The position numbers and the translations under genes were made by a program. Below the pieces are notes generated by a model. The model saw only the letters and a program-made list of their open reading frames with translations, was not told the DNA's origin and made no database searches. From Dehalococcoidia bacterium (lineage in GTDB: Bacteria > Chloroflexota > Dehalococcoidia > Lucifugimonadales > JADFKI01), in contig CBDCTG010000002.1 in the NCBI GenBank assembly GCA_965222145.1, forward strand, positions 445,646 through 509,645: 64,000 nt of DNA, in the 5' to 3' direction. This document shows, piece by piece, positions 1 through 64,000 of the stretch (positions within the stretch are counted from its first letter, which is position 1; each line of letters opens with the position of its first letter).

Positions 1-99
1 TGGGCAATCCGAAACTTCGAGATGCTCGACCAAATATCAACACCACTTAACCATTTCTACTATAGCAGAGTCTTCACTCGGCTGAACGCGGTGAAATGC

Positions 100-132
100 A
101 AAACGCCCCTCCACCGCGACGGCAGAGGGGCG
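100..132 (-). terminator. Rho-independent terminator downstream of the alcohol dehydrogenase gene
   Basis: 8-bp GC stem CGCCCCTC (104-111) / GAGGGGCG (125-132). On the minus strand it is followed by TTTTGCATTT. It lies about 50 nt past the stop at 184. Confidence 0.55.
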
Positions 133-183
133 CTTCCCTATCCTCTGTATCCTCCAATCCTGTTTGATTGACGAGACAGTCGG

Positions 184-1161
184 CTAGAGCGTCATCACCG
201 ACTTGATGACCTCATCCTCGCGGGCTTCGTACATGTCGTAGGCGCGCTGCACTTCGTCGAAGGGCATGAGGTGCGTTGCCATCTCACCCGGGTCCCACCA
301 GCCGCGTTCTTTCAGCTCAATCATCTTCTCGATGTGCGTGATGGCGTCGCCGCTGGTCGCGCCCTGCGTGGGTATGATCGTCGGAGCTTTTCGCAGGAAG
401 AGCGATGTGTCCAGCCGCGCCCTCTCCCCGGAGGCGTTCTCCTGTATGCCGAAGATTATGGTCTTGCCGAGGTTCTTCACCAGCCGCAGCGCCGCCTCTA
501 GCGTCTCGGCATAGCCTCCGGCCTCGACGGTGATGTCTGCGCCTTCGCCGCCGGTTAGCTCCAGCACCGCTTCGTCCAGATTTTCCTTCGAGGGGTTGAT
601 GGTATGAGTCGCGCCGAATCGCTTAGAGAACTCCAGTCTATAGTCGAACAGGTCGGCGGCGATGACCTTGCTCGCGCCTGCGCGGGCGCATATCGCGGTG
701 AAGGACAGGCCGATGGAGCCTTGCCCCATGACCAGCACATTCTTACCCAGTATTGTGCCCATCTGCTGGCAGGAGTAGAGGACGGTGCCGGACGGCTGGC
801 ACATTACCCAGCTAGTCAAGTCACCGTGGTCGGGAAGGGCTGCCATGCGCCCTTCGTCGCCGTTGATGTACTCCACGAGTCCGCCGCCAGTCCTGGGGCC
901 GGGCAGCACGATGACGCGCTGTCCGACAGAGAACTTGTCCGAGCGACTTTCGACGACTGTACCTGCCGCCTCGTGGCAGGGACCGCCGACACGCATTGGG
1001 TACTCTTCTTCAGGATGGACGGGGCCGTATGCGTGACGTATGTCGCTGCCGCAAACCGACCATGTTTCCAGCTTGATGAGACATTCGCCATCTATGATGT
1101 TGGGAATATCCACATCCTCAATCTCGAATCTCTTGGGTCCCGCAATTCGCGCTGCTCTCAT
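184..1161 (-). CDS. Zn-dependent alcohol dehydrogenase, MDR superfamily (threonine/sorbitol dehydrogenase-like)
   Basis: 338-aa ORF with the CGSDIRH zinc-ligand motif and a GQGSIGL Rossmann motif. I chose the internal ATG at 1161 (MRAARIAG...) because GGAGG sits 8 nt upstream; the ORF could extend to 1200. Confidence 0.85.
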   Translation of the reverse strand: MRAARIAGPKRFEIEDVDIPNIIDGECLIKLETWSVCGSDIRHAYGPVHPEEEYPMRVGGPCHEAAGTVVESRSDKFSVGQRVIVLPGPRTGGGLVEYINGDEGRMAALPDHGDLTSWVMCQPSGTVLYSCQQMGTILGKNVLVMGQGSIGLSFTAICARAGASKVIAADLFDYRLEFSKRFGATHTINPSKENLDEAVLELTGGEGADITVEAGGYAETLEAALRLVKNLGKTIIFGIQENASGERARLDTSLFLRKAPTIIPTQGATSGDAITHIEKMIELKERGWWDPGEMATHLMPFDEVQRAYDMYEAREDEVIKSVMTL

Positions 1162-1399
1162 CGTGATAACCTCCGTCTTTACTGTGGTACTTCTTGTCAT
1201 GTCCGCTATTGTAGGCTGTTACAGAAAGCCGCACTATACATTACGGCACAAGCGCGTCTATGACAAGTAATTGCCCCCGTATGAGAGAAGTGCAATCTCA
1301 AATTGTGCTTAAACTGATCGAACAGACCGATACGCGATTGACTTATGAGAAAAGCGTCCGGAAACTTCATGTGTAAGGCGATTACGCCTTCCAACAAGA

Positions 1400-1429
1400 T
1401 TGACGCTGCCTAGCGCGAGAAGATAAAAT
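1400..1429 (+). promoter_or_regulatory. Candidate sigma70-type promoter for the SWIM-finger gene
   Basis: TTGACG (1400-1405), 17-18 nt spacer, then ATAAAAT. About 75 nt upstream of the AGGAGGG RBS and the ATG at 1503. Confidence 0.35.
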
Positions 1430-1502
1430 TAGGGCGAATCAACACGAACTGCGTTGCAGAGAAAGCGGCGGCTCAGCAGCCGTCAGCATAGGAGGGTACT
1501 CT

Positions 1503-1745
1503 ATGGACTCGAGCCTCGTAAGGAAAATGGAAAAAGCCAAGGATTACGCCGCCCAGGAAGGGCGGGTTACGCTTATGAACTGTCAGGCGACATTCCGAGG
1601 CGACAATTCTGACCACGAAATTTCCTACGATTCGGGCAAATGGAGTTGCACCTGCTACTATTTCACTAGCCGCGAAGAGTGCAGCCACACCATGGCAATG
1701 CAACTTATGCTTAACAACATGGTGAAGGAAGCCGCCAGCAACTAA
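1503..1745 (+). CDS. Small stand-alone SWIM zinc-finger protein
   Basis: 80 aa. CxCx(n)CxH signature in WSCTCYYFTSREECSH. Strong AGGAGGG RBS directly upstream. Confidence 0.7.
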   Translation: MDSSLVRKMEKAKDYAAQEGRVTLMNCQATFRGDNSDHEISYDSGKWSCTCYYFTSREECSHTMAMQLMLNNMVKEAASN

Positions 1746-1833
1746 CACGACGACAGGGTTATATGGGAGGAGGGAACTTCTGTTACCCCTCATCCTACAT
1801 CCTGACCTTCTCCCACTAGGGAAAGGGTGTCTG

Positions 1834-3093
1834 TCAGTTTTCCTCGAATGCCCTGAATACCACGCAGGCGTTTTGCCCGCCGAAGCCGAAGCTGTTCGAC
1901 AGGACGGTGTTGATTTGCGCCTTTCGCGCCTTGTTGGGCACATAGTCAAGGTCGCAGTCGGGATCGGCGGTTTCGTAGTTTATCGTTGGATGGATGATGC
2001 CGTCCCGTATCGTCTTGATGCAGGCGACCGCCTCCAGCGCGCCTGCGCCGCCCAGCGCATGCCCTATCATTGACTTCGTGGAGCTAATGGGCACTTCGTA
2101 CGCGCCTTCGCCGAATACCGTCTTGATTGCCAGCGTCTCCACCATGTCGTTCTTGGGCGTGGATGTGCCATGCGCGTTGATGTAGTCGATGTCGGACGGC
2201 TGCATTCCCGCATCCTCTATAGCCCAGCGCATCGCGCGCGCGGCTCCTGCCCCGTCCTCGTCCGGCTGCACCGCGTGGAATGCGTCCGAGGACACACCAT
2301 AGCCTGAGACCTCGGCAAGGATTTCCGCGCCACGTCCCAGGGCATGTTCCAGACTTTCAAGTATTAGAATCGCCGCGCCTTCTGCCGGCACGAAGCCGTC
2401 ACGATTGGCATCGAACGGGCGGCTCGCCTTTTCAGGCGGCACTTCGCTCCGACTGAGCGCCTTGATGACGTTAAAGCCGCCAAGCCCAAGCTGGCAGATG
2501 CCAGCCTCGCAGCCACCGCCAAGCACTACATCCGCCGCACCTCTGCGAATCGCCTCCGCCGCCTCGCCTATACCTTGCGTGCCTGCCGCGCATGCCGTTA
2601 TCACGGTGGAAGTATATCCCTTAAGCCTGAACAGACGACTTACATTCGCCGCCGCCATGTTCGGCAGTATCATCGGAATGAAATAAGGGCTGACTTTCAT
2701 GCCGCCGCGCTTGAACAGTGTGCGCGCGTTGTCCTCAGTGGTCGGAAAGCCGCCGTTGCCGTTTCCCATGACCACGCCCATGCGCTCTTCGTCTTCGGAG
2801 GACAGGTTGATACCCGAATCCTCCAAGGCGAGCGCAGCGGCAGCCACCGCCGTCTGCGAGAAGCGAGCCATTCGTCGCGCTTCACGCGGGTTGATGTACT
2901 TGGAGGGGTCGAAGTCCGGTATCTCGCCGGCGACCTTACAAGGGTACTCCGTCGGGTCCGCTAGAGTCATGGGTCCAATGCCGGACTTGCCCTTCACAAG
3001 GCTCTTCCAGTATTCATCCACCGAATCGCCCAGCGGCGTAACCGCGCCCATGCCTGTAACGACGACTCGTCTTCTTCCGTTATACATTGTCAT
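1834..3093 (-). CDS. fabF: Beta-ketoacyl-ACP synthase II
   Basis: Catalytic-triad context: ITACAAGT (Cys), NAHGTSTP (His), KSMIGHALGGAG. AGGAGA precedes the MTMYNGRRRVVVTGMG start; the start is 3093 or 3087. The upstream part of the 447-aa ORF is not FabF-like. Confidence 0.92.
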   Translation of the reverse strand: MTMYNGRRRVVVTGMGAVTPLGDSVDEYWKSLVKGKSGIGPMTLADPTEYPCKVAGEIPDFDPSKYINPREARRMARFSQTAVAAAALALEDSGINLSSEDEERMGVVMGNGNGGFPTTEDNARTLFKRGGMKVSPYFIPMILPNMAAANVSRLFRLKGYTSTVITACAAGTQGIGEAAEAIRRGAADVVLGGGCEAGICQLGLGGFNVIKALSRSEVPPEKASRPFDANRDGFVPAEGAAILILESLEHALGRGAEILAEVSGYGVSSDAFHAVQPDEDGAGAARAMRWAIEDAGMQPSDIDYINAHGTSTPKNDMVETLAIKTVFGEGAYEVPISSTKSMIGHALGGAGALEAVACIKTIRDGIIHPTINYETADPDCDLDYVPNKARKAQINTVLSNSFGFGGQNACVVFRAFEEN

Positions 3094-3239
3094 TCTCCTA
3101 GGGATATATGACTTGCAGGAGAGGGAATTTACAGAACTTCGTCCTGTGCATTCAAAGTGCATTAGTACATTGTACACTTGTCAGCACAGTGTGTGGCGGG
3201 CGCCGCGGTTAATCGACTGACTGAAACCACTCAGTTCAG

Positions 3240-4655
3240 CTATCGCCGAGGCATGCTCATGTAGGGATACAGCTCCGGCGGTATGCCTTGCACTTCCTCC
3301 GTGATTTCGGCGGCTACGGACAGCGACCCCGTGCCAAGCACCAAGTCTTTCTCGCTTGCCATTTCAAGCGCCCTTCGCGCCGCCTCGCCCACATTCTCGG
3401 ATGTGAACACCACCTTCATTCCTAGTTCGCCTGCCACCTGCGTCACTGTCGCGCCCGAAGCCGATCGTGGATGCCTCGAATGTGTGGCAAGCACTTCCGG
3501 CGAAAGCGGCAACAACGCGCGCAGCATGCCTGTCGCGCTGTGACCGCTGAGCGCGCCGAATATCAGAATGAGCCGCTCATACGAGAAATGCTCCCGCAGC
3601 GCCTCAACAAGCCGTTCCATCGAGTAGGGATTGTGCGCGCCATCCACGACAAGGAGCTTGCCACCCTTGTCGGGCGTTGCGAGCACCTGCAAGCGCGCTG
3701 GCCAATGCACATCGCGGACGCCTCGCCTGATGCTGTCATCGTCCAGCTCAACGCCTCGTTTCCTGAGTGTCTCAGCGATGGCGACAGCGGTTGCGGCGTT
3801 CTCCATCTGGTAGTCACCAAGCAGCGGCGTCTCCAGTTCGTATGCGCTTTCCGCGCTCGTGAGCGTGAAGACTTGCCCGCACATGTCGAAGCGCCGCTTC
3901 TGCCACGAAGAGCGCTCTGCCACGGATAGCAGGGGCGCACCGCGCTGTTGTGCGACATCAGCTATTACCGCCATCGCCTCGTCGGTCTGTGGCGCGACGA
4001 TTACCGGCACGCCTTCCTTGATGATGCCGGCCTTCTCAAAGGCAATCTTAGCAACTGTGTCGCCGAGGGTCGCTGTGTGGTCGAGACTGATGGAGGTAAT
4101 GGCGCACACACGCGGCTTCACGATGTTCGTGGAGTCGAGCCGCCCACCTAGCCCGACCTCCATGACCTGGAAGTCGGCGCCAATATCGCGGAAGTGGACG
4201 AACGCCATCGCGGTCATCGCTTCAAAGGTGGTTACGCCGCCGTAGCCTCCCGAACTGCCTATCCGCTCCACGGTTGGCCAGATGCGCTCAACGACGGCGG
4301 CAAACTGCTGCTGGCTGATTGGCTGTCCGTTAACGCGGATGCGCTCTGTTGCGCTGTGCAGGTGCGGTGATGTGTAAAGCCCGACCTCGTAGCCCTGCGC
4401 CGTCAGGATCGAGGCAATCATCGCGGAGGTACTGCCCTTGCCCTTTGTGCCGGCCACATGCACGGTTGGCACGGCGAGGTGGGCGCAATCGAGTTGCTCC
4501 ATCAGCAATGTCATGCGTTCCAGGTGAAACGCAGCATGGCCCGGGCTGTGCGTAGAGCGCTCGAAATCCGCAAGCCCCATTACGCGCTGAAGCGCGCCGT
4601 CATAACTCAGTTGTACGCCGGACTGCATCACTCGGCACTCTTGCTTTTGGCTCAT
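3240..4655 (-). CDS. folC: Bifunctional folylpolyglutamate synthase / dihydrofolate synthase (Mur ligase family)
   Basis: GTKGKGST P-loop and FolC-like layout over the full length. Start is uncertain (4727, 4655 or 4628); the N-terminal 24 aa of the ORF look non-homologous. Confidence 0.85.
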   Translation of the reverse strand: MSQKQECRVMQSGVQLSYDGALQRVMGLADFERSTHSPGHAAFHLERMTLLMEQLDCAHLAVPTVHVAGTKGKGSTSAMIASILTAQGYEVGLYTSPHLHSATERIRVNGQPISQQQFAAVVERIWPTVERIGSSGGYGGVTTFEAMTAMAFVHFRDIGADFQVMEVGLGGRLDSTNIVKPRVCAITSISLDHTATLGDTVAKIAFEKAGIIKEGVPVIVAPQTDEAMAVIADVAQQRGAPLLSVAERSSWQKRRFDMCGQVFTLTSAESAYELETPLLGDYQMENAATAVAIAETLRKRGVELDDDSIRRGVRDVHWPARLQVLATPDKGGKLLVVDGAHNPYSMERLVEALREHFSYERLILIFGALSGHSATGMLRALLPLSPEVLATHSRHPRSASGATVTQVAGELGMKVVFTSENVGEAARRALEMASEKDLVLGTGSLSVAAEITEEVQGIPPELYPYMSMPRR

Positions 4656-4791
4656 CCGCCGGATTAGCGCAATAACGCAGGATGGACAGGATACGAGTTG
4701 ACTTCTCGTAGTTCCTGTCCATCCCATGTTAAACCTTCGCGGTCAGGCTGTCAGCCCCAAAAGTGTCTCCTAGAGCGTGCCAGACTATCTC

Positions 4792-6852
4792 TTAGAGTGT
4801 GAATGAAGGCACTGTCGGACGCTTCCTGCCATAGACTGCGGTGCCATTGGTCTTGCCTGTGCTGCCATTGGAGCCGTTCGCGCTGCCGTTTACCGGGCGG
4901 CGCGGCGCGATTCCGTTGTTGAATCCGTCGTGCGGAAGCAGACTGTTCACACGCTGGAACATGGACCCGGCGCTTTCGATTGACTCGTCACTGATCTCCT
5001 GCCGCAGCCGTGCGTGGTTTTCCAGCAGCCACGCCGCGGGCCGGTACGAATCGAAGTGTCCGCCCGCAATCTTATCCATCTCGAAATGTCTCTCAAGTCG
5101 TTGCACGATGCGCGGGTCCTTCGCCGAGATAGCCTTCATGGACACAGGCTCTCGCAATTCCATCCCATACGACTCGTTAACCAGCTTCAGGTAGAAAGAC
5201 GGATCGAGGATATCCTCGATGTCTGCGGTGCGGATTTTCTGCACCTCCACCCACTTCACCGGAGTATTGCGCTGGATGACGCTATTCTGGTTGATCAACT
5301 CCATCTTCGCCTTGTTCTTCGGGGTGACATCCATCATCACGGCGACGCTGACATAACTCTCGCCGAGCAGCGATACGAACATTGGCAGATTGTCGGAGTT
5401 GCCCACCGGAATGACGACCCAACGGGGGTCGAGGCGCTGGAAGCCCTTGCTGGCGCAAATCTCACCCAGTATCTGCAGGTATATCAGGTCCGACGCCGAG
5501 TTCACCATGAGGCAATGCGGCGCGAGGAAAAGCATGTGCGCCAGGTCATGCCCGAGCGCTACCTGCAGCGGGAAGATCGTATCCTGGTCATTGCTCAGGG
5601 TGTCGGAGCTGATTACCGTGCCCCTATCGTCCACGTCCTGCACCGTGCGTATGCGATCGAGATGGTTCAGGTTAATCATGAACGGCGAGTGCGTGGTGTA
5701 GATGACCTGATGCTTGGGCGCGAGCCGCTCGTCGATGAATCGCAGGAAGTCGTGCTGTGCCAGAGCATGCAGGTTCAAGCCCGGCTCGTCCAGCAGCAAC
5801 ACAAGGTCGCAATCCTCCTGCTCTTCGATGCTGGAGAAGTATGTCAGGAACGAGAAGAACCAGACGAAGCCCTTCGATCGGTCGTCGAAAGGCACCGAAA
5901 CACGGTGCCGGTTGTTCCAGATGCGGACATGCAGGATTGTACCTTCGTTAAGTGGGGGCACATCGTTAGGGTCGGCGGGCGACAGGTCGAACTCAACGCG
6001 GAGCTCCGTATTCTGCGCCCAGTACTCGAACATCTCGTCGGAGATGCTGATGGACGCCGATTCAAGCTCAGCCTTCATGTATTCATAGTTCGTCTGATGC
6101 TGCAGGTCCTCAAGGTCGGCGCCCACCAGCGATATCAACGACATAAAGGTGCGGTCCGACTCATCGAACTCATCACCCGCCTGCACGCGCCTGCTCATGT
6201 CCTGCATGGAGATTCTCCCGCGCATGGTGCTGTACTCGTCAAAGTACACGAACTTCGGCATCATCGCGAACAGAACTTCTTCGACTACTTCCCTTGCGGA
6301 CTTCTCACCGAATCGCTCGTACATCCGCGTGATGAGCCTGCCAACCGCAACCGGCTTTACATCCAGCGCCTCCAACAGGCTGAGCATTTCCTTCACGCTG
6401 CCGGCGCTGCCTGCATGGCTGGTGATTTCGGGCGGCAACTCAGCGCTGCTCAGCAAATACTGGACGATGGCGCTCTCGTCCATCTCAAAATCCCACATAA
6501 GTTCGTTCTTGTAGTTCTTAGAGACCGTAATCTCCTCCGAAAGCAATACCCCGTCCCCAATGTGCTCCGCCAGCAGTTCAAACTCATCCTCTGACAGCGT
6601 CATTATCGCTGTGACGGCGGTGGCGGGATCGGATGGATGGCGCCTCCGATACCTGACATAGCCCTTGCGAGGGAAGTCCTTGAGTTCGAACTCCTGGCCG
6701 CCGTCAACGGGGTTGAGCCGCTTCAGAGCGCCGAGAAATGCCGTCTTGCCCGACTCGTTCTTGCCGACCATCGAGGTGACGGCATCTATATCGACCCAGC
6801 CGGAATCGTCAATGGATTTGAAGTCGGTTACCCGAGCGCGAACAAGTTTCAT
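4792..6852 (-). CDS. OLD-family-like ABC/AAA ATPase with a C-terminal TOPRIM-like region (possible defence gene)
   Basis: Walker A GKNESGKT. Signature/Walker B region LLLDEPGLNLH. D-loop/H-loop region YTTHSPFMIN. The C-terminal block CLMVNSASDLIYL ... VVIPVGNSDNL ... VAVMMDV has TOPRIM spacing. Confidence 0.55.
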   Translation of the reverse strand: MKLVRARVTDFKSIDDSGWVDIDAVTSMVGKNESGKTAFLGALKRLNPVDGGQEFELKDFPRKGYVRYRRRHPSDPATAVTAIMTLSEDEFELLAEHIGDGVLLSEEITVSKNYKNELMWDFEMDESAIVQYLLSSAELPPEITSHAGSAGSVKEMLSLLEALDVKPVAVGRLITRMYERFGEKSAREVVEEVLFAMMPKFVYFDEYSTMRGRISMQDMSRRVQAGDEFDESDRTFMSLISLVGADLEDLQHQTNYEYMKAELESASISISDEMFEYWAQNTELRVEFDLSPADPNDVPPLNEGTILHVRIWNNRHRVSVPFDDRSKGFVWFFSFLTYFSSIEEQEDCDLVLLLDEPGLNLHALAQHDFLRFIDERLAPKHQVIYTTHSPFMINLNHLDRIRTVQDVDDRGTVISSDTLSNDQDTIFPLQVALGHDLAHMLFLAPHCLMVNSASDLIYLQILGEICASKGFQRLDPRWVVIPVGNSDNLPMFVSLLGESYVSVAVMMDVTPKNKAKMELINQNSVIQRNTPVKWVEVQKIRTADIEDILDPSFYLKLVNESYGMELREPVSMKAISAKDPRIVQRLERHFEMDKIAGGHFDSYRPAAWLLENHARLRQEISDESIESAGSMFQRVNSLLPHDGFNNGIAPRRPVNGSANGSNGSTGKTNGTAVYGRKRPTVPSFTL

Positions 6853-7113
6853 GTCTCCTCCTGATTACCCCTGATTGGCGTGTCTGAACGCCTTTCTAAC
6901 CTATTGCTGTGGCCAATGTGTCGTATGGCGCTTTTGCAGCTGACACATAGACCACGCAGGCGTATTTCGTGTATCGTGAACAGAGGTTATCCAAGTAAAA
7001 AGGCAATACGCAAGGCGTTTATGGTGTTTCAGTTAGCCAGTTTGACAATCAGTATTATATCTAAAATACAGAACATTCTTGTTTTATTGATCAGCGGGCG
7101 TAAGGGGTAATTC

Positions 7114-8109
7114 ATGAAAGTAGGCATAGCAGGATTGCGTGCTCCTGGGGGGTCTTGGCAGGACACGCTGCGGTTAGCGAAGTTGGCCGATGAGCTTGGC
7201 TACAGCTGTATCACGATGGGCGAGGCGTGGGGCGAGGACGCCTTCACATCGCTGGCGCAGGTGGCGGCAGTCACCGAGCGAATACGCATCGGCACCGGCA
7301 TCGTGCCCGTATTCGCGCGCTCGCCGTCCAACATAGCAATGACCGCTCTCAATATGGACCTGATGTCCGAGGGGCGCTTCTTCCTGGGACTTGGCGCAAG
7401 CGGCAGGCTGGTCATCGAGGACTTTCACGGCGAGGAATTTCGCAAGCCGTTGGCTCGCATGCGCGAATATATAAGCATCATCCGCAAGGCGGCGGCAGGC
7501 GAGCGTCTGGATTACAGCGGCGAGTTTTTCAAGTTACAGAGATTTCATATACGGTTTCAGCCTTACCGTTCAGAGTTGCCCATTTACATCGCGTCGCTAA
7601 CTCAGCCGAGCCTGCGACTCACAGGCGAAGTCGCGGACGGCTGGCTACCCATATTCCTTGCACCCTCACGCATGGAGCCGCTCATAGCGGACATCGAAGA
7701 GGGCGCGCAAGCCGCGGGACGGTCGCTAGACGACATCTCCATCTGCCCGCAGGTGTCCATATATGTTACTGACGACGTGGACGAAGCCCGGCGTCGCGAG
7801 CGCCCCCACATTTCGTTCTACATTGGTGGGATGGGCGAGTTCTACCATCGGTACATGCACCGAATCGGGTTCGGAGCGCAATCCGACGAGGTTCGACAGG
7901 CGTATCTCAACCGCGAGCGGGATGTGGCGGCATCGCTGGTGACGAACGAGATGGTTGACTCTACGACCATCATAGGGACACCGGAGGAGTGCCGCGAGCA
8001 GATGCAGGAATTCTTCGACGCAGGCGTGGACGAGATACGCCTCGTATTCAACGAACCGGATGTGGAGTCGTACATTGCGACGATGAAGGCGGTCGCGCCG
8101 GGACAGTAG
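7114..8109 (+). CDS. LLM-class (luciferase-like) F420/flavin-dependent oxidoreductase
   Basis: 331 aa. Typical LLM N-terminus (LAKLADELGYSCITMGEAWGEDAFTSLA ... RIRIGTGIVPVFARSP). Confidence 0.8.
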   Translation: MKVGIAGLRAPGGSWQDTLRLAKLADELGYSCITMGEAWGEDAFTSLAQVAAVTERIRIGTGIVPVFARSPSNIAMTALNMDLMSEGRFFLGLGASGRLVIEDFHGEEFRKPLARMREYISIIRKAAAGERLDYSGEFFKLQRFHIRFQPYRSELPIYIASLTQPSLRLTGEVADGWLPIFLAPSRMEPLIADIEEGAQAAGRSLDDISICPQVSIYVTDDVDEARRRERPHISFYIGGMGEFYHRYMHRIGFGAQSDEVRQAYLNRERDVAASLVTNEMVDSTTIIGTPEECREQMQEFFDAGVDEIRLVFNEPDVESYIATMKAVAPGQ

Positions 8110-8267
8110 TCGCGTCTGTCGAGCTTTCTGTCTGTCAGACCATCAGTGGGGCAGGAGCAGACAGGATGGATAAGACAGCACTTTCCCGATCAGTCTATCT
8201 CACTTCAGCCTAGGTTCTATTGAAACTCGATGCACAAAGCGTTTCAGACCTGAAGAGCAAGATTATT

Positions 8268-8309
8268 CTGTCATTCTGAACGCAGCGCAGCGGAGTGAAG
8301 AATCTAAAA
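8268..8309 (+). repeat. 42-nt extragenic element CTGTCATTCTGAACGCAGCGCAGCGGAGTGAAGAATCTAAAA
   Basis: Identical by eye to 29340-29381, which is the terminal unit of the 30-bp tandem array. Confidence 0.8.
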
Positions 8310-8388
8310 ATCGTTGTACATGCGGCAATTTCCCATCACGCAAGATTTCTCGCTTCGCTCGAAATAACAGGAATAATGAGGGCTAAAT

Positions 8389-8409
8389 TCAAAATGTCAA
8401 CACACCCTA
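8389..8409 (+). repeat. 21-nt repeat TCAAAATGTCAACACACCCTA (copy 1)
   Basis: Exact second copy at 13077-13097. Confidence 0.7.
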
Positions 8410-8410
8410 A

Positions 8411-9166
8411 TCACTCTCCCCGATAATTCGGCTGACGCCGCTCAAGGAACGATGCGATGCCATCAGCGCGGTCGGCTGTGGATTGCAGGATGACGGTGAG
8501 GTCGGCTTCGAGGCCGAGTCCCTGTGCCAGCGTCATGTCCGAGCCTTTGAGCAGCGTCTCTTTGAGATAGCGTGCGGCTATGGGTGCGTGCGAGGCGATG
8601 GTTTTGGCGAGAGACATGACGTATTCGGCTGCTTCTTCGCGCTCGGCGACATGGTTCACCAGTCCAATATCCATCGCTTCCTGTGCGTCCACCAACCGCG
8701 ATGTGAGTATCATAGCGGTGGCGCGACTCTGCACGATGATGCGGGGCAGGCGCTGAGTGCCGCCGTCCCAGGGAATGATGCCGGACGCCAAGTGCGTCAG
8801 TCCAAGCCGCGCGTCCGACGCCGCCACGCGCAGGTCGCATGCCAGCGCAAGCTCAAGACCCTGATCTATGGCGTCGCCGTTGATGAGCGCAATGGTTGGC
8901 TTCTCGATGGCGGCTACGGCTTCGCTCACACGCAGGCGCGCGAACTCGTCCGGCATAGGCGAATCGCCCTCAAACTCTGTGCCGACGCAAAAATCGCCGT
9001 CACCCGTGCCATCTCCAGTAATGACGCACACACGCACATCGTCGTCTTGCCGAACGCGCTCGCATGCGTCACGCAGACGCTGCGCCGTCTGCTCGTCGAT
9101 GGCGTTGCCCGCATCGGGACGGTCCAGCGTGATGGTTGCGATATGGTCCTCGATCGACAGGTGCAT
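8411..9166 (-). CDS. Enoyl-CoA hydratase/isomerase (crotonase family)
   Basis: MHLSIEDHIATITLDRP ... ALINGDAIDQGLELALACDLRVAS, a typical crotonase fold signature. A GTG at 9184 is an alternative start. Confidence 0.85.
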   Translation of the reverse strand: MHLSIEDHIATITLDRPDAGNAIDEQTAQRLRDACERVRQDDDVRVCVITGDGTGDGDFCVGTEFEGDSPMPDEFARLRVSEAVAAIEKPTIALINGDAIDQGLELALACDLRVAASDARLGLTHLASGIIPWDGGTQRLPRIIVQSRATAMILTSRLVDAQEAMDIGLVNHVAEREEAAEYVMSLAKTIASHAPIAARYLKETLLKGSDMTLAQGLGLEADLTVILQSTADRADGIASFLERRQPNYRGE

Positions 9167-9297
9167 GATTGGGAATGGTAACACGGATGCGCGGGCCGTA
9201 CAGGAGCATTGGCAGGATCATAGGCTGGAATACAGCCACTCCCCTATTCTGCCCTGCCCGAGCAGGGGAGTGGTTTCTAGGTAAGCTGCCCGTTCTG

Positions 9298-10041
9298 TCA
9301 GGATTCCGCGACAACGATTCCGAATCTCTCGAACAGAAGCGTACTCGCCTGCTGCGCGGACATTACTGTGCCCTTCAGACTTGCGACCTCCAAGCCGGAA
9401 CCGGAGATGTACGCGCCGCGCAGGTCGGCTCGATCAAAGCGGGTCTGATCCGTGACAACCGCGCCTGTCAGGTGGCAGCCCTCAAACACCGTACCGCTGA
9501 AGTCGGTGCCTGTCAGGTCGGTTTCAGTGAAATTTACACCCTTGAGTCTGCTGTCCACGAAGCGTTGGAAGCGCACAGTTGCCATGCTAAAGTCGGCGTT
9601 GTCAATCGTCACGGCGTCTAGGCGGGCCTGGCTGAAATCGACCGTGCGGAAGCGCGAGCCCGTCAGGTCAGCGGCGAACAGGTTCGCGCCGTCGAGGTTG
9701 CAGAGGCTCATGTCGCAGTTCTCGATGCGGCTGAGGTTCAGCCTAGCCTCTCGGAAGGTCGACGATGTGAATTCGCAACCTCGCAGGGTCGCCTCGCGTA
9801 TGTCCGCTTTGTCGAAGCGGGCGCCCTGCAGGCGCGAGTTCTCGATGGTGAGGTCGTCGCAGGCGAGATTGAAGAAGTTAACGCGGCGCATCGAGCACTC
9901 CTCGAAGTGCAGTTGCTCGGCGTCGATTTCGGGCAACTCCGCGTCGTCGAACATGCAGCGAATAAAGGCCGCCGAGCTGCGTAGCAGGTCGTGGAACTGA
10001 GCCGCGTCGGTGATGGTGAGGTCTTCGTGTGGTGTCGTCAC
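9298..10041 (-). CDS. Pentapeptide-repeat protein
   Basis: Long run of A(D/N)LxX-type pentapeptides (ADLTGSRFRTVDFSQARLDAVTIDNADFSMATV ...). Start set to the GTG at 10041 (ATG at 9954 is an alternative). The upstream part of the 350-aa ORF overlaps the SDR gene and is Arg/Pro-rich. Confidence 0.7.
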   Translation of the reverse strand: MTTPHEDLTITDAAQFHDLLRSSAAFIRCMFDDAELPEIDAEQLHFEECSMRRVNFFNLACDDLTIENSRLQGARFDKADIREATLRGCEFTSSTFREARLNLSRIENCDMSLCNLDGANLFAADLTGSRFRTVDFSQARLDAVTIDNADFSMATVRFQRFVDSRLKGVNFTETDLTGTDFSGTVFEGCHLTGAVVTDQTRFDRADLRGAYISGSGLEVASLKGTVMSAQQASTLLFERFGIVVAES

Positions 10042-10133
10042 TAGGTTCGTGCTCGCATATCGGCGGCCGTGTTCCTGCGGCGCCGACCCCTTCTGTCCAA
10101 TGCCTGATTTCCTGCGCTTAGTCTTTCCTGCGC

Positions 10134-10931
10134 CTAGTTCATGTGCAGGCCGCCGCTGACGTTTATCGACTGGCCTGTGATGTTCATGGCGTACTCGGAA
10201 GCTAGGAAGCAGGCGAGGTTGCCGATGTCGTCGGGCGTCTGCTCCCTGCCGAGGGGAATTGTCCTCTGAACATTTTCCTCGAAGAGTTCGCGCTGCGTCT
10301 TTTCTCCGGGGTTCGGTGTCATGGCGGCGCGGGCGGTGATGCGCTCCCACATAGGCGTCCAGAGCAGGCCCGGGCAGATCGCGTTCACGTTGATGTTGTG
10401 TGGCGCGAGCCCCTGTGCCTGCCCTTGGGTCAGGCTAATCACGCCTGCCTTGGAAACATTGTAGGGCGGATTGCGCGAACTGCCCTGCCTCCCGGCAATG
10501 GAGGCGATATTGATGACCTTGCCGTACCTGCGCCCTTGCATATGCGGGGCGACGGCGTCGGTAACGCGCGCGATGCCTTTCACATTTATCTCGAAGATGA
10601 AGTCCCAGTCCTCTTCATTCGGCGTCTCGCGGCTTTCCCAGCCCTGCGCACCGATGACGCCCGCATTGTTCACGAGTATGTCGATTACGCCGAACTCGGC
10701 AAGAGCCTGCGCCGTCATCTCCTCGACGGATTCCCGGTCTGACACATCGAGGCTCACGGCGAGAGAGCGCCGTCCAAGCGACCTGACTTCGTCCGCAACT
10801 CCCTCCGCGTTCTCCACGATGATGTCGGCGATCACTATGTCTGCGCCGTTTCGCGCCAGAGCAAGCGATATGCCTCGCCCGATGCCTCGCCCGCCGCCGG
10901 TTACGATTGCCACCTTTCCACTAACGTCCAT
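10134..10931 (-). CDS. SDR-family oxidoreductase
   Basis: TGGGRGIG cofactor motif and YNVSKAG catalytic motif. AGGAGG lies 7 nt upstream of MDVSGKVAIVTGG. Confidence 0.88.
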   Translation of the reverse strand: MDVSGKVAIVTGGGRGIGRGISLALARNGADIVIADIIVENAEGVADEVRSLGRRSLAVSLDVSDRESVEEMTAQALAEFGVIDILVNNAGVIGAQGWESRETPNEEDWDFIFEINVKGIARVTDAVAPHMQGRRYGKVINIASIAGRQGSSRNPPYNVSKAGVISLTQGQAQGLAPHNINVNAICPGLLWTPMWERITARAAMTPNPGEKTQRELFEENVQRTIPLGREQTPDDIGNLACFLASEYAMNITGQSINVSGGLHMN

Positions 10932-11143
10932 CGCTGTACCTCCTAATAATCCAGAGTTGCACATATCGTACCCACCCTGCCCGTCCCTGTAAAACGCCTT
11001 TGCTTCACTTATCAACTCAACTCAGCCGTTCATCCGGAGTGAGCGGTTGGCAACCTAGCGACGGAGGGCTGTAAACTGATAAATTTAGACTTTATGACTC
11101 GATTGCACTTGAACAAATTCACATGTTCTGTCAGGATGGACTA

Positions 11144-12094
11144 ATGAGAATTGGAGAATTCGAAATACGAGAGCCGGTCCCGGAACTGCGCAATGTGCGC
11201 GCAATCGCAATGCTGCGGCCGTGGGTTGATGTGGGGCGCGTGGGCACGCTGGTTCTCAACCGACTGGAACGACACTTAGGCGCGCAGGAGTTGGGACGGC
11301 TGGCAAAACCCGGCAAGTTCTTCGACTATACGCGCTATCGCCCGCGAATGCGCACGGTACAGGGTCGGCGCGTTTTCACGACTCCCAACACGATCGTGCA
11401 TTATGCGCACGGCGACGAGCACGACTACCTCTTCCTGCACATCCGCGAGCCGCATGCCTTCGGCGAGGACTACTGCGATGCGATCGTTAGCCTTTTGCAG
11501 CACTTCGGTGTGTCCGAATATTGCCGCATCGGCGGGATGTACGACTCGGTGCCGCACACGCGGCCTGTGTTGATAACGGGCAGCCTCACGCGGGAGCAGG
11601 AGCAGCGGGCGACAGGACTGATCTCGTCCCGAGGGAGCACCTACCAGGGACCCACGAGCATCGTCAACTTGGTGCATGAGTCGCTGATACAACAGGAGAT
11701 GCCGTCGGTAAGCCTGATGGCGCACCTGCCGCAGTATGTTCAGCTCGACGAGGATCACATGGGCGCGGCAAGGCTTATGAATGTGCTGTGCTCAATGTAC
11801 GATCTCCCAGAATCCCTTGCCGACGAGTCGCGGGGCGAGCAGCAGTACTCGGAGATAAACCGCGCGGTGCGGAACAACTCCGAGGTGCGCGCGCTCATCC
11901 AGCAACTCGAGACCTACTACGACCGCACTTACTCGGCGCCTCCGGAATCGGAGGAAGAGGAAGAGGCAATCTCCCTCGCGCCGGGTGTGGAGCAGTTCCT
12001 GTATGAGGTCGGTGGACGCCTCGAGGAGCCGTCCGAAGAAGAAGGGGACTTCGACGACGACGACGACATCGACGAGGGGCACGACAACAACTAG
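11144..12094 (+). CDS. PAC2 (proteasome assembly chaperone 2-like) family protein with acidic C-terminal tail
   Basis: Family call comes from remembered N-terminal similarity (EFEIREPVPELRNVRAIAMLRPWVDVGRVG); treat as tentative. The tail is EEEEE ... DFDDDDDIDEGHDNN. An ATG at 11123 is an alternative start. Confidence 0.5.
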   Translation: MRIGEFEIREPVPELRNVRAIAMLRPWVDVGRVGTLVLNRLERHLGAQELGRLAKPGKFFDYTRYRPRMRTVQGRRVFTTPNTIVHYAHGDEHDYLFLHIREPHAFGEDYCDAIVSLLQHFGVSEYCRIGGMYDSVPHTRPVLITGSLTREQEQRATGLISSRGSTYQGPTSIVNLVHESLIQQEMPSVSLMAHLPQYVQLDEDHMGAARLMNVLCSMYDLPESLADESRGEQQYSEINRAVRNNSEVRALIQQLETYYDRTYSAPPESEEEEEAISLAPGVEQFLYEVGGRLEEPSEEEGDFDDDDDIDEGHDNN

Positions 12095-12115
12095 GTCCTG
12101 TTTACATTTCTCGTC

Positions 12116-12135
12116 ATTCCCGCGCAGGCGGGAAT
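12116..12135. repeat. REP-like palindrome ATTCCCGC-GCAG-GCGGGAAT
   Basis: Perfect 8-bp stem with a 4-nt loop, 22 nt after the PAC2 stop and with no T-tract. A related copy (TTCCCGCGCAGGCGGGAA) lies inside the CDS at 27743-27760. Confidence 0.7.
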
Positions 12136-12209
12136 CCACAGGGGTTGAGCGGGGCAGTTGTACCTTGGATACAGCCACCTTCGTGAGCTGACTTCCACCG
12201 ACTCTCTTA

Positions 12210-13068
12210 GAGCCTGTTCACGATCTTCTTAGAATTAGCGCTGTGAAGGCAAGCACCACCATTTGCAGACTGGTATTGAGCTTTCTTTCGCAGTTCTTCC
12301 AGAGCCGGCGGCACTTTTGCAGCCAGGCAAAAGACCGCTCTACCACCCATCGCTTCGGAAGAACCACGAAGGTGTGAAGTTCGTTGCGCTTCACCACTTC
12401 CACCGAGGCTCCTAACAGACTTTGCACCGCAGTGGCAAAGGGCTTCCCTGTATAACCCCCATCGACAAGTACCTTTTGCACCTGCCTGAGGTCGGCTCCT
12501 CGTTGGTCGAACATCGCCAAAGCCCCGGCACGGTCGGTGACATTGGCGGTGGTCACGTGAATTGCATGCGGCAACCCCTGGGTGTCCACTGCGATGTGTC
12601 GCTTGATTCCCGAGACCTTCTTGCCGGCGTCATAGCCCTTGTTCTCGGCGCTGTCAGTGTTCTTAACGCTCTGAGAGTCCACGATGCAGAAGGTCGTCCG
12701 CTCTGTCCGTCCATTGCTTTGTCGGGCCTCGCCAACTGATTTTTTTTAAGACTTGCTCCAGAATGGACTCATTAGCCGCCTCGGGTCGCTCGCTCCACTG
12801 CCGGAAATACTTGTAGCAAGTGCGCCAATTGGGGAAGTCTGCGGGCAGCATTCGCCACTGGCATCCGCTTTTAAGAAGATACAATACCCCGCAGAAAACA
12901 TCATACAAGTCCACGGTGCGGGGCTTGGTCCTGCGGCGGGCCGACTCCAACAAGGGGAGAATCCGGGCAAATTGCTCTTGGCTGATGTCGCTGGGATAAG
13001 AATGAGACATGATTACCCTCCTGATAATAGTCTCAACCTATTATATTCCAGAGATCGTAGACAGGTTC
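12210..13068 (-). mobile_element. IS5-family insertion sequence (about 859 bp)
   Basis: 16-bp imperfect terminal inverted repeats: GAGCCTGTTCACGATC (12210-12225) and the reverse complement of 13053-13068 (GAACCTGTCTACGATC). Flanked by TTA at 12207-12209 and 13069-13071 (TTAG context). Confidence 0.85.
12218..13010 (-). CDS. IS5-family DDE transposase, split at an A8 run
   Basis: orfA is MSHSYPSDISQEQFARILPLLE ... CQWRMLP. The DDE part is ... SVGEARQSNGRTERTTFCIVDSQSVKNTDSAENKGYDAGKK ... VDGGYTG ... RWVVERSFAW. The frames join at the T8/A8 run at 12740-12747, and an A7 run would give one 263-aa ORF. Confidence 0.85.
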
Positions 13069-13076
13069 TTAGAAAG

Positions 13077-13097
13077 TCAAAATGTCAACACACCCTA
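13077..13097 (+). repeat. 21-nt repeat TCAAAATGTCAACACACCCTA (copy 2)
   Basis: Exact copy of 8389-8409. It starts 9 nt beyond the IS5 right end. Confidence 0.7.
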
Positions 13098-13167
13098 GAC
13101 ATCTAGCAGGCCGTCCCGTAAAGGTGAGATTCAGGCGAGCGTTGTTCAAAGAGGGGTTGATATAGAT

Positions 13168-13650
13168 ATGTCGAAGCTTCAGCAGGGAGACAGGCTCCCA
13201 AAGCTCACTTTCAACCTCATTAGCGGCAAAACGCTGAGCCTACCCGAGGAGATGCCATCGCGCTACCTTGCTGTGCTGTTCTATCGAGGGCACTGGTGAC
13301 CCTACTGCGTTCGGCAGTTGGCCGAGTGGCAGGAGAACAGCGAGGAACTGGAATCGCTGGGATGCAGCGTGGTCGCGGCAAGCGTTGACACGCTTGAACA
13401 CGCTCAGAAGATGCAGAAGGATTCCGGAGCGCAGTTCCCGATAGCCTACGGGGTTACTCAGGCGGATACCGACCCGCTGGGCTCGTGGTGGTCGAATGAA
13501 CGCGGCGGATTCGTGCAGCCCACGGAGTTGCTGCTGGGACGCGGCGGCACGGTGCTTGGTTCGCTCTACGCATCAGGGCCAGTAGGCCGCATGAGCGCCG
13601 ACGAGGCGCTGTACGCAATACGCAACCGTGAACGGCGACGGCTGGGTTAA
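13168..13650 (+). CDS. Peroxiredoxin-like / AhpC-TSA (redoxin) family protein with in-frame TGA in the redox motif (candidate selenoprotein)
   Basis: ATG 13168 (GAGGGG RBS) reads MSKLQQGDRLPKLTFNLISGKTLSLPEEMPSRYLAVLFYRGHW-TGA(13297-13299)-PYCVRQLAEWQ ... and stays in frame with the 13318-13650 ORF. Cys homologues carry FYRGxWCPxC at this position. Confidence 0.6.
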
Positions 13651-13699
13651 TCTGCCCTTTGGAACTTTCGCTTACATGGGCTAACAAGGTTCTAGACCA

Positions 13700-14329
13700 A
13701 TGACTATATCAACACCGCAAATCTCATTCTTTGGGCATTTGGATAAGTCGGATGCCGTATTGCTCGGTCTGCTGGCAATGCTCGAGTCGGGTAAAGAGAT
13801 ATGCGCCGCCAGAATGGTCAATCTAATTTACCTATTGGACGAGTTCAGCTATCAGCACGACGGAGTTACGCTTACCGGGTTCGACTATATCCGGAGCGAC
13901 GACGGACCGAATGTAGCCAACGATGAGGTGGATAAAGGGCTTGCCTCGTTGGTTCGGAAGGGACTCGTTCATTGCGCGCAGAAGTCAGCCTCGCCCGGCA
14001 GCTACAAGATTGATGGACAGGTCAACCTTGCCGAGATTCCGTTGAGTGCGGATGACTGGGCACTTATCCATTCCGTAATCCGCGAATACGGGGGCCTGAG
14101 CCACGCGGATATGGTTAAGGCGGCACGGCGAACCATGCCAATGAAGAACAGCGTGCGCTATGGCAAACTCCGGTTTCAGCCCAACCCTAAAATCGAGACT
14201 TTCAAGCAATCTGCTCGAAAAGATGCCGACTTCATGGAAAAATGCATGACTGCGCTTGCCGACAGCTTGGAAGGAGTTGCCATCGAAGAATTGAGAGGCG
14301 CAGTCGTTGCCGAACAGACTGACCCTTAG
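13700..14329 (+). CDS. Panacea/SocA-like (DUF4065-like) putative antitoxin
   Basis: 209 aa. MVNLIYLLDEFSYQHDGVTLTGFDYIRSDDGPNV resembles the K-L-x-Y-x-x-D ... G-x-x-x-T-G ... Y ... G-P core of the domain. Family call is from memory and is tentative. Confidence 0.4.
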   Translation: MTISTPQISFFGHLDKSDAVLLGLLAMLESGKEICAARMVNLIYLLDEFSYQHDGVTLTGFDYIRSDDGPNVANDEVDKGLASLVRKGLVHCAQKSASPGSYKIDGQVNLAEIPLSADDWALIHSVIREYGGLSHADMVKAARRTMPMKNSVRYGKLRFQPNPKIETFKQSARKDADFMEKCMTALADSLEGVAIEELRGAVVAEQTDP

Positions 14330-14570
14330 CGAAGGCGCTCGCCACTTCTATCAGACGCTCGATGCACACAGATTACCTTCGTTAGACGAAGCCCTCGATT
14401 ACATTAGAGACGCTCCATTCTCCCACGGCGGATTGATTCGGCGCGAGTCTCGCCCGCCGGTGACGATGTACTTCTATGACGACGGAGTTTGGCGAATAGG
14501 CTATGTTCTTTCGTTCTACGCGGACTCCGCCATATTCCATATCCATGTCTTGGCAATCTCCCCTATCTGA
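14307..14570 (+). CDS. Small RelE/ParE-like putative toxin
   Basis: 87 aa with a TTG start that overlaps the upstream gene by 23 nt. The C-terminal pattern WRIGYVLSFYADSAIFHIHVLAISP resembles the RelE/ParE beta-sheet core. Confidence 0.4.
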   Translation: MPNRLTLSEGARHFYQTLDAHRLPSLDEALDYIRDAPFSHGGLIRRESRPPVTMYFYDDGVWRIGYVLSFYADSAIFHIHVLAISPI

Positions 14571-14691
14571 TAGGAACGGCTTCAACGCGGCGTGTAGGCG
14601 TCGGGCGGCGTGATGCCGCCATGTCCCAGGTAGGAGAATCGGCTGCCCCCCTAAAACCACACTCCCCAGTCCGACGTCCCCCCAATTCCCC

Positions 14692-14720
14692 TTGACAACC
14701 CAAACGCCCGTGCGTATCAT
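14692..14720 (+). promoter_or_regulatory. Strong sigma70-type promoter of repeat-protein paralogue A
   Basis: TTGACA (14692-14697), 17-nt spacer, TATCAT (14715-14720). The block CCCTTGACAACYCAAAC is shared with the promoter at 27431. Confidence 0.6.
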
Positions 14721-14822
14721 ATATTAAATTACCAGAACATACAATCCTATCCATACTGCACATCCTGTTAAGTCTATGAAACACTGACCGGCTGACCACT
14801 GAAAACTCTGAACTGAAAAACC

Positions 14823-15911
14823 ATGTGCATTCAAGACAACATACAATCCAAAATCGCACAACTCACACAAAACGGCGATACCATAGCCGTCTTCCTTGCA
14901 GACACCCTGCAAGGCTCATCCGACCATGCTATAAAAATCTGCCACCGAATGGACGCAGCCAAATTGCTCACCAAATACGGCTTCCCTCAACAAGCCCACA
15001 ACAATGTCATACCCTTCACTCCAAAAGAGACTGATGAATCAGAGAACGAATCGTCCATGTCAGCCCCCGCTCCCACCCTCAGAGACATCGTCGCCTACCC
15101 CGTCGCCCGCTACATCCGCAACCGTACGGATGACGGCGAAAACCTAGTCCACGCCCTCTGCCAAATCATGAACGGCGGCGAATTCCGTCAAGACCCATTC
15201 ACCGGTGAACCTCGGCAAACGGTCAAGCCGCGCGAGCGCCTCGCAGCCGCGAAAGAACTCTTGCGCCGCGCTTTCGGCGAACCCGCCCCATCGCGCCGCA
15301 ACTCCACAGCCTACAACTCTGCCGCAGACATCGACGAGCGCGACCCACTAAACACGCTCATCGCCAAACTCGTCCGCGACAAGACCAACGACGGCATCGC
15401 CGCCGCCGAACTCCTGATACGCATCGCCGAAAATGACGACACAGAAGGCGACTGGCTGCCCGCCCACCGCCTTTCGGCAGCGAAAGAACTCCTGCACCGC
15501 GCCTACGACCTCAACTACGACGCGGTAACTTGGGAACACATAGACGCCTACAACAACAACGCCTATCCGCTCGACCTGAACGAAGAAGCCGAGCGAACGC
15601 GCCATAAAGAGCGAATATCCGCCCTCATCAAAGAGTACGACGAAGCCCGCGCAGCCGACGACGAAGACGCGATGGCAGCCGCTGAAAAGGAGTACGCCAA
15701 CTACATAAAGTACGGCGACGAATCAGCCCCCGCCGAGACGTCAGAACACTTGGAGTACGGCCCAAACGACCCTGATCCGACCGTCGACTACTACTACCCG
15801 CCCCTGAGCAAGGAAGAACAGGCGAAGTTCGACGAGGATATGCGCCGCAACTCCGCCGCCAACATCCACACCCCCAAACTCACCATCCCCCTAAAAATCC
15901 GCAGCCCCTAA
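14823..15911 (+). CDS. Unrecognised protein family, three tandem helical repeats (paralogue A)
   Basis: 362 aa, a paralogue of 27549-29093. Repeats end in HRMDAAKLLTKYGF, ERLAAAKELLRRAFGE and HRLSAAKELLHRAYDLNYD. Conserved C-terminus YGPNDPDPTVDYYYPPLSKEEQAKFDED. No Shine-Dalgarno sequence. Confidence 0.7.
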   Translation: MCIQDNIQSKIAQLTQNGDTIAVFLADTLQGSSDHAIKICHRMDAAKLLTKYGFPQQAHNNVIPFTPKETDESENESSMSAPAPTLRDIVAYPVARYIRNRTDDGENLVHALCQIMNGGEFRQDPFTGEPRQTVKPRERLAAAKELLRRAFGEPAPSRRNSTAYNSAADIDERDPLNTLIAKLVRDKTNDGIAAAELLIRIAENDDTEGDWLPAHRLSAAKELLHRAYDLNYDAVTWEHIDAYNNNAYPLDLNEEAERTRHKERISALIKEYDEARAADDEDAMAAAEKEYANYIKYGDESAPAETSEHLEYGPNDPDPTVDYYYPPLSKEEQAKFDEDMRRNSAANIHTPKLTIPLKIRSP

Positions 15912-15942
15912 ATGACACAGAAACATAGAACGCCAATACGCC

Positions 15943-16374
15943 CTACGATCGCACGAGCCTCAGCACCATCCTCACCAGCATGAAGACGATCAGGGCAAGG
16001 CCGCCCCACAGCAGCAGTTCCGCCCACCATAGATTAAGGTTAAGCTGGGCGATTGCCGATGCCCAGCTCAGGATGAATCCAATCCAGACGACGAAGTCGA
16101 GGGCGAACGACACCTTCTTGCCTATTAGAAGCGCCACGTTCCGCAGCACTGGAATCACGCTCGCCACAGCCAGGAAGAACGACAGCGCGAAGAATCCGGC
16201 GATTACCAGGAAGATTGCATATCCCACGGCTTCGGGCAGTTCAAGGATAAAGAAGAATGTGACAGCCCCTTCCGAAATCTGCCATTGCTGCGTCAGCATC
16301 AGCGCGCCCACAAAGGCGACTAAGGCGTTGCTGAACAGCCACTCTTCCTTGTATTCCGCGCTCGTCATCGTCAT
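15943..16374 (-). CDS. Hypothetical integral membrane protein (about 4 TM helices)
   Basis: 143 aa dominated by hydrophobic segments. No family recognised. Confidence 0.55.
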   Translation of the reverse strand: MTMTSAEYKEEWLFSNALVAFVGALMLTQQWQISEGAVTFFFILELPEAVGYAIFLVIAGFFALSFFLAVASVIPVLRNVALLIGKKVSFALDFVVWIGFILSWASAIAQLNLNLWWAELLLWGGLALIVFMLVRMVLRLVRS

Positions 16375-16422
16375 CGCTTACCTGCCCATCGCCAATGGCC
16401 TGTCCATCCACGACGGACCACG

Positions 16423-17121
16423 CTACACGAGCAAGCCCACCAATTCATCGGGGTGGCTGAGCATTGGGTAGTGGCCAGCTTCCATCTCGTGCCAGTCGGC
16501 GTTGAGCGTCTCGGCAGTACGGCGCTGGTGCGCTACCGGCGGATTCTGGCTGAGGGTGCAGCGAATAACGCGAGTGTTCGGCCACTCCTGCGCCCAGAAA
16601 GCGTCAAGTTCGCCCGGTGCATCGGAGGCCTCGACAGGATGCGGAGTGGCGCGGTCAACCGCCCAAGCGCGCAATTCCGGCTCAAGGTCGGCGAACATGC
16701 GGTTCTCCATCTCTTCGCGCGTGGGCCCTCTAGTCAGTCCGGTCGTGGGAATCGGAGGGGCATTCGGGCCGCGCTGCACGATATTGCTGACGCGCTCGCC
16801 GGGCTGTGGTGCAAGGGCGTCCACGAACGCAATCCTGCTTATGCGCTCACAAGCAAGCTCCGCAACCTTGCATATCACCAGACCGCCGGTGCTTGTGCCG
16901 ACGAGCACGATGTCCTTCAGGTCTTCGTAGAACAGAAAGTCCGCGACCTCTTGCCCCTGCGCCGCGATGGTGATGCCCGGTCGTATGAGCTTGCTGCGCT
17001 CGCCACAGCCGTCCAGCGAGGGCGCGTACACCGTATGCCCCTGACTCCGCAGGACCTCAGCCGTGGGTTTCCAAATCCAACCGCCTTGGAAAGAGCCGTG
17101 AACCAGTACGAAAGTTGCCAT
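16423..17121 (-). CDS. Alpha/beta hydrolase (esterase-like)
   Basis: FVLVHGSFQGGWIWK N-terminus and a GTSTGG nucleophile elbow. Confidence 0.8.
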   Translation of the reverse strand: MATFVLVHGSFQGGWIWKPTAEVLRSQGHTVYAPSLDGCGERSKLIRPGITIAAQGQEVADFLFYEDLKDIVLVGTSTGGLVICKVAELACERISRIAFVDALAPQPGERVSNIVQRGPNAPPIPTTGLTRGPTREEMENRMFADLEPELRAWAVDRATPHPVEASDAPGELDAFWAQEWPNTRVIRCTLSQNPPVAHQRRTAETLNADWHEMEAGHYPMLSHPDELVGLLV

Positions 17122-17231
17122 TATGTGTCCCCTTTCGAGAGTGTTTTGGTAAGTCGAAGTGTCAGTTTATCAGTATGTCTGTATATCGGCATGTCGGTGA
17201 TATTCGCAGCATTCATCAACTGACACGCTAT

Positions 17232-18044
17232 CTATTTCAGGTGCTCCAGCATCGAGAGCGGGGTGGTGGCGAGGACGCCGCCGTCTACGGGAAGGGTTAC
17301 GCCTGTAATCCAGCGAGATTCGTCGCTAGCGAGGAATAGCGCGGCCCAGGCGATGTCCCATGCGCTGCCCTCGGTGCCGAGCGGAGTGCTTCTGCGGCGC
17401 AGGTCACGCCCTTCCTCCGACAGCCTGCCCGCGACCATCGGGGTGTATAGCGGACCCGGAGCAATGCAGTTGACGCGCACGCCATCGCGCCCGTGATGCA
17501 CGGACATCTGCGTCGTGAGCGCGATGACGCCGGCCTTGGAAATTGCGTATGGGATGCTCGCGCCGCTGCTGCCGGCTCGTATGCCCGCTATCGAGGATAT
17601 GTTGATTATGGAGCCGCCGCCGGATTCCACCATGCGCGGCACTGCATACTTGCTGGTGAAGACCATGCTGCGAATATTGGTGGCCATTACTCGGTCGAAG
17701 TCTTCCTGCTCCACATCCACCACGGTGCCGGGGCTACCTATGCCCACATTGTTGAACAGGATATCCAGCCTGCCGTAGCGGGCAACGGCCTCCTCGGCTA
17801 TACGCGCGCAGTCGCCTTCGTATGTAACATCGGCTTGCAACTCGGACGCCACACCGCCTTCCTGTTCGATGGATGCCCGTGTATCCTCAGCGCGCTCCGG
17901 CACGGCGTCAACCAGCAGCACGCTTGCTCCCTCTCGCGCAAAGAGCGTGGATGCCGCCTTGCCTGTGCCCACACCGGGACCGCGCGACCCGGCGCCCGTC
18001 ACAATCGCCACCTTGCCGGCCAGCCTGCCGCTTTCGTTAGGCAT
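17232..18044 (-). CDS. SDR-family oxidoreductase
   Basis: GKVAIVTGAGSRGPGVGTG and YAISKAG motifs. AGGAGG RBS. Confidence 0.88.
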   Translation of the reverse strand: MPNESGRLAGKVAIVTGAGSRGPGVGTGKAASTLFAREGASVLLVDAVPERAEDTRASIEQEGGVASELQADVTYEGDCARIAEEAVARYGRLDILFNNVGIGSPGTVVDVEQEDFDRVMATNIRSMVFTSKYAVPRMVESGGGSIINISSIAGIRAGSSGASIPYAISKAGVIALTTQMSVHHGRDGVRVNCIAPGPLYTPMVAGRLSEEGRDLRRRSTPLGTEGSAWDIAWAALFLASDESRWITGVTLPVDGGVLATTPLSMLEHLK

Positions 18045-18143
18045 ATCCCTACCTCCTTTAGTTCAAAGTGCTATGCTATTCGTCTTGTTCATCAGATGTG
18101 TTAAGAGTATGTTAATGGCTGGGATTCTATTGCAGGGCATTGT

Positions 18144-18881
18144 ATGGCAATAGCGGCAGAAATTCAGGCCGACCTTTTGGCGACGGGTGCGAGGACGCTC
18201 GGCATACGCCTGTCCGAAACACAGATGAGCCGCTTTGTGCGATACTACGATGAGCTCGCGCGCTGGAATGAACGAGTTAACCTGACCGCGATTACGGAGT
18301 GGGAAGCCGTTCAGTCACGGCACTTCCTTGATTCGCTGTCGGCGGCGCAGGCGTTGTCGCCCCTAATGCTTCAATCCGGTTCATTCATAGACGTGGGAAG
18401 CGGTGGAGGCTTTCCCGGACTACCTTTGAAATTGGCGTTCCCGGGCATGCGCGGCACGCTACTTGAAGCGACCGCTAAGAAGACGGCATTCCTCGCGCAC
18501 CTGTCCGAGATCCTGGAACTGGAAGACATATCGGTTCGCACGGGCAGAGCGGAGACGCTAGCACATGAAGCAAAGATGCGCGAGGCGTTCGATATGGCGC
18601 TTGCCAGGGCAGTTGCGGAGGTGGCGACACTCGCAGAACTGACGTTGCCGTTCGTGCGAGTGGGCGGTATCGTGGTGATGCACAAGAAGGCGGACATCGC
18701 CGACGAACTGGAGCAGGCGCAGGGGGCGATAGAGACGCTGGGCGGCAGGCTGAGGGAGGTGCTGCCGGTGACACTACCAGGACTGGATGAGCGGGCTCTC
18801 GTTGTGCTTGAGAAGCAGCACCCAACGCCTGAACGATACCCCCGACGCCCTGGAATGCCCGCGAAACGCCCCTTGACCTGA
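18144..18881 (+). CDS. rsmG: 16S rRNA (guanine527-N7)-methyltransferase
   Basis: LARWNERVNLTAI and the SAM motif DVGSGGGFPGLPLK. Confidence 0.88.
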   Translation: MAIAAEIQADLLATGARTLGIRLSETQMSRFVRYYDELARWNERVNLTAITEWEAVQSRHFLDSLSAAQALSPLMLQSGSFIDVGSGGGFPGLPLKLAFPGMRGTLLEATAKKTAFLAHLSEILELEDISVRTGRAETLAHEAKMREAFDMALARAVAEVATLAELTLPFVRVGGIVVMHKKADIADELEQAQGAIETLGGRLREVLPVTLPGLDERALVVLEKQHPTPERYPRRPGMPAKRPLT

Positions 18882-18995
18882 CCCAAACGCGCCTCGCTTA
18901 AGTATTTTAAGTAAATTAGGCTGCTATGCTATTCTTGCCAATGTTCCGCCTGCGAATGCCAGGGAACAAAGCCTACAGAGCCCACAGCGCATAAT

Positions 18996-20048
18996 ATGAG
19001 TCAAATACCGGATTCACAAGATCGCCACGAGACGTCTGCACAAAGGCGAGGCACCACGCTCATCAAGCGGCGCATCTTTTCACTGCCTTCACTGCTGATG
19101 TTCTTGCTATTCGCCGTATTCGTCTATTTCCTGATAACGCGATTCCATCCGGACTGGCGCTCAATTTTCGGCACGATAGCCCACATGAACATCTGGCTCT
19201 ACGCGCTGGCGTTCGCGCTGTACTATGCGACATTCATTCTGCGCGGTCAGCGCTGGCGGATGCTTGCTCGGAACACGGGCGAGCTCGATACGCTGCCACG
19301 CGGTCAGGTCCCGACGGTGCGGGCGTCTTCGACATATATCCTCATCGGGTGGTTCATCAACTCCATCACCTGGTTGCGAATGGGCGACGGCTATCGCGCG
19401 TGGCTGTTCGCGCGCGGCAGCGGGGGTGGCTTCTCCTGGAGTTTAGGCACTGTGCTTGCGGAGCGCGTTCTGGATGTGGCTTCCATGCTGCTTATCCTGG
19501 TGGCGAGCGCCCTACTGCTCTCGACCACATCGGTGTCGAACATTGCGCAGACTGTGATATGGCTGACACTTGCAGTCGTCATAGTGGCGCTGTTCACGCT
19601 GCTGGCGATGAAGATGTGGGGAAGGCGTTTCGCGCGCTTCCTGCCCTCGCGGATGGAGGCGGAGTTTCATAGCTTTCAGAGTGGGACGCTAGGCAGCATG
19701 AAGCAGATGCCGACGGTCATTGCGCTGGGCGGCGTAGCGTGGATGCTGGAGGTCGCGCGGCTGTTTTTCGTGGTGCAGGCGTTGGGGCTGGATGTGCCAC
19801 TGGCGCTGGTAGCCATCGCGGCGCTCAGCGCGGCAATCCTGAGCACCATACCGATACCCGGCGGCGTCGGCTTCGTAGAGTCGGGCATTATTGGCGTGCT
19901 GCTATTGAGCCTGGGACGCCCCGAAGCGGTGTCGATTGCGGTTGTCGACCGCTCGATAACATTTGTCAGCGTGATCGCAATAGGCGGTGTGGTTTTCCTG
20001 GTAAGTCAGGTCTGGAAGCCTGGCCAGAGCGCTCCGGAATACACCTAA
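18996..20048 (+). CDS. UPF0104 / lysylphosphatidylglycerol-synthase-TM-like (flippase-like) membrane protein
   Basis: 350 aa, polytopic. The region LYALAFALYYATFILRGQRWRML is typical of the family. Confidence 0.6.
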   Translation: MSQIPDSQDRHETSAQRRGTTLIKRRIFSLPSLLMFLLFAVFVYFLITRFHPDWRSIFGTIAHMNIWLYALAFALYYATFILRGQRWRMLARNTGELDTLPRGQVPTVRASSTYILIGWFINSITWLRMGDGYRAWLFARGSGGGFSWSLGTVLAERVLDVASMLLILVASALLLSTTSVSNIAQTVIWLTLAVVIVALFTLLAMKMWGRRFARFLPSRMEAEFHSFQSGTLGSMKQMPTVIALGGVAWMLEVARLFFVVQALGLDVPLALVAIAALSAAILSTIPIPGGVGFVESGIIGVLLLSLGRPEAVSIAVVDRSITFVSVIAIGGVVFLVSQVWKPGQSAPEYT

Positions 20049-20170
20049 TGCGGTGTTGTCCTCTTCAACTCTTTGGAAACGCAATGAGGATTATGTTATG
20101 TTCAGGGCTAGAAAAGGTCTTGTGGAAATTTGTGCGATTGATTATATTAAAAAATGTTGAGTATTCAATC

Positions 20171-20199
20171 TTGACATAAGTCTGAAACAGGCGTAAACT
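20171..20199 (+). promoter_or_regulatory. Candidate sigma70-type promoter
   Basis: TTGACA (20171-20176), 17-nt spacer, TAAACT (20194-20199). About 40 nt upstream of the ATG at 20241. Confidence 0.45.
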
Positions 20200-20240
20200 C
20201 GCCTGAGCATCAAAAATTCTGCGGGAGGTAGTCGATAAAG

Positions 20241-21503
20241 ATGCTTAAAGAAATTCCTAAAAAGACCGTAAGCCATGTCGTAACGAGGCCGGGGAGACTC
20301 CATGGAGACCCCGATGTAGAGATTCCTGTCGCAATTGATCTGGCGACCGTACCTGGTATCCCGAAGAGGGATGAGGATGTCTCTTTCTATAGCCGGGTCT
20401 ATCCGGTAGAGTCGCAGAACATTGAGAAGGCAGCGGACCGTGATTGGGTCTGGACGGTCTATACTGCGGAAGTTCTGAAGTATCGCGAGCGCCACGACGA
20501 GATTAACCAGCCCCTCGTGGACGCCTCCTTGCTCACCGGTGACATTCAGCCGACCGGGACGCCTGAAGCCGGCAAGAACATGACCGCCGTCATCCGGCTC
20601 AAGGCACGAGAGCTTGGCTTTGGTGAGGTCGGCTTCACGAAGTTCGACCACAAGTACGCCTACATGAGCAAGAAGCGCTGGGTCAAGTACGAGCACACCA
20701 TCTGCCTCGCGCTTGAGCAGGACTACTACCAGACGCAGACCATCCCCAGCATTGAGGCTGAGTTTGCCCACTTCGGCACATACGAGATTGAGGGCGCGCT
20801 TGCGCTCGACCTAGCGGACTATATCCGCAGCCTTGGCTACCATGCCCAGGTTCACAGCCCGAACGACAACAGCGGCGTCTATATTCCGATGTTCGTCGCG
20901 GCGGGTCTGGGCCAGCTTGGCGCAAACGGTCAGTTGCTGTCACCGCACTTCGGTTCGAGGGCGCGCCTGGCGATGATTACGACCGACGCCCCTGTGAGCT
21001 ACGATGAGCCGGTTGACTACGGCCTGCACAACTTCTGCCAGATCTGCCAGGTTTGCGTGAACCGCTGCCCGGGTCGTGCGCTGGTCAAGGAAAAAGTATG
21101 GTGGCGCGGCGCTGAGAAGAACAAGCTCATCTACGAGCGCTGCCGACCGGTTATGGCTCGCTACGATGGCTGTGGCATCTGCATGAAGGTCTGCCCGATC
21201 CAGAAATACGGCGCACCTTCAGTCATGCAGTACTATGTTGACACCGGCGAGGTGCTCGGCAAAGGCACTGACAACCTCGAAGGCTACGAAATCCCTGAAA
21301 AGGGCTACTTCGGGCCCGGCAGCCTGCCGCAGTTCAACCGCCAGTTCTTCGAGATTCCGCACGGCCGCAGAGAAGAGTGGCTGTTCGAGGAGTTCAAGGA
21401 GAAGCTCGAGAACGATATGCTTCCTACTGAGGAGGTCATGGACTTCGCGGTCGAGCTGAAGAAGATCCTCGACGAGGGCGGCACGACGCGCGGCGACGAG
21501 TAA
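20241..21503 (+). CDS. RdhA/QueG-superfamily 4Fe-4S protein (cytoplasmic reductive-dehalogenase-like)
   Basis: AAGLGQLGANGQLLSPHFGSRARLAMITTD followed by CQICQVCVNRCP and CGICMKVCP cluster motifs. No TAT signal. Confidence 0.6.
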   Translation: MLKEIPKKTVSHVVTRPGRLHGDPDVEIPVAIDLATVPGIPKRDEDVSFYSRVYPVESQNIEKAADRDWVWTVYTAEVLKYRERHDEINQPLVDASLLTGDIQPTGTPEAGKNMTAVIRLKARELGFGEVGFTKFDHKYAYMSKKRWVKYEHTICLALEQDYYQTQTIPSIEAEFAHFGTYEIEGALALDLADYIRSLGYHAQVHSPNDNSGVYIPMFVAAGLGQLGANGQLLSPHFGSRARLAMITTDAPVSYDEPVDYGLHNFCQICQVCVNRCPGRALVKEKVWWRGAEKNKLIYERCRPVMARYDGCGICMKVCPIQKYGAPSVMQYYVDTGEVLGKGTDNLEGYEIPEKGYFGPGSLPQFNRQFFEIPHGRREEWLFEEFKEKLENDMLPTEEVMDFAVELKKILDEGGTTRGDE

Positions 21504-21572
21504 AAGTTTTAGCGGTGATTTGATTGGTAGGGGCAGCCCTTGTGGTTGCCCCTAGCTTACCAACAAGAGGGG

Positions 21573-21761
21573 AAAATGTTCAAAAGGCCACAGATTGAAG
21601 CACTGTTCGCCGAGCTAAAAAGCGAATGGCAAGGCAAGCCCGACTTCGAGAGGATCCACCGCGACGTTGACCTCGGCATTGCATACTACGATGCAGGGAA
21701 GTCTATCGTCGACCTCGACGAAAGAGCGGTGGCGCTCATCGAAAAGCACAAGCCTGAATAG
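21573..21761 (+). CDS. Small hypothetical protein
   Basis: 62 aa starting MFKRPQIEALF, with a GAGGGG RBS upstream and a terminator downstream. Confidence 0.5.
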   Translation, partial: KMFKRPQIEALFAELKSEWQGKPDFERIHRDVDLGIAYYDAGKSIVDLDERAVALIEKHKPE

Positions 21762-21788
21762 CTAACACACGCTCACATATCTGGGTAA

Positions 21789-21824
21789 AATAGGGGTACG
21801 CATTGACGTACCCCTATTTTCTTT
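21789..21824 (+). terminator. Rho-independent terminator
   Basis: TAGGGGTACG (21791-21800) pairs with CGTACCCCTA (21807-21816), followed by TTTTCTTT. Confidence 0.75.
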
Positions 21825-21882
21825 GTAGCTCGTATCGTGGTATCGTCCATTCACTGAGTATCTGAACAACGGATCTGTCAGC

Positions 21883-22467
21883 ATGAAACGAGCATCCCAA
21901 ATCGGCATACTGCGTCCATTTGCAGCCGTTCTTGCGGTGATCGGGCTCATAAGCCTGTTCATTCTGGGCTATCGGTCTCTTGCGGGAAGAGGTAAGGACG
22001 CTGAAATCGCCCCGGAGCCTCAGCAGCCACCGCCGCAGCCTGCCAGAACGCCCGGCGGAAGACGACTGCTGCGATTCGGCGTCAGGCATCCGCTCGCCAT
22101 CGCCCTGATTGTAGTGATACTCGTAGTAGTCGCAACGATGGCATATCTTCCGTTCGCGAATACAACATCGACCATCGGAGGCATAGAGCATCAGCCGTCC
22201 GACTACGACAAATTCTTCACCTACTCGCAGATGGAATCGATGACGCACTTCGCAATGTGCGACGCGATGCTGTTTTCCACCAGACCTGAGGAGGAGTTGG
22301 AAAATGTGAAGGAGCGCATAGCGATAGAGGTCGAGTTCGATAGCTCGGCAGGCGCGGGCGCGGCGAGTCAGGCAGGCAGGTACACTAGGCGTGTGCGCAG
22401 CCCCGAGGAGATAGCCGAGGCAATCAGGTTGGCGAGCGAGTTCTACGAGCGCGTCAACTGCATATAA
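21883..22467 (+). CDS. Hypothetical membrane-anchored protein
   Basis: 194 aa with two hydrophobic helices and an acidic C-terminal domain. Preferred over the overlapping minus-strand 227-aa ORF, which is Arg/Cys/His-rich. Confidence 0.5.
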   Translation: MKRASQIGILRPFAAVLAVIGLISLFILGYRSLAGRGKDAEIAPEPQQPPPQPARTPGGRRLLRFGVRHPLAIALIVVILVVVATMAYLPFANTTSTIGGIEHQPSDYDKFFTYSQMESMTHFAMCDAMLFSTRPEEELENVKERIAIEVEFDSSAGAGAASQAGRYTRRVRSPEEIAEAIRLASEFYERVNCI

Positions 22468-22561
22468 TCTGGATAACATAGACTTCAGGATTAACATGTT
22501 ACTATCCTGTGTATCCTGTTAAATTATTGACACAACAACGAGAAGGAGAAGAGAGTTAGTT

Positions 22562-24250
<1,689 letters not shown>

Positions 24251-24260
24251 AAATTTTTAT

Positions 24261-24297
24261 CTCCCTCCCCCTCTGGGGGAGGGTTGGGTTGGGGGAG
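24261..24297. repeat. REP-like GC-rich palindrome after ilvD
   Basis: CCCTCCCCC (24263-24271) pairs with GGGGGAGGG (24275-24283), then TTGGGTTGGGGGA. Same sequence type as the elements inside the CDS at 27549-29093. Confidence 0.65.
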
Positions 24298-24333
24298 AAA
24301 ATATCCCCTTTATCGCGTCCATCTAAGCATAAT

Positions 24334-24367
24334 CCTAAGAGCCTATGTTTCCTAAGAGCCTATGTTT
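24334..24367 (+). repeat. Perfect 17-bp tandem duplication CCTAAGAGCCTATGTTT x2
   Basis: Copies at 24334-24350 and 24351-24367. The second copy contains the ATG at 24362. Confidence 0.85.
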
Positions 24368-24727
24368 GATGAACATGCCAAAGACGCGCTGCTTGGCGCA
24401 GTCATAGGTGTCTTGTTCGGCTCTGCCGTCTGCACTTTCGTAGCCGCAATTGTGGGCGGAATCGCTTATTCGATTGCAGGCGCCGATAAGCCCTTGGACA
24501 TATTTCTCGTACTCTCGACAAGCGCCCTCACCTGCGTAATCGTAGGCGCTGTTTTGGGAGCGCGGGCAGGGCACTACGAAGGTTTGGGCTTGTCGCTCAC
24601 CGTAATCAAGGGCGTAATCGTGGGCGGCTCTATCGGAGTCATAGCCACGTTCTTCTCAGGCATAGTCATAAGCACTATAATCGGCTCGGCAACAGGCATC
24701 CTCTCCGGCTTCTGGTTCGACCGCTGA
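24362..24727 (+). CDS. Small Gly/Ala/Ile-rich membrane protein (glycine-zipper-like)
   Basis: 121 aa with four hydrophobic segments rich in GxxxG-type spacing. Confidence 0.55.
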   Translation: MFDEHAKDALLGAVIGVLFGSAVCTFVAAIVGGIAYSIAGADKPLDIFLVLSTSALTCVIVGAVLGARAGHYEGLGLSLTVIKGVIVGGSIGVIATFFSGIVISTIIGSATGILSGFWFDR

Positions 24728-24747
24728 CCAACCGAACGATACCTTAT

Positions 24748-26465
24748 CCCGAATCCACCGAAGAGTCATGGTATCTCTGCCGGAGCGTGGGTGAAGGACG
24801 CGGCAAGGTGGCGGTGCGGGTATGATGCCGACGCTGGAGCGTTCTGAAGGTCCCCGGTCGTGATGTTGAACGCCAATGGAGGCCCACAGTGGCGATTGTG
24901 GGTGAAGTTGACGAATCGGTGAGCAGCAGGGGATACTCACGGTCCGGTCCGGCGCGAGTCTGGGGATGAGATGGGTTATGGAGTGTATGGTGGGCAGTCG
25001 TCGCCGCTGCCGTCAGCTGTCAGCTCGGTAACGGAATGGTTCGCAGTCTGGCCAGAGCGCGGCCGAACTGTGTTTCCCAGGGCCAGCGCTGGGGAAGATG
25101 CAGGGTGAGACGGCGTGCCGAGCGTGTAAGCCGTCCGGCGAGGGAGAAGAATCGTCTGCGCAAGGTCTTGGTGGTGGAGGCTCGTTCTTCCAGTCCGATG
25201 CGGGAGGTCCAGCGAGCCAGATTGTGAGCCATCACCTGCACGGCCAACCAGGCGGCGTTGGCTGCGAAGCGCCCTGAGGGCAGATGGTTCAGTCCTACGC
25301 CGTACTTCAGGTCGCGGATGGCGTTCTCCACCTCGGCGTGGCGGCGATGGTCGGCCTCCAGTTGGAGGGTGTCGCCCTCTCGGTCCGTGATGAAACCGTG
25401 ATAGCTGTAGTTGGTGAAGAGCGCCAGTTGAGAGCCGGGCGTGGGCTTCACTCTGCGGACGATGAGTCGCACTGGTGCGGCGTCGGGCTTGCTCTCGAAG
25501 GGAGTGTAAATGGTCTCGGCCACATCGGCTGTGCCGTCCATCCAGTAGGGTATGGGTGTCCAGTCCGTCTCTGGTATGGCCTCGATGAGATTGCGCAGTC
25601 GGGGGTGCTGTCGGACGGTGATGGAGAAGCGGACATCCATCTTGCGACAGACGGCAACGATGGTGTGGGCATAGAAGCCGCTGTCGGCCCGCACCGTGAG
25701 CGCTCCCGTGGCTCCGGCGTAGCGCACTCGCGCCACCGTCTCCCGCAGGAAGTTGGCTGCGCCCCGGGCGGTGTTGGCTCGGCCCTTGCGCAGTCGTGCC
25801 ATCAGCACGTCGCCGGTTCCTGAGGCAACGGCCAGCAGCGGATGATAGCCCCGCTGGCCGGTGTAGTTGTGATGGCGCGCTCCCTCCTTTGCCAGTCCAT
25901 AGGTCTCGCAGACCGTCGAGTCTATGTCGATCGTCAGAGGCGAGTCCTCGGGGCCTGCCCCGGCGTCCCAGGCACGCGCCAGAAACTCTCGGCTCACCCG
26001 GTCCAACTGTCGCACATGTCCCCAGCGGAAACTGCGTAGGAATGTCCCCAGCGTGGATGGAGCCTTGACCACACAACCCAGTACCGAGGAGGTCCTGCCC
26101 GCCCGCAACACGTCGGCATCGTCAATGCAGTCGCCACCGACCAGAGCCGACGCCACCAGGGTCAGTATCTTGTCCCCGGTGTTGGCCCGCCCCGGGGCGT
26201 CGCCCAGGTCAACGTGGTTGTCGACGAGTTGGCTCAGACCCAGACGCCCGGCCAGGGTGACCGGCAGGATCAGCCCGGCATTGGCTACCAGGCGGGGATC
26301 GTCGAAGGCGATTTGGATGCGGTCAGGGTGGTTACGTGGTAGCATCTGTTGGGTGCTCCTTTTCTGTGACAGGTTTTGTGTTGTAAAACCATTATCTCAG
26401 ATTCAGAGGTGCACCCTTTTGCTTCTTCAGGAGGCCTCTCACACGCCCCCCTCGGTGGATTGGGG
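24748..26465 (-). mobile_element. IS1380-family insertion sequence, copy 1 (1718 bp)
   Basis: Termini are CCCGAATCCACCGAAG ... and ... CCTCGGTGGATTGGGG (imperfect inverted repeats). Flanked by CTTAT (24743-24747) and CTTAG (26466-26470). Every ORF in every frame matches copy 2. Confidence 0.9.
25020..26345 (-). CDS. IS1380-family transposase
   Basis: 441 aa. IDIDSTVCETYGLAKEGARHHNYTGQRGYHPLLA, HRRHAEVENAIRDLKYGVGLNHLPSGRFAANAAWLAVQVMAHNLARW. Confidence 0.9.
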   Translation of the reverse strand: MLPRNHPDRIQIAFDDPRLVANAGLILPVTLAGRLGLSQLVDNHVDLGDAPGRANTGDKILTLVASALVGGDCIDDADVLRAGRTSSVLGCVVKAPSTLGTFLRSFRWGHVRQLDRVSREFLARAWDAGAGPEDSPLTIDIDSTVCETYGLAKEGARHHNYTGQRGYHPLLAVASGTGDVLMARLRKGRANTARGAANFLRETVARVRYAGATGALTVRADSGFYAHTIVAVCRKMDVRFSITVRQHPRLRNLIEAIPETDWTPIPYWMDGTADVAETIYTPFESKPDAAPVRLIVRRVKPTPGSQLALFTNYSYHGFITDREGDTLQLEADHRRHAEVENAIRDLKYGVGLNHLPSGRFAANAAWLAVQVMAHNLARWTSRIGLEERASTTKTLRRRFFSLAGRLTRSARRLTLHLPQRWPWETQFGRALARLRTIPLPS

Positions 26466-26477
26466 CTTAGGAATTAC

Positions 26478-26840
26478 TTGAGGAAAATCATACTTGTGCG
26501 AATTGTGTTAGCTCTAGCTATGACATCCTTGCTTGTATTCGTTGTCCTAGGTCTTATTGTCTCTGCGACAAGGCTGGGGCAATTGGATGCACAGATAGAC
26601 TTGGCTGAAGGTTCTGTTGCACGTATCGAGTTTGGGTCGGACGCTCCCACTCTGCCAAATGGACTTGATTGCTCAGAGAATTCAAGAGCGTGCATATTCA
26701 ATGTGATTCATACGACCGACCTTTATGTATTCTTTCGACTGACCAACTCGGAGTCATTTTCAAACAAAGAGGCTGAAGTGTATGCCTTGCCGCACCATGC
26801 TTTCGCCAATTTCGTTTATCTAATTGAAGACCTTGACTGA
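26478..26840 (+). CDS. Hypothetical N-terminally anchored small protein (visibly lower GC)
   Basis: TM segment IVLALAMTSLLVFVVLGLIV. Start uncertain: TTG 26478 with AGGA upstream, or ATG 26520. Begins just beyond the IS1380 end. Confidence 0.4.
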   Translation: MRKIILVRIVLALAMTSLLVFVVLGLIVSATRLGQLDAQIDLAEGSVARIEFGSDAPTLPNGLDCSENSRACIFNVIHTTDLYVFFRLTNSESFSNKEAEVYALPHHAFANFVYLIEDLD

Positions 26841-26979
26841 TGACCCTGTAGGGGCGTCATAAGGATTATCATTAGAAGAACCTCCGCGCTCACCAATCCC
26901 ACCACCAAATCCAAGCACCGAAAAGGCCATGCGAATCAACACACCTTTCATCACTCCCATCCATTCCCTCCCACACCCC

Positions 26980-27219
26980 TCAAGCCAACTCCAGATCATC
27001 CTCAGGAATCCCGCTCAAGGGTGCATTAAGCATATCGATCTGCACGTCGTAATGGGCAACGCCGGTGTCGTGCCCCGGTCCGCCGTCCCCGTCCAATAGC
27101 GACTCGGATTCCGCTCCGTTAGACTCGTGAACTCTGGTCACAGCGCCTTCGAATCCGAGGAACGCAGGGTTGTCGTACTCCAGAATCCTTACTAAATCAC
27201 CACGTCTGAACTTGGCCAT
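26980..27219 (-). CDS. Small hypothetical acidic protein
   Basis: 79 aa with a strong GGAGGAG RBS. The N-terminal KFRRGDLVRI ... G ... GAV looks KOW/SH3-like (weak). Confidence 0.55.
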   Translation of the reverse strand: MAKFRRGDLVRILEYDNPAFLGFEGAVTRVHESNGAESESLLDGDGGPGHDTGVAHYDVQIDMLNAPLSGIPEDDLELA

Positions 27220-27430
27220 TATTACTCCTCCGAACTGGCAGCCCTAAACCCGTAAGAAGATAGCTGGACCGCTTAACAAAAGGAACCATTACCCACCCAG
27301 ATTACCAGTAGCAGCATTGCTACGCGAGGCAACCCCCGGAATGACGCCAACCATTGGCTGACACCCAACCCTTCCAATCACACTCCGCCCTAAGCCGAAC
27401 CCCGCAAATTCTGCCTGACATATCCCGCCC

Positions 27431-27459
27431 TTGACAACTCAAACATTCGTACTTACAAT
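27431..27459 (+). promoter_or_regulatory. Strong sigma70-type promoter of repeat-protein paralogue B
   Basis: TTGACA (27431-27436), 17-nt spacer, TACAAT (27454-27459). Shares CCCTTGACAACYCAAAC with 14689-14705. Confidence 0.6.
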
Positions 27460-27548
27460 GGATACCTAACGGAACGAACATATATTCGCAGTGAAGCAGT
27501 CGATTCACATCACTGACAACTGTGAACTGAAACTGAAAACTAAAGCCT

Positions 27549-29093
27549 ATGTGCAATCCAGCAGACATACAACACAAGATTCACAGCTTCACCAAAGACG
27601 GTGAACACATCGCGCGCTTCCTCACGGAAACAATGCGGGGCAAGACCCCCGGCGTCAAAGTCTGCCACAGAATGGAAGCCGCAAAACACCTTATCCGCTA
27701 CGGCTTCCCCGACGCCGACTGCGTAACCACCTCTACCCGTCTTTCCCGCGCAGGCGGGAACCCAGAGGAGCAGGGCGGCGACGAAACCCCCGTTCAAAGT
27801 CCCCTCTCCCCTGGGAAGAGGGCTAGGGTGAGGGGAGAAGAGATTGCAGCCCCCGTAACCCACCTCGACATCATCAACTACCAGATAGCCCACCTCATAC
27901 GCCACGAAACAGCCGAAGGTCACACCCTCGTAGAGTTTCTCATTCACATCATGACCGGCAAAGACAGACCCTTCACTCCCAAGAAGTTCCGCATCAAGCC
28001 CGCAGACCGCATGGCAGCAGCAAGAGAACTCCTGCGTCGCGGCTTCGGAGACCTAGGCTCGCGCCGCAGGAAGTCAGACAGCACCGACGAAGAAAACGCC
28101 TACGACACCCTGCACACGGACCTAGCCAGACGAATGCGCGAGTACAGCGAGCGCGGCACCGACACCGTCCGCTTCCTGCTCGAAGTGATGTCAGACCCCG
28201 ACCCTGACCTAGAGTTCACCATCCATCACCGCTTGTCAGCGGCACAGGAGCTTCTGCGCCGAGGCTGGGACACCAACTACGACAACATCAAGCCCAAGCA
28301 CCTCCAAGCCTACTGGCAGGACAAGGAATCCCCGCGTCTCTCCATAGGCCAGAAAAAGACCCAGGCAGGCCTCTCAACCACCATCGACGACTACGACCAG
28401 TACGACGATGTAGATTATGAAGCCATCGCCCAAGAGATCAGAGAAGAAGAAGATCGAGACGACAACTCAAAGCCTCTTCGTTTCCAAGCGACCGTCCCAT
28501 CTTCTCGCCCTTCCTCCGAAAGCAGGAATCCAGAAGACCGCCAAGCCGCCAGTCCTTCCACAAAGCTCCCTCTCGCCCAGGGACTGAGCAGGCGTGAAGG
28601 CACTAATAATTCCCTTCCCCCTCGACGGGGGAAGGTTAGGATGGGGGTGAAGACTCCCACACAAAGCCCGCTCCCGAACAAGGCAACCACCGTCAATGAA
28701 CACGACAAAGCCATCATCAAAGAGTTCAAGGAAGCCATGGACAAAGGCGACGAGCGGGCCGCCCTCCGCGCACAGGCAAAGTACCGCCGCATAGACGTAA
28801 AACCAGAAAAGAACATCTACGACTACGGCCCCAACGACCCCGACCCAACAATCGACTACTACTTCGAACCCCTAAACCCCGAAGAGCAGGCAAAGTTCGA
28901 CAAAGAAGACCGGCGCGAATACGGTCTGACCGAAGACGAGCCAGCCACCAATGGCAGCGCGAACCAACCCTCGCCGAACGGCACGGCCGATTCGCTCGCG
29001 CCAATAAAGCAAGCCGCCGCGCTCCACGGCACACCCATCCGCCCCAACCCACTCGCCGCCAAGCTCCAAAAGCCAACCATCCGCAGCCCCTAA
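27549..29093 (+). CDS. Unrecognised protein family, three tandem helical repeats (paralogue B, expanded by in-frame palindromic elements)
   Basis: 514 aa. Repeats end in HRMEAAKHLIRYGF, DRMAAARELLRRGFGD and HRLSAAQELLRRGWDTNYD. C-terminus YGPNDPDPTIDYYFEPLNPEEQAKFDKED. No Shine-Dalgarno sequence. Confidence 0.7.
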   Translation: MCNPADIQHKIHSFTKDGEHIARFLTETMRGKTPGVKVCHRMEAAKHLIRYGFPDADCVTTSTRLSRAGGNPEEQGGDETPVQSPLSPGKRARVRGEEIAAPVTHLDIINYQIAHLIRHETAEGHTLVEFLIHIMTGKDRPFTPKKFRIKPADRMAAARELLRRGFGDLGSRRRKSDSTDEENAYDTLHTDLARRMREYSERGTDTVRFLLEVMSDPDPDLEFTIHHRLSAAQELLRRGWDTNYDNIKPKHLQAYWQDKESPRLSIGQKKTQAGLSTTIDDYDQYDDVDYEAIAQEIREEEDRDDNSKPLRFQATVPSSRPSSESRNPEDRQAASPSTKLPLAQGLSRREGTNNSLPPRRGKVRMGVKTPTQSPLPNKATTVNEHDKAIIKEFKEAMDKGDERAALRAQAKYRRIDVKPEKNIYDYGPNDPDPTIDYYFEPLNPEEQAKFDKEDRREYGLTEDEPATNGSANQPSPNGTADSLAPIKQAAALHGTPIRPNPLAAKLQKPTIRSP

Positions 29094-29160
29094 CCTCAAA
29101 CTCCCCTCTCCCTCAACTGACAGGGATATGTAAAGTTTGAACAAAGAAGGCTTGCCTATT

Positions 29161-29381
29161 CTGTCACTCTGAATTCAGCGCACGCTTACCTTGTCATTCT
29201 GAATTCAGCGCCCCTTTCCCTGTCATTTCGAACGCAGCGCACGCTTACTCTGTCATTCTGAATTCAGAGCACGCTTACACTGTCATTCTGAACGCAGCGC
29301 ACGCTTGCTCTGTCATTCTGAACGCAGCGCCCCCTTCCCCTGTCATTCTGAACGCAGCGCAGCGGAGTGAAGAATCTAAAA
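29161..29381 (+). repeat. Tandem array of 7 units, period 29-30 bp (consensus CTGTCATTCTGAACGCAGCGCACGCTTACT)
   Basis: Units start at 29161, 29191, 29220, 29250, 29280, 29310 and 29340. They are contiguous with no spacers. The last unit is the full 42-nt element also found at 8268-8309. Confidence 0.9.
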
Positions 29382-29570
29382 TATCTGCATGGCCGGACTG
29401 GGCTCGGTGTGAAAACCCTGCCTATCCTATTAGCTTCGTCCAACAAACCGACCCACCGACCTACCGACATACTGAAAAACTAACCCTCCCACTACACATT
29501 CCGCGCTCCCCGTGTTAGCCTTGTGCCGCGTGAACACCACGCGCACAAACTCACACGGAGGACGCTCGTT

Positions 29571-30347
29571 ATGGACTTGGGAATACAAGGCAAAGTGGCG
29601 CTCGTAACCGGCGGAAGCCGCGGACTAGGCAAAGTCGCCGCGCTCTCACTCGCACGCGAAGGCGTGAATGTCGCCATCTGCGGTCGCACTCAATCAACCC
29701 TCGACGGCACCGTCGCCGAGCTTGAAGCGCTCGGAGTCCGCGCCCAGGGCGTAGTCGCCGACGTCACCGATGTCGACGCCATGCCCCCTCTAGCCCAAGC
29801 GGTCGTTGACGGACTCGGTCCCATCGACATCCTCGTCAACAACGCCGGCGGCTCCCGCGCCCGCCAGGACATCGCCGACCTCCCCCTCGAAGACTTCAAG
29901 GCAGCCTTCGACCTCAACCTCTTCGGCAGCTTTCAGCTCATGCGCGCAGTCATTCCCCCCATGCGCCAGCAGCAGTGGGGCCGCATCATCAACATCGCCT
30001 CCATCTACGGCAGGGAATACGGCGGCAACCTCTCCTACATGGCAGCAAAGTCCGCCCTCATCAGTGCCACCAAGCACGCCGCCATCAGCCTCGTAACCGA
30101 CGGCGTCCTCGTCAACAGCATCGCCCCCGGCTCCATCTCCCACCCCGAAGGCTCATGGGAACGCTTCCAGAGCGACAACCCCCCAGAAGTCGTCGCTGAC
30201 TTCATATCCCGCAACCTCCCCCTCGGCAGGTTCGGCTGGCCCGAGCCCGTCGGCGACCTCGTCGCCTTCCTCGCCTCCGAGCGCGCTGACCTCATCACCG
30301 GCTCCTGCATCGTCGTTGACGGCGGCCAAAGCTACTCCATGATTTAA
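29571..30347 (+). CDS. SDR-family oxidoreductase
   Basis: MDLGIQGKVALVTGGSRGLG and YMAAKSA motifs. GGAGG lies 9 nt upstream of the ATG at 29571. Confidence 0.88.
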   Translation: MDLGIQGKVALVTGGSRGLGKVAALSLAREGVNVAICGRTQSTLDGTVAELEALGVRAQGVVADVTDVDAMPPLAQAVVDGLGPIDILVNNAGGSRARQDIADLPLEDFKAAFDLNLFGSFQLMRAVIPPMRQQQWGRIINIASIYGREYGGNLSYMAAKSALISATKHAAISLVTDGVLVNSIAPGSISHPEGSWERFQSDNPPEVVADFISRNLPLGRFGWPEPVGDLVAFLASERADLITGSCIVVDGGQSYSMI

Positions 30348-30366
30348 GCCAAAAAGCAGGGACAAC

Positions 30367-31323
30367 CTATTTGGTTGCCCCTCTCAAATACTTGGCAAGC
30401 TGCCCCACGACTACTACATGAGCTGGCGCAGCCGCGGGTCGAACCGGTCTCTCGCCCAGGAAGTTCAGCGACATAACGACCATGAAGATGCCGACGCCTG
30501 GGAATACCGTCTGCCACCAAGCTGTGGATACATACTGTCGCCCTTCGGAAATCAGCACCCCCCAGGCAGGCGTGGGCGGCGGAATGCCCGCACCCAGGAA
30601 GCTGAGCGTCGCCTCCGCCAGAATCAGGTCGCCCACATTCAGCGTCGCCACCACTATGGCAGAGTTAATCACGCCGGGCAGAACATGCCTGAGAATGATT
30701 CGCGTGGGTGACGCCCCCGCTATCTTCGCCAGCGAAACAAAGTCCATCTCCTTGAGCTGCAAGGTCTGCGCGCGCACAATCCTCACAAACCCCACCCACG
30801 AGAGCACGGCGAGCAGCACGAACACGACGCCAAGACTCTGCCCGAATATCAGCACTGCGAGAAGAGCAACCATAAGGAACGGCAGCGCAAGCCATATATC
30901 CACGATGCGGGTAACGATTTCGTCGAATATGCCGCCGATGTAGCCGCTTATCATACCCACGCTTGTGCCTACTAACAGACCGACGACCAGAGAAATGGTG
31001 GCGACTATCAGCGAAATACGCGAGCCGGCGATGATGCGACTGAGCACATCTCGCCCAACATGGTCGGTGCCCAATGGATTCGTCCAGCTTCCGGCCTTGC
31101 ACTTTGCGCCCAGGCAGAGCTCGAATCCGACCGGCGGTATATGCCTGCTGCGGGCGTCGGACAGCACCGCATCGTGAGGCGCAATCTGCGGGCCGAATAC
31201 ACCCAATATAATAAGCACCACGATCACGGCAGCGGGTATCACTGGCCAGCGCCTGATGAAGCCCCAGACTGCGGCAAATTGCCTTATGACAGGCGGATGA
31301 GCCGTCGTCCCAACTAATTCCAT
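30367..31323 (-). CDS. ABC peptide/nickel-type transporter permease (DppC/OppC-like), probable 3'-terminal frameshift
   Basis: Typical permease body. After ... LNFLGE the conserved ending RDRFDPRLRQLM-stop (stop at 30414-30416) is in the +1 frame, while the ORF as sequenced reads on to 30367. Confidence 0.75.
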   Translation of the reverse strand: MELVGTTAHPPVIRQFAAVWGFIRRWPVIPAAVIVVLIILGVFGPQIAPHDAVLSDARSRHIPPVGFELCLGAKCKAGSWTNPLGTDHVGRDVLSRIIAGSRISLIVATISLVVGLLVGTSVGMISGYIGGIFDEIVTRIVDIWLALPFLMVALLAVLIFGQSLGVVFVLLAVLSWVGFVRIVRAQTLQLKEMDFVSLAKIAGASPTRIILRHVLPGVINSAIVVATLNVGDLILAEATLSFLGAGIPPPTPAWGVLISEGRQYVSTAWWQTVFPGVGIFMVVMSLNFLGERPVRPAAAPAHVVVVGQLAKYLRGATK

Positions 31324-31340
31324 TGTGTTCCTTGCACCTG

Positions 31341-32286
31341 CTAAGAGTACCTAATGCGCGGGTCTATCATCGCATAGAGAATATCCGCTACCACCGCGAA
31401 GAAGAGGTAGAACATTATGAAGGTGAAGACCGTCCCTTGCAGCAGCGGGAAGTCGTTGTCATACACGGCCCGGTTCAAAGCGATCCATCCGATTCCGGGC
31501 CACGAGAATACAGTCTCCACTACCAGCGCGCCATTCAAGTAGCCCGCCATCAGCAGCAGGGCTGAGGTCAGCGGCGGTATTAGGGCGTTCTTCAGGGCAT
31601 GCTTCCAGATGACCTGAAACCTGCCAAGCCCTTTGGCACGCGCAAGCTTTACGAACTCCGAATCCAACACCTCGAGCATCGCCGATCGAGTGAGCCGCAT
31701 GATCCCGGCGGCAGCGGGCCATCCAAGCACGATGGAGGGTAGTATGTAATACTTGACGTGAAACCCCGAATCATCGCCACGTGTGCCGGCAGGAAGCCAC
31801 TGGAGCAGAACGGCGAATAAGAAAATCGCCATTATGCCCGTCCAGAACTGCGGCAGCGCCTGCCCGAATAGCGCAAACCCCCGGCTGAGATAGTCCCATA
31901 AAGTTCCCCTGCTGGTGGCAGCTGCGACCCCCAGTGGCACGCCTACCAGGATAGCGAAAACCCATCCTCCGACGGCCAACTGGATGGTAGCGCCCATCTT
32001 GCTGAATATGATGTCGCGCACTTCCAGTTCCTGGTGTATGGATGTGCCGAAGTCTCCGAGCAGCAACTTGCCCACCCAAAGCAAGTATTGGACGGGAATA
32101 GGCTTGTTGAAGCCCATTTTGTCCCCCAGCGCCTCCCACTGCTCTTCCGACATTCCGTATCCGGTATCTGGGACGAAGAGTTCGCGAGGGTCGTGCGCCA
32201 GCCGCGTCATACTGAATATGACGATTGTCGCTCCAAAAAAGCGATATGACTATGAATAGCGCGCGTCTTAACAGAAATCGCTGCAT
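31341..32286 (-). pseudogene. ABC peptide/nickel-type transporter permease (DppB/OppB-like), frameshifted at a homopolymer
   Basis: N-terminus MQRFLLRRALFIVISLF (from 32286) is in a different frame from ... ATIVIFSMTRLAHDPRELFV (31341-32210 ORF). They join if one base is removed from the A6/T6 run at 32235-32240. Confidence 0.75.
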
Positions 32287-32423
32287 ATTTTATGCCTCGG
32301 TGTATCAGTTAATCAACAATACAGTTGCAGATTTGGAAGAAGAGCCTGCGCTGAAAAATCATGCAGGCCCTTCCTTACTAACTTGTTAAGCGTCGTCCTA
32401 GCGTCAGTCGTCTGCTAGAGACG

Positions 32424-34322
32424 TTATTGCGCTGGCACAATGAACCAAGATTCCGCTCCGCTCCAATGTGCTTGAGTAGATCGACCGACCCACTCAGAAA
32501 CCTTTTCAGGATTGACCGCATATCCCTTGGGAACTTCCACAACGCCGGAGTACAAGTGCCAATAAATCGTCCAATCGACCACATCCATATGTTGTTCGAT
32601 GGCTGACGCCCTGTCCGGTTCCAGTTTCGTCATATTGTGCATGTCCGCCAGGAAGCGTGACTCGAAGCCCGCCCCCCAACCGGGACGCGACAGGCTGGAG
32701 TCAACCAAAGGCAGGGGCCAGTGGGCAGGCCAGGTTGCGTAGTCAACAGCACCGTTCTTCAAAGTCGGCCAAATCTGTGTGCGCTCCCTGAATCTTGCCG
32801 AAACCACCGAGCCGTAGTCCTCGTTCAGAATTGTGGTCTTCACGCCTATCCCCTCCCACAGCCCGGCGGTAAGGTCACCAATGTCAAACGACACATCTCC
32901 CATCTCAGCGCGGTAGATGTTCGTGGAAATCTCAAACCGCACGCCGTTCGGACCCCGCGGATAGCCTGCTATGTCCAGAATCTCTTCCGCGAAAGACGGC
33001 TGGAAGGGGATGTCCCACAGCCAGGGGAAGTTCGCCATCGGAGACGCAACATTGTAGCTTGGGTACATTTCGCTGTCACCGAAGCCGTATTTCGCCATAA
33101 TCGCGTCAGATGCAGTGTTTGTTATTTTCCTACCGGGATCCCATCCGCCAAAGTTCGGGCCCATGTATTCGGATGGCATGCCGGCGCCATATCCGTTAAG
33201 GATGCCGTCCACGATGCCTTCGCGGTCAAGTGCATAGGACAGCGCCCAGCGCACTAGACGCGCCTGCTCCATGTCGCTCATGCCGGGTGGGTTATCTGTG
33301 TCTTCGTACTGGCAAGGCTTGTCCATTTCGCACCATGGGTTGCCTATCCACGGGTAATCCACAATATTGGACGGGGCGTCCCAAGGCGCAGGGTCGAGCA
33401 CCTCGCCTGTGCGAGCATGCGTCTGCTCCCAGAGATTGCCCGACCACATGTATGAGGCTGTTATCCACTTGGGCTGCGGAACCATGTACCTGAAGCCCTC
33501 GGCTTCTATCTGGTCTGCGAACACCGGGTCAAGTTCAGCTATGTCTGCCTGATAGGACTGTATCATAGCGATGCGGCTTGCCGTTTCGGGCACATGTATT
33601 CTGGTAAAGATGGCGATGTGCGCCGGGTGCTTGTGGTGCTCGGGTAGAGCGCGAAGGTTAGCGCGATTCTGCGGCACCCATTCCTCAACAATGAACGGAC
33701 CCGTGCTTACCATATTCCCCTTCATCCACTCCTTGCCCATTGTGTCGTAGGCCTTCTTGCTATACACCCCTGGGCCCTTGCCGTACTCGCTGATGGTATC
33801 CTCCAAGTTGAAGGCGCCAATCACCACGCCCTCTGCTGCGTCCATCCTGAAAGTGTATTCATCTATGACGGTTGCCAGACCAAATGAGGCAGCCAAGTCG
33901 CCACCGATGCGGAATGTGGAGTTCACATTGAAGGTGGGGTTTGCGTCATTCAGGAACCATACCCAGTCATTGGCAGTCATCTCTCCGAAATCCTGGGAAA
34001 CTCCTACCGGGGAATTGAAAGGCACGCCCTCTTTGAGCTTGAAGGTAACTCCCTTCAGATCCGGGTCAACCTGGAATGACTCAGCTGTCTGTGGAGCCAT
34101 CAAGTTGTCACCCTCTCTGACGAAGAGCGTTTCGGCAAGTCCCAAGCTGACGTTCACCCATTGGGGATTGTACGCAGCTTCGTTAGGGAATCCCGCCAGC
34201 GCATCAACCTGGCTGGCGGCCATGTTGATATGCGCGGTCTGTCCCATCGATCTGCCCGGCGCGGCTTTCGTAACAGGAGCCTGCGGAGGAGCGACTATTG
34301 GCGCTGCCGTAGCCACCATCAC
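32424..34322 (-). CDS. ABC transporter substrate-binding protein, family 5 (peptide/nickel type)
   Basis: 632 aa with family-5 SBP-like length and composition. The N-terminus is atypical: GTG start, no clear signal peptide n-region. An RBS-preceded ATG (MSNSLG ...) lies upstream in another frame. Confidence 0.7.
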   Translation of the reverse strand: MMVATAAPIVAPPQAPVTKAAPGRSMGQTAHINMAASQVDALAGFPNEAAYNPQWVNVSLGLAETLFVREGDNLMAPQTAESFQVDPDLKGVTFKLKEGVPFNSPVGVSQDFGEMTANDWVWFLNDANPTFNVNSTFRIGGDLAASFGLATVIDEYTFRMDAAEGVVIGAFNLEDTISEYGKGPGVYSKKAYDTMGKEWMKGNMVSTGPFIVEEWVPQNRANLRALPEHHKHPAHIAIFTRIHVPETASRIAMIQSYQADIAELDPVFADQIEAEGFRYMVPQPKWITASYMWSGNLWEQTHARTGEVLDPAPWDAPSNIVDYPWIGNPWCEMDKPCQYEDTDNPPGMSDMEQARLVRWALSYALDREGIVDGILNGYGAGMPSEYMGPNFGGWDPGRKITNTASDAIMAKYGFGDSEMYPSYNVASPMANFPWLWDIPFQPSFAEEILDIAGYPRGPNGVRFEISTNIYRAEMGDVSFDIGDLTAGLWEGIGVKTTILNEDYGSVVSARFRERTQIWPTLKNGAVDYATWPAHWPLPLVDSSLSRPGWGAGFESRFLADMHNMTKLEPDRASAIEQHMDVVDWTIYWHLYSGVVEVPKGYAVNPEKVSEWVGRSTQAHWSGAESWFIVPAQ

Positions 34323-34524
34323 CGCTGTGGGGCAGCATCTTCGTTGACAATGTCAACTGGATGCCCAGCGAATTGGACATATTTCTCCCGTGCATCCTGC
34401 GCGAATTGTAAGTGCGAATTGGCAAGCTGATTGCGCTATAATGACATGCACACTAATCTGTTTATATCAGGCACATCGCTCGTAATTTCCTTAATCCAGT
34501 AGATTCCATACTTTTCATGAGTTT

Positions 34525-36783
34525 ATGAAGAACGAGGTTGCTCAAAGAACTGCGCCGTCCTTCCGCCCTGCTTCTGAAATACCGCTTTTCGGCGCACTAG
34601 CCCTAAGACTCAAGAGTGCTACCGACACATTTGCGGGTGTTCAGCTGCTGTTGTGGGAGACAGTCGCATACGGCACATTGCTGGTAATCGCGGGTGCGAT
34701 GCGCCTGTGGGACCTCGGCCAGCGGGCGGTACACCACGACGAAAGCCTTCACTCATTCTACTCATGGCAACTTGCGGAAGGTCAGGGCTTCAGACACGAT
34801 CCACTGATGCACGGGCCACTTCAGTTCGAAGCAAACGCTGCCATATTCTTTATATTCGGTGACAGCGATTACACTTCCCGCCTGCTTTATGCCATAGCCG
34901 GTACTACGCTTGTGGCTCTACCGATCTTCTTTCGCAGCAGACTGGGCAGGCTTGGCGCGCTCTTCACATCTGTCATGCTCGCCTTTTCGCCTGCGCTATT
35001 GTACTTCAGCCGCTTCGCGCGCAATGACGTTCTGATGGCTGCATGGGTATTGGGTCTTGTCATCTGCATGTGGCGCTACATAGACGAAGGCAAACACCGC
35101 TATGTCTATATCGCAGCCGCGCTTCTTGCGCTTGCATTCGCAAGTAAGGAAACCTCTTATCTCATCACCGCATTGCTCGGCCTCTTTCTCACGATGTGGG
35201 TACTATATCGGAATGTCCCACGCGTCTTGGCAAAAGCAGACATCCGCATCGCCGAAACCACGACTGTCGCTGCCATTGGCCGCTTAATATCGGCGTTTTG
35301 GAATCAGGGCAAGAGCTTGTCGTCGTTGCGGGGACCTGTTGCGTTTCTGCTGATCCTTATGACGCTGACCCTGCCAATGTGGTCGGCGGCTATCGGCATA
35401 TTCCAGGACACGGCGTTACTAAGCTGGTCTAACCTGACATTTGTTGCTCACAATGGCAATGGAGCGGTTGGATCGCCGACAGGCGGAGCTATTCTTATTG
35501 CTTCGCTGATAATGGTTACCCTCATGGGCGTGTCGGTTGCTGTCGGTTTCCTATGGGACCAGAAGGTATGGCTGATTGCCGCCGGCATTTTCTATGCTAT
35601 CTGGGTGCTTTCGTACTCCACATTCTTCACTAACTTAGGAGGAATCGAATCAGGAATGTGGCGCGGTCTGGGCTATTGGATAGCGCAGCAGGATGTAGCC
35701 CGGGGCAACCAGCCATGGTACTACTACTTTGTCATTACACCGCTCTATGAGTTTCTGCCATTGGCGCTGGCTATCGTCGCCGCGGTGTACTACTGGATTA
35801 GAAGACAGGCGGACGCGTTCACGCTATTCCTTCTGTACTGGTGTGGTATGACGCTGCTGATGTTCACGATAGCGAGCGAGAAGATGCCCTGGCTGCTCGT
35901 GAACATCACCTTGCCGCTTATCGTCCTTGCCAGCAAATTTCTGGGTGATGTGGCATCAGGCATTGATTGGCGCAAAATGCTATCCTTGCAGGGCTTGTCT
36001 ATTGTCGCTGGCGTTCCTGTACTCATTGCTGCGATTTACACGCTTGCGCTTGCGGGCACCGGTGACGATGAGAACGGGGTTGCAGTCGGAATTGTTGCAG
36101 CGCTGGCGATTGTGACTCTCGTCGGCGGAGGTCTATATCTGGCACGCCGCGAGGGGATCGCGCAAATAGCAAAGATCGCGGCGATTCCTACCGTGCTAGT
36201 GCTGCTTTTGCTGACCGTGCGCGCATCCGGCATGGCCGCGTACAGTCATGGAGATGTGCCCGTAGAAATGCTGGTTTACACGCAGACTTCGCCGGACATA
36301 CGGCTGCTTGCCGAAGAGTTCCGAAGGGCTGACGGCTATGCGGGTGAAGACAACGGCATCTCCGTGGATGTTGATGATACTAGCGGGTTCACATGGCCCT
36401 GGGCATGGTATCTGCGTGACAGCAGCCGCTACCACGCCAGTTATAGAAGCATTGAGGGCGAAGTCTTTGCAGATAAGTCGCCGACTGCCGAGGTGTTGCT
36501 CGTGCATTCAAGCAACCAGGAAGCAGTTGAACCGTCGCTGCAAGGGCTGTACACAGACAGCCAAAGGGTTAAACATCGATGGTGGTTCCCGGAGCATACT
36601 TATCGCAACCTCTCCCTTGAGAGGATTGCGAGTGGGCTGGTTAACCGCGAGACGTGGCGCACTGTGATGGACTATTGGCTTTACCGTGATGGTGTTCGTC
36701 ACAACATAGGCAGCGAGGACGCATATGTCCATTTCGACCCGGACTTCCCGCAGACCTTCAAGCCGATTGCCTCTACGGAATGA
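34525..36783 (+). CDS. Large polytopic GT-C-type (glycosyltransferase family 39 / ArnT-PMT-like) membrane protein
   Basis: 752 aa with more than 12 TM segments. N-terminal HHDESLHSFYSWQL ... PLMHGPLQF block, recalled from TIGR03663/GT39-like proteins. Confidence 0.55.
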   Translation: MKNEVAQRTAPSFRPASEIPLFGALALRLKSATDTFAGVQLLLWETVAYGTLLVIAGAMRLWDLGQRAVHHDESLHSFYSWQLAEGQGFRHDPLMHGPLQFEANAAIFFIFGDSDYTSRLLYAIAGTTLVALPIFFRSRLGRLGALFTSVMLAFSPALLYFSRFARNDVLMAAWVLGLVICMWRYIDEGKHRYVYIAAALLALAFASKETSYLITALLGLFLTMWVLYRNVPRVLAKADIRIAETTTVAAIGRLISAFWNQGKSLSSLRGPVAFLLILMTLTLPMWSAAIGIFQDTALLSWSNLTFVAHNGNGAVGSPTGGAILIASLIMVTLMGVSVAVGFLWDQKVWLIAAGIFYAIWVLSYSTFFTNLGGIESGMWRGLGYWIAQQDVARGNQPWYYYFVITPLYEFLPLALAIVAAVYYWIRRQADAFTLFLLYWCGMTLLMFTIASEKMPWLLVNITLPLIVLASKFLGDVASGIDWRKMLSLQGLSIVAGVPVLIAAIYTLALAGTGDDENGVAVGIVAALAIVTLVGGGLYLARREGIAQIAKIAAIPTVLVLLLLTVRASGMAAYSHGDVPVEMLVYTQTSPDIRLLAEEFRRADGYAGEDNGISVDVDDTSGFTWPWAWYLRDSSRYHASYRSIEGEVFADKSPTAEVLLVHSSNQEAVEPSLQGLYTDSQRVKHRWWFPEHTYRNLSLERIASGLVNRETWRTVMDYWLYRDGVRHNIGSEDAYVHFDPDFPQTFKPIASTE

Positions 36784-36827
36784 CTTAGAGAATCCAGAAA
36801 TGGACTTGCCATAGGGAGATTTGCGAT

Positions 36828-37721
36828 ATGACAATAAAGCCGGTTGAGGGATGGGCGGATGTGCGCGACCTCCGAATGCGATACGTCGACTGGGGCGGTG
36901 ATGGCATGCCTGTGCTTGCACTGCATGGGCTGGCATCGTCGGCGCACTGGTACGACATCGTGGCTCCCATGCTGTGCGATCGCTTTCACATCATTGCCCC
37001 AGACCAGCGCGGCCACGGACAGACGACCCAGGCGACCAGCGGCTACGATTGGCATTCAGTCGCGTCTGATGCGATAGGACTGCTGGATGTACTGGGCATC
37101 GAGAAAGCTGTCGTATTCGGGCACTCTTGGGGCGGCAATGTAGCGGTAAGCACTGCGGCGCACTTCCCGGAGCGCGTCAGTGCACTTGTCATGATTGACG
37201 GCGGATTCTTCAGCCCTCAGATGCTGCCGGGGGCCTCTTGGGAAGCGTTCAGCCAGAGGCTTTCCCCGCGCAATGTGTCCGGCTCACGCGCCGAGTTTCT
37301 GGAGCGAATCGGCGGGCAGCTTGCGATGTGCTGGAACGATGAGGTGGAGCGCATCGTGCAGACGATGGTTTACGAGAGCGACGAGCAGATTTATGACATA
37401 TTGCGTCCGGAAAATCAGGCGCAGGTAATTCGCGCGATGTGGGACGATCCAGCATCAGACGCTTGGCCGCGTATTGAGTGTCCTTCGCTGATTGTGCCTG
37501 CCGGTCCATCCCCGGAGCGCGCCAACACCGAATTTGCGCTCAACCGCAGGCGAATGGTGCAGCTCGCTGCGGATGGCATCCCGAACTGCCGCGTACAGTG
37601 GATACCGGAGACCGTCCATGACATCGGGTATCACAAGCCGGAGGAGTTGGCGCAGGCGATTTTGAACTTCGTTGATGCCGAGGTAGCAGCGGAGGGCTTG
37701 ATCATTACCCGACCAGGTTAG
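36828..37721 (+). CDS. Alpha/beta hydrolase
   Basis: PVLALHGLASSAHWYD and a GHSWGG nucleophile elbow. GGGAGA RBS. Confidence 0.85.
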   Translation: MTIKPVEGWADVRDLRMRYVDWGGDGMPVLALHGLASSAHWYDIVAPMLCDRFHIIAPDQRGHGQTTQATSGYDWHSVASDAIGLLDVLGIEKAVVFGHSWGGNVAVSTAAHFPERVSALVMIDGGFFSPQMLPGASWEAFSQRLSPRNVSGSRAEFLERIGGQLAMCWNDEVERIVQTMVYESDEQIYDILRPENQAQVIRAMWDDPASDAWPRIECPSLIVPAGPSPERANTEFALNRRRMVQLAADGIPNCRVQWIPETVHDIGYHKPEELAQAILNFVDAEVAAEGLIITRPG

Positions 37722-38658
37722 GTGGCGTTCCGGTTGCTCGGAACTCGCGGATGATACGCACCGTTTCTTCGGCGATTGCACGCTGCGCCTCGGATGTCTG
37801 ACCGCCTATGTGGTGTGTGCCGACAACACCCTCAAGTGCGAATAGCGGATTGTCAATTGTGCCGGTTCCTGACGACGGTTCGCCCTCGAAGACATCAAGT
37901 CCGGCCTTGATTCCACGCTCCTGCACTGCCCATGCCAAGGCATCTTCATCCACAACTTCGGCTCTGGATGTGTTAATGAAGATAGTGCCTTCCCGCATCG
38001 CATCGAAGAAGGCGCGCCCGGCGAGCGCCCGCGTGTCCTCTGTCAATGATACATGCACGCTAACAATGTCAGAGGCTTTTGCTACCTCTACGGGTGAAGA
38101 TCTATGTTCTATGCCTAGCTCGGCAGCGGCATCGTAGGTTAGAGAGCGACTCCAGCCTATTACGGATATGCCGAACGCCTTGGCTCTCGGAATCATGGCC
38201 CGACCTATGCGGCCCACACCGACCAGACCGAGCGTGCTGCCCGCGAGCCCACGCGCGCTGCTGTATGACGCCTTGCGCCACACCCCACGCCGCAAGTCTG
38301 CCGCGTTCGCAGTGATCTGCCTGTCCAGCGCGATAATCAAGCCGAATGCGATTTCTACGACTGCGTTGGAGTTCTTGCCCGGGCAATTAGCGACAAAGAT
38401 GCCGAGCGATTTGGCGGTTTCCACGTCGATGGTGTTGAAACCGGCGCCCGCGCGTATCACCAGAGCGAGCCGCCCCGCTCGCAGCATCTCAAAAGTGACG
38501 CGCGTACTTCTGACCACAAGCACATCCGCTTGAGTGTCGGCAATTGCCTGAGCGAGCGCATCGTCCCGCGCATCTGGCGTGTAGCAAATTTCAACTCCAT
38601 CGGCGTGCAGGCTTTCGCGTGCATCTTCAGAAAATCGGTCTGCAAAGAGCACGCGCAT
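37705..38658 (-). CDS. D-isomer-specific 2-hydroxyacid dehydrogenase (phosphoglycerate dehydrogenase-like)
   Basis: GLVGVGRIGRAM NAD motif. The start MRVLFADRF at 38658 overlaps the upstream stop (TGATG). Confidence 0.85.
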   Translation of the reverse strand: MRVLFADRFSEDARESLHADGVEICYTPDARDDALAQAIADTQADVLVVRSTRVTFEMLRAGRLALVIRAGAGFNTIDVETAKSLGIFVANCPGKNSNAVVEIAFGLIIALDRQITANAADLRRGVWRKASYSSARGLAGSTLGLVGVGRIGRAMIPRAKAFGISVIGWSRSLTYDAAAELGIEHRSSPVEVAKASDIVSVHVSLTEDTRALAGRAFFDAMREGTIFINTSRAEVVDEDALAWAVQERGIKAGLDVFEGEPSSGTGTIDNPLFALEGVVGTHHIGGQTSEAQRAIAEETVRIIREFRATGTPPNLVG

Positions 38659-39620
38659 CAGAACCCCGCCCGCTTGTCGCACACATACAGAAAAGGCTCA
38701 TTGCCAAGGAAGCGGCGCATGTTCTCGCGGAATATTTGCCGCCTCCCTTCATACATCTCCGGTGTCAGAGCGGATGCATGCGGCGACAGGACCACGTTGT
38801 CGAGTTCCCATAAAGGGCTTTCCTGCGGCAGTGGTTCAATGGCGGTTGCGTCAATACCCGCCCCAGCAATTCGGCCTTCACGCAAAGCATCGGCAAGTGC
38901 GTCTTCGTCCACGACGCCGCTCCGTGAGATCACGATGAGATATGACGACGGCTTCATCAGCCCGATGCGCCGACGGTCTATCATCCCGTGCGTCTCCGCA
39001 GTAAGCGGAGCAGTCACTACGAACCAATCACACATTTGCATAAGTTCGTCCAGGCGCTCCATTCCCCACACTTCCCTGACCTGTGGCGGCGGTGTAACAG
39101 GGTTGATGTCCGCAGCGTACACGTCAATATCGAATCCGTAGGCGCGCCGGGCGATTGCCTTGCCGATATCACCCAACGCAAGGATGCCCATTGTGCTCCC
39201 CGAAAGCTCCACGAACGCGTGTGAATACTTTTCTGCCTCCCATCGGCTCAAACGCTGGTCTTCCGCCATCTCTCTACCCCTGTGGGACAGAGATAGCATC
39301 ATCCAGAGCACATGATCGGCCATGGGATTGGCATGTGGGCCGCGTGCGTTGGTCAGCACCACATCGCTGTCTGCGAGTGTCGGCATCTCCGCCATTATCT
39401 TGTCGATGCCAGTACCGGGGCAGTGTATCCAGCGCAGTCGTGATGCGGCCTCAACCACATCCGGACTATCAGGCCAACCGCAAATCACATCGGCGTCCGG
39501 CGCTTCTCGAAACTGTTCCTCGATTTTCGTGGCCGTGATGAACTCAACCTGCGGAAACTCAGCTTGCAGTTGTTCAACGAAGCCTTCGCCCAGGTGGGCG
39601 TCTGTCATCAGCACTTTCAT
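38658..39620 (-). CDS. D-isomer-specific 2-hydroxyacid dehydrogenase family protein
   Basis: GILALGDIGKAIARRA NAD motif and the C-terminal SPHASALT block. Confidence 0.85.
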   Translation of the reverse strand: MKVLMTDAHLGEGFVEQLQAEFPQVEFITATKIEEQFREAPDADVICGWPDSPDVVEAASRLRWIHCPGTGIDKIMAEMPTLADSDVVLTNARGPHANPMADHVLWMMLSLSHRGREMAEDQRLSRWEAEKYSHAFVELSGSTMGILALGDIGKAIARRAYGFDIDVYAADINPVTPPPQVREVWGMERLDELMQMCDWFVVTAPLTAETHGMIDRRRIGLMKPSSYLIVISRSGVVDEDALADALREGRIAGAGIDATAIEPLPQESPLWELDNVVLSPHASALTPEMYEGRRQIFRENMRRFLGNEPFLYVCDKRAGF

Positions 39621-39689
39621 GTTCTGCTCCTCTTCCGCTCCTCCTAATTTGGGCTATCATATACTGAATATACAATAACGACTATGCAA

Positions 39690-39721
39690 GAAGCCTCGCC
39701 TGATTCTCAGTGCGAGGCTTC
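39690..39721. terminator. Intergenic hairpin (possible terminator/insulator)
   Basis: GAAGCCTCGC (39690-39699) pairs with GCGAGGCTTC (39712-39721), with a 12-nt loop. The T-tract (TTTGT) is only on the plus strand, so its role for the minus-strand genes is uncertain. Confidence 0.35.
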
Positions 39722-39770
39722 TTTGTAACCGTTGTGAATTGATGCGCCTCAGTGGGCGCAGGCAGGAGCG

Positions 39771-39959
39771 CTATGCGTCCGTGCGACGGTCATCGGCTGG
39801 AGTAAAGATTGAACCCTCGGGAAACTTGGGGTATTGAGCGGTATTGCGCTTGAACAGCCTGTTGCCGATGGCATTGAATGCCACTACGCCCGCGATGCCC
39901 ACCGGGATGCCCATCAGGAAGTTCCTGCGCGAAATCCGGTTTTGCTCCTTGTTGTCCAT
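39771..39959 (-). CDS. Small twin-arginine (TAT) signal protein
   Basis: MDNKEQNRISRRNFLMGIPVGIAGVVAFNA is a canonical SRRxFL TAT motif plus h-region. Only about 62 aa. GGAGGG lies upstream. Confidence 0.55.
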   Translation of the reverse strand: MDNKEQNRISRRNFLMGIPVGIAGVVAFNAIGNRLFKRNTAQYPKFPEGSIFTPADDRRTDA

Positions 39960-40182
39960 ACTCTTCAATACCCTCCAATTTCAATGCTGTTAGCTGGTGC
40001 CTATTATACGCAACCCCTTGTATGGCAGGCAAGCACATAACGGAAGGTTGTTACTGCCGATACCATGATACTAGACTGCTTGCTGACGAGCCTACTTGCT
40101 GACCAACAAGCCGAGCATGATGTAATATTGCCATTGAGTTTGCGCGCCGTTAGATCAGCCATATCGAAGTGAGGAGTCACGA

Positions 40183-41331
40183 ATGAGCATGCCGCTAAGC
40201 GGAATCAGGGTGCTTGACCTATGCATCATACTTGCGGGACCCACCTGCGGAAGAACGCTTGCCGAGTATGGCGCAGAGGTCATCAAGATAGACAGCTGGT
40301 TTAGACCGCCGACCGACCGACAGATCCACGATGTCGGCAGAGGAAAGTGCAGCATCTGCCTCGACATCACAAAGCCGGCCGGCTCTGAAGTATTCTATCG
40401 GCTCGTGGACTCCGCCGACGTCATTTTAGGCGGTTTCCGCAAAGGCGTGGCCGAGCGGCTGGGCATCGGCTACGAACAGATACGCCAGCGCAAGCCGGAC
40501 ATCGTGTATCTCGCAATCAACGCCTTCGGTCAGGAAGGCGCGTGGGCGAACCGCCCAGGCTACGAGCAGAACGCTCAGGCCGCCACGGGTGTGCAGATTC
40601 GAAATGGTGGGCGAGACTCAGAGCCAATCCACTCGCCATATACCTTCAATGACTATGGCACTGGCTTAATGGGCGCTTATGCCGTAATGCTGGCCCTGCT
40701 GCAGCGGCGTCGGACGGGTAAGGGACAGTTCGTGCATACTTCGCTGGCGCAGACCGGCTCTACATTCTCATCTCCTTATCTCGTTGATCACGACGGTTAC
40801 AAGCGCAACGAGGTAGAAGGGACCGAGGCACGGAGGTCCGATGCTCTAAATGGACTGTACGAGGCGTCTGATGGCTGGTTCGCAATCGCCGATGCCGACT
40901 GGCAGACAATCGTAAGCCTCGACGCATTCGCACATCTGTCAGAGCGCGAAGAGTTTTCGGAAGACGAGCGAAGGAGAAAGTATGACTCTTTGCTTTCCGA
41001 CGAACTTGGCGCGATATTCGGTCAGAGCAATGTGGAGGATTGGCTGGCTAAACTGCACGCTGTCGGAATAAATGCAGTCAGGAATGACCAAGTTGCCCAC
41101 ATCTTGTCCGATGACTATCCACGAGAGCAAGGGCTTATCGTGGAAGACGTTACCCCTCTAGGTGAGGTAATCCATGCCGGAGTCGCACCTCGCCTTAGCA
41201 AGACACAGCCGATTCGGGGGAAAGCACCTATATTCGGCGAGGAGACCGAGGCGGTGCTGCTGGAACTCGGCTATGAAGTCGGGGAGATTGATGCCCTGCG
41301 CGCCGAGGGTGTGATTCCGCCGATGGAATAG
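40183..41331 (+). CDS. Family III CoA-transferase (CaiB/BaiF)
   Basis: GIRVLDLCIILAGPTCGRTLAEYGAEVIKID N-terminal signature. GAGGAG RBS. Confidence 0.88.
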   Translation: MSMPLSGIRVLDLCIILAGPTCGRTLAEYGAEVIKIDSWFRPPTDRQIHDVGRGKCSICLDITKPAGSEVFYRLVDSADVILGGFRKGVAERLGIGYEQIRQRKPDIVYLAINAFGQEGAWANRPGYEQNAQAATGVQIRNGGRDSEPIHSPYTFNDYGTGLMGAYAVMLALLQRRRTGKGQFVHTSLAQTGSTFSSPYLVDHDGYKRNEVEGTEARRSDALNGLYEASDGWFAIADADWQTIVSLDAFAHLSEREEFSEDERRRKYDSLLSDELGAIFGQSNVEDWLAKLHAVGINAVRNDQVAHILSDDYPREQGLIVEDVTPLGEVIHAGVAPRLSKTQPIRGKAPIFGEETEAVLLELGYEVGEIDALRAEGVIPPME

Positions 41332-41448
41332 TCGTTGACAAAAGACGGTTTCGAAAATACACTGAAGGTATTGACAGAGTCGGCGACAAGAGGCCCGGGG
41401 CCTCTTCCAATTTCGAAAGGAGACTTGGATAGCCGACTCGCTTTTTGC

Positions 41449-42102
41449 TCAATAATAGAGAGTCGTTCCACCGTTGAACAAGTCGTTTTCCATCACGACT
41501 TTATCCTTGATGAGCTCATATGAACGAGTATCCGAGCGTTCCCACTTTCGTTGAATTGCCCATGAGCAGTAGTCCGCTACCTGTAGACAGGGATCAGAAT
41601 CAGCGGGCCACATAGCAACCTTTTGATCACTTGTGGGAACTGTCTGGTTCGTTACATCCTGAATAGCCGAAAGATACCTTGCCTGTTCACGTCTGTTGCC
41701 TAGTGAGGCTGCTACCACCATTAATTGTCCCGCTGAAGAAGCCACCCACGGAGCAATACGCCTCATGTGGAAAAACCAAGCGTGTTTATAAAATCGCTCG
41801 TCTGTTGGGCGTATCAAAGGTTGAGCTTTGCGTTTCTCAAGGATAGTGGCATCCACTGTGAAATCATGCCTCCCGAGAATCCGAAATACTCGGTCTCGGA
41901 CATTCTGCTTATCCGTAGTTGCGTGAAATCCATTCTTTAGCTCCACCCCTTCCCAAGCTAATTCACGCCTAAGTTCCAATAACTTATTTTCTACGGAAAG
42001 GTCTCTCATAAGGACTGTCGCCAGTATGAAATACTGACTCGCACCTGCGTTAAGGCTGAAGTCGAAGTTGCCGGATTCGTCAGCGTAGATGTAAGTTCTC
42101 AT
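41449..42102 (-). CDS. DUF3800-domain protein
   Basis: N-terminal IYADESGNFDF motif. 217 aa. Visibly AT-richer than its neighbours. Starts 4 nt after the upstream CoA-transferase stop. Confidence 0.7.
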   Translation of the reverse strand: MRTYIYADESGNFDFSLNAGASQYFILATVLMRDLSVENKLLELRRELAWEGVELKNGFHATTDKQNVRDRVFRILGRHDFTVDATILEKRKAQPLIRPTDERFYKHAWFFHMRRIAPWVASSAGQLMVVAASLGNRREQARYLSAIQDVTNQTVPTSDQKVAMWPADSDPCLQVADYCSWAIQRKWERSDTRSYELIKDKVVMENDLFNGGTTLYY

Positions 42103-42106
42103 GGAG

Positions 42107-43408
42107 TTATTCTTCGTCCGGCGGGAAGTCCATGCCGATGTGTCCCATGCGCTCCAGTTCGGCGTACTCCTCGTCGCTCACGCCCAGCACCTGCTTATAG
42201 ACATACTCGTTGTCTTCGCCCAGTCGCACCGGGCCCCGTCTTATCTTGATAGGCATATCGGACATCTTGTAGGGCGCACCCACATACAGGTGCGAGCCGC
42301 CCACATCTTCGTGATACACCTCCTCGAAAATACCTCGCTCTTGGAGATGCGGGTCGGCGAAGGCGTCCCTCTGGTCCATAATGGGTCCGGCAGCTACACC
42401 CGCCGCCTGAAGCTGGTGCATGACTTCATAATGCCCGTGCTGGAGAGTCCATTCAGAGATTAGAGCATCCAACATCCGCTGATTCCCATAGCGGCTGGAA
42501 TGCGTCTTAAACCGTTCATCGCGTGTCCATTCCGGACTGCCGATTGCCCCGCAGAATGCGTTCCAATCGTCATCATCGAAAAGAGTAATGTTCACCCATC
42601 GGTCGTCTCCGGCGCATGGGTAGCAGCCCTGAATTGCGCTTGTGTGGCGGTTGCCAATTGTGCCACTGTTGCGCTCGTTCATCGAATAGTCCATGAAGAA
42701 TCGACCTGTGTAAGCGATCATGTTCTCCGCCTGAGCGAGTTCGATTAGCTGCCCCTTGCCCGTTCGTTTGCGAAAGTGGAGGGCCGCTAGCATGGCAAAT
42801 GCGCCCTGCGCTCCACCCGCGGCGTCTGCCGCGAACACATTGGTACTGGAGGACTGGTCCATATCCTCGTAGCCGCGCAATATCGTATGGCCGATCACGC
42901 CTTCCATATGCACTCCGAGCGAACGATGGTCGCGGTATGCGCCGCTGTTCCCATAGGCTGGCATGCGAAGCATGATGATGCGCGGATTGATCTTTCGCAT
43001 CATTTCGTAAGATATGCCCAGCTTATCCATCGTCTCGGTAACGTTGTTCTCTACAAAGGCATCGCTTACTGTTACGAGACGCTCGAGGATGTCCAGGCCT
43101 GAAGGTTGTGTCAGGTCAACAGTAATTCCCAACTTGTTGCGACCATGCGCATTGAAGAGAGGGTAGCGATTCCAGGGACGCTTGCCGGGTTCTCGCCCGG
43201 GCATCGCCGCGACGAACGCAGGCAGCCCCTCTATAATTTCTTTTGGCGGGAACGGCATATAGCCACGCGTGATGGGCGGCAGACGCTTTATGGATTCAAG
43301 GCGGATAACCTCCGCGCCCAGGTCCGCGAGGAGGGTGGCGCAGTACGTGCCCGCCCAGACGACTGTCATATCCAGAATTCTAATGCCTTCGAGCGGCAAT
43401 CTTGCCAT
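42107..43408 (-). CDS. Family III CoA-transferase (CaiB/BaiF)
   Basis: GIRILDMTVVWAGTYCATLLADLGAEVIRLE. GGGAG lies 9 nt upstream of the ATG at 43408; the ATG at 43417 is an alternative. Confidence 0.88.
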   Translation of the reverse strand: MARLPLEGIRILDMTVVWAGTYCATLLADLGAEVIRLESIKRLPPITRGYMPFPPKEIIEGLPAFVAAMPGREPGKRPWNRYPLFNAHGRNKLGITVDLTQPSGLDILERLVTVSDAFVENNVTETMDKLGISYEMMRKINPRIIMLRMPAYGNSGAYRDHRSLGVHMEGVIGHTILRGYEDMDQSSSTNVFAADAAGGAQGAFAMLAALHFRKRTGKGQLIELAQAENMIAYTGRFFMDYSMNERNSGTIGNRHTSAIQGCYPCAGDDRWVNITLFDDDDWNAFCGAIGSPEWTRDERFKTHSSRYGNQRMLDALISEWTLQHGHYEVMHQLQAAGVAAGPIMDQRDAFADPHLQERGIFEEVYHEDVGGSHLYVGAPYKMSDMPIKIRRGPVRLGEDNEYVYKQVLGVSDEEYAELERMGHIGMDFPPDEE

Positions 43409-43426
43409 GCTGCACATCTCCCGTCA

Positions 43427-44665
43427 CTATATGACGCCCTCAGCCCGAAGCGCGGCGATGTCTGCGTCGGAATATCCGAGCGCACCTAACACCTCATCCG
43501 TGTGCTGCCCCAGCAGCGGCGCGGGTCGCCGAATGCTCCAAGGCGACTCGCTCATTACAAATGGTCTTCCGGGATATAACAGTGTGCCCGCGACAGGATG
43601 GTCGAACTCTGCGAAAGCTCCCCTCTGCCGAAATTGTGTATCGCCCACAAGGTCTGATGTTGTGTTTATCGGTGCGCTCAGCACGCGCGATTCCTGAGCC
43701 AGTTGCCAGATTTCCTGCTTTGTTCGTTCCAGACACCAGGAAATGAAGTACGAATCGAATTCGTCCTCAAGTTCAGGGTCATACTGCGCTTCAGGGGCGT
43801 ACCAGCGTTCTTCAAGCAGCACATCGGGAGCGCCCATCATAGCCACCACACGGTCGAAGTAGTTACGCCCCCCGGCAATCTGCACATAGCCGTCGAGGCA
43901 GATAAAAACGCCATTAGGATAACCGCCCGCGGTGGCTGTAGCACTGCGCCTGGAGATTTCGCCATTGTACTGGTATGCCAACAGCATGCTCATCCTGCGG
44001 TCTATCGATCCGACCTGCGTCTCCATCAGCGACACATCTACATGCTGGCTATCGTCCGCGAATACCGCGCCCATTGTGGCTGTCGCAGCGATTGCCCCAG
44101 CCTGGTACAGGACGACGTTTTCGCCCAGTTTCAGAGGCTCTCGGTCTTCAAGCCCGGTCGAGTACATCTCGCCACCCATTCCATAGATGATGAGGTCTGA
44201 GATTCTGAAGTCCCGGTAGGGACCTGTTTGCCCGAAGTTGGAGATTGAAGTCATCACTAGCTGCGGATTGACTGTTCGAAGCGTGTCGTAATCCAGTCCA
44301 AACTTCGCCATCTTACCGGGTAGGAAGCTCTCCACCACTACATCAACTTCCTCAACTAACTGCTTCACGATGGACTGAGCCTGCTGGGACTTCAGATTCA
44401 GCGTGATACTGCGTTTGTTGGTGTTGAGGTGGAGAAACATGCCGCTCTTCTCAGGATGAGGCACATCACCGGGGAATGGACCGATGCGTCGAGCGCCGTC
44501 GCCGTCTCCAATTCTTTCGACTTTCAACACATCCGCACCGTGATCCGCCAGCAACTTCGTCGCATAAGGCCCAGCGATGTAGTGCGTAAAATCCAGAACG
44601 CGAAGATCGGATAAAGCGCCGTTTCCACCCTGCGTATCCGTCAATTCCAGCAAGTCGCTCTCCAA
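43427..44665 (-). CDS. Family III CoA-transferase (CaiB/BaiF)
   Basis: LRVLDFTHYIAGPYATKLLADHGADVLKVE. Confidence 0.88.
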   Translation of the reverse strand: MESDLLELTDTQGGNGALSDLRVLDFTHYIAGPYATKLLADHGADVLKVERIGDGDGARRIGPFPGDVPHPEKSGMFLHLNTNKRSITLNLKSQQAQSIVKQLVEEVDVVVESFLPGKMAKFGLDYDTLRTVNPQLVMTSISNFGQTGPYRDFRISDLIIYGMGGEMYSTGLEDREPLKLGENVVLYQAGAIAATATMGAVFADDSQHVDVSLMETQVGSIDRRMSMLLAYQYNGEISRRSATATAGGYPNGVFICLDGYVQIAGGRNYFDRVVAMMGAPDVLLEERWYAPEAQYDPELEDEFDSYFISWCLERTKQEIWQLAQESRVLSAPINTTSDLVGDTQFRQRGAFAEFDHPVAGTLLYPGRPFVMSESPWSIRRPAPLLGQHTDEVLGALGYSDADIAALRAEGVI

Positions 44666-44738
44666 TTGCAGATAGTCATGAAGTCATTCGTCCCCATGAT
44701 GCCCTCAATAACAGACCCTTTACCCAGCTCTGCTTTAG

Positions 44739-46456
44739 CCCCAATCCACCGAGGGGGGCGTGTGAGAGGCCTCCTGAAGAAGCAAAAGGGTGCACCTCTG
44801 AATCTGAGATAATGGTTTTACAACACAAAACCTGTCACAGAAAAGGAGCACCCAACAGATGCTACCACGTAACCACCCTGACCGCATCCAAATCGCCTTC
44901 GACGATCCCCGCCTGGTAGCCAATGCCGGGCTGATCCTGCCGGTCACCCTGGCCGGGCGTCTGGGTCTGAGCCAACTCGTCGACAACCACGTTGACCTGG
45001 GCGACGCCCCGGGGCGGGCCAACACCGGGGACAAGATACTGACCCTGGTGGCGTCGGCTCTGGTCGGTGGCGACTGCATTGACGATGCCGACGTGTTGCG
45101 GGCGGGCAGGACCTCCTCGGTACTGGGTTGTGTGGTCAAGGCTCCATCCACGCTGGGGACATTCCTACGCAGTTTCCGCTGGGGACATGTGCGACAGTTG
45201 GACCGGGTGAGCCGAGAGTTTCTGGCGCGTGCCTGGGACGCCGGGGCAGGCCCCGAGGACTCGCCTCTGACGATCGACATAGACTCGACGGTCTGCGAGA
45301 CCTATGGACTGGCAAAGGAGGGAGCGCGCCATCACAACTACACCGGCCAGCGGGGCTATCATCCGCTGCTGGCCGTTGCCTCAGGAACCGGCGACGTGCT
45401 GATGGCACGACTGCGCAAGGGCCGAGCCAACACCGCCCGGGGCGCAGCCAACTTCCTGCGGGAGACGGTGGCGCGAGTGCGCTACGCCGGAGCCACGGGA
45501 GCGCTCACGGTGCGGGCCGACAGCGGCTTCTATGCCCACACCATCGTTGCCGTCTGTCGCAAGATGGATGTCCGCTTCTCCATCACCGTCCGACAGCACC
45601 CCCGACTGCGCAATCTCATCGAGGCCATACCAGAGACGGACTGGACACCCATACCCTACTGGATGGACGGCACAGCCGATGTGGCCGAGACCATTTACAC
45701 TCCCTTCGAGAGCAAGCCCGACGCCGCACCAGTGCGACTCATCGTCCGCAGAGTGAAGCCCACGCCCGGCTCTCAACTGGCGCTCTTCACCAACTACAGC
45801 TATCACGGTTTCATCACGGACCGAGAGGGCGACACCCTCCAACTGGAGGCCGACCATCGCCGCCACGCCGAGGTGGAGAACGCCATCCGCGACCTGAAGT
45901 ACGGCGTAGGACTGAACCATCTGCCCTCAGGGCGCTTCGCAGCCAACGCCGCCTGGTTGGCCGTGCAGGTGATGGCTCACAATCTGGCTCGCTGGACCTC
46001 CCGCATCGGACTGGAAGAACGAGCCTCCACCACCAAGACCTTGCGCAGACGATTCTTCTCCCTCGCCGGACGGCTTACACGCTCGGCACGCCGTCTCACC
46101 CTGCATCTTCCCCAGCGCTGGCCCTGGGAAACACAGTTCGGCCGCGCTCTGGCCAGACTGCGAACCATTCCGTTACCGAGCTGACAGCTGACGGCAGCGG
46201 CGACGACTGCCCACCATACACTCCATAACCCATCTCATCCCCAGACTCGCGCCGGACCGGACCGTGAGTATCCCCTGCTGCTCACCGATTCGTCAACTTC
46301 ACCCACAATCGCCACTGTGGGCCTCCATTGGCGTTCAACATCACGACCGGGGACCTTCAGAACGCTCCAGCGTCGGCATCATACCCGCACCGCCACCTTG
46401 CCGCGTCCTTCACCCACGCTCCGGCAGAGATACCATGACTCTTCGGTGGATTCGGG
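44739..46456 (+). mobile_element. IS1380-family insertion sequence, copy 2 (1718 bp)
   Basis: Same termini as copy 1 in the opposite orientation. Perfect 5-bp direct repeat TTTAG at 44734-44738 and 46457-46461. Confidence 0.9.
44859..46184 (+). CDS. IS1380-family transposase
   Basis: 441-aa translation identical to 25020-26345. Confidence 0.9.
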   Translation: MLPRNHPDRIQIAFDDPRLVANAGLILPVTLAGRLGLSQLVDNHVDLGDAPGRANTGDKILTLVASALVGGDCIDDADVLRAGRTSSVLGCVVKAPSTLGTFLRSFRWGHVRQLDRVSREFLARAWDAGAGPEDSPLTIDIDSTVCETYGLAKEGARHHNYTGQRGYHPLLAVASGTGDVLMARLRKGRANTARGAANFLRETVARVRYAGATGALTVRADSGFYAHTIVAVCRKMDVRFSITVRQHPRLRNLIEAIPETDWTPIPYWMDGTADVAETIYTPFESKPDAAPVRLIVRRVKPTPGSQLALFTNYSYHGFITDREGDTLQLEADHRRHAEVENAIRDLKYGVGLNHLPSGRFAANAAWLAVQVMAHNLARWTSRIGLEERASTTKTLRRRFFSLAGRLTRSARRLTLHLPQRWPWETQFGRALARLRTIPLPS

Positions 46457-46735
46457 TTTAGTCAGTCATGATCGTAATTTTGGCCATCAACGCTCAAATT
46501 GCAGCACATTTTAACTCAATCAATCGCTTTAAGTAAGCGTGCGACTTTGAGCTTCAAGGATGGCAACGTGCAATCATCGTTCTACAAGAGCATGTGTCAG
46601 AGTAACGCAGATAGAAATTGAAGCCGTTGGCGAGGAACTAACACACATGGAATCAGAGGTGATCTGAATCAGCCATGCCGCAGTTGTGAACTGTCCTCTC
46701 ATAATTCTTCCATGAGACGAAAAGGAGAAATACCG

Positions 46736-48424
46736 ATGGTCAAGATGAGTGGCGGTGAAGCTCTAGCGAAGTCACTAGCAAATGAAGGCGTAGAGGTCGT
46801 ATTCGGAATCCCGGGCATACAGATATACGGTATTGTGGCCGGTCTGCGGGACGAGCCAAGTATTCGCATGATATCTACTCGGCACGAACAGGCGACCACA
46901 TACATGGCCGATGGATATGCCCGCGCATCCGGAAAGCCGGGAGTCGCACTCGTGGTTCCGGGTGCGGGGCTATATAACGCCGCACCCGGCCTGACTAATG
47001 CCTTCTCACGCTCTACGCCTGTGCTCCTCATTGCAGGCCAGATTCCGCGTGGCGCAATCGGCAAAAGCCTCGGCGCAGTGCATGAGATCTCAGACCAACC
47101 AGGTGCTGTGCGCAGCGTGGCGAAGTGGCAGCGGCTTGCTATGAGGCCTCGAGAAATCCCTGATGCTGTATTCGAGGCGTTCAGGCAGATGCGCACGGGG
47201 CGTCCTCGCCCAGTCTTGGTTGAGATACCTCCGGAGGCAGGGGTGTAGCAAGAGGAGGTCGTACTGCGAAACCCTGCTCGCATTTCACGAATTGTGCCGA
47301 GTCCTGAAGACCTCCGCGAAGCCGCTCAAGTTTTCGCGCACTCTCGTTTCCCACTGATATATGCCGGCGGAGGAGTGGCTCGCTCAGACGCGGAAGAAGC
47401 ACTCATCAGGTTGGCAGAGGCGACGAATATACCTGTGGTTACCTCCAGCGGTGGCAAAGGAACCATACCGGACAATCATCCTCTGTCTTACGGCTCCTGT
47501 TTCAGCCCTCGCGGCGAGATGCAGGAGATGAACCAGCTCTACGAAGTGATGCAGTCAGCCGATGTAGTGATAGGAATCGGGGGGGCGCTTTTCGCTGGGC
47601 AATCCTGCCGGCGAGTCGTCCACGCTGGTAAATATCAACATAGACGACAGCGAGCTCACAAGAATTCAGTCAAACACCATTCCACTACACGGTGATGCCA
47701 GAGCTACGATAGAGGCATTGACTCCCTACCTGGTCGAGGCGGGAGCGGGAGAACGCCCTTCACCCGCCGAGGCCGTCGCCGCCTCGCGCAGTCTGATAGC
47801 CTACTACGACATCAGGCTCAGGGAGCCTCAGTATCCAGTTATGGAGGCGATGCAGAAAGGCATCCCGGAAGACGCCTTCATTGTCTGGGATGTTACGCAG
47901 TTCGGCTACTACGCTCGCACCCACTATCGGGTGAACCAACCTAAGACGTACATTGATTCCGGCTACTCTTCAACCTAGGCTATGGATTTCCGACTGCTCT
48001 AGGAGTAAAAGTCGCAAAGCCTGACCGTCCTGTGCTGTGCGTGACCGGAGACGGAGGGTTCATGTTCAACGCATCCGAACTTTCCACGGCGGTGAAGTAC
48101 GGCATTAACCTCGTCACCGTAGTTTTCAGGAACGACTCATACGGCAACGTCGCGCGAGACCTAGACGAGTTTTTTCATGGAACTTACGGGACTGACCTAC
48201 ACAACCCCGACTTCGTCAAGTTCGCAGAATCATTCGGCGCAGTTGGAATGAGAGCGGAAGACCCAATGGAGCTGGAAACCCTGATTCCGCTCGCCCTGGA
48301 ACGCAATGCGCCGGTGGTCATAGACGTGCCCTTCGGAGAGATGCCGATACCGCGCGCGCCGCAGATTGCATTTGTCTATAATCTGCCCTGGACGACTCCC
48401 CAGGAAGGGCTGATAGTGTCCTGA
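46736..48424 (+). pseudogene. ThDP-dependent enzyme (acetolactate synthase-like), disrupted by 1 nonsense codon and 2 frameshifts
   Basis: Fragments 46712-47248, 47294-47695, 47718-47978 and 48032-48424 together read as one ThDP enzyme (... GIPGIQIY ... HEQATTYMADGYAR ... GDGGFMFN ...). Lesions: TAG 47246-47248, G7 run 47579-47585, and CC at 47974-47975. Confidence 0.8.
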
Positions 48425-48466
48425 GCCGAACATGCCTTACTATGACAAGCCGACCAATACACATGA

Positions 48467-48507
48467 AACCGCCCTCCAACATCCAAGTTGAACGTTAGAG
48501 GGCGGTT
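48467..48507. terminator. Hairpin between convergent genes (possible bidirectional terminator)
   Basis: 10-bp stem AACCGCCCTC (48467-48476) / GAGGGCGGTT (48498-48507) with a 21-nt loop. Confidence 0.45.
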
Positions 48508-48552
48508 CTAAATGCTTGACAAATCAGCTAGCCCCTTTTGGGCAGTTGTCGA

Positions 48553-49206
48553 CTAATAGGCGTGCGGCTGCACGGAAGCGGCGATTGACATCTCGATGTC
48601 GCGGATGCCCTTAGACAATGCCTGACCGATGAGGTCGAGCCTGCGCACCTGATCTATGCGCTCACCCACATTGTCCAACTCCCGGCTGGATAGCAATCCC
48701 TTGAATATGCCGCACGCATCCGCCAGACAGATGATAACGACATCGCGCGGGGACGGAATTTCGTCGCTGAAAAGCACGCCCATAATTCGCAGCTTCACCT
48801 CGCGCTCCGCAGTGCCGTCGATTGACGGGTATCGCCTCGAGCGGAACACCCAGAGGAAGCGGTCGTCCTGAACTTCAAGAATACCCTGATCAATAAGTCT
48901 ATTCAGCGCCTGTTCGCGGATGGAATCCGCGCTGTCAGCTGTGTGCTCCAGCCAGAAATTGGTAGTACGCTCCTTGCCGGCAACGATGTCGGCAAGCGTT
49001 GGGTCAAGCAGGGCGTCTCCTGTCGGCGTATCATCAATCAAAATCAAACCTTCAAGGTCTGTGTCGATTCGGTTTCCCAGCGCCAGGTCCATCAGCACTC
49101 CACCGGCGAGCGCGTAGTCCAATGACCACTTGGGCACACGCGCAAACCTTCCGTCTCCGTCGTTGAGCAGCAACAGAATGGTTTCCTCAGCAAATCTCAG
49201 CATCAT
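48553..49206 (-). CDS. GPP34 (GOLPH3-like) family protein
   Basis: FAEETILLLLNDGDGRF ... LDYALAGGVLMDLALGNRI, matching the family pattern as I recall it. Confidence 0.6.
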   Translation of the reverse strand: MMLRFAEETILLLLNDGDGRFARVPKWSLDYALAGGVLMDLALGNRIDTDLEGLILIDDTPTGDALLDPTLADIVAGKERTTNFWLEHTADSADSIREQALNRLIDQGILEVQDDRFLWVFRSRRYPSIDGTAEREVKLRIMGVLFSDEIPSPRDVVIICLADACGIFKGLLSSRELDNVGERIDQVRRLDLIGQALSKGIRDIEMSIAASVQPHAY

Positions 49207-49467
49207 CCTCCCCCTTTATACACTCCAGCACCGTACCGGACTAAGAATGCTACCGGTATCACAGCGTATTACATGATTCATAATAACATGATAATATGCG
49301 CGAACAATACGGCTGAAGACTCAATTGAAGCAAATTGACGACCTCCGCCGCTTCGGTTCATTCCGCCCCGTGTGAAAGAACGGAATGACGACATCTCCGG
49401 TAGCGAGACTGTTAAGTTGCACTTCTTTTAGACCAAGGAAATTGGGTAACTCATCTGAGCGGCTGAG

Positions 49468-50931
49468 ATGGAATTTGACGCTTACAGCCTTGATGACTCC
49501 ATCTACGACGAAGTGTTTCTTCCTGACGGAACACCTCGTGAGCATTGCGCTCAGCTTTATCAGACTTTGCATGAATTCTCCTCAGAAGAACGCTACGCTA
49601 TTCAAGAACGAGTTTCCCGTTCATTTTCCAACGAGGGCATAACTTTTACCGTTTATGGGAATGAGGAGGCCGAGGAACGAATTATTCCCATTGACTGCGT
49701 GCCACGAATTATGCCCGCATCAGATTAGCAGAGCATAGAGAGTGGCTTGACCCAACGCATCAAAGCCTTGAATCTATTTCTGGAAGATGTGTAAGGTCAA
49801 TCCCGCAGCAAGGATCTCTACGGGGTATCGCGAATTGTCCATGACGGTGTAATCCCGGCCGATGTAGTGCGCGAGTGCCCTCAATATCGCGCCGAGATGT
49901 CCGGCTTCTCAGCTCCCTACGGCGCGTGGGTTTCCATATGCGGCTCCGATATAGTGCGTACAAACGATGGGTTCATGGTGCTCGAAGACAATCTTCGAGT
50001 ACCTTCCGGTGTTTCATACATGATAGCGAACCGAAAGGCGGTCAAAACCAGTTTTCGTCGCCTGTATCGCAATTCACGTGTCCCGAGGTGGAGAACTATG
50101 GGAGAGTTTTGCTTGAGACGCTGTCCGAGCTGGCTCCGGACGGTCGATCCGATCCGACTATCGCCCTGCTAACTCCCGGCGTATACAACTCCGCCTTCTA
50201 TGAGCATATGTTCCTGTCCGGCGAGATCGGCGCCGAACTGGTGCAAGGGCAAGATCTGCTGGTGGACAATGGCTTCGTCTATATGCGCACAACCAAAGGC
50301 CTTCAACGTGTGGACATCATCTATCGGCGTGTTGACGACGACTTTGTTGACCCCCTTGTATTCAGACGTGACTCCATGCTCGGTGTTCCGGGGCTGATAG
50401 ATGCCTATAAGCGCGGCAATGTGACGGTAGTAAATGCTCCGGGCACGGGCGTCGCCGATGACAAGAGCGTGTACGCGTTCGTGCCCGATATGATTCGATA
50501 CTACCTGAGCGAAGAGCCTCTTTCTTCTGGCCAATGTGGAAACATACCTGTGCCGGCGGTCTGAGGAATTAGAGTACACACTTAACAATCTGCACGAGCT
50601 GGTGGTGAAGCGCGTGGGTGAGTCCGGCGGATATGGCATGCTCGTCGGAGTTCAGGCGTCGGTCAAAGAGCGAGACGAATACGCCAAACAGGTGCGGGCT
50701 AATCCCGCGGACTTCATTTCGCAGCCTACCTTGGCGCTGTCGCAGTCTCCCTGCTTCATAGATGGACACATAGAGTCTCGGCATGTTGACCTGCGCCCAT
50801 TTGTGTTGCACGGACAGAAGACACGCATCGTGCCCGGCGCATTCTGCCGCGTCGCTCTGACACGTGGTGGTTTGGTGGTGAACTCAAGCCAAGGAGGTGG
50901 CGGTAAGGACCTGTGGGTCGTGGAAAACTGA
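49468..50931 (+). pseudogene. Circularly permuted type-2 ATP-grasp protein (DUF404/DUF407), disrupted by 2 nonsense codons and 2 frameshifts
   Basis: The conserved string reads across frames: ... PRIMPASD-TAG-QSIESGLTQRIKALNLFLEDV-TAA-GQ ... VLEDNLRVPSGVSYM ... LLTPGVYNSAFYEHMFL ... IIYRRVDDDF ... NAPGTGVADDKSVY ... VVKRVGESGGYGM ... VVNSSQGGGGKDLWV. Confidence 0.8.
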
Positions 50932-51015
50932 CTGAACAAGTCGCCAACATACAAGTTCGATAAATGCTAAGGGCTATTCACTTAATGGTCATTGAGTGTA
51001 GGAGAGAATCCAGCC

Positions 51016-52404
51016 ATGAGGACATTCGCTAACATCTTTTCGCGCTACAGGTTTGCAGTACTGGCGGCATTGATATCCGTATCAGTTGTCTGCCTATTCG
51101 TCAGACCGAACATAGCCTATGCAGCAGGAGTTGACGACGAAACAAAGTTCGTCTTCAACACTTTTTCATTTCTCATTTGGGGCGCGCTGGTCATGTGGAT
51201 GTGCGCGGGCTTCACCATGCTCGAATCGGGCTCGGTGCGTACAAAGAACGCCTCCACCATCTGCTTGAAGAACATCGGCATCTACTCAATAGCCGGCATT
51301 GCGTACTTCGTTATCGGCTATAACCTGATGTACGTTGACATTGTTGGAGGCTTCATCGGCTCATTCAATCTCCTGTATGGCTCTTCAGCAGATGAGATTG
51401 CATTGCTCGGAGGTGACCAATCTGCAACCGCAGCCGTTGTCGAGAGCGGCTACTCCACCATGTCGGACTGGTTCTTCCAGATGGTCTTCGTTGCGACTGC
51501 CGCCTCCATCGTATCCGGCACGCTGGCTGAGCGGGTCAAGATGTGGCCATTCTTCCTCTTCACCCTGATCCTGACCGCTTTCATCTACCCTGTCGTAGGA
51601 GCATGGACATGGGGTGGCGGCTGGCTTGATCAGATGGGATTCAAAGACTTTGCCGGTTCGACCATAGTGCACAGCACAGGCGGATGGGCGGCTCTTGCAG
51701 GCGTTCTCGTAGTCGGACCCAGGCTCGGCAAGTTCCGCCGCGACGGTACTGTAAGGGCGACACCTCCCTCCAACATCTTGGTGGTAACGCTGGGCATTTT
51801 CATTCTTTGGTTCGGTTGGTTCGGCTTCAACGCAGGCTCGCAATTGGCGTTGGGTAGCGCTGCGGATGTGGTAGCGATGAGCATCGTAATGGTCAACACC
51901 AATCTGGCGGCGGCAGCGGGCGTAATGGCTGCTCTTGCTGTATCACGCCCTATACTTGGAAGGATGGACTTGATCGCAGGATTGAACGGAGCAATAGCAG
52001 GTCTTGTGTCAGTCACCGCTGCTCCTGATCTAGTTGACCACCACTGGGCAATCATAATTGGAGCTGTGGGGGGAATAGTCTTAGTGCTGGCAGTGAAACT
52101 CTTGGAAAAGCTCAAACTAGACGACGTAGTTGGGGCGATTCCTGCCCACTTGTTTGCCGGAATATGGGGAACATTGGCCGTAGCTATAAGTGGTGGTCAA
52201 ATTCTTGTTCAGTTGATTGGAGTGCTGGCGGTCGGAGCGTTTGTATTCGCAGTCTCATGGGTGCTGTGGAAGGCGCTCGATATGGCGTTCAGTGTGCGAG
52301 TGTCGCGCACTGTGGAGCGCCTGGGGCTGGACTCCGGTGAGTTAGGGCTTGAATCCTACCCCGAATTTGTGCTTATGCCTGAAGAAGACGACGAAGAGGA
52401 CTGA
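51016..52404 (+). CDS. amt: Ammonium transporter
   Basis: Amt/MEP family length and polytopic topology. GGAGAG lies 9 nt upstream of the ATG at 51016. Acidic C-terminal tail EEDDEED. Confidence 0.88.
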   Translation: MRTFANIFSRYRFAVLAALISVSVVCLFVRPNIAYAAGVDDETKFVFNTFSFLIWGALVMWMCAGFTMLESGSVRTKNASTICLKNIGIYSIAGIAYFVIGYNLMYVDIVGGFIGSFNLLYGSSADEIALLGGDQSATAAVVESGYSTMSDWFFQMVFVATAASIVSGTLAERVKMWPFFLFTLILTAFIYPVVGAWTWGGGWLDQMGFKDFAGSTIVHSTGGWAALAGVLVVGPRLGKFRRDGTVRATPPSNILVVTLGIFILWFGWFGFNAGSQLALGSAADVVAMSIVMVNTNLAAAAGVMAALAVSRPILGRMDLIAGLNGAIAGLVSVTAAPDLVDHHWAIIIGAVGGIVLVLAVKLLEKLKLDDVVGAIPAHLFAGIWGTLAVAISGGQILVQLIGVLAVGAFVFAVSWVLWKALDMAFSVRVSRTVERLGLDSGELGLESYPEFVLMPEEDDEED

Positions 52405-52409
52405 CCCTA

Positions 52410-53378
52410 ATGCTCGCTCGCAGCGCACAGGGCTTGTACTGGATGAGCCGCTACCTAGAGCGGACGCAGCATCTTTGCCGTCTGTTAAGGCTTCAGTCGG
52501 AGGCCCTGGTTGACTGGCCTATTGGTGAGATACATTTGGGTTGGAATCGCATTTACGCGAGTGTGGGAAGGCATCCACCGATAGGCGGTATTGTCATTTT
52601 GGACAACGACGACTATATGCTTGCCGATTCCTACACACTCGCAGATGACCTCACCTTTGAAAGAACAAATCCGGATTCGGTGTGGAGCTGCTTCGCGGCT
52701 GGGCGAGAAAATGCTCGACAAATGCGTCAATGCATCAGCTACGAGATGTGGGCTAGCCTGAACTTGGCTTACCTTCGGGTCCAGGAAGTCGCAATACAGG
52801 ATATATGGACGGCATCGCCCGAGAGTTTCTATTCAGGCGTGGTCGCAGAAATAGATACATTCTCCGGAGTAGCGGCAGACACCATGTATCGGGATGAAGG
52901 ATGGCAGTTCATGCAGCTAGGCCGGGTCATCGAGCGCGCCCAGCTCCTCTGTGCCCTGCTTCTCACGCAGATTGAAATTGATAATACGAGCGAGGAGTAT
53001 TCTGATGGAGACTGGACGAGCTTGCTACGGATGTACCATGCTCTCGAGGCATACAATCGGCGGTACGGCGTGGAAGTGCGGCCCAAGCAGGCGCTCGACT
53101 TACTTGCCACGGACATTCTGCTGCCAGGTTCACTTATTCGCTCACTCGATATGGCGCAGGCTGAAATCGCAGGCATCGGTCCGGGTCCGGATGCGCTTTC
53201 CAGCGACGCCGCTCAACAACTGCTGGAGCGGTTGAGCTCCCTTGTCCGCTACGAATGGCCTGACCAAGAGGATCACAGAGCTATACTGCAACAGGTAGAC
53301 GCGCACTGCCGGGAGCTGCACCAACTCGTGAGCGATTCGTATTTCGACTACTCTACCGATGGCGTTCCAAGAGGTTAA
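52410..53378 (+). CDS. Alpha-E domain protein (DUF403)
   Basis: N-terminal LARSAQGLYWMSRYLERTQHLCRLLR is typical of alpha-E proteins, which normally partner the permuted ATP-grasp. Confidence 0.8.
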   Translation: MLARSAQGLYWMSRYLERTQHLCRLLRLQSEALVDWPIGEIHLGWNRIYASVGRHPPIGGIVILDNDDYMLADSYTLADDLTFERTNPDSVWSCFAAGRENARQMRQCISYEMWASLNLAYLRVQEVAIQDIWTASPESFYSGVVAEIDTFSGVAADTMYRDEGWQFMQLGRVIERAQLLCALLLTQIEIDNTSEEYSDGDWTSLLRMYHALEAYNRRYGVEVRPKQALDLLATDILLPGSLIRSLDMAQAEIAGIGPGPDALSSDAAQQLLERLSSLVRYEWPDQEDHRAILQQVDAHCRELHQLVSDSYFDYSTDGVPRG

Positions 53379-53773
53379 CACCACAGATCGCTGGCTTAAC
53401 CAAGCCAAGTATGAGCACTGGGGCTGGAGCCTAGTTTCGAGCAATATAACTAGAAGCCGTCACATCTTAAGTTTTCGTGATGGATCGTATATAAAAGTTT
53501 GTCGAGTCGCTGCCCAAATCTTAGTTGGACATTTGTGTTGATTGGAGTGCACAATCTTATTTTGGTTCTGAGAGTGTGTGTGTCAGATACAACATTATGT
53601 AGTAGGTATCAATGTGCCAGTCCACATTCCTCTTTGTTTCGCTTTTGGCAGCAATTAGGGAAGGATTGTGACTGTACTGTTGAGTTTTGCAATTACTTTA
53701 TTATGCTGTAAAATGTGAGTTGGACTTGAAATAGCCGAATTTCGGCTACCTGCAATGCAAGGAGACGGTATCA

Positions 53774-54112
53774 GTGAAAGTTACCATAGAAAGAGATGGC
53801 GACACCCTGGTTGCAATGGCGGAAGACCGCGTAGATGGAACTAACGCTAGCGAATTCCAGCAGGCACTTGAAGCTGCGATAAGTGATGCGGACCGTATCG
53901 TAATTCTTGATTGCGATCAGCTCTCGTATATCAGCAGTGCTGGTCTTCGGGTAATTCTGCTTACTGCGCGCGCGCTCCAACGACAGAATTCTAAATTTGC
54001 GGTTTGCTCACTCTCCGAGCAGATACGCGAGGTCTTCGAGATTAGTGGTTTCGACAAGATAATTCCAGTGCATGCAACTCGTGCGGATGCCCTCGGCGCC
54101 CTCAGCAGCTGA
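53774..54112 (+). CDS. STAS-domain anti-sigma-factor antagonist (SpoIIAA/RsbV-like)
   Basis: 112 aa. LDCDQLSYISSAGLRVIL contains the phosphorylatable Ser context. GTG start with a GGAGAC RBS. Confidence 0.85.
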   Translation: MKVTIERDGDTLVAMAEDRVDGTNASEFQQALEAAISDADRIVILDCDQLSYISSAGLRVILLTARALQRQNSKFAVCSLSEQIREVFEISGFDKIIPVHATRADALGALSS

Positions 54113-54241
54113 GCGAAGCGCAATCGGGAATGCTTTTAGCGAAACTTCGCCTGTAAGGGCAATTTAGTGGCTAGAATTTTTTTGAGGTGCTAGATTGGCG
54201 TACAGCATTGAGGTTGCCAATCGCTTCATAGGAGGATTTGT

Positions 54242-55411
54242 GTGAAGCAGGGCACTTACAAGATACTCGTGGTCGATGACGAACCTGACGTCGAACCTCT
54301 TGTTCTTCAGCGTATGCGACGGGACATACGCTCACGCAAGTACGAGTTCGTATTTGCTCATAACGGTGTGGAAGCCGTCAAAGTTCTGAACAAAGATGAA
54401 GACATCGATATGGTCATATCAGACATCAACATGCCCCAAATGGATGGTCTCACCCTCTTGGAGCAGATATCTGAGATAAATCCGAATATACGCTCCGTCA
54501 TTGTTTCGGCGTACGGAGACATGAAAAACATCCGCACCGCCATGAACCGTGGAGCTTTCGATTTTGTCACTAAGCCTCTTGATTTTGGAGATTTGAGGGT
54601 CACTATCGAGCGAACTTTGCGCCACATGGAAGAGTGGCGGGAAGCGCTTTCCTCACGTGACAAGCTTGTAGCGTTGCAAAATGAGCTGGATGTGGCAAGC
54701 GGCATACAGCAGTCTATTCTTCCCACAGTGTTTCCAAGCAGAGACGACTACCAGATTTATGCCAGTATGGAACCTGCAAGGAATGTGGGAGGCGACTTTT
54801 TCGACGTCGTGCGATTGGAGGGCAACCGTGTTGGACTCGCAATTGCGGATGTGTCGGACAAGGGTGTTCCTGCTGCGCTCTTTATGATGTCAAGCCGTAC
54901 TTGGATGAAGGGCGCCGCAATCAGCAGTCCCGAGCCGGGAAAAATTCTCGGAGAGGTGAATGCCCTGCTCCACGAGGACAACGAAACGCAGATGTTCGTC
55001 ACAGTGTTGTACGCGGTGTACGATCCTGAGACCGGCGAGTTTACCTATGCCAGCGGCGGACATGATGCACCTCTTTTAGTTCATCCCGATGGTAGTTCTG
55101 AACTGCTTCCATTGACAGGCGGAATCGCGCTCGGGATAGTCTCCGACCTCGCATACGGGCAAAATTCCGTAGTTCTTGACCACGGGGGTACACTTGTCCT
55201 CTACACCGATGGTGTAACGGAGGCAATGAATGGAGAAGGCGAGCAGTTCGGCATAGAACGACTGCGCAAGGTCTTCTCCAACCGCGCGCCCAAAGACGCG
55301 AACGAAGCAGCGCACAAAATATTTGAGGCTGTGAATACGTTTGCAGACGGCGCCGCGCAATCCGACGATATAACATGCTTAACCCTACGCCGAAGAGAGA
55401 CTCCCGATTGA
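54242..55411 (+). CDS. Response regulator receiver fused to a PP2C/SpoIIE phosphatase (RsbU-like)
   Basis: REC domain (ILVVDDEPD ... ISDINMPQMDG ... VTKP) followed by the PP2C block (GGDFFDV ... ADVSDKGVPAALFM ... DDIT). TAGGAGG RBS with a GTG start. Confidence 0.88.
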   Translation: MKQGTYKILVVDDEPDVEPLVLQRMRRDIRSRKYEFVFAHNGVEAVKVLNKDEDIDMVISDINMPQMDGLTLLEQISEINPNIRSVIVSAYGDMKNIRTAMNRGAFDFVTKPLDFGDLRVTIERTLRHMEEWREALSSRDKLVALQNELDVASGIQQSILPTVFPSRDDYQIYASMEPARNVGGDFFDVVRLEGNRVGLAIADVSDKGVPAALFMMSSRTWMKGAAISSPEPGKILGEVNALLHEDNETQMFVTVLYAVYDPETGEFTYASGGHDAPLLVHPDGSSELLPLTGGIALGIVSDLAYGQNSVVLDHGGTLVLYTDGVTEAMNGEGEQFGIERLRKVFSNRAPKDANEAAHKIFEAVNTFADGAAQSDDITCLTLRRRETPD

Positions 55412-55827
55412 CCGCAAAATTATCGTTAAAGATCGAAGCATCGCCTGACGCACTAGACCGCATCAATGATGAGATCGAGTCTCTTAGCCGTCAGGAAGAA
55501 TGGCCGTCCGACCTATTTTTTACAACCAACCTCGTAGTCGAGGAGTTGGGCCTGAACGTCATCAACCACGCTTATCGCGGTCAGTCCGGCGAGTTTGAAA
55601 TCATCATCACGTCCGAGGAACAGGCTATAACCGTTGAGATCATTGACAACGGCCCACCATTCAATATGCTTCAAGATGCGCCTTTACCTGATGTGGAGGC
55701 TGAAATTGAAGAGCGGCCCGTCGGTGGCTTAGGTATCCACCTGGTGAAGACTATGATGGATGAACTGCACTACAAGCGAGACCAGGAAAAAAACCACCTG
55801 ACACTTGTAAAGAGGAGGGAGATGTGA
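55375..55827 (+). CDS. Anti-sigma regulatory Ser/Thr kinase (RsbW/SpoIIAB-like, HATPase_c)
   Basis: N-box EELGLNVINHAY, DNGPPFN and GGLGIHLV. The start may instead be the TTG at 55408, which overlaps the upstream stop. Confidence 0.8.
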   Translation: MLNPTPKRDSRLTAKLSLKIEASPDALDRINDEIESLSRQEEWPSDLFFTTNLVVEELGLNVINHAYRGQSGEFEIIITSEEQAITVEIIDNGPPFNMLQDAPLPDVEAEIEERPVGGLGIHLVKTMMDELHYKRDQEKNHLTLVKRREM

Positions 55828-57116
55828 AACTCCCGGCTCCACTGACCACTTTGGGGATTGGGGCCGCCGGTGTTCTTCTTTCCTTGGCATTTACAAGCAC
55901 ATTGGCGTGCTCACAGTCGGAGCCGGCTGTGAACGAAGTCAATAGTTCCACACCCGCGTCTGCCCCCCAGGAGACTCGACCGACTCCATCTATTGGCGAC
56001 TCTCTTGCTCAAGCCGGGCAGACGAACGGAGTGTTTGACGACCGTATCCTGTTCGGCCAATCGGCTGCCTTCAGTGGACCAGCGCGCGAACTTGGCACCA
56101 ACATGAGACTCGGCATTCGGGCAGCGTTCCACGAGGTCAATGAAAGTGGTGGCGTGCACGGTCGAACGCTGGAGCTTGTTTCCTTCGATGATGCTTACGA
56201 ACCCGAGGCGGCAGTCACAAATACCTTGAGGCTCATCGAGCAGGAAGAGGTCTTCGCCCTCATAGGAGAGGTTGGCACACCTACATCACGCTCAGCCGCC
56301 CCGGTCGCAGCAGATGCGGGCATTCCATTCATCGCGCCATTCACGGGCGCCGAGTTCCTCCGCAATGATGACTGGCAGAACATCATCAACTTGCGGGCTT
56401 CCTATTATCAGGAGACCGAAGAAATGGTCGCCCGGCTAATAGATGACCTCGGCATTACTCGCATCGGAGTCCTATTCCAGGACGACTCTTACGGGCGCGC
56501 TGGCTACCGTGGCGTTCTCTTCGCACTTGACCGGCGCGACCTCAAACCCGCGTCTATCGGACTTTATCCACGCAACACCACGGCGATAAAGGCGGCATTG
56601 CTTGATCTGAACCAGGGCAATCCGGAAGCGGTAATCATGATTGGCGCATACGAGCCGGTGGCGGAGTTGGTGTCCTGGGCAAGACATACTGGCATAGACC
56701 CCATATTTATGACGGTTTCCTTCGTGGGGAGCAACGCTCTCGCAAGAGAGCTCGGACCTGACGGGGCTGGCGTATATGTGACTCAAGTTGTGCCATTCCC
56801 GACGGATGACTCACAGCGAATCGTTTCGTCATACACTACGGCTCTGTCGGCATATGACCCTGAAGCAGTTCCGGGATTTGTCTCGTTCGAAGGCTATCTG
56901 GCTGGTCGTCTGGCAATCGAAGGATTGCGCGGATGCGGCCAGGAAGTCGATAGGGCTTGTTTTCTCGAAATCCTGAATTACACTAACTATATAGATATAG
57001 ACGGATTCCGACTTCGCTATGGAAATGATAACCAAGGGTCAAACGCGGTCTTTCTGACAGTCATCGGAGACGATGGCAAATACCAACCAACTAGAAAACT
57101 AGGCCGCGAGAATTAG
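55824..57116 (+). CDS. Periplasmic-binding-protein type 1 (LivJ-like) lipoprotein
   Basis: Signal peptide with lipobox LAFTSTLAC. The body resembles branched-chain amino-acid binding proteins. The GTG start overlaps the upstream stop (GTGA). Confidence 0.8.
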   Translation: MKLPAPLTTLGIGAAGVLLSLAFTSTLACSQSEPAVNEVNSSTPASAPQETRPTPSIGDSLAQAGQTNGVFDDRILFGQSAAFSGPARELGTNMRLGIRAAFHEVNESGGVHGRTLELVSFDDAYEPEAAVTNTLRLIEQEEVFALIGEVGTPTSRSAAPVAADAGIPFIAPFTGAEFLRNDDWQNIINLRASYYQETEEMVARLIDDLGITRIGVLFQDDSYGRAGYRGVLFALDRRDLKPASIGLYPRNTTAIKAALLDLNQGNPEAVIMIGAYEPVAELVSWARHTGIDPIFMTVSFVGSNALARELGPDGAGVYVTQVVPFPTDDSQRIVSSYTTALSAYDPEAVPGFVSFEGYLAGRLAIEGLRGCGQEVDRACFLEILNYTNYIDIDGFRLRYGNDNQGSNAVFLTVIGDDGKYQPTRKLGREN

Positions 57117-57298
57117 GGAATTGGAGATTTCCGATCATTTCAAGGATTGCGTTCACGCCCTTCAAGCGACTTCTCGAAAGGCGCTTTCGAATCTCCACGC
57201 AACTCTATGTAGGTATCGGTGGAGCCGTATTCCTGACGGTTGCCGCAAGTCTCGTCGGCTGGTTTTCCTTCAATCGCGTAGGTGAAGCTCAGCGACAG

Positions 57299-59434
57299 GT
57301 GAACGAAAGAAGCGTCCCTGAGGTAGTAGCCGCTTTCGGAATTGCGCAGCATAGCGGTACGCTCGTGAACGCCGCTCCAAGACTCACGGCAGCCACAACG
57401 CCCGATGAACTCGCCGCCGTCTCAGCAGGAATTGACGAAGCAAACGACGCACTTGAAGAGCAGTTAACCATTCTCTTAGGCTTCAATGCTCAGACTTCAG
57501 GGTTGCCCTCAATCAGCAGCGCTCAGTTTGCTAAGATTCCCGGTATAGGTGGCCGAGGAGACAACGAAGACTCTCAGTACAGCAGCGAAGAAAGTGGGCG
57601 CTCTGATCGCATTCGCGCCCATGTGGATGCGCTAACGGTCCGCATCGACGCCATCGAAACAGGAATGTCTGAGATATTCGTGCTGAATGAGCAGAAAGAT
57701 GCACTGCGAGCTGAGCTTACGGAGTTGCGTGAGCAGATAGATAACATTATGGTTCCAGTCGTCGATGATCAGCTATTCTATACGATGACAGGTTACATGA
57801 GTCAGGAAGAGCCGCGTTCTGCGCGCGAAGAGCATTTTTCAGAGTCAGAACTTGCCCGATATCGCAATCTGTCCAGCCTTCACGGGGACGCCACCACAGC
57901 GAATCAGATACTGGAAAGCGCATTCTCTATCTCATCCGCACCTTTAATCGAACCCCTTCGTGAACGCTTTGAATCCGCTTCCGGCAGCTTGGATCGCAAC
58001 CTTTCGGCTCTTGAAGATACACCCATCGGTAACGAGATAACCCCTCTAATCTCTCGGCTGCGGGAACTGGGAACCGGGGGAAGCAACGGTTTTGACCTGC
58101 TTGAGAGGCAGCTCCAAATCAAACAGCACCAGCAAGACTTACTCGCTCTCAACCGAGGCGTGAGTGTTGAACTTGTCGAAGAGGTTGACGCACTTGTGGG
58201 CGCCTCCCGCACGAGGGCGGAAGACGCTACATTGGCTTCAACCCAGGCAATTCTGACCGGTCGCACGCTCTTGCTCGCAATCAGCGCGATTAGCGTCATC
58301 GGCGCTCTGCTCATCGCGTGGCTATTCGTCGGGCGCCTGCTATTGCGTCGCCTCCAGATGCTTTCCAACTGGATGCAGCAAATGGCAGACGGCGACCTGG
58401 AGGCGAGGGTGGAGATGAGCGGGCGAGACGAGGTCGCAGACATGGCAACAGCCCTGGAAGTATTTCGCCGTAGTTCCATCGAGGCGCAGCGTCTCAACCT
58501 GGTTGAGCAACTCGCAGAGGAATTGCAAGGCAAGAACGGGGAGTTGGAGCGTGTACTTGCGGACCTGGAGCGCGCTCAGGACCAGATAGTAATGCGCGAA
58601 AAATTGGCGGCATTGGGTCAGCTTACTGCCGGTGTCGCTCACGAGATACGGAATCCTCTTAATTTCGTCAAGAACTTCTCTGAAGCGTCCGAGGAACTTC
58701 TGACCGAACTCGAAGAAGTCATCATCGACGCCGGAGAGAACATAAGCGAGGAAGACAAGGAGTATATTCAGGAAATATCGGGTGATCTCACAAGCAACCT
58801 CCAACGCATTCGCACGCATGGCGACCGCGCGAACCGCATTGTCAACGACATGCTGATGATGGGCAGGGATACTGGCGAGCAGCGTCCAACCGACATCAAC
58901 AACCTGCTGGACGAACACGCCAGACTTGCCTACCATAGCGCAAGGGCGCTCGACACAAGCTTCCAGCTCGACCTTCAGCAAGACCTCGACCCGAATATGG
59001 GTGAGATAGAGGTAGTGCCCAGAGACCTGGGCCGAGTCTTTCTGAATATGGTCGGCAATGCCTGCTACGCCACTGACGAAAAACGGCGCGCGCTTCAAGA
59101 AGAGGCAAAGGACGACGAATCATACATGCCAACGTTATGGATTTCTACACGCAAGGAAGAGGAGCGGGTGGAAATTTGCATCAAAGATAATGGGAGTGGT
59201 ATGCCCCCAGATGTTATCGATAAAATATTCAATCCGTTCTTCACCACCAAGCCCACAGACAAGGGAACCGGGTTAGGACTGGCAATATCCAATGACATAG
59301 TACGGCAGTACGGAGGATCGATCCGTGTCGATTCAGAGGCTGGGCAGTACACCGAGATGATCATCGAGCTGCCTCTGGTTGCGCCCGCAATCGAGGTTGA
59401 CAGAGAGAATGGCATGAATATCCCTTATCTGTGA
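57299..59434 (+). CDS. Membrane sensor histidine kinase (large extracytoplasmic domain, HAMP, HisKA, HATPase_c)
   Basis: H-box AHEIRNPLN. G-boxes DNGSGMP and GTGLGLAIS. TM2 plus HAMP around LLLAISAISVIGALLIAWLF. 57299 is the first canonical start, but TM1 is encoded in frame upstream (see finding). Confidence 0.85.
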   Translation: MNERSVPEVVAAFGIAQHSGTLVNAAPRLTAATTPDELAAVSAGIDEANDALEEQLTILLGFNAQTSGLPSISSAQFAKIPGIGGRGDNEDSQYSSEESGRSDRIRAHVDALTVRIDAIETGMSEIFVLNEQKDALRAELTELREQIDNIMVPVVDDQLFYTMTGYMSQEEPRSAREEHFSESELARYRNLSSLHGDATTANQILESAFSISSAPLIEPLRERFESASGSLDRNLSALEDTPIGNEITPLISRLRELGTGGSNGFDLLERQLQIKQHQQDLLALNRGVSVELVEEVDALVGASRTRAEDATLASTQAILTGRTLLLAISAISVIGALLIAWLFVGRLLLRRLQMLSNWMQQMADGDLEARVEMSGRDEVADMATALEVFRRSSIEAQRLNLVEQLAEELQGKNGELERVLADLERAQDQIVMREKLAALGQLTAGVAHEIRNPLNFVKNFSEASEELLTELEEVIIDAGENISEEDKEYIQEISGDLTSNLQRIRTHGDRANRIVNDMLMMGRDTGEQRPTDINNLLDEHARLAYHSARALDTSFQLDLQQDLDPNMGEIEVVPRDLGRVFLNMVGNACYATDEKRRALQEEAKDDESYMPTLWISTRKEEERVEICIKDNGSGMPPDVIDKIFNPFFTTKPTDKGTGLGLAISNDIVRQYGGSIRVDSEAGQYTEMIIELPLVAPAIEVDRENGMNIPYL

Positions 59435-59580
59435 TTTGCTCAGATTCAACATCCGGGAGTGCCAATGCAGTCCTCCAACAACAGGCTTTTGACGTTGGTA
59501 TCTGATCCAGAATCCCATTCAGGTTTTCCTCAATAGATTCACAGGCTTGAGTTCAAGTCTTAGGAAGGCAGGCTGTAACC

Positions 59581-60021
59581 TTGGAACATGAACAGTTTAT
59601 GAGAATTGCGCTCGAAGAGGCGCAGAGGGCTGCTGACGAAGGAAATGTCGGAGTCGGCTCTGTGATAGTGATGGACGGCGAACTGGTTGCACGAGGACGC
59701 AACCTCGTACCCACCACGCACGACCCTACGGCCCACGCCGAGACTGTTGCCCTGCGTGAAGCGGCTTCGATCCTAGGCACTGATGATATGTCGGGTGCGA
59801 CTCTTTACACTACCTTCGAGCCATGTCCGATGTGCTGCGGCGCTCTGACGAACGCCAACATAGCAACTCTGGTCATGGGTGGCAGGCCAACTGCGGACCA
59901 GACGCGCTGGGGAAACTACACGCTTGAGCGCCTTCTGGAAATGTGCGGCTGGGACGACCGCATAGAAGTAGTTACGGACGTACTGGTCGAGGAGTGCCTG
60001 AACATCAGGCTGCCACAATAG
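59581..60021 (+). CDS. CMP/dCMP-type zinc deaminase (TadA/guanine-deaminase-like nucleoside deaminase)
   Basis: HAETVALREA and PCPMCCGAL zinc motifs. An ATG at 59599 is an alternative start. Confidence 0.82.
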   Translation: MEHEQFMRIALEEAQRAADEGNVGVGSVIVMDGELVARGRNLVPTTHDPTAHAETVALREAASILGTDDMSGATLYTTFEPCPMCCGALTNANIATLVMGGRPTADQTRWGNYTLERLLEMCGWDDRIEVVTDVLVEECLNIRLPQ

Positions 60022-60095
60022 GAGACGCCGTTACCTTTGGCAGCCACGTGGCAAACTTACATCCGGTTATAGCAACAAGCGAAAGGTTTAGTCAC

Positions 60096-61148
60096 TTGCG
60101 ATTTGGAGCATTCTGGCAGGTTCCCGGCTACTTAGGTTCTTCTGTGGCACGCCGCCACTGGGAGACCATCGAGCAGATAACATTGGCGGACAAGCTCGGA
60201 TTCGAATCCGCTTGGCTTGCCGAATCGGTCTTTTCCCCGGGGAGGCCTATGTCGAATCCGCTGATGGTGGCCTCGGCAGCCGCGCAGCACACCTCTCAGA
60301 TCCGTTTTGGCACACTGGCGGCACAGTTTCCGCTCCACCACCCTATACACATGGCAACTCAGGCTGCGACATGTGACATACTTACGAATGGCAGACTTGA
60401 CCTGTGCCTTGGAGGGCGTTGGGGTGCGCCTGCCGGTCAGGCGTTTGGGCAGGCGGCGGACATAAGTAGCGAAGAGAGTCGCGGACGCGTTGCGGAAGGA
60501 ATCGGTCTGCTGAAAGCAGCATGGACTCAGGAGCGCGCGAACTTCAAGGGCGAGTACTGGGACATGGACGACCTGCTTGTAATGCCCAAGCCCGTACAGC
60601 AGCCACATCCGCCATTGCTGCTTGCGGCAAACAGCGACGAGACTTTTCCTTACGCCGCGAGCATGGGACTTGGCGTAATCGGGACTACTTTGAGTCAGCC
60701 TATGCCTCGCATGATCGACCGTCTGCGGGACTTCGAGAATGCGAAGAACACTGAATCTTCATCCCATCCTCAGCCGTTTCATGTGAACATTTCCTTCTTC
60801 GTAGCGGAAACGAGAGAGAAGGCGCACAAGCTCATGGGGCGCAACTGGCGCGACGAAGACATCGTGAATACGGTTCCTGACGCCACCGCATCCTCCATAG
60901 GCACATCCCGACACAGCTTCACTAGTGGCGTTGGTGGCTGGGCGACATGGAGTTTTCAGGATGCTCTGAAGTACTCTATCTATGACGATCCCGACGGCTG
61001 CGTAGAACAACTGCGAAATCTCGGCAAAGACCTCTCAGGAATGGCACAGTGCATCCTCGAATTTAATCGTCGCGGTCGCCTGACCAACGAAGAGGTCAAG
61101 GAATCGATGCAACTATTCGGCGAGGCCGTTATGCCGCAACTGGCATAA
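60096..61148 (+). CDS. LLM-class flavin/F420-dependent oxidoreductase
   Basis: (L)RFGAFWQVPG ... ADKLGFESAWLAESVF ... IRFGTLAAQ. The TTG at 60096 has GAAAGG upstream. The upstream part of the 401-aa ORF overlaps the deaminase. Confidence 0.8.
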   Translation: MRFGAFWQVPGYLGSSVARRHWETIEQITLADKLGFESAWLAESVFSPGRPMSNPLMVASAAAQHTSQIRFGTLAAQFPLHHPIHMATQAATCDILTNGRLDLCLGGRWGAPAGQAFGQAADISSEESRGRVAEGIGLLKAAWTQERANFKGEYWDMDDLLVMPKPVQQPHPPLLLAANSDETFPYAASMGLGVIGTTLSQPMPRMIDRLRDFENAKNTESSSHPQPFHVNISFFVAETREKAHKLMGRNWRDEDIVNTVPDATASSIGTSRHSFTSGVGGWATWSFQDALKYSIYDDPDGCVEQLRNLGKDLSGMAQCILEFNRRGRLTNEEVKESMQLFGEAVMPQLA

Positions 61149-61559
61149 GCCGTTTTCAGTTACGACCTGTCTGTGATGGAGTACAACAGCCTCCCAGACA
61201 ACGGATGACGCACGGGCTGCGATTGCACTCACGCTGGTAAACGAGTCAGTAACCTCGACCCCATCCACTCCTGCCGCGTCGCCCTTCAACGACTCCTTGC
61301 TCTCGAATGTCGATGCGCCCAAGGTAATAGCACCCAGTACAGCGCCGTCATGGGCGTTTGCCCTATCCACCACATGAAGGGCCTCACCGCGATTCCGTGC
61401 AAACACGACTCGGTCAGCGCCGTTGACCAAACTCTCTGCATCAGCATTGACTACGTACTCACCGGAGCCGACGGTCGCCAAGGAAATCCCATTTTTCAGG
61501 ACGACCGTCCCCAGACCAATAGACGCAACGGCGACCGCGGCAGTGCCGATGAGTATCAT
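61113..61559 (-). CDS. Hypothetical N-terminally anchored protein
   Basis: MILIGTAAVAVASIGLGTVVL anchor. No family recognised. The 3' end overlaps the convergent LLM gene by 36 nt. Confidence 0.3.
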   Translation of the reverse strand: MILIGTAAVAVASIGLGTVVLKNGISLATVGSGEYVVNADAESLVNGADRVVFARNRGEALHVVDRANAHDGAVLGAITLGASTFESKESLKGDAAGVDGVEVTDSFTSVSAIAARASSVVWEAVVLHHRQVVTENGLCQLRHNGLAE

Positions 61560-61696
61560 CCGAGTCAGGTGTCCGATTCCCTTTCGACATGATGCTTGGT
61601 CGGAATTTGTTGGGCAAATTACCAAATGTTATCTAGCATGGTAATATCTAGTATCTTCTTATCATTCTCTTATTTAGAAGGTTCTGGCTATTTACA

Positions 61697-62077
61697 TTGG
61701 TCAAGTCGAATATCATCTTGATATTAGTACCGTTGGCGCTCGCAGTTTTGCTCTTGCTTAACGTAGATCGAACGGCGCACAGCCTAACTCCAAATCTAGA
61801 TGTTCGGTTGAGCACCGGACTAACTCCAACAGATCAGGACCGGCAGGTTGAATTTCAGGCGACTCTCTTATTTGATACCAGAGAACGAGCCTCGCTAAAT
61901 GAGGCCAATCTCAAAGTCACGGGACCTCAGGGCTTCGATGTCGATCTGCCATTGACAGTCGGCGAGTTTGATGTGTCAGGGATGTCGGGCGTTGTTGGCA
62001 CGATTGTCGGAAGCGTCAGATTCGACAATATCGCAACACCGTTTCCACTGGTGTATAAAGGCGCCGCAACCGGTTGA
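61697..62077 (+). CDS. Secreted/anchored protein, N-terminal part (ends at an in-frame TGA)
   Basis: Signal/anchor NIILILVPLALAVLLLLNV. In the same frame as the next ORF. Confidence 0.5.
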   Translation: MVKSNIILILVPLALAVLLLLNVDRTAHSLTPNLDVRLSTGLTPTDQDRQVEFQATLLFDTRERASLNEANLKVTGPQGFDVDLPLTVGEFDVSGMSGVVGTIVGSVRFDNIATPFPLVYKGAATG

Positions 62078-62092
62078 ACAATCTTAGTTGAC

Positions 62093-62953
62093 GTGCTGTG
62101 GACTCCGAACAGTGATAAGCCGGCAAATGGAAATTACACTGCTCAGTTCTCTGTCGAATACCGAGATTCGCGCGGCCCGACGACAAGCGATAGGTTGCAT
62201 TTCACGATAAACTATCCTACGCCAACACCCACATTCACTCCGACGCATACCACGACGGCAACACCGACTATCACGCCAACGCCGACATACACTCCTACCC
62301 TTACACCTACACCAACCAGGACCAAGACACCAACCCCAACCAGAACGGCAACCGCAACCCGCACCCCAAATGCGACGAAGTCTGCAACCCCCACATTGAC
62401 CGCATCACCCACACCTGCGCCGACCGCGACTCTCACGCTAACGCCCACAATTACAATGACAGCGACATCGACGCAGTCCCCGCTACCTACTCCGACATTT
62501 TCGCCTGAGCCGACGGCAACGCTGACACCTGCGGCTCACACGCCAACCGCGCTACCGACTGCATCGCCCCAACCGACTGCAACATCGCCGCCGACCTCAA
62601 CTCCAACGCCCTCGCCCATCAGCGGTACGGCTCCGGTTGCGCTCGCAACTCGTACATTGTCGTTGGCAATTGCACTGGCGCCGGAGTCAAACAATAGGCC
62701 GTTTGCCGTGCCGGTGGCGGTGCGAATCTTTCCCGTGGACCCTTCCAAGCCAATGATACTTAGCCTGGATGCCAATGCGGTATCACCTGCTACGGTATCG
62801 TCAGCAGCAACGCTGGATTTGAATCATCAGACTGTGGAATTGCGCACTGATACGTCCAAGTTTCCGTCCTCAAGAATAGTGATGTTTTCGCTGATCGCAA
62901 TTTTGGGTTTGATGGCAATTATGTTCTTCGTTATCGCGCGCCGCAAAAATTAA
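62093..62953 (+). CDS. Pro/Thr-rich surface protein, C-terminal part with a TM anchor
   Basis: Long PT-repeat linker ([33 protein letters not shown] ...). C-terminal anchor [25 protein letters not shown]. Confidence 0.55.
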
Positions 62954-62976
62954 CAGATCGCGACCAAGACGGCCGC

Positions 62977-64000
62977 TTATGAACGGCATATCTCCTGCAG
63001 GCGTTCGAAATAGTCGGGGAATGTCTTAGACACGGTGTCAGGATCGTTGATAGTGATGCTGGCATCACCAAGAGCCGCCAGCGAGAAGCACATAGCCATG
63101 CGATGGTCGTTGTAGGTGTCTATGACAGCGGGTTGGATTTTCTGCGGCGGCGTAATCTCGATGTAGTCCTCACCCTCAACAACACTCGCCCCCACTTTCC
63201 GCAGCTCCGTTGCCATAGCTGAAAGACGGTCGGTCTCCTTGACACGCCAGTTATGCACATTGCGGATGGTCGTCTTGCCCTTGGCGAAAAGAGCCGTTAC
63301 TGCGACAGTCATTGCGGCATCCGGGATGTGGTTTAGGTCAGCGTCAATCCCGGTCAGTTCGCCGCGCGAAATCTCAATCCAGTCCGGTCCGCTCGACACA
63401 TTGGCGCCCATCTGCTCAAGCACTTTCGCGTGCGCGACGTCCCCCTGAATGCTGTCGTCGCCTACGCCATTGACGCGAACGGTGCCGCCGCCGATCGCTC
63501 CCGCCGAAAGGAAGTAGGAGGCTGATGATGCATCGCCTTCGACAAGAATGCTGCCGGGCGATCTGAAGGCTTGATTGCCGGGGAGTCGGAACCACTCATA
63601 GCCGCTGCGCTCCACTTCAATTCCGAAGCGACACATCACGTCAATGGTCATGTCGATGTATGGCTTTGACACCAGCTCCCCTTCGACCTCAATAGTCAGA
63701 GGCGCGAGGGACATCGGCGCCGCCATAAGCATGCCAGTGAGGTACTGACTGGATATGTTGCCACGGATGCTGACTGTGCCGCCCGCAAGTCCGCATGCAG
63801 TGATGTCTAGAGGCGGGCACCCTTCAGCTCCCGTGTACTCAATCTGCGCGCCGACCTGCCGCAGTGCATCAACGAGGTCGCCTATGGGGCGCTCCAGCAT
63901 GCGAGGCTCGCCGGTCAGGGTGTAACGTCCCTTTCCTGCACAAATTGCGGCGCACAGGGAGCGCATCGTAGTGCCGGAGTTACCCAGAAACAGCGTTGCC
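62977..64000 (-). CDS. aroA: 3-phosphoshikimate 1-carboxyvinyltransferase (EPSP synthase), 5' end beyond the window
   Basis: [11 protein letters not shown] motif reads across 63961-64000. [11 protein letters not shown] and full AroA-like downstream sequence. Confidence 0.92.

Follow-up and report, generated by a model that had tools for sequence, protein, structure and literature searches.

Prx-like selenoproteins with a UxxC motif form one of the described families of bacterial selenoproteins, ascribed to Kryukov and Gladyshev (2004) in PMC13188914. The Sargasso Sea data contributed 22 selenocysteine (Sec) sequences of the Prx-like family (Zhang et al. 2005, PMC1088965), and the GOS data contributed 225 under the description 'Prx-like 1, pfam00578, UxxC' (Zhang & Gladyshev 2008, PMC2398784). 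Reading UGA as Sec depends on a hairpin in the mRNA, for which the published bacterial SECIS (bSECIS) model expects an apical loop of 3-9 nt with a G in its first two positions, an upper stem of 4-16 bp, a UGA at a distance of 16-37 nt and an MFE no higher than -7.5 kcal/mol (PMC13188914). Dehalococcoidia are already represented among selenoprotein-rich organisms, two of their MAGs being listed among the ten most selenoprotein-rich bacteria with 49 and 46 genes (BSepDB paper, PMC13326102). The main text of PMC5029168 has no mention of Chloroflexi or Dehalococcoidia, and PMC5424206 holds nothing relevant on UGA-to-Cys recoding in Dehalococcoidia.

Here we describe a locus of this kind in a stretch of 64,000 nucleotides (the window) from a Dehalococcoidia bacterium (contig CBDCTG010000002.1, assembly GCA_965222145.1). 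We hold with high confidence that an in-frame TGA in the window is a genuine Sec codon in a thioredoxin-fold Prx-like protein with a downstream SECIS. The features concerned are the following.

13150-13156, plus strand: Shine-Dalgarno-like run AGAGGGG, read directly from the sequence, of putative function
13168-13650, plus strand: complete coding sequence of a predicted Prx-like (AhpC/TSA-family, thioredoxin-fold) selenoprotein, from translation, Pfam, tblastn and codon conservation
13297-13299, plus strand: predicted Sec codon (UGA), position 1 of the UPYC redox motif, from TGA in orthologues and TGT in Cys forms
13302-13335, plus strand: predicted bacterial SECIS hairpin (hairpin A), from the MFE fold, covariation and its absence from Cys forms
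13306-13308, plus strand: TGC codon for the partner Cys of UxxC, invariant as Cys and aligned to the peroxidatic Cys of peroxiredoxins
13316-13320, plus strand: apical loop AGUUG of the predicted SECIS, from loop conservation and fit to the published model

The Shine-Dalgarno-like run lies 11 nt upstream of the ATG at 13168-13170. The frame reads MSKLQQGDRLPKLTFNLISGKTLSLPEEMPSRYLAVLFYRGHW, ending in AVLFYRGHW, meets the TGA and continues as PYCVRQLAEWQENSEELESLG (PYCVRQLAEWQ...) for 116 sense codons up to a TAA at 13648-13650. The gene thus comprises 160 codons including the stop, or 159 residues, and the UGA is codon 44. An earlier note on this DNA had placed the start with its ribosome-binding site, the TGA and the continuing frame exactly here. 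Mechanical ORF calling breaks the gene into two pieces, a 43-aa ORF and a 110-aa ORF with a TTG start. With Cys written for U, residues 7-129 of the joined protein give a hit to Pfam AhpC-TSA (PF00578, 58.3 bits against a cut-off of 26, E=9.7e-16), which makes the protein a member of pfam00578; Redoxin (PF08534, E=4e-11) is also matched. Both halves are a single gene because the AhpC-TSA domain runs across the TGA; tblastn matches in related genomes span residues 1-160.

Judged by its pfam00578 match and its UxxC motif against the published description, the gene is assigned to the known 'Prx-like, UxxC' selenoprotein family. Its active site reads W-U-P-Y-C, with U opposite the Thr of peroxiredoxins and the first Cys of CPGC in 2l5o. 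It has in common with the family the Sec/Cys pairing, a SECIS within the coding region right after the UGA and an occurrence in marine or symbiont bacteria. No substantive difference from the family was found, the comparison with its published representatives (such as WP_010940744.1) being one by description. The Dehalococcoidia/SAR202 subgroup of the family appears uniformly Sec (80/80 among the best 80 of 321 loci) and carries an invariant CGGC-AGUUR-GCCG core.

Matches to PDB sequences are weak (E about 4e-4 to 3e-3), the best being of TlpA/ResA type (2l5o, 3c71, 4nmu). In this type of CxxC oxidoreductase the CxxC aligns with UPYC, so that U stands at the N-terminal nucleophilic Cys; in the weak match to the TlpA-like thioredoxin 2l5o it is CPGC that lies opposite UPYC. 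The protein differs from ResA, with an NCBIfam score of 19.5 bits against a cut-off of 170. Typical peroxiredoxins (AhpC/BCP, PxxxTxxC) and Sec-containing peroxiredoxins (TxxU) share with it the fold, the Pfam family and the position of the peroxidatic Cys, but in the window protein Sec takes the place of the conserved Thr: in peroxiredoxin 6q5v, T-P-V-C lies opposite U-P-Y-C, U corresponding to the conserved Thr and the downstream Cys to the peroxidatic Cys. NCBIfam peroxidase equivalogs score 20-29 bits overall against cut-offs of 140-211 (BCP 29 against 140; NF006960 29 against 140 bits; NF009668 19.7 against 211 bits). With Sec at the Thr position and the peroxidase equivalogs below cut-off, the protein is not a canonical peroxiredoxin. 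The SelL-related redox protein model (NF040769) is likewise missed, with 29.3 bits against a cut-off of 120. The protein is most likely a selenol/thiol:disulfide oxidoreductase.

For comparison one genome per GTDB species was scanned; this gave 321 related stretches, and the analysis uses the best 80. All 80 loci are from MAGs assigned to Dehalococcoidia, SAR202 or Chloroflexota, which include many closed long-read chromosomes, and the encoded proteins are 58-95% identical to the window protein. Every one of them (80/80, best 80 of 321) has TGA at the aligned codon. The motif reads U-P-Y-C in 77 and UQYC, UGYC and USYC in one each. TGA is also kept in two metagenome contigs, at identities down to 45%. 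Together with the window gene the 80 loci form a set of 81 sequences, in whose codon alignment conserved residues are written with 4-6 synonymous codons on either side of the UGA; Arg columns, for example, use 5-6 codons, as do Leu columns. This synonymous variation at conserved residues on both sides speaks for purifying selection on a protein that extends past the UGA. The partner Cys is invariant, with its codon TGC in 68 and TGT in 13 of the 81 sequences.

A protein search returned homologues of two kinds: full-length proteins of 165-177 aa, and many C-terminal fragments of 90-127 aa that start just past the motif. The full-length homologues carry HW-C-PYC at the TGA column, with the exception of three entries with W (P0003, P0005, P0041) that are taken up below. 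DNA of the Cys form was available as two distinct sequences (L081/L082 and L083), and both have TGT at the aligned codon where the Sec forms have TGA. The gene thus shows the Sec/Cys pairing of bacterial selenoprotein genes, beside a conserved UGA with coding conservation on both flanks. The earlier note proposed a UxxC selenoprotein in which the TGA stands for the first Cys of WCPYC, and this is supported by the TGA in 80/80 loci and the Cys (HWCPYC, TGT) in homologues; its expectation that the two halves form one gene agrees with the Pfam domain that runs across the TGA.

Past the UGA, hairpin A is the MFE structure of the segment, at -15.9 kcal/mol. Its upper stem pairs 13310-13315 with 13321-13326 (UUCGGC/GCCGAG, 6 bp), and its lower stem pairs 13305-13308 with 13329-13332 and 13302-13303 with 13334-13335. 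The loop AGUUG begins 16 nt past the UGA and has G at its second position, followed by U. Across the 81 sequences it is AGTTG in 62 and AGTTA in 19. The unpaired bases on the 3' side include an invariant U at 13327 (column 43 of alignment A3), which we take to be loosely reminiscent of the bulged U of the fdhF SECIS. With a 5-nt loop, 6 bp, the loop G, 16 nt and -15.9 kcal/mol, the hairpin has all properties of the published bSECIS model, so that the search for a SECIS in this region recommended in the earlier note did lead to a suitable element. As in the canonical SECIS of the E. coli fdhF type, it is a hairpin inside the ORF right after the UGA whose small loop has G, then U; its 6-bp upper stem, its distance of 16 nt and its MFE, which is lower than -7.5 kcal/mol, likewise agree with the Zhang and Gladyshev model as PMC13188914 summarises it. 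It differs from canonical bacterial SECIS elements in that its spacing is at the minimum of the range and that SelB binding is here a prediction.

Considered as a single sequence, the fold of the window gene only modestly beats shuffled sequences (z=-1.92; 10 of 200 shuffles equally good), and for this reason the case for a SECIS rests on comparison and not on thermodynamics. Three candidate hairpins were counted on the gap-free 81-sequence alignment A3. The core of 4 bp of hairpin A is invariant there, and it is found in the MFE fold of 72/81 orthologues. Next to the core, A3 pair 27-41 is G-C in 48, U-A in 26 and other or unpaired in 7 sequences. The covariation score observed at this pair was reached by none of 500 shuffles, the pair being linked to amino-acid changes and partly clade-structured. 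T-ending codons (GTT, GCT, AAT) accompany Glu-GAR in this covariation, and G-ending codons (GCG, TCG, CGG, GTG, ATG, ACG) accompany Ala-GCN. For one and the same amino acid, codon choice tracks the pairing partner in hairpin A: Val is written GTT where the partner is Glu-GAR and GTG where it is Ala-GCC, and Ala likewise is GCT opposite Glu and GCG opposite Ala.

Synonymous sites are frozen in the hairpin, with CGG in 81/81, CAG in 81/81, TTR in 81/81 and GCC in 80/81 sequences. The Leu codon in the stem and loop is TTG or TTA and never CTN; elsewhere in the gene CTG is usual. Cys-form genes have CGC-CAT-CTC-GCT or CGG-CAC-CTG-ACC at this place, without hairpin A, and the most divergent TGA form (L087, 45% identity) retains CGG-CAG-TTG-GCC. 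We regard this freezing of synonymous sites as the strongest single evidence for hairpin A as the putative SECIS. In the 81 sequences, the constraint that an RNA element places on synonymous sites within a coding region can be seen very cleanly.

The earlier note had put forward two other hairpins as possible SECIS elements, at 13301-13321 (CCTACTGC/GTTCG/GCAGTTGG; hairpin 1) and at 13338-13359 (CAGCGA/GGAACTGGAA/TCGCTG; hairpin 2). Both exist at these positions, and neither is the leading candidate for the SECIS. Hairpin 2 is not conserved, only 40% of its cells in alignment A3 being paired. Hairpin 1, with the loop GUUCG, might be the SECIS itself or alternate with hairpin A. Its 5-bp core ACUGC/GCAGU can pair in 81/81 sequences, both C-to-U changes in it retaining a G-U pair; it reaches -9.3 kcal/mol in the window, and its 3' arm is missing in Cys forms. 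Against this, its loop starts 9 nt past the UGA, as compared to 16-37 nt in the published model, it has no informative compensatory change, a U-U mismatch is present in 81/81 sequences, and its scores are reached by shuffles. The codons for Tyr-Cys, already fixed by the active site, make up its 5' arm, and hairpin 1 leaves the frozen GCC codon unexplained. The upper stem of hairpin A is stabler than the hairpin 1 core in 78/81 sequences, and in the form with 45% identity (L087) hairpin 1 is degraded (TTC TGT) and hairpin A persists. We thus consider a role of hairpin 1, alone or in alternation, unlikely. The remark in the earlier note that neither of its hairpins has textbook spacing applies to hairpin 1 with its 9 nt; it does not extend to the best candidate, hairpin A, which stands at the canonical 16 nt.

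Hairpins 1 and A are mutually exclusive, perfectly conserved and share CAGUU. It is conceivable, and in our estimate quite improbable, that they form a switch between Sec insertion and termination, or that the invariant CGGC-AGUUR-GCCG core is specific to this clade and suits an unusual SelB or tRNA-Sec.

As regards the Sec machinery, no tRNA was found by ARAGORN in the 64-kb window, and none of the seven tRNAs that it found in the 80 loci is a tRNA-Sec. In tblastn searches with E. coli queries (from NC_000913.3), SelA, SelB and SelD had no match in the window or in 1.6 Mb around the orthologues (80 x 20 kb), from which we conclude that the Sec machinery is unlinked to the Prx-like gene. Rfam at gathering thresholds gave no match in the window. 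The known SECIS families of Rfam are eukaryotic, and this null result is therefore uninformative for a bacterial SECIS. Two of the orthologues lie on contigs of SAR202 genomes that have been described before, MPND01000005.1 of bin90 and MPNC01000001.1 of bin87. For each of these two bins SelA (COG1921) is tabulated with 3, SelB (COG3276) with 1 and SelD (COG0709) with 1 gene (Slaby et al. 2017, PMC5649159, Tables 2 and S4), so that all three occur in genomes with the orthologue; the other three SAR202 bins likewise have SelA, SelB and SelD (PMC5649159).

When the related loci were searched for a TGA with a SECIS-shaped hairpin behind it, two of them proved to contain a further selenoprotein gene, a tandem rhodanese sulfurtransferase (PF00581, E=3e-36), which precedes the Prx-like Sec gene by 7-9 kb on its upstream side.

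L033, 648-1490: predicted rhodanese selenoprotein gene, TGA at 1362, from PF00581 and a SECIS-like hairpin
L058, 2513-3349: predicted rhodanese selenoprotein gene, TGA at 3221, from PF00581 and a SECIS-like hairpin

Its TGA falls on the catalytic Cys (TVHSY-U-QGGIRSA) and is followed by 41 more codons. The SECIS-like hairpin is UCCGUUC-GGC-GAACGGA (-15 kcal/mol), with the GGC loop 17 nt past the UGA. Clustered TGA-interrupted redox-motif ORFs that the loci yielded were almost all off-frame or antisense artefacts.

The UGA might be decoded through SelB and a SECIS and nevertheless receive Cys. Mukai and co-workers reportedly described in 2016 Cys recoding by tRNA-Sec-like tRNAs in some bacteria. 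The sequence by itself does not distinguish which amino acid is delivered, and non-canonical tRNA-Sec structures have been reported in Chloroflexi (PMC5389517). Cys insertion is opposed by SelA and SelD, both Sec-specific, which are tabulated in the two orthologue carriers bin90 and bin87, and by the cataloguing of relatives as selenoprotein-rich. Sec is also favoured over Cys because UGA and SECIS are kept in 80/80 loci though TGT or TGC would be the cheaper way to Cys. We rate Cys insertion as very unlikely.

A pseudogene, or an assembly or sequencing error that turned TGC or TGT into TGA, would agree with the C-terminal fragments of 90-127 aa given by gene callers and with the IS element inserted just upstream; it has next to no probability in view of the same TGA in 80/80 independent genomes, the purifying selection on both halves and the conserved UGA-linked RNA element, and it is the same recurrence of TGA at one codon by which we regard sequencing error, pseudogene and two-gene readings as excluded. 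Genome-wide reassignment of TGA to Trp or Gly (code 4 or 25), which the W at the TGA column of P0003, P0005 and P0041 might suggest, is practically negligible: the DNA of P0005 and P0041 reads TGA at the W codon and, translated with code 11, mismatches the stored protein, so that this W is a product of the gene caller, homologues have a catalytic Cys and not Trp or Gly at the column, and TGA terminates 14 of the 42 long non-overlapping ORFs of the window, from which the standard bacterial code follows for the organism. That TGA is otherwise an ordinary stop here had been noticed before and holds in this count. Of 88 candidates for a TGA-interrupted ORF that a scan of the window produced, the Prx-like gene alone was convincing; the rest, judged by eye, were off-frame or overlapping ORFs.

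Sec insertion at this UGA is thus the reading we follow. The data show a single gene, a UGA that is retained across orthologues and pairs with Cys in homologues, and a hairpin tied to this UGA that is conserved and covaries; SelB binding, selenium incorporation and the substrate of the window protein are predictions. The segment 13168-13650 of the plus strand would encode one 159-residue AhpC/TSA (Prx-like) redox protein with a U-P-Y-C active site. During translation, the mRNA past the UGA would fold into hairpin 13302-13335, and by analogy to characterised bacterial systems SelB with Sec-tRNA(Sec) would bind the AGUUG loop and deliver Sec instead of termination. As hairpin A lies within the coding region, it dictates the codons CGG-CAG-UUR-GCC and with them the peptide R-Q-L-A. 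The protein would then act as a thiol/selenol:disulfide oxidoreductase through a U-x-x-C couple that forms a selenenylsulfide, in the manner of CxxC redoxins.

In databases the family is mis-annotated (P0001-P0120; L086, L087), mostly as fragments that bear the name 'redoxin domain-containing protein' or simply 'hypothetical protein'. The full-length entries with Trp at the active site (P0003, P0005, P0041) stem from JGI and Logan, with TGA in the DNA of P0005 and P0041. Since automated annotation splits the gene, the redox proteome of SAR202 and Dehalococcoidia, including sponge symbionts, is systematically mis-described. The main value of the locus is practical, namely correction of annotation and a benchmark for SECIS detection, and the 81-sequence set can be used to train or benchmark predictors of bacterial SECIS elements and selenoproteins. 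Prx-like UxxC proteins rank among the most abundant marine selenoproteins, and nothing biologically unexpected is added to this. We consider the finding correct and ordinary because the family was described as early as 2004-2005 and is frequent in marine bacteria, and because the lineage was already catalogued as selenoprotein-rich.

Regarding the surroundings of the gene, the window is collinear with L001 (OZ244863.1) and L002 at 93-98% nucleotide identity, save for an insertion of about 854 bp. The insertion, at 12212-13065, is an IS5-family element (NF033580) about 100 bp upstream of the ATG of the Sec gene. Its transposase is split into two overlapping ORFs on the minus strand, 12663-13010 and 12218-12682, that match profile positions 1-86 and 100-257, and this may reflect programmed frameshifting or decay of the copy. 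As the element is absent from the otherwise collinear L001 and L002, its insertion is recent, and it could affect the promoter or expression of the Sec gene in the window genome.

Further upstream, the Sec gene has a conserved neighbour in 19 loci, a PAC2-family gene (PF09754; 11123-12094, plus strand, in the window). In L083 a PAC2 gene (4501-5391) lies about 1 kb from the Cys-form redoxin, and the PAC2/redoxin neighbourhood may be a conserved association. Downstream, 13700-14329 on the plus strand encodes a protein of 209 aa with a SocA/Panacea antitoxin domain (PF13274, E=1.1e-6). Among the 80 loci this gene is present only in L002 and L003. L001 has other DNA in the interval 13646-14572, which is thus a small variable island beside the Sec gene. 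Nothing suggests an operon or a dedicated partner for the Sec gene.

Neither Pfam nor NCBIfam has a match for the ORFs 14823-15911 and 15980-16471. Composition deviates at 14001-16000 and 28001-32000, with a GC skew of about -0.20 and an AT skew of about +0.24, both near zero elsewhere. The window also harbours two copies of a DDE-transposase IS (24743-26467 and 44737-46461) of 1,725 nt each, which are 100% complementary, inverted and separated by 18,269 nt. The 441-aa ORF of this IS matches PF13701 (DDE_Tnp_1_4, E=1.2e-59), and the inverted pair could represent a composite transposon, an invertible segment or an assembly duplication.

Follow-up and report, generated by a model that had tools for sequence, protein, structure and literature searches.

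RecX consists of three tandem three-helix repeats and is a basic protein. Cheo-box LexA promoters, as found in Gram-positives and Dehalococcoides, carry a GAAC quasi-palindrome in the -10/start-site region of a strong promoter. Small terminases (TerS) have an HTH DNA-binding domain at the N-terminus, then an oligomerisation hairpin and, after it, a beta-strand (PMC7672466). Their genes lie beside that of the large terminase in the packaging modules of phages and prophages. Finally, paralogue expansions of symbionts and pathogens, such as the eukaryotic-like repeat proteins of sponge symbionts, are lineage-restricted, with many dispersed copies that are similar within a genome. The gene family reported here, two members of which lie in a 64-kb stretch of Dehalococcoidia DNA (the window, i.e., the whole stretch analysed), resembles each of these systems in part and differs from each of them. 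It differs from the symbiont and pathogen expansions in that every copy has a conserved dedicated promoter, a putative operator and a leader devoid of a Shine-Dalgarno sequence.

Two paralogues and the family around them

The two open reading frames, copy A (14823-15911, 362 aa) and copy B (27549-29093, 514 aa), are both on the + strand, as are all the features located below. They exist at these coordinates and are paralogues, as the sequence-only reading had proposed: BLASTP aligned them with E=1e-43 and 35% identity over the N-terminal 265 aa, and their C-terminal blocks are 45% identical (BLASTP). The same reading had described three internal helical repeats per protein, and a single-unit HMM found exactly three units in each (E 1e-18 to 1e-23), at 14838-14990, 15099-15281 and 15357-15512 in copy A and at 27564-27713, 27882-28052 and 28119-28274 in copy B. 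A six-frame scan with the unit HMM returned these six units and none beyond A and B in the 64-kb window. Each unit is a three-helix segment of ~50 aa; in copy A the units give way to an acidic helical hairpin and, after it, to the YGPNDPDP block and the tail ...PKLTIPLKIRSP. The R(M/L)xAA(K/R/Q)ELLxRG(F/W) motif, the YGPNDPDPT(V/I)DYY...EEQAKFD block and the IRSP end attributed to the pair were all found in both proteins. Copy B is longer than copy A, and the extra sequence is partly made of two in-frame hairpin repeat elements (27800-27843 and 28613-28655). Both genes terminate with ATC CGC AGC CCC TAA (15897-15911 in A, 29079-29093 in B), an end that is conserved at the nucleotide level: across paralogues, the serine codon is AGC in 20/20 cases and the arginine codon CGC in 19/20. 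Structure models reached a pLDDT of 79 and a pTM of 0.63 for the full chain, and a pLDDT of 89, with three helices, for a single unit. Neither a signal peptide nor an ankyrin, TPR or LRR-type repeat was found in the family protein. Copy A is acidic (pI of 4.9), with unit 2 as its only net basic unit, and units 1 and 2 are net basic in copy B; this acidic charge does not favour a classical DNA-binding role.

The sequence-only reading could not assign the protein to a recognised family, and profile and structure searches provided no confident match to a characterised one. Whole proteins gave nothing significant against Pfam, NCBIfam and PADLOC, and in PHROGs the only match was phrog_15261, a family with no assigned function (E = 2.8e-4). 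Ten distant relatives and 34 single units gave nothing significant in curated libraries, and no Pfam match at E<=1 was obtained with whole proteins or with the 34 units. When the PDB was searched by sequence, neither the protein nor the family or unit profile gave anything below E = 0.17, and whole-chain Foldseek searches against the PDB and BFVD returned noise only. A phage origin by direct similarity was rejected, as nothing was found when 50,697 GenBank phage records were searched by tblastn and IMG/VR was scanned with a pattern. The family matches no curated family; it is unnamed, lacks a Pfam model and is without a relative of solved structure.

Homologues are abundant outside the contig: one search returned at least 426 matches, another gave 481 clusters at 50% identity, and a scan of JGI metagenomes added two further loci only. 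Within the collections searched, all named loci come from MAGs of Dehalococcoidia/SAR202, a lineage not known in culture. Genomes carry 2 to 10 or more copies, which are 76-94% identical within a genome, and the best match of a copy nearly always comes from its own genome. In ~28 contexts the genes always stand alone, next to unrelated metabolic, ribosomal, transport, R-M or TA genes, and about half of the annotated contexts have R-M, TIR/PLD or TA genes within 5 kb. A conserved functional partner was sought and rejected, as the two Pfam-less genes downstream in syntenic loci encode ferritin-like di-iron oxidases unrelated to the family. The accessory contexts that had been described do apply to both window copies, copy A being adjoined by an IS4/IS5 transposase and a Panacea/SocA antitoxin and copy B by an IS1380-type transposase, but they are not general, since the neighbourhood of one paralogue is conserved in several genomes.

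Such behaviour raises the question of a selfish duplicative cassette, spread or homogenised by recombination at small flanking repeats, the abundance of which would reflect propagation over host benefit. Its copies are more alike within than between genomes and can number 10 or more per genome, and several of them lie near IS, TA and R-M genes; in one locus (L012) a 31-nt direct repeat flanks the coding sequence exactly, and another (L022) has three copies of the repeat; and the conserved 3' end is a target of hairpin-element insertion. However, the genes neither encode nor consistently adjoin a transposase or integrase, the window copies A and B have no flanking 31-nt repeats, and the surroundings of one paralogue are, as noted, conserved in several genomes. 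In addition, many residues are strongly conserved, which speaks for selection on the protein itself. We regard the selfish cassette as improbable.

The repeat unit compared with RecX and small terminases

RecX and the family have the same gross architecture, a row of three helical units of ~50 aa with an ...L.RRGF-type helix at the end of every unit, and the unit profile weakly matched RecX (3dfg_A, E = 0.51) on the '...RRKAADLLARRGFD' helix. That the family proteins are RecX-like modulators of RecA is nevertheless scarcely credible: hhalign of the unit and of the full family against E. coli RecX gave probabilities of 0.3-0.6%, so that homology is undetectable at this level (<1%); no Pfam match was obtained and RecX was not returned by Foldseek. 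The two also differ in charge, copy number and genomic context, the family proteins being acidic and present in many copies per genome (2 to 10 or more), with recA absent from all annotated contexts.

A second resemblance concerns the oligomerisation hairpin of Sf6/PaP3-type small terminases, which the unit appears to resemble weakly; three methods, working on sequences and models, agree on it and none is significant. With the unit model, the top Foldseek match in the PDB was the NV1 TerS (7joq_G; TM 0.60, query-normalised; rmsd 3.4 Å; 48 columns; 27% identity; E = 4). When the family was aligned by hhalign with a 37-sequence PaP3/NV1 TerS profile, the probability was 9-11%, with a pairwise E of 0.003 and 37% identity over 30 columns, and two repeat units gave faint matches to a PHROG terminase small subunit family (E = 0.39). 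In these comparisons the family AAELLIRIAEN...HRLSAAKELLHRA aligns with TerS ALRVIVSIAEDPNEKGGIRLKAAQDILDRG, the residues most strongly conserved in the one family fall on those most conserved in the other, and the alpha4-loop-alpha5 segment of TerS (PF20901 Sf6_terminase; 7joq) aligns with helix 2-loop-helix 3 of the unit. TerS and the family protein alike continue into an acidic C-terminal region. The likeness covers ~30 residues and could be a convergence of helix-loop-helix structures. The alignment spans TerS residues 77-107, i.e., the alpha4-alpha5 hairpin, no counterpart of the TerS HTH or beta-strand/beta-barrel was detected, and neither PF20901 nor Terminase_2 (PF03592) gave a significant profile match to the family. 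Moreover, the unit occurs in tandem three times in the family versus once in TerS, and the family genes are chromosomal, numbering from 2 to 10 or more in a genome, and all have a putatively repressible promoter to themselves, whereas TerS belongs to a packaging module; no terminase or capsid gene was found near family genes in the ~28 contexts.

Promoters, GAAC boxes and leaders

Each copy is preceded by a sigma70-type promoter with a 17-nt spacer, and the near-consensus promoters reported within a shared block proved to match the consensus at 11/12 positions in both cases: TTGACA and TATCAT in copy A (14692-14720), TTGACA and TACAAT in copy B (27431-27459). The promoter block is CCCTTGACAACCCAAAC in copy A (14689-14705), where it contains the -35, and CCCTTGACAACTCAAAC in copy B (27428-27444). 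This family-specific 17-nt block, CCCTTGACAACYCAAAC, occurs within the 64 kb only at these two promoters, and among all the loci studied it matched 22 times upstream of family genes and once elsewhere. Within the spacers lie the boxes AAACGCCCGTGC (copy A, 14702-14713), in a spacer conserved across Type I promoters, and AAACATTCGTAC (copy B, 27441-27452). A GAAC-N4-WWTC box is located at or just 3' of the predicted transcription start: the putative operator is CAGAACATACAATCC in copy A, just 3' of the start site (14733-14747, PWM 19.3 bits), and ACGAACATATATTCG in copy B (27474-27488, PWM 20.4 bits). In 372 kb, all PWM matches of at least 14 bits bar two fall at family promoters. The similarity of the two promoters holds in a proper alignment and extends to about 30 loci, promoter and box being conserved in ~28 loci with two promoter subtypes; by contrast, of the related C-rich sequence that had been noted upstream, only ~4-5 nt 5' of the -35 are conserved across loci and nothing further. 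The same promoter and box drive an operon encoding DUF5678 and a retropepsin (RVP) in three loci (L017, L024 and L028); the promoter of this operon is absent from the window.

As in Cheo-box LexA promoters, the GAAC quasi-palindrome of the family lies in the -10/start-site region of a strong promoter, and the copy B box differs at one position from the Cheo-box consensus, CGAACATATGTTCG. The boxes might then be LexA operators, with the family and the DUF5678-retropepsin operon induced by DNA damage. Four independent lexA promoters of the lineage carry GCGAACAT-NN-GT directly past the -10, in the position and style of the family box; in these lexA operators the left half is perfect and the right half degenerate, and the GAACAT core is common with the family box. 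The Type I spacer AAACATCCGTCC and the copy B spacer box resemble the lexA operators GAACATGCGTCC and GAACATGCGTAC, respectively, the box of the DUF5678 operon, GAACATGCACCC, is still nearer to lexA operators, and in one locus (L027) lexA is located directly downstream of a family gene. However, a PWM built from lexA operators only scored the family sites at 12-14 bits, versus 20-21 for lexA sites, with many unrelated places scoring equally, and conversely the family box PWM gave the lexA operator only 7.5 bits. The right half-site is systematically different from that of Cheo-box promoters, being always ATTC or AATC and not GTNC, and no canonical Cheo box (GAAC-N4-GTTC) is present in the window. 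We consider SOS control by LexA unlikely, while keeping it in view.

Taking the start site ~7 nt past the -10, the leaders measure ~95 nt (A) and ~83 nt (B), and both end in a period-7 CTGA-type tract, in line with the leaders of ~85-95 nt ending in such repeats at the ATG that had been described. The tracts, located directly 5' of the ATG at 14783-14822 in copy A, where it is A/C-rich, and at 27511-27548 in copy B, are G-poor and devoid of a Shine-Dalgarno sequence. By autocorrelation, 7 was the best lag in 19/27 loci, about 13 standard deviations above shuffles, and about a quarter of the loci have no such tract; between copy A and its 96-98% identical orthologues, tract lengths are exactly 7 nt apart. 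The Shine-Dalgarno sequence missing from both copies, although common in the other genes, is missing from the family at large: an SD-like 4-mer at -20 to -4 was found in 0/30 family genes versus 60/84 neighbouring genes, and the G fraction of the leaders is about 0.14 versus 0.28 for the neighbours. Folding z-scores of +0.70 and -1.03 characterise the leaders as unstructured. A structured leader RNA such as a riboswitch was rejected, since nothing in Rfam reached its gathering threshold, folding energies were not in excess and covariation was absent. The covariation analysis that had been suggested for the leader brought out a 7-bp helix only, predicted by RNAalifold for a subset of loci and kept in 8/8 sequences with no compensatory change; in copy A, TGCACAT (14757-14763), within leader module X (CCTATCCATACTGCACATCCTGTTAAG, 14746-14772), is the complement of ATGTGCA, the stretch at 14823-14829 that includes the start codon.

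The leader repeats put forward as a feature of the module are present in both copies but are not specific to the family. Module X occurs outside family leaders, both the CTGAA(A)AC units and the module CCTATCC...CTGYACATCC are likewise found 5' of, 3' of and inside other genes, and the generic mini-repeats of the leader, including the period-7 tract, recur in frame in protein linkers. The third ACTGAAAAAC motif that had been noted (29471-29480) is real, with two exact copies versus 0.04 expected, but it stands alone as one unit of a tract of another kind, with period 8, and belongs to the leader of another gene. The promoter block and the GAAC box are the sole family-specific non-coding parts, the leader modules being generic; the latter may denote tolerance of insertions rather than function. 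With these amendments, the core of the sequence-only reading, a duplicated promoter, leader and gene module encoding an unrecognised three-repeat protein family, is supported.

Three repeats in the protein and 3-6 repeated units in the leader, together with a family-specific promoter and box, might suggest that the products are autoregulated DNA-binding proteins, the three units of which bind their own promoter boxes or leader repeats and cross-regulate the copies. The fact that small terminases are DNA-recognition proteins (PMC7672466) counts in the same direction, but the TerS likeness falls on the alpha4-alpha5 oligomerisation hairpin and not on the HTH. Autoregulation also accords poorly with acidic proteins, with an unrelated operon driven by the same promoter and with the heptamer tract, which also precedes a NUDIX gene; we hold it to be distinctly unlikely.

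A proposed mechanism and its significance

We propose, tentatively and with confidence just short of even, that the family is a lineage-restricted, multi-copy set of self-contained promoter-leader-gene modules of Dehalococcoidia/SAR202, controlled by a repressor and encoding a multivalent binder. Operator-like boxes would guard the strong sigma70 promoter, one of them being GAAC-N4-WWTC and a second, carried by Type I promoters, being AAACAYYCGTNC in the spacer. A common repressor, we infer, would silence all copies and allow them to be switched on jointly, although the boxes could act in RNA instead of as operators. Having the same promoter and box, the DUF5678-retropepsin operon would be co-regulated with the family. 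Translation would initiate without Shine-Dalgarno pairing on an unstructured, G-poor, A/C-rich leader, probably assembled from small genome-wide repeat modules and usually ending in a period-7 CTGA-type tract, the length of which may shift by slippage, making a tuning of output possible. The product would be an acidic, cytoplasmic, beads-on-a-string protein, with three units separated by disordered linkers that tolerate repeat insertions and followed by an acidic two-helix hairpin and the conserved tail; the predicted helix-loop-helix core of the unit, hh..IAE/MxG...HRLxAAxELLxRG, is the part that may resemble the Sf6/PaP3-type TerS oligomerisation hairpin. Its function is most likely that of a multivalent binder of a protein partner or nucleic acid, and not that of an enzyme. 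The copies would expand or homogenise inside each genome.

The TerS likeness, sub-threshold by three methods, also leaves a slim chance that the protein is a cellular anti-phage terminase decoy, in which the three TerS-like hairpins would join the TerS ring of an infecting phage and poison it, expression being kept off by a dedicated or LexA-like repressor until infection or DNA damage sets it free. What keeps this idea alive, besides the likeness itself, is the presence of R-M, TIR/PLD or TA genes near about half of the contexts, and the sharing of promoter and box with the TA-like DUF5678-retropepsin pair. The copies of a genome would then multiply and diversify in step with the variety of phage terminases, and the lack of a Shine-Dalgarno sequence in the leader would permit translation when normal initiation is compromised.

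The lineage is abundant in marine sponges, according to MAG labels and published work (PMC5649159, PMC6306507). With 481 clusters at 50% identity and genomes that hold as many as ten copies or more, the family ranks among the larger unannotated gene families of this lineage. If the TerS-hairpin likeness is real, the family would represent a phage module domesticated for a new role. The mini-repeats found in leaders, 3' of stop codons and in frame in linkers constitute a clear case of small repeats absorbed into coding sequence. The combination, in each copy, of a near-consensus promoter with a private operator-like box and a leader that lacks a Shine-Dalgarno sequence suggests a regulon under tight control and a Shine-Dalgarno-independent start of translation.

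Two paralogues of an unrecognised three-repeat family

The sequence-only reading proposed that the two ORFs at 14823-15911 (+) and 27549-29093 (+) of the window, hereafter copies A and B, are clear paralogues. This was borne out: their products, of 362 and 514 aa, align by BLASTP across the N-terminal 265 aa (E=1e-43), and the C-terminal YGPNDPDP...EEQAKFD block is common to both (45% identity). With 39% identity, copies A and B represent two old subfamilies. The three repeats ascribed to each protein were recovered: a single-unit hidden Markov model, built from distant relatives, matched exactly three units of ~50 aa in each (E 1e-18 to 1e-23), and a six-frame scan of the whole window returned exactly six. 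Within copy A, the DNA encoding helix 3 of repeat 2 (15237-15276) and of repeat 3 (15468-15507) is 80% identical over 40 nt, which suggests internal duplication or conversion between units.

One search yielded at least 426 homologues outside the contig, none with a Pfam domain, and the sole names among them were 'hypothetical protein [Chloroflexi bacterium]'. An exhaustive profile search returned 481 clusters (50% identity) at E<=1e-3 and 278 at E<=1e-10. Distant members contain two or three clean ~50-aa units (consensus sLAdIVREETdDGRxIVRFLxDVMqGxLxdfKPhHRLsAAkELLrRGFd), and many have the ...RSP end. Pfam and NCBIfam gave no significant match to the family, the naming sources say hypothetical, and, in agreement with the earlier view of an unrecognised family, no description of it was found in curated libraries, solved structures or the literature.

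An AlphaFold2 model based on a 109-sequence alignment (mean pLDDT 79, pTM 0.63) comprises three three-helix units, of which unit 2 has a beta-hairpin insertion; its linkers are disordered (residues 56-79 and 301-313), residues 252-300 form a long acidic two-helix hairpin, and a short helix lies at the C-terminus. For a single unit modelled alone (52 residues), the pLDDT was 89. Copy A is acidic (pI 4.9), and net basic in unit 2 only. Foldseek found no match for the whole chain and two PDB matches only for the unit model, the best being the small terminase (TerS) of Pseudomonas phage NV1 (7joq_G; query-normalised TM 0.60, rmsd 3.4 A, 27% identity, E = 4). When a profile of the related PaP3 TerS and its family (37 sequences, Pfam PF20901 Sf6_terminase) was compared by hhalign, family residues 194-227 (AAELLIRIAENDDTEGDWLPAHRLSAAKELLHRA) aligned to TerS residues 77-106 (ALRVIVSIAEDPNEKGGIRLKAAQDILDRG) with 37% identity over 30 columns, a pairwise E-value of 0.003 and a probability of 9-11%; three other unrelated or rejected comparisons gave E 0.1-0.5 with the same tool. 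These TerS residues belong to the alpha4-alpha5 hairpin in the oligomerisation core rather than to the HTH (PMC7672466). A PHROG search provided a third pointer, as faint matches to a terminase small subunit family. All three pointers are below significance, and TerS is treated here as the closest resemblance and not as membership; that the proteins act against phage as terminase decoys is, in our view, highly improbable. RecX likewise has a three-repeat architecture, but hhalign gave <1%: identity with RecX was rejected, and a RecX-like role is scarcely credible.

Promoters, an operator-like box and a probable small regulon

Near-consensus promoters had been described upstream of both window genes, and each indeed matches 11/12 sigma70 consensus positions with a 17-nt spacer; the 17-nt block CCCTTGACAACYCAAAC around both has no other occurrence in the 64 kb. 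When every upstream region was anchored on the -35, two promoter subtypes were distinguished. In Type I (TTGACA-ACCCAAACAYCCGTCCG-TATCAT), the box, an operator-like GAAC-N4-WWTC element near the predicted transcription start, lies 10-18 nt further downstream; in Type II (TTGACA-ACCCAACCACCTNCCCT-CATAAT) it directly abuts the -10. The box consensus, aaGAACAtacATTCt, is a quasi-palindrome. Matches to the box PWM in the 372 kb scanned are nearly confined to family promoters, and the promoter block was matched 22 times upstream of family genes and once elsewhere. The distance between -10 and box is variable (1-18 nt), as fits a DNA operator better than a 5'-terminal RNA element. The one exception to family specificity is instructive: an operon for a DUF5678 protein (90 aa) and an aspartyl protease of retropepsin type (135 aa) is driven by the same promoter architecture, its box (GAACATGCAC) immediately following the -10. 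It adjoins a family gene in all three loci concerned (L017:3300-4055; L024:3990-4739; L028:6320-7070) and, unlike family genes, has a normal Shine-Dalgarno. The promoter and box thus mark a small regulon and not one gene's private feature, and the DUF5678-retropepsin genes are probably a TA-like pair of this regulon.

As regards LexA/SOS control of the boxes, lexA is the gene immediately following a family gene in one locus, L027. With seven further lexA loci, four distinct lexA promoters were compared: in every one, GCGAACAT-NN-GT immediately follows the -10, its left half being perfect and its right half degenerate. These operators match the family box in position and style, and those of L027 (GAACATGCGTCC) and L029 (GAACATGCGTAC) also resemble the conserved Type I spacer, which reads AAACATCCGTCC (in copy B, AAACATTCGTAC). 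With a lexA-only PWM, however, the family sites score 12-14 bits vs 20-21 for lexA sites, and scores equal to those of the family sites occur at many unrelated places. Given this poor discrimination, LexA control is a possibility and not a finding, and we consider it unlikely; autoregulation, in which the family proteins would themselves bind the DNA, appears less likely still. In this lineage, an HMA/P-type ATPase gene comes after lexA in every case (L027:6171-6270; L029-L035, ~2370-2500) and the lexA operators are without the canonical GTTC right half; lexA and the family gene of L027 lie within an island with TIR, PLD and Uma2 genes.

Leaders and recurrent repeat modules

As reported in the sequence-only reading, copies A and B have no Shine-Dalgarno: an SD-like 4-mer between -20 and -4 was present in 0/30 family genes vs 60/84 called neighbour genes from the same genomes. 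Over their final 50 nt, the leaders have a G fraction of ~0.14 vs 0.28 for neighbours. Both window leaders folded no better than shuffled sequences (z = +0.70 and -1.03), and Rfam gave no match.

Of the shared leader claimed earlier, the repeat tract before the ATG holds across most loci: the best lag is 7 in 19/27 distinct loci, the autocorrelation at lag 7 averages 0.47 vs 0.27 for shuffles (~13 SD), and the period is constant while the unit drifts (AACTGAA, AACTCAT, ACCTGAA, ACCTGAC). Copy A (tract 14783-14822) and its orthologues L001/L002 (5960-6000), whose proteins are 96-98% identical to copy A, differ by exactly one 7-nt unit, with -35-to-ATG distances of 131 nt vs 138 nt, which looks like a slippage-type length polymorphism. 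In six loci, the module CCTATCCATCCTGTACATCGATGTAAG stands in place of the tract; its UGYACAU could pair with the start-codon AUGUGCA, a predicted helix that is weak, present in 8/8 sequences, and without compensatory change among these eight.

The modules are not family-specific and recur outside family leaders. A nearly identical heptamer tract (L023, 7833-7870) lies before a NUDIX gene that has a Shine-Dalgarno, and module X, a leader mini-repeat with TGYACAT, occurs as often beyond family leaders as within them. Leader modules also turn up, in frame, within protein linker 1 immediately ahead of repeat 2, where the heptamer tract is translated as TDNSELITDNSKLT (L024) and module X as NPTHPVHPVSP (L022). 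Module X contains a 12-bp perfect palindrome, TACATCGATGTA, and is found after the stop codons of unrelated genes (L025+7456, L028+1480, L023+3863). As a 31-nt direct repeat, it brackets the CDS exactly in L012 (5966-5996 and 7207-7237), and L022 has three copies (4951-4986, 5251-5286, 6159-6194); no such direct repeats were found around the window copies. The third ACTGAAAAAC noted in the window (29471-29480) is real, the exact 10-mer being seen twice vs 0.04 expected, but it is a single unit within another gene's tract, a period-8, A/C-rich stretch (29440-29480; CCGACCCA CCGACCTA CCGACATA CTGAAAAA) before a short-chain dehydrogenase gene.

Copy B bears hairpin repeat elements that are translated in frame in its linkers (27800-27843 and 28613-28655; …CCCTCTCCCC…GGGTGAGGGG… and CCTTCCCCC…GGGGGAAGGTTAGGATGGGGGTG). 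The same elements occur in the leaders of L006 and L008 and, as two 59-nt copies, in the linkers of L012. The 3' end of the gene is nearly invariant at the DNA level (AAC CGC AGC CCC TRA; Ser AGC 20/20, Arg CGC 19/20), and in five paralogues a hairpin element supplants it, giving a ...SLPP terminus. Immediately 3' of copy B, some seven units of 30 nt (CTGTCATTCTGAAYKCAGCGCACGCTTAC) form a tandem array (29154-29369), and related units are found upstream of the L009 family gene and within the L023 leader.

Copy number, neighbourhoods and proposed role

All named genome loci are Dehalococcoidia or SAR202 MAGs, several of them complete chromosomes; other named loci are sponge-derived bins (related sponge papers: PMC5649159, PMC6306507). 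L017 (VXNY01000017.1), a 4.5-kb contig binned as Gammaproteobacteria that has a typical family promoter, leader and N-terminus and the DUF5678 operon, is probably mis-binned Dehalococcoidia. Chromosomes carry up to at least ten copies. Copies from the same genome are 76-94% identical at aligned positions, and the best match of nearly every copy is in its own genome, indicating lineage-specific bursts of duplication or gene conversion. That the whole is a selfishly duplicating cassette we find unlikely, slightly more so than autoregulation.

The family gene is stand-alone in all of ~28 loci, with unrelated neighbours: metabolic enzymes, ribosomal proteins, ABC transporters, R-M enzymes, TA genes and, once, lexA. 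The mobile and TA genes said to flank the window copies were confirmed as a split IS4/IS5-family transposase (DDE_Tnp_1 + DUF4096; 12218-13010, -), a Panacea/SocA-like antitoxin domain protein (13700-14329, +) and an intact IS1380-type DDE transposase (25020-26345, -). This accessory context is, however, no general rule, as the surroundings of one paralogue are conserved in several genomes: all of these have an epoxide hydrolase and an MFS transporter divergently upstream, and five have two ferritin-like di-iron oxidase genes, unrelated to the family, downstream.

Among the regulatory parts, neither the sigma70 promoter nor the operator-like box is an unusual type of element; the novelty is at the protein-family level, which we rate as outside known kinds. 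Beside the observed anatomy, conservation, specificity and copy-number pattern, we infer a function in the form of a composite that we hold tentatively, with slightly less than even confidence: a common repressor would hold a set of strong promoters off via the family-specific boxes, translation from the unstructured, G-poor leader, with its length-variable repeat tract, would not involve Shine-Dalgarno pairing, and the product would be a multivalent, non-enzymatic binder made of three terminase-hairpin-like units and flexible linkers.

Follow-up and report, generated by a model that had tools for sequence, protein, structure and literature searches.

Why does an open bacterial gene carry, inside its reading frame, palindromes of the kind that lie between the genes around it? 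The question arises at gene B, part of a 64,000-nt stretch of DNA (the window, C2:445646-509645) from a 3.92-Mb Dehalococcoidia genome in two contigs, presumably of sponge origin, the bin90 records probably being Aplysina sponge material. An initial annotation had placed five palindromic elements in frame in this gene, likened them to the palindromic elements of Rickettsia (RPEs), and offered paralogue A, in the same window, as an element-free control. All five elements are where they had been placed, no stop interrupts the frame between 27549 and 29093, the linker peptides that had been quoted are correct translations, and gene B exceeds paralogue A by 152 aa, close to the 150 or so claimed.

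RPEs, reportedly described by Ogata et al. in 2000, are said to be selfish palindromic repeats of 100 to 150 bp, specific to Rickettsia, that sit in frame within genes and add surface or linker peptides while the gene is kept. In-frame palindromic repeats thus have precedents in Rickettsia and other bacteria, and gene B would be a dense, family-wide example made by known repeat classes. In our estimate the probability is about 0.85 that gene B is functional and belongs to an orphan family of some 20 copies, confined to one genus, whose long linkers are largely genome repeats (NTS/SRM hairpins and triplex-type motifs) carried in frame.

The known systems closest to the elements are short and mostly described as intergenic. 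GTAG- and CGTC-tagged REPs are short hairpins, mostly extragenic and near gene 3' ends, of which some copies lie wholly inside ORFs, often those of DNA repair genes, and encode 20 to 80 residues; CGTC REPs lack a dedicated transposase and lie chiefly outside genes, in spacers flanked by convergent or unidirectional ORFs (Di Nocera, De Gregorio & Rocco 2013, PMC3733652). The NTS/SRM is a 28-nt motif, CGTCATTCCCGCGMAVGCGGGAATCYRG, that occurs in Neisseria and across many other phyla and is linked to SsnA, a GIY-YIG nuclease acting on single-stranded DNA (ssDNA) (Chenal et al. 2025, PMC11893778). The BoxC/PIT/TMECO triplex motif has the form CCCTCNCCC-N3-6-GGGNGAGGG-N3-GGGNGAGGG and was reported to be always intergenic in E. 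coli (Holder et al. 2015, PMC4666352).

Judged by sequence and fold, E1 and E3 appear to be NTS/SRM hairpins, that is, CGTC-tagged REPs, and E2, E4, and E5 BoxC/PIT-type intrastrand-triplex motifs (Table 1). E1 agrees with the NTS consensus at 26 of 28 positions and forms the stem-loop TTCCCGC-GCAG-GCGGGAA at 27743-27760 (stem 27743-49/27754-60; RNA fold, -12.7 kcal/mol), preceded by the CGTC head at 27738-41. An intergenic counterpart had been proposed for it, and an identical 18-mer does occur at 12117-12134 (two matches in the window versus 0.01 expected), within an independent copy that has an unpaired CGTC head, agrees with the consensus at 27 of 28 positions, and folds at -13.7 kcal/mol (z = -3.8). 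E3, common to gene B paralogues, agrees at 23 of 28 positions, with its core TTCCTCCGAAAGCAGGAA at 28511-28528; its head is a degenerate CGCC and its hairpin is weak (-4.5 kcal/mol). The GTAG tetranucleotide is absent from all five elements and from their consensus sequences.

Among the triplex-type elements, E2 has one mismatch to the TMECO consensus (PMC4666352) and a hairpin of -24.1 kcal/mol, and copies in paralogues and between genes fit that three-block consensus exactly. E5 has the same plan in another sequence, with a computed hairpin of -18.9 kcal/mol; its 37-mer occurs once in the window versus 0 expected. The intergenic counterpart proposed for E5, starting at 24263, shares its architecture but belongs to a different subfamily. 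E4 aligns to the intact CCCTCTCCC-TCA-GGGAGAGGG-TTG-GGGTGAGGG of paralogues, read there as LPLPQGEGWGEG; it folds no better than shuffled sequence, and its decay is also present in the paralogue C2_770369. Rfam families gave no match over 11-31 kb of the window.

Table 1. Gene B, its in-frame elements, and related features, by position in the window.
Feature	Position	Strand	Description
Intergenic NTS/SRM-type copy	12113..12140	+	Independent; 19 nt past a stop codon
Paralogue A	14823..15911	+	362 aa, repeat-free
Intergenic triplex-type element	24263..24295	+	Independent; downstream of ilvD; read from sequence
Gene B promoter	27431..27459	+	TTGACA 27431-36, 17-nt spacer, TACAAT 27454-59; read from sequence
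Family-specific operator-like box	27476..27488	+	GAACATATATTCG; kept in paralogue alignment
Gene B	27549..29093	+	514 aa; frame open throughout (ORF translation)
E1	27738..27765	+	NTS/SRM-type CGTC-tagged hairpin CGTCTTTCCCGCGCAGGCGGGAACCCAG; read as RLSRAGGNPE
E2	27796..27836	+	BoxC/PIT/TMECO-type triplex motif; blocks CCCTCTCCC / GGAAGAGGG / GGGTGAGGG; read as SPLSPGKRARVRG
E3	28506..28533	+	Degenerate NTS/SRM-type hairpin CGCCCTTCCTCCGAAAGCAGGAATCCAG; read as SRPSSESRNPE
E4	28562..28601	+	Decayed BoxC/TM-type element; read as LPLAQGLSRREG
E5	28607..28650	+	Triplex-type; blocks CCTTCCCCC / GGGGGAAGG / GGATGGGGG; read as SLPPRRGKVRMGV
BoxC/TM-type element, truncated left arm	29097..29115	+	Just past the gene B stop; read from sequence

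A genome-wide census of intergenic and in-gene copies had been suggested, and we made one with nhmmer profiles built from copies outside the gene family, placing hits with a home-made, rough codon-usage gene caller (2827 ORFs, 76% coding). The E5 type gave 147 hits (116 intergenic, 6 at gene ends, 21 within the gene (super)family, and 4 elsewhere in coding sequence), the E2 type 74 (31 intergenic, 5 at gene ends, 37 within the gene (super)family, and 1 in an ORF outside it, the total and the family figure including double-strand hits on the same palindrome), and the E1/E3 type 40 (11 intergenic, none at gene ends, 27 in the gene (super)family, and 2 in other coding sequence). Approximately 160 independent intergenic copies of the repeat families therefore stand beside coding sequence that is nearly free of them outside the gene family. 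Within the family, the E5 type is several hundred times as dense as in the remaining coding sequence. These counts point to strong exclusion of the repeats from ordinary coding sequence and their crowding into one gene family. That the elements are of intergenic type stands insofar as independent intergenic copies exist, the E5 family being mostly intergenic; it fits E1 and E3 less well, most of whose copies lie inside gene B paralogues, with about 11 between genes. The repeat families thus exist independently of the gene B family and are mostly intergenic.

Compared with CGTC REPs, the intergenic folds and E1 share an unpaired CGTC (with the stem, CGTCA in the intergenic folds), and a repair gene, mfd, is also entered here. 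What differs is an orphan family of about 20 copies with roughly three to five elements per gene in most of them, two unrelated repeat classes, elements in two frames, and cassettes exchanged among paralogues. The genomic setting of the E1 type consists of just 11 independent copies; intergenic E5 copies lie in both orientations without bias (47 versus 42) and occupy 24 convergent versus 9 divergent spacers. The genome holds one exact match to the NTS consensus and 30 to TMECO, and, unlike in E. coli, 18 of those 30 are translated inside the gene family.

The family itself is large and narrowly distributed. Together with roughly 120 nt of upstream sequence, gene B belongs to a set of some 20 diverged paralogues (72 to 86% nucleotide identity; blastn, 26001-30000 against the genome), of which at least 15 are intact (466 to 528 aa), 4 are broken by insertions of 1.2 to 1.9 kb, and 2 are short and A-type; no neighboring genes or larger mobile unit are common to them. 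The family was found in all 22 genomes of one genus and in none of 19 outside it, and gene B had no match in Pfam, PHROG, NCBIfam, or PDB, so that it appears to be an orphan family restricted to this genus of SAR202/Dehalococcoidia.

Within the family, the linkers vary as exchangeable pieces. Linker 1 spans 30 to 69 residues across 50 homologues and holds from none to 4 modules of at least six types; the cassette of E1 plus E2 is common to eight paralogues in the genome, with copies in two other species. Helical repeat 1 of gene B is 96% identical to that of C2_770369, while the linkers 1 of that pair are unrelated (37%); conversely, linker 1 of gene B is 95% identical to that of C1_76692, and helical repeat 1 of that pair only 64%. 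Gene B was probably not hit five times itself, and its elements would have been inherited as linker cassettes shared with paralogues and two other species. At the DNA level, presence or absence comes in multiples of three bases, as in a 24-nt hairpin nested inside E2 of one paralogue, the 33-nt E5 of L017, and a 60-nt decayed E5 in C2_1814044, cases that lack species-tree polarity (insertion or loss) and of which some could be deletions between short direct repeats. The 60-nt insert is flanked by a possible TCAAAG/TCCAAG pair; no clear target-site duplication was seen.

These data suggest a sequence of events in which flexible linkers that were already there took up repeats, singly or in arrays, in multiples of three bases, only variants with an open frame survived, and the survivors then spread and were reshuffled among paralogues by duplication and recombination, decaying in places, as E4 has done. 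Gene B would have obtained its two cassettes through such duplication or recombination.

Whether the repeats are passengers in these linkers is the point on which another reading carries some weight. Their cores are 91 to 95% identical among paralogues versus 78% at third codon positions, which neutral linker drift does not explain, and all 53 repeat copies in the family are in sense orientation, which simple tolerance does not explain, although both the orientation and the stop-removal statistics rest on perhaps 6 to 10 events because in-gene copies are often inherited by duplication and are not independent. Moreover, the order of elements within genes (SRM, triplex, triplex) mirrors that of co-oriented intergenic arrays, and family genes are directly trailed by repeat arrays of the same order. 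Orientation, core identity, and array-like order leave room for a role at the nucleic-acid level or for ongoing gene conversion. The in-gene repeats might, then, be kept as recombination or gene-conversion joints, as nuclease or triplex break sites, or as RNA elements, and drive cassette shuffling. In keeping with this, mosaic breakpoints flank linker 1, triplex motifs have been reported as places where the E. coli genome is unstable (PMC4666352), and SsnA cuts ssDNA near the NTS (PMC11893778). We nonetheless consider such a function unlikely: E3 is equally conserved yet barely folds, E4 has decayed, recent gene conversion among paralogues could account for the conservation, and no ssn or other small GIY-YIG gene was found in this genome. 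It is likewise doubtful, though worth stating, that the repeat linkers are not passive, their cores being maintained as DNA and serving as joints for cassette exchange in a family of 20 to 50 copies, through gene conversion with the repeat pool or breaks of the triplex or Ssn type. If this were true, the repeats would be a built-in diversification device of a symbiont protein family.

The before-and-after comparison for which paralogue A had been proposed failed with that pair: A is only 35 to 43% identical to B, too diverged to act as a control or to define insertion boundaries. Closer paralogues and orthologues served in its place. Repeat-derived peptides occur in none of 8 homologues sampled from six of the eight sister species without repeats, versus 51 of 54 from repeat-bearing genomes. 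The E5 and E1 patterns are abundant in 13 to 14 of the 22 genomes of the genus and absent from 8.

A further comparison lies outside the family. An E5-type element stands in frame, antisense, in the isoleucyl-tRNA synthetase gene (IleRS), where it reads SHPHPNLPPSRGKGH before WTTTPWT; among the orthologues, those of seven genomes show this loop short and empty, four genomes carry the repeat peptide, and the same loop holds other repeat inserts in G012 and G009. On these alignments we regard IleRS as an undoubted case of insertion into an existing gene. Further E5-type elements lie in frame in the genes for Mfd (antisense) and a Type ISP restriction enzyme (apparently antisense). In-frame entry of the repeats thus appears to be general and to extend beyond the gene B family.

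The same comparisons weigh against an origin of the gene in which smaller ORFs fused and the intergenic repeat arrays between them were captured as linkers. Such a fusion would suit the match of in-gene order and orientation to intergenic arrays and the arrays directly 3' of family genes; we hold it to be very improbable, since paralogue A and the homologues in G003, G004, and G006 are repeat-free, show an unchanged order of domains within a single ORF, and possess short linkers, and since IleRS exemplifies insertion into a gene that already existed.

The product of gene B is laid out as helical repeat 1, linker 1, helical repeats 2-3, an acidic segment, linker 3, and a C-terminal domain. Values of dN/dS are 0.19 to 0.31 for the helical repeats and 0.62 to 0.91 for the repeat-built linkers, so that the structured domains of the family are under purifying selection and the repeat segments evolve almost neutrally at the protein level. 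An AlphaFold2 model, built from a 28-sequence alignment and of low mean pLDDT (49.5), gives mostly about 55 to 78 for the helical repeats; residues 52-100 and 284-383, which include both repeat linkers, have pLDDT of 23 to 36 and no secondary structure, and the repeat-built segments are accordingly predicted by the model to be disordered. That the extra segments of gene B coincide with palindromes, as had been claimed, is true of about 62 of the 152 additional residues, which are repeat-derived; the remainder is the acidic middle segment and a longer C-terminus.

The promoter of gene B is kept 5' of about 18 paralogues in the alignment, and every family copy has its own TTGACA-17-TAyNAT promoter and GAACAnnnATTCG box. 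The pattern GAACAnnn[AT]TTCG occurs at 24 genome sites, half of which (12/24) are less than 200 nt upstream of members of the gene B family; the canonical LexA box, GAAC-N4-GTTC, was found at no site upstream of the family. The chance that gene B is a pseudogene or silent, its open frame being meaningless, seems very small, for while 4 paralogues are indeed broken, at least 15 are intact with start and end motifs in common, the promoter is conserved, the domains show the low dN/dS given above, and stops have been removed from the repeats.

This last property distinguishes copies inside the family from those between genes. The TAG of the element is kept in 62 of 63 scorable intergenic copies; in the family, TGG replaces it in 9 of 15 scorable copies, which we take to be those read in the second frame. 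As many as 13 of 17 family copies, versus 4 of 66 intergenic ones, have a loop that avoids TGA, TCGACG. Translation of the E5-type family copies gives LPPRRGKVRMGV in 8 cases and PSPSTGEGWDGGE in 5, and that of the E2-type copies SPLSPGERARVRG (7) or PLPQGEGWGEG (13). Two frames together with edited stops mark these segments as translated repeats and not as protein motifs. The opposite view, in which low-complexity motifs native to the family make up the segments and the intergenic copies are remnants of gene fragments, can draw on the location of most E1/E3 copies inside paralogues, but is hardly credible and is already contradicted by the distribution data. Against it stand 116 intergenic E5 copies without gene flanks, repeats in genomes without the family, reading in two frames and antisense in IleRS, and the equivalence of E1 to the NTS of Neisseria and many phyla (PMC11893778).

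The central proposal of the initial annotation, that palindromic repeats of intergenic type are read as linker peptides much as in Rickettsia, therefore withstands the comparison with repeats that are independent of the gene, occur in two frames, and have lost their stops; an ordinary linker without similarity to intergenic sequence is contradicted for the five elements, and a pseudogene is made very improbable by the intact paralogues, promoter, and domain dN/dS. The parallel with RPEs is one of process: gene B also has elements in frame in an intact gene, in a non-core segment (pLDDT 23 to 36) flanked by domains of low dN/dS. As family members the elements do not qualify, being 28 to 45 nt long and of other repeat classes; the NCBIfam models of RPE domains had no match in B and in A only a sub-threshold one to RPE3 (E value 0.043; 13.7 versus a cut-off of 30.25 bits).

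As to what moves the repeats, several candidates were set aside. A RAYT/Y1 transposase (PF01797) had no match in this genome or in any of the 22 genomes of the genus, with control genomes positive, and is rejected as mobilizer because it is absent from the whole genus. The repeats are not MITEs of the 70-copy IS1380-type element, whose ends (CCCGAATCCACCGA...) are unrelated to them. An obligate link, with the gene B family as mobilizer or binder of the repeats, is rejected because genomes from other families of the order have the repeats but not the gene family (G035, with 139 copies, and G028), and G003, G010, G011, and G016 have the gene family but not the repeats. In the relatives G013 and G001, a GIY-YIG (Ssn-like) gene of 95 to 112 aa has inverted E1-type hairpins on either side, an arrangement that, like the consensus match of E1 and of the copy at 12113, recalls the NTS/Ssn system. 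Differences are the lack of ssn in the genome of gene B and the position of the copies, which in PMC11893778 lie around genes, translated in-gene copies going unmentioned in the available portion of that report.

If gene B and its relatives are read as proposed here, NTS/SRM hairpins and BoxC-type motifs, mostly described as intergenic, can become protein linkers wholesale, with one orphan family taking most in-gene copies and the essential genes for IleRS and Mfd entered as well. The genus would amount to a natural experiment, with about 14 species that have the repeats, 8 that do not, and the protein family in all, in which the spread of RAYT-less repeats and their cost or benefit to proteins become testable. 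For annotation, strings such as GEGWGEG, RHSRESRNP, and LPPRRGK in SAR202 proteins would be better treated as repeat-derived than as motifs.

One smaller observation concerns gene B itself. Where gene B is followed by the truncated arm of a BoxC/TM-type element (Table 1), paralogues carry complete E2-type and E5-type copies.

Identical 37-nt copies of the E5 sequence, a three-block, triplex-type repeat found mostly between genes, were unevenly distributed across the 41 genomes searched (G000 to G040), with up to 280 copies in some genomes of the genus and none in others; another 139 were found in G035, which belongs to another family. Because the distribution is patchy and the identity is high, these sequences suggest that E5 may have either spread horizontally or been strongly conserved. 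Copies were also nested in a larger dispersed unit at about 12 sites of the window's own genome, G000 (e.g., C2:1607050, C2:1179279, and C1:59197), where E5 lies between a promoter-like TGTTGACA-N17-TATTGT and GAAATCAAGCACAATGTTGAATGCAA.

E5-type repeats were also carried in frame by three G000 genes outside the window, among which the Mfd/TRCF and Type ISP identities were both confirmed by Pfam. The repeat in IleRS, SHPHPNLPPSRGKGH, occupies the loop preceding WTTTPWT. Comparison of this loop across loci L060 to L077 revealed this E5-type insert in four genomes and a short, empty loop in seven related genomes; the same loop holds a different repeat peptide in G012 and a multirepeat insert of ~55 aa in G009.

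Features noted and their coordinates
Feature	Location	Strand	Description
IleRS	G000 C2:590214-593639		In-frame E5-type repeat, antisense, spanning aa 223-237
Mfd/TRCF	G000 C2:743327-747277	-	In-frame E5-type repeat, aa 142-152
Type ISP restriction-modification enzyme	G000 C2:781565-784894	+	In-frame E5-type repeat, aa 931-946
Locus of Ssn-like GIY-YIG gene (L087)	G013 C1:2408400-2410000		E1-type hairpin flanks
Ssn-like GIY-YIG gene (L090)	G001		E1-type hairpin flanks
Tandem array	Window 29140-29382		30-nt units (gtcattctgaa..cagcg), directly downstream of gene B
GAACAnnn[AT]TTCG box	Window 27476-27488 and upstream of paralogues		12-16 nt past -10 element
IS1380-type element	Window 24748-26465		DDE_Tnp_1_4 transposase, 441 aa

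Inverted hairpins of the E1 type (NTS/SRM) flank both sides of an Ssn-like GIY-YIG gene of 95 to 112 aa. The hairpins flanking a second GIY-YIG subfamily (G005, G009, and G035) are of the form GTCATTCCGAACGCAGCG...GAATC and resemble the 30-nt units at 29161 to 29381 in the window's tandem array. Similar arrays lie immediately upstream or downstream of many paralogues of gene B, the 514-aa member of a genus-restricted orphan family.

Half of the 24 genomic sites of the GAACAnnn[AT]TTCG box are upstream of gene B family members, none of which is preceded by a canonical GAAC-N4-GTTC box. The IS1380-type element is present genome-wide in ~70 near-identical copies (99 to 100% identity).
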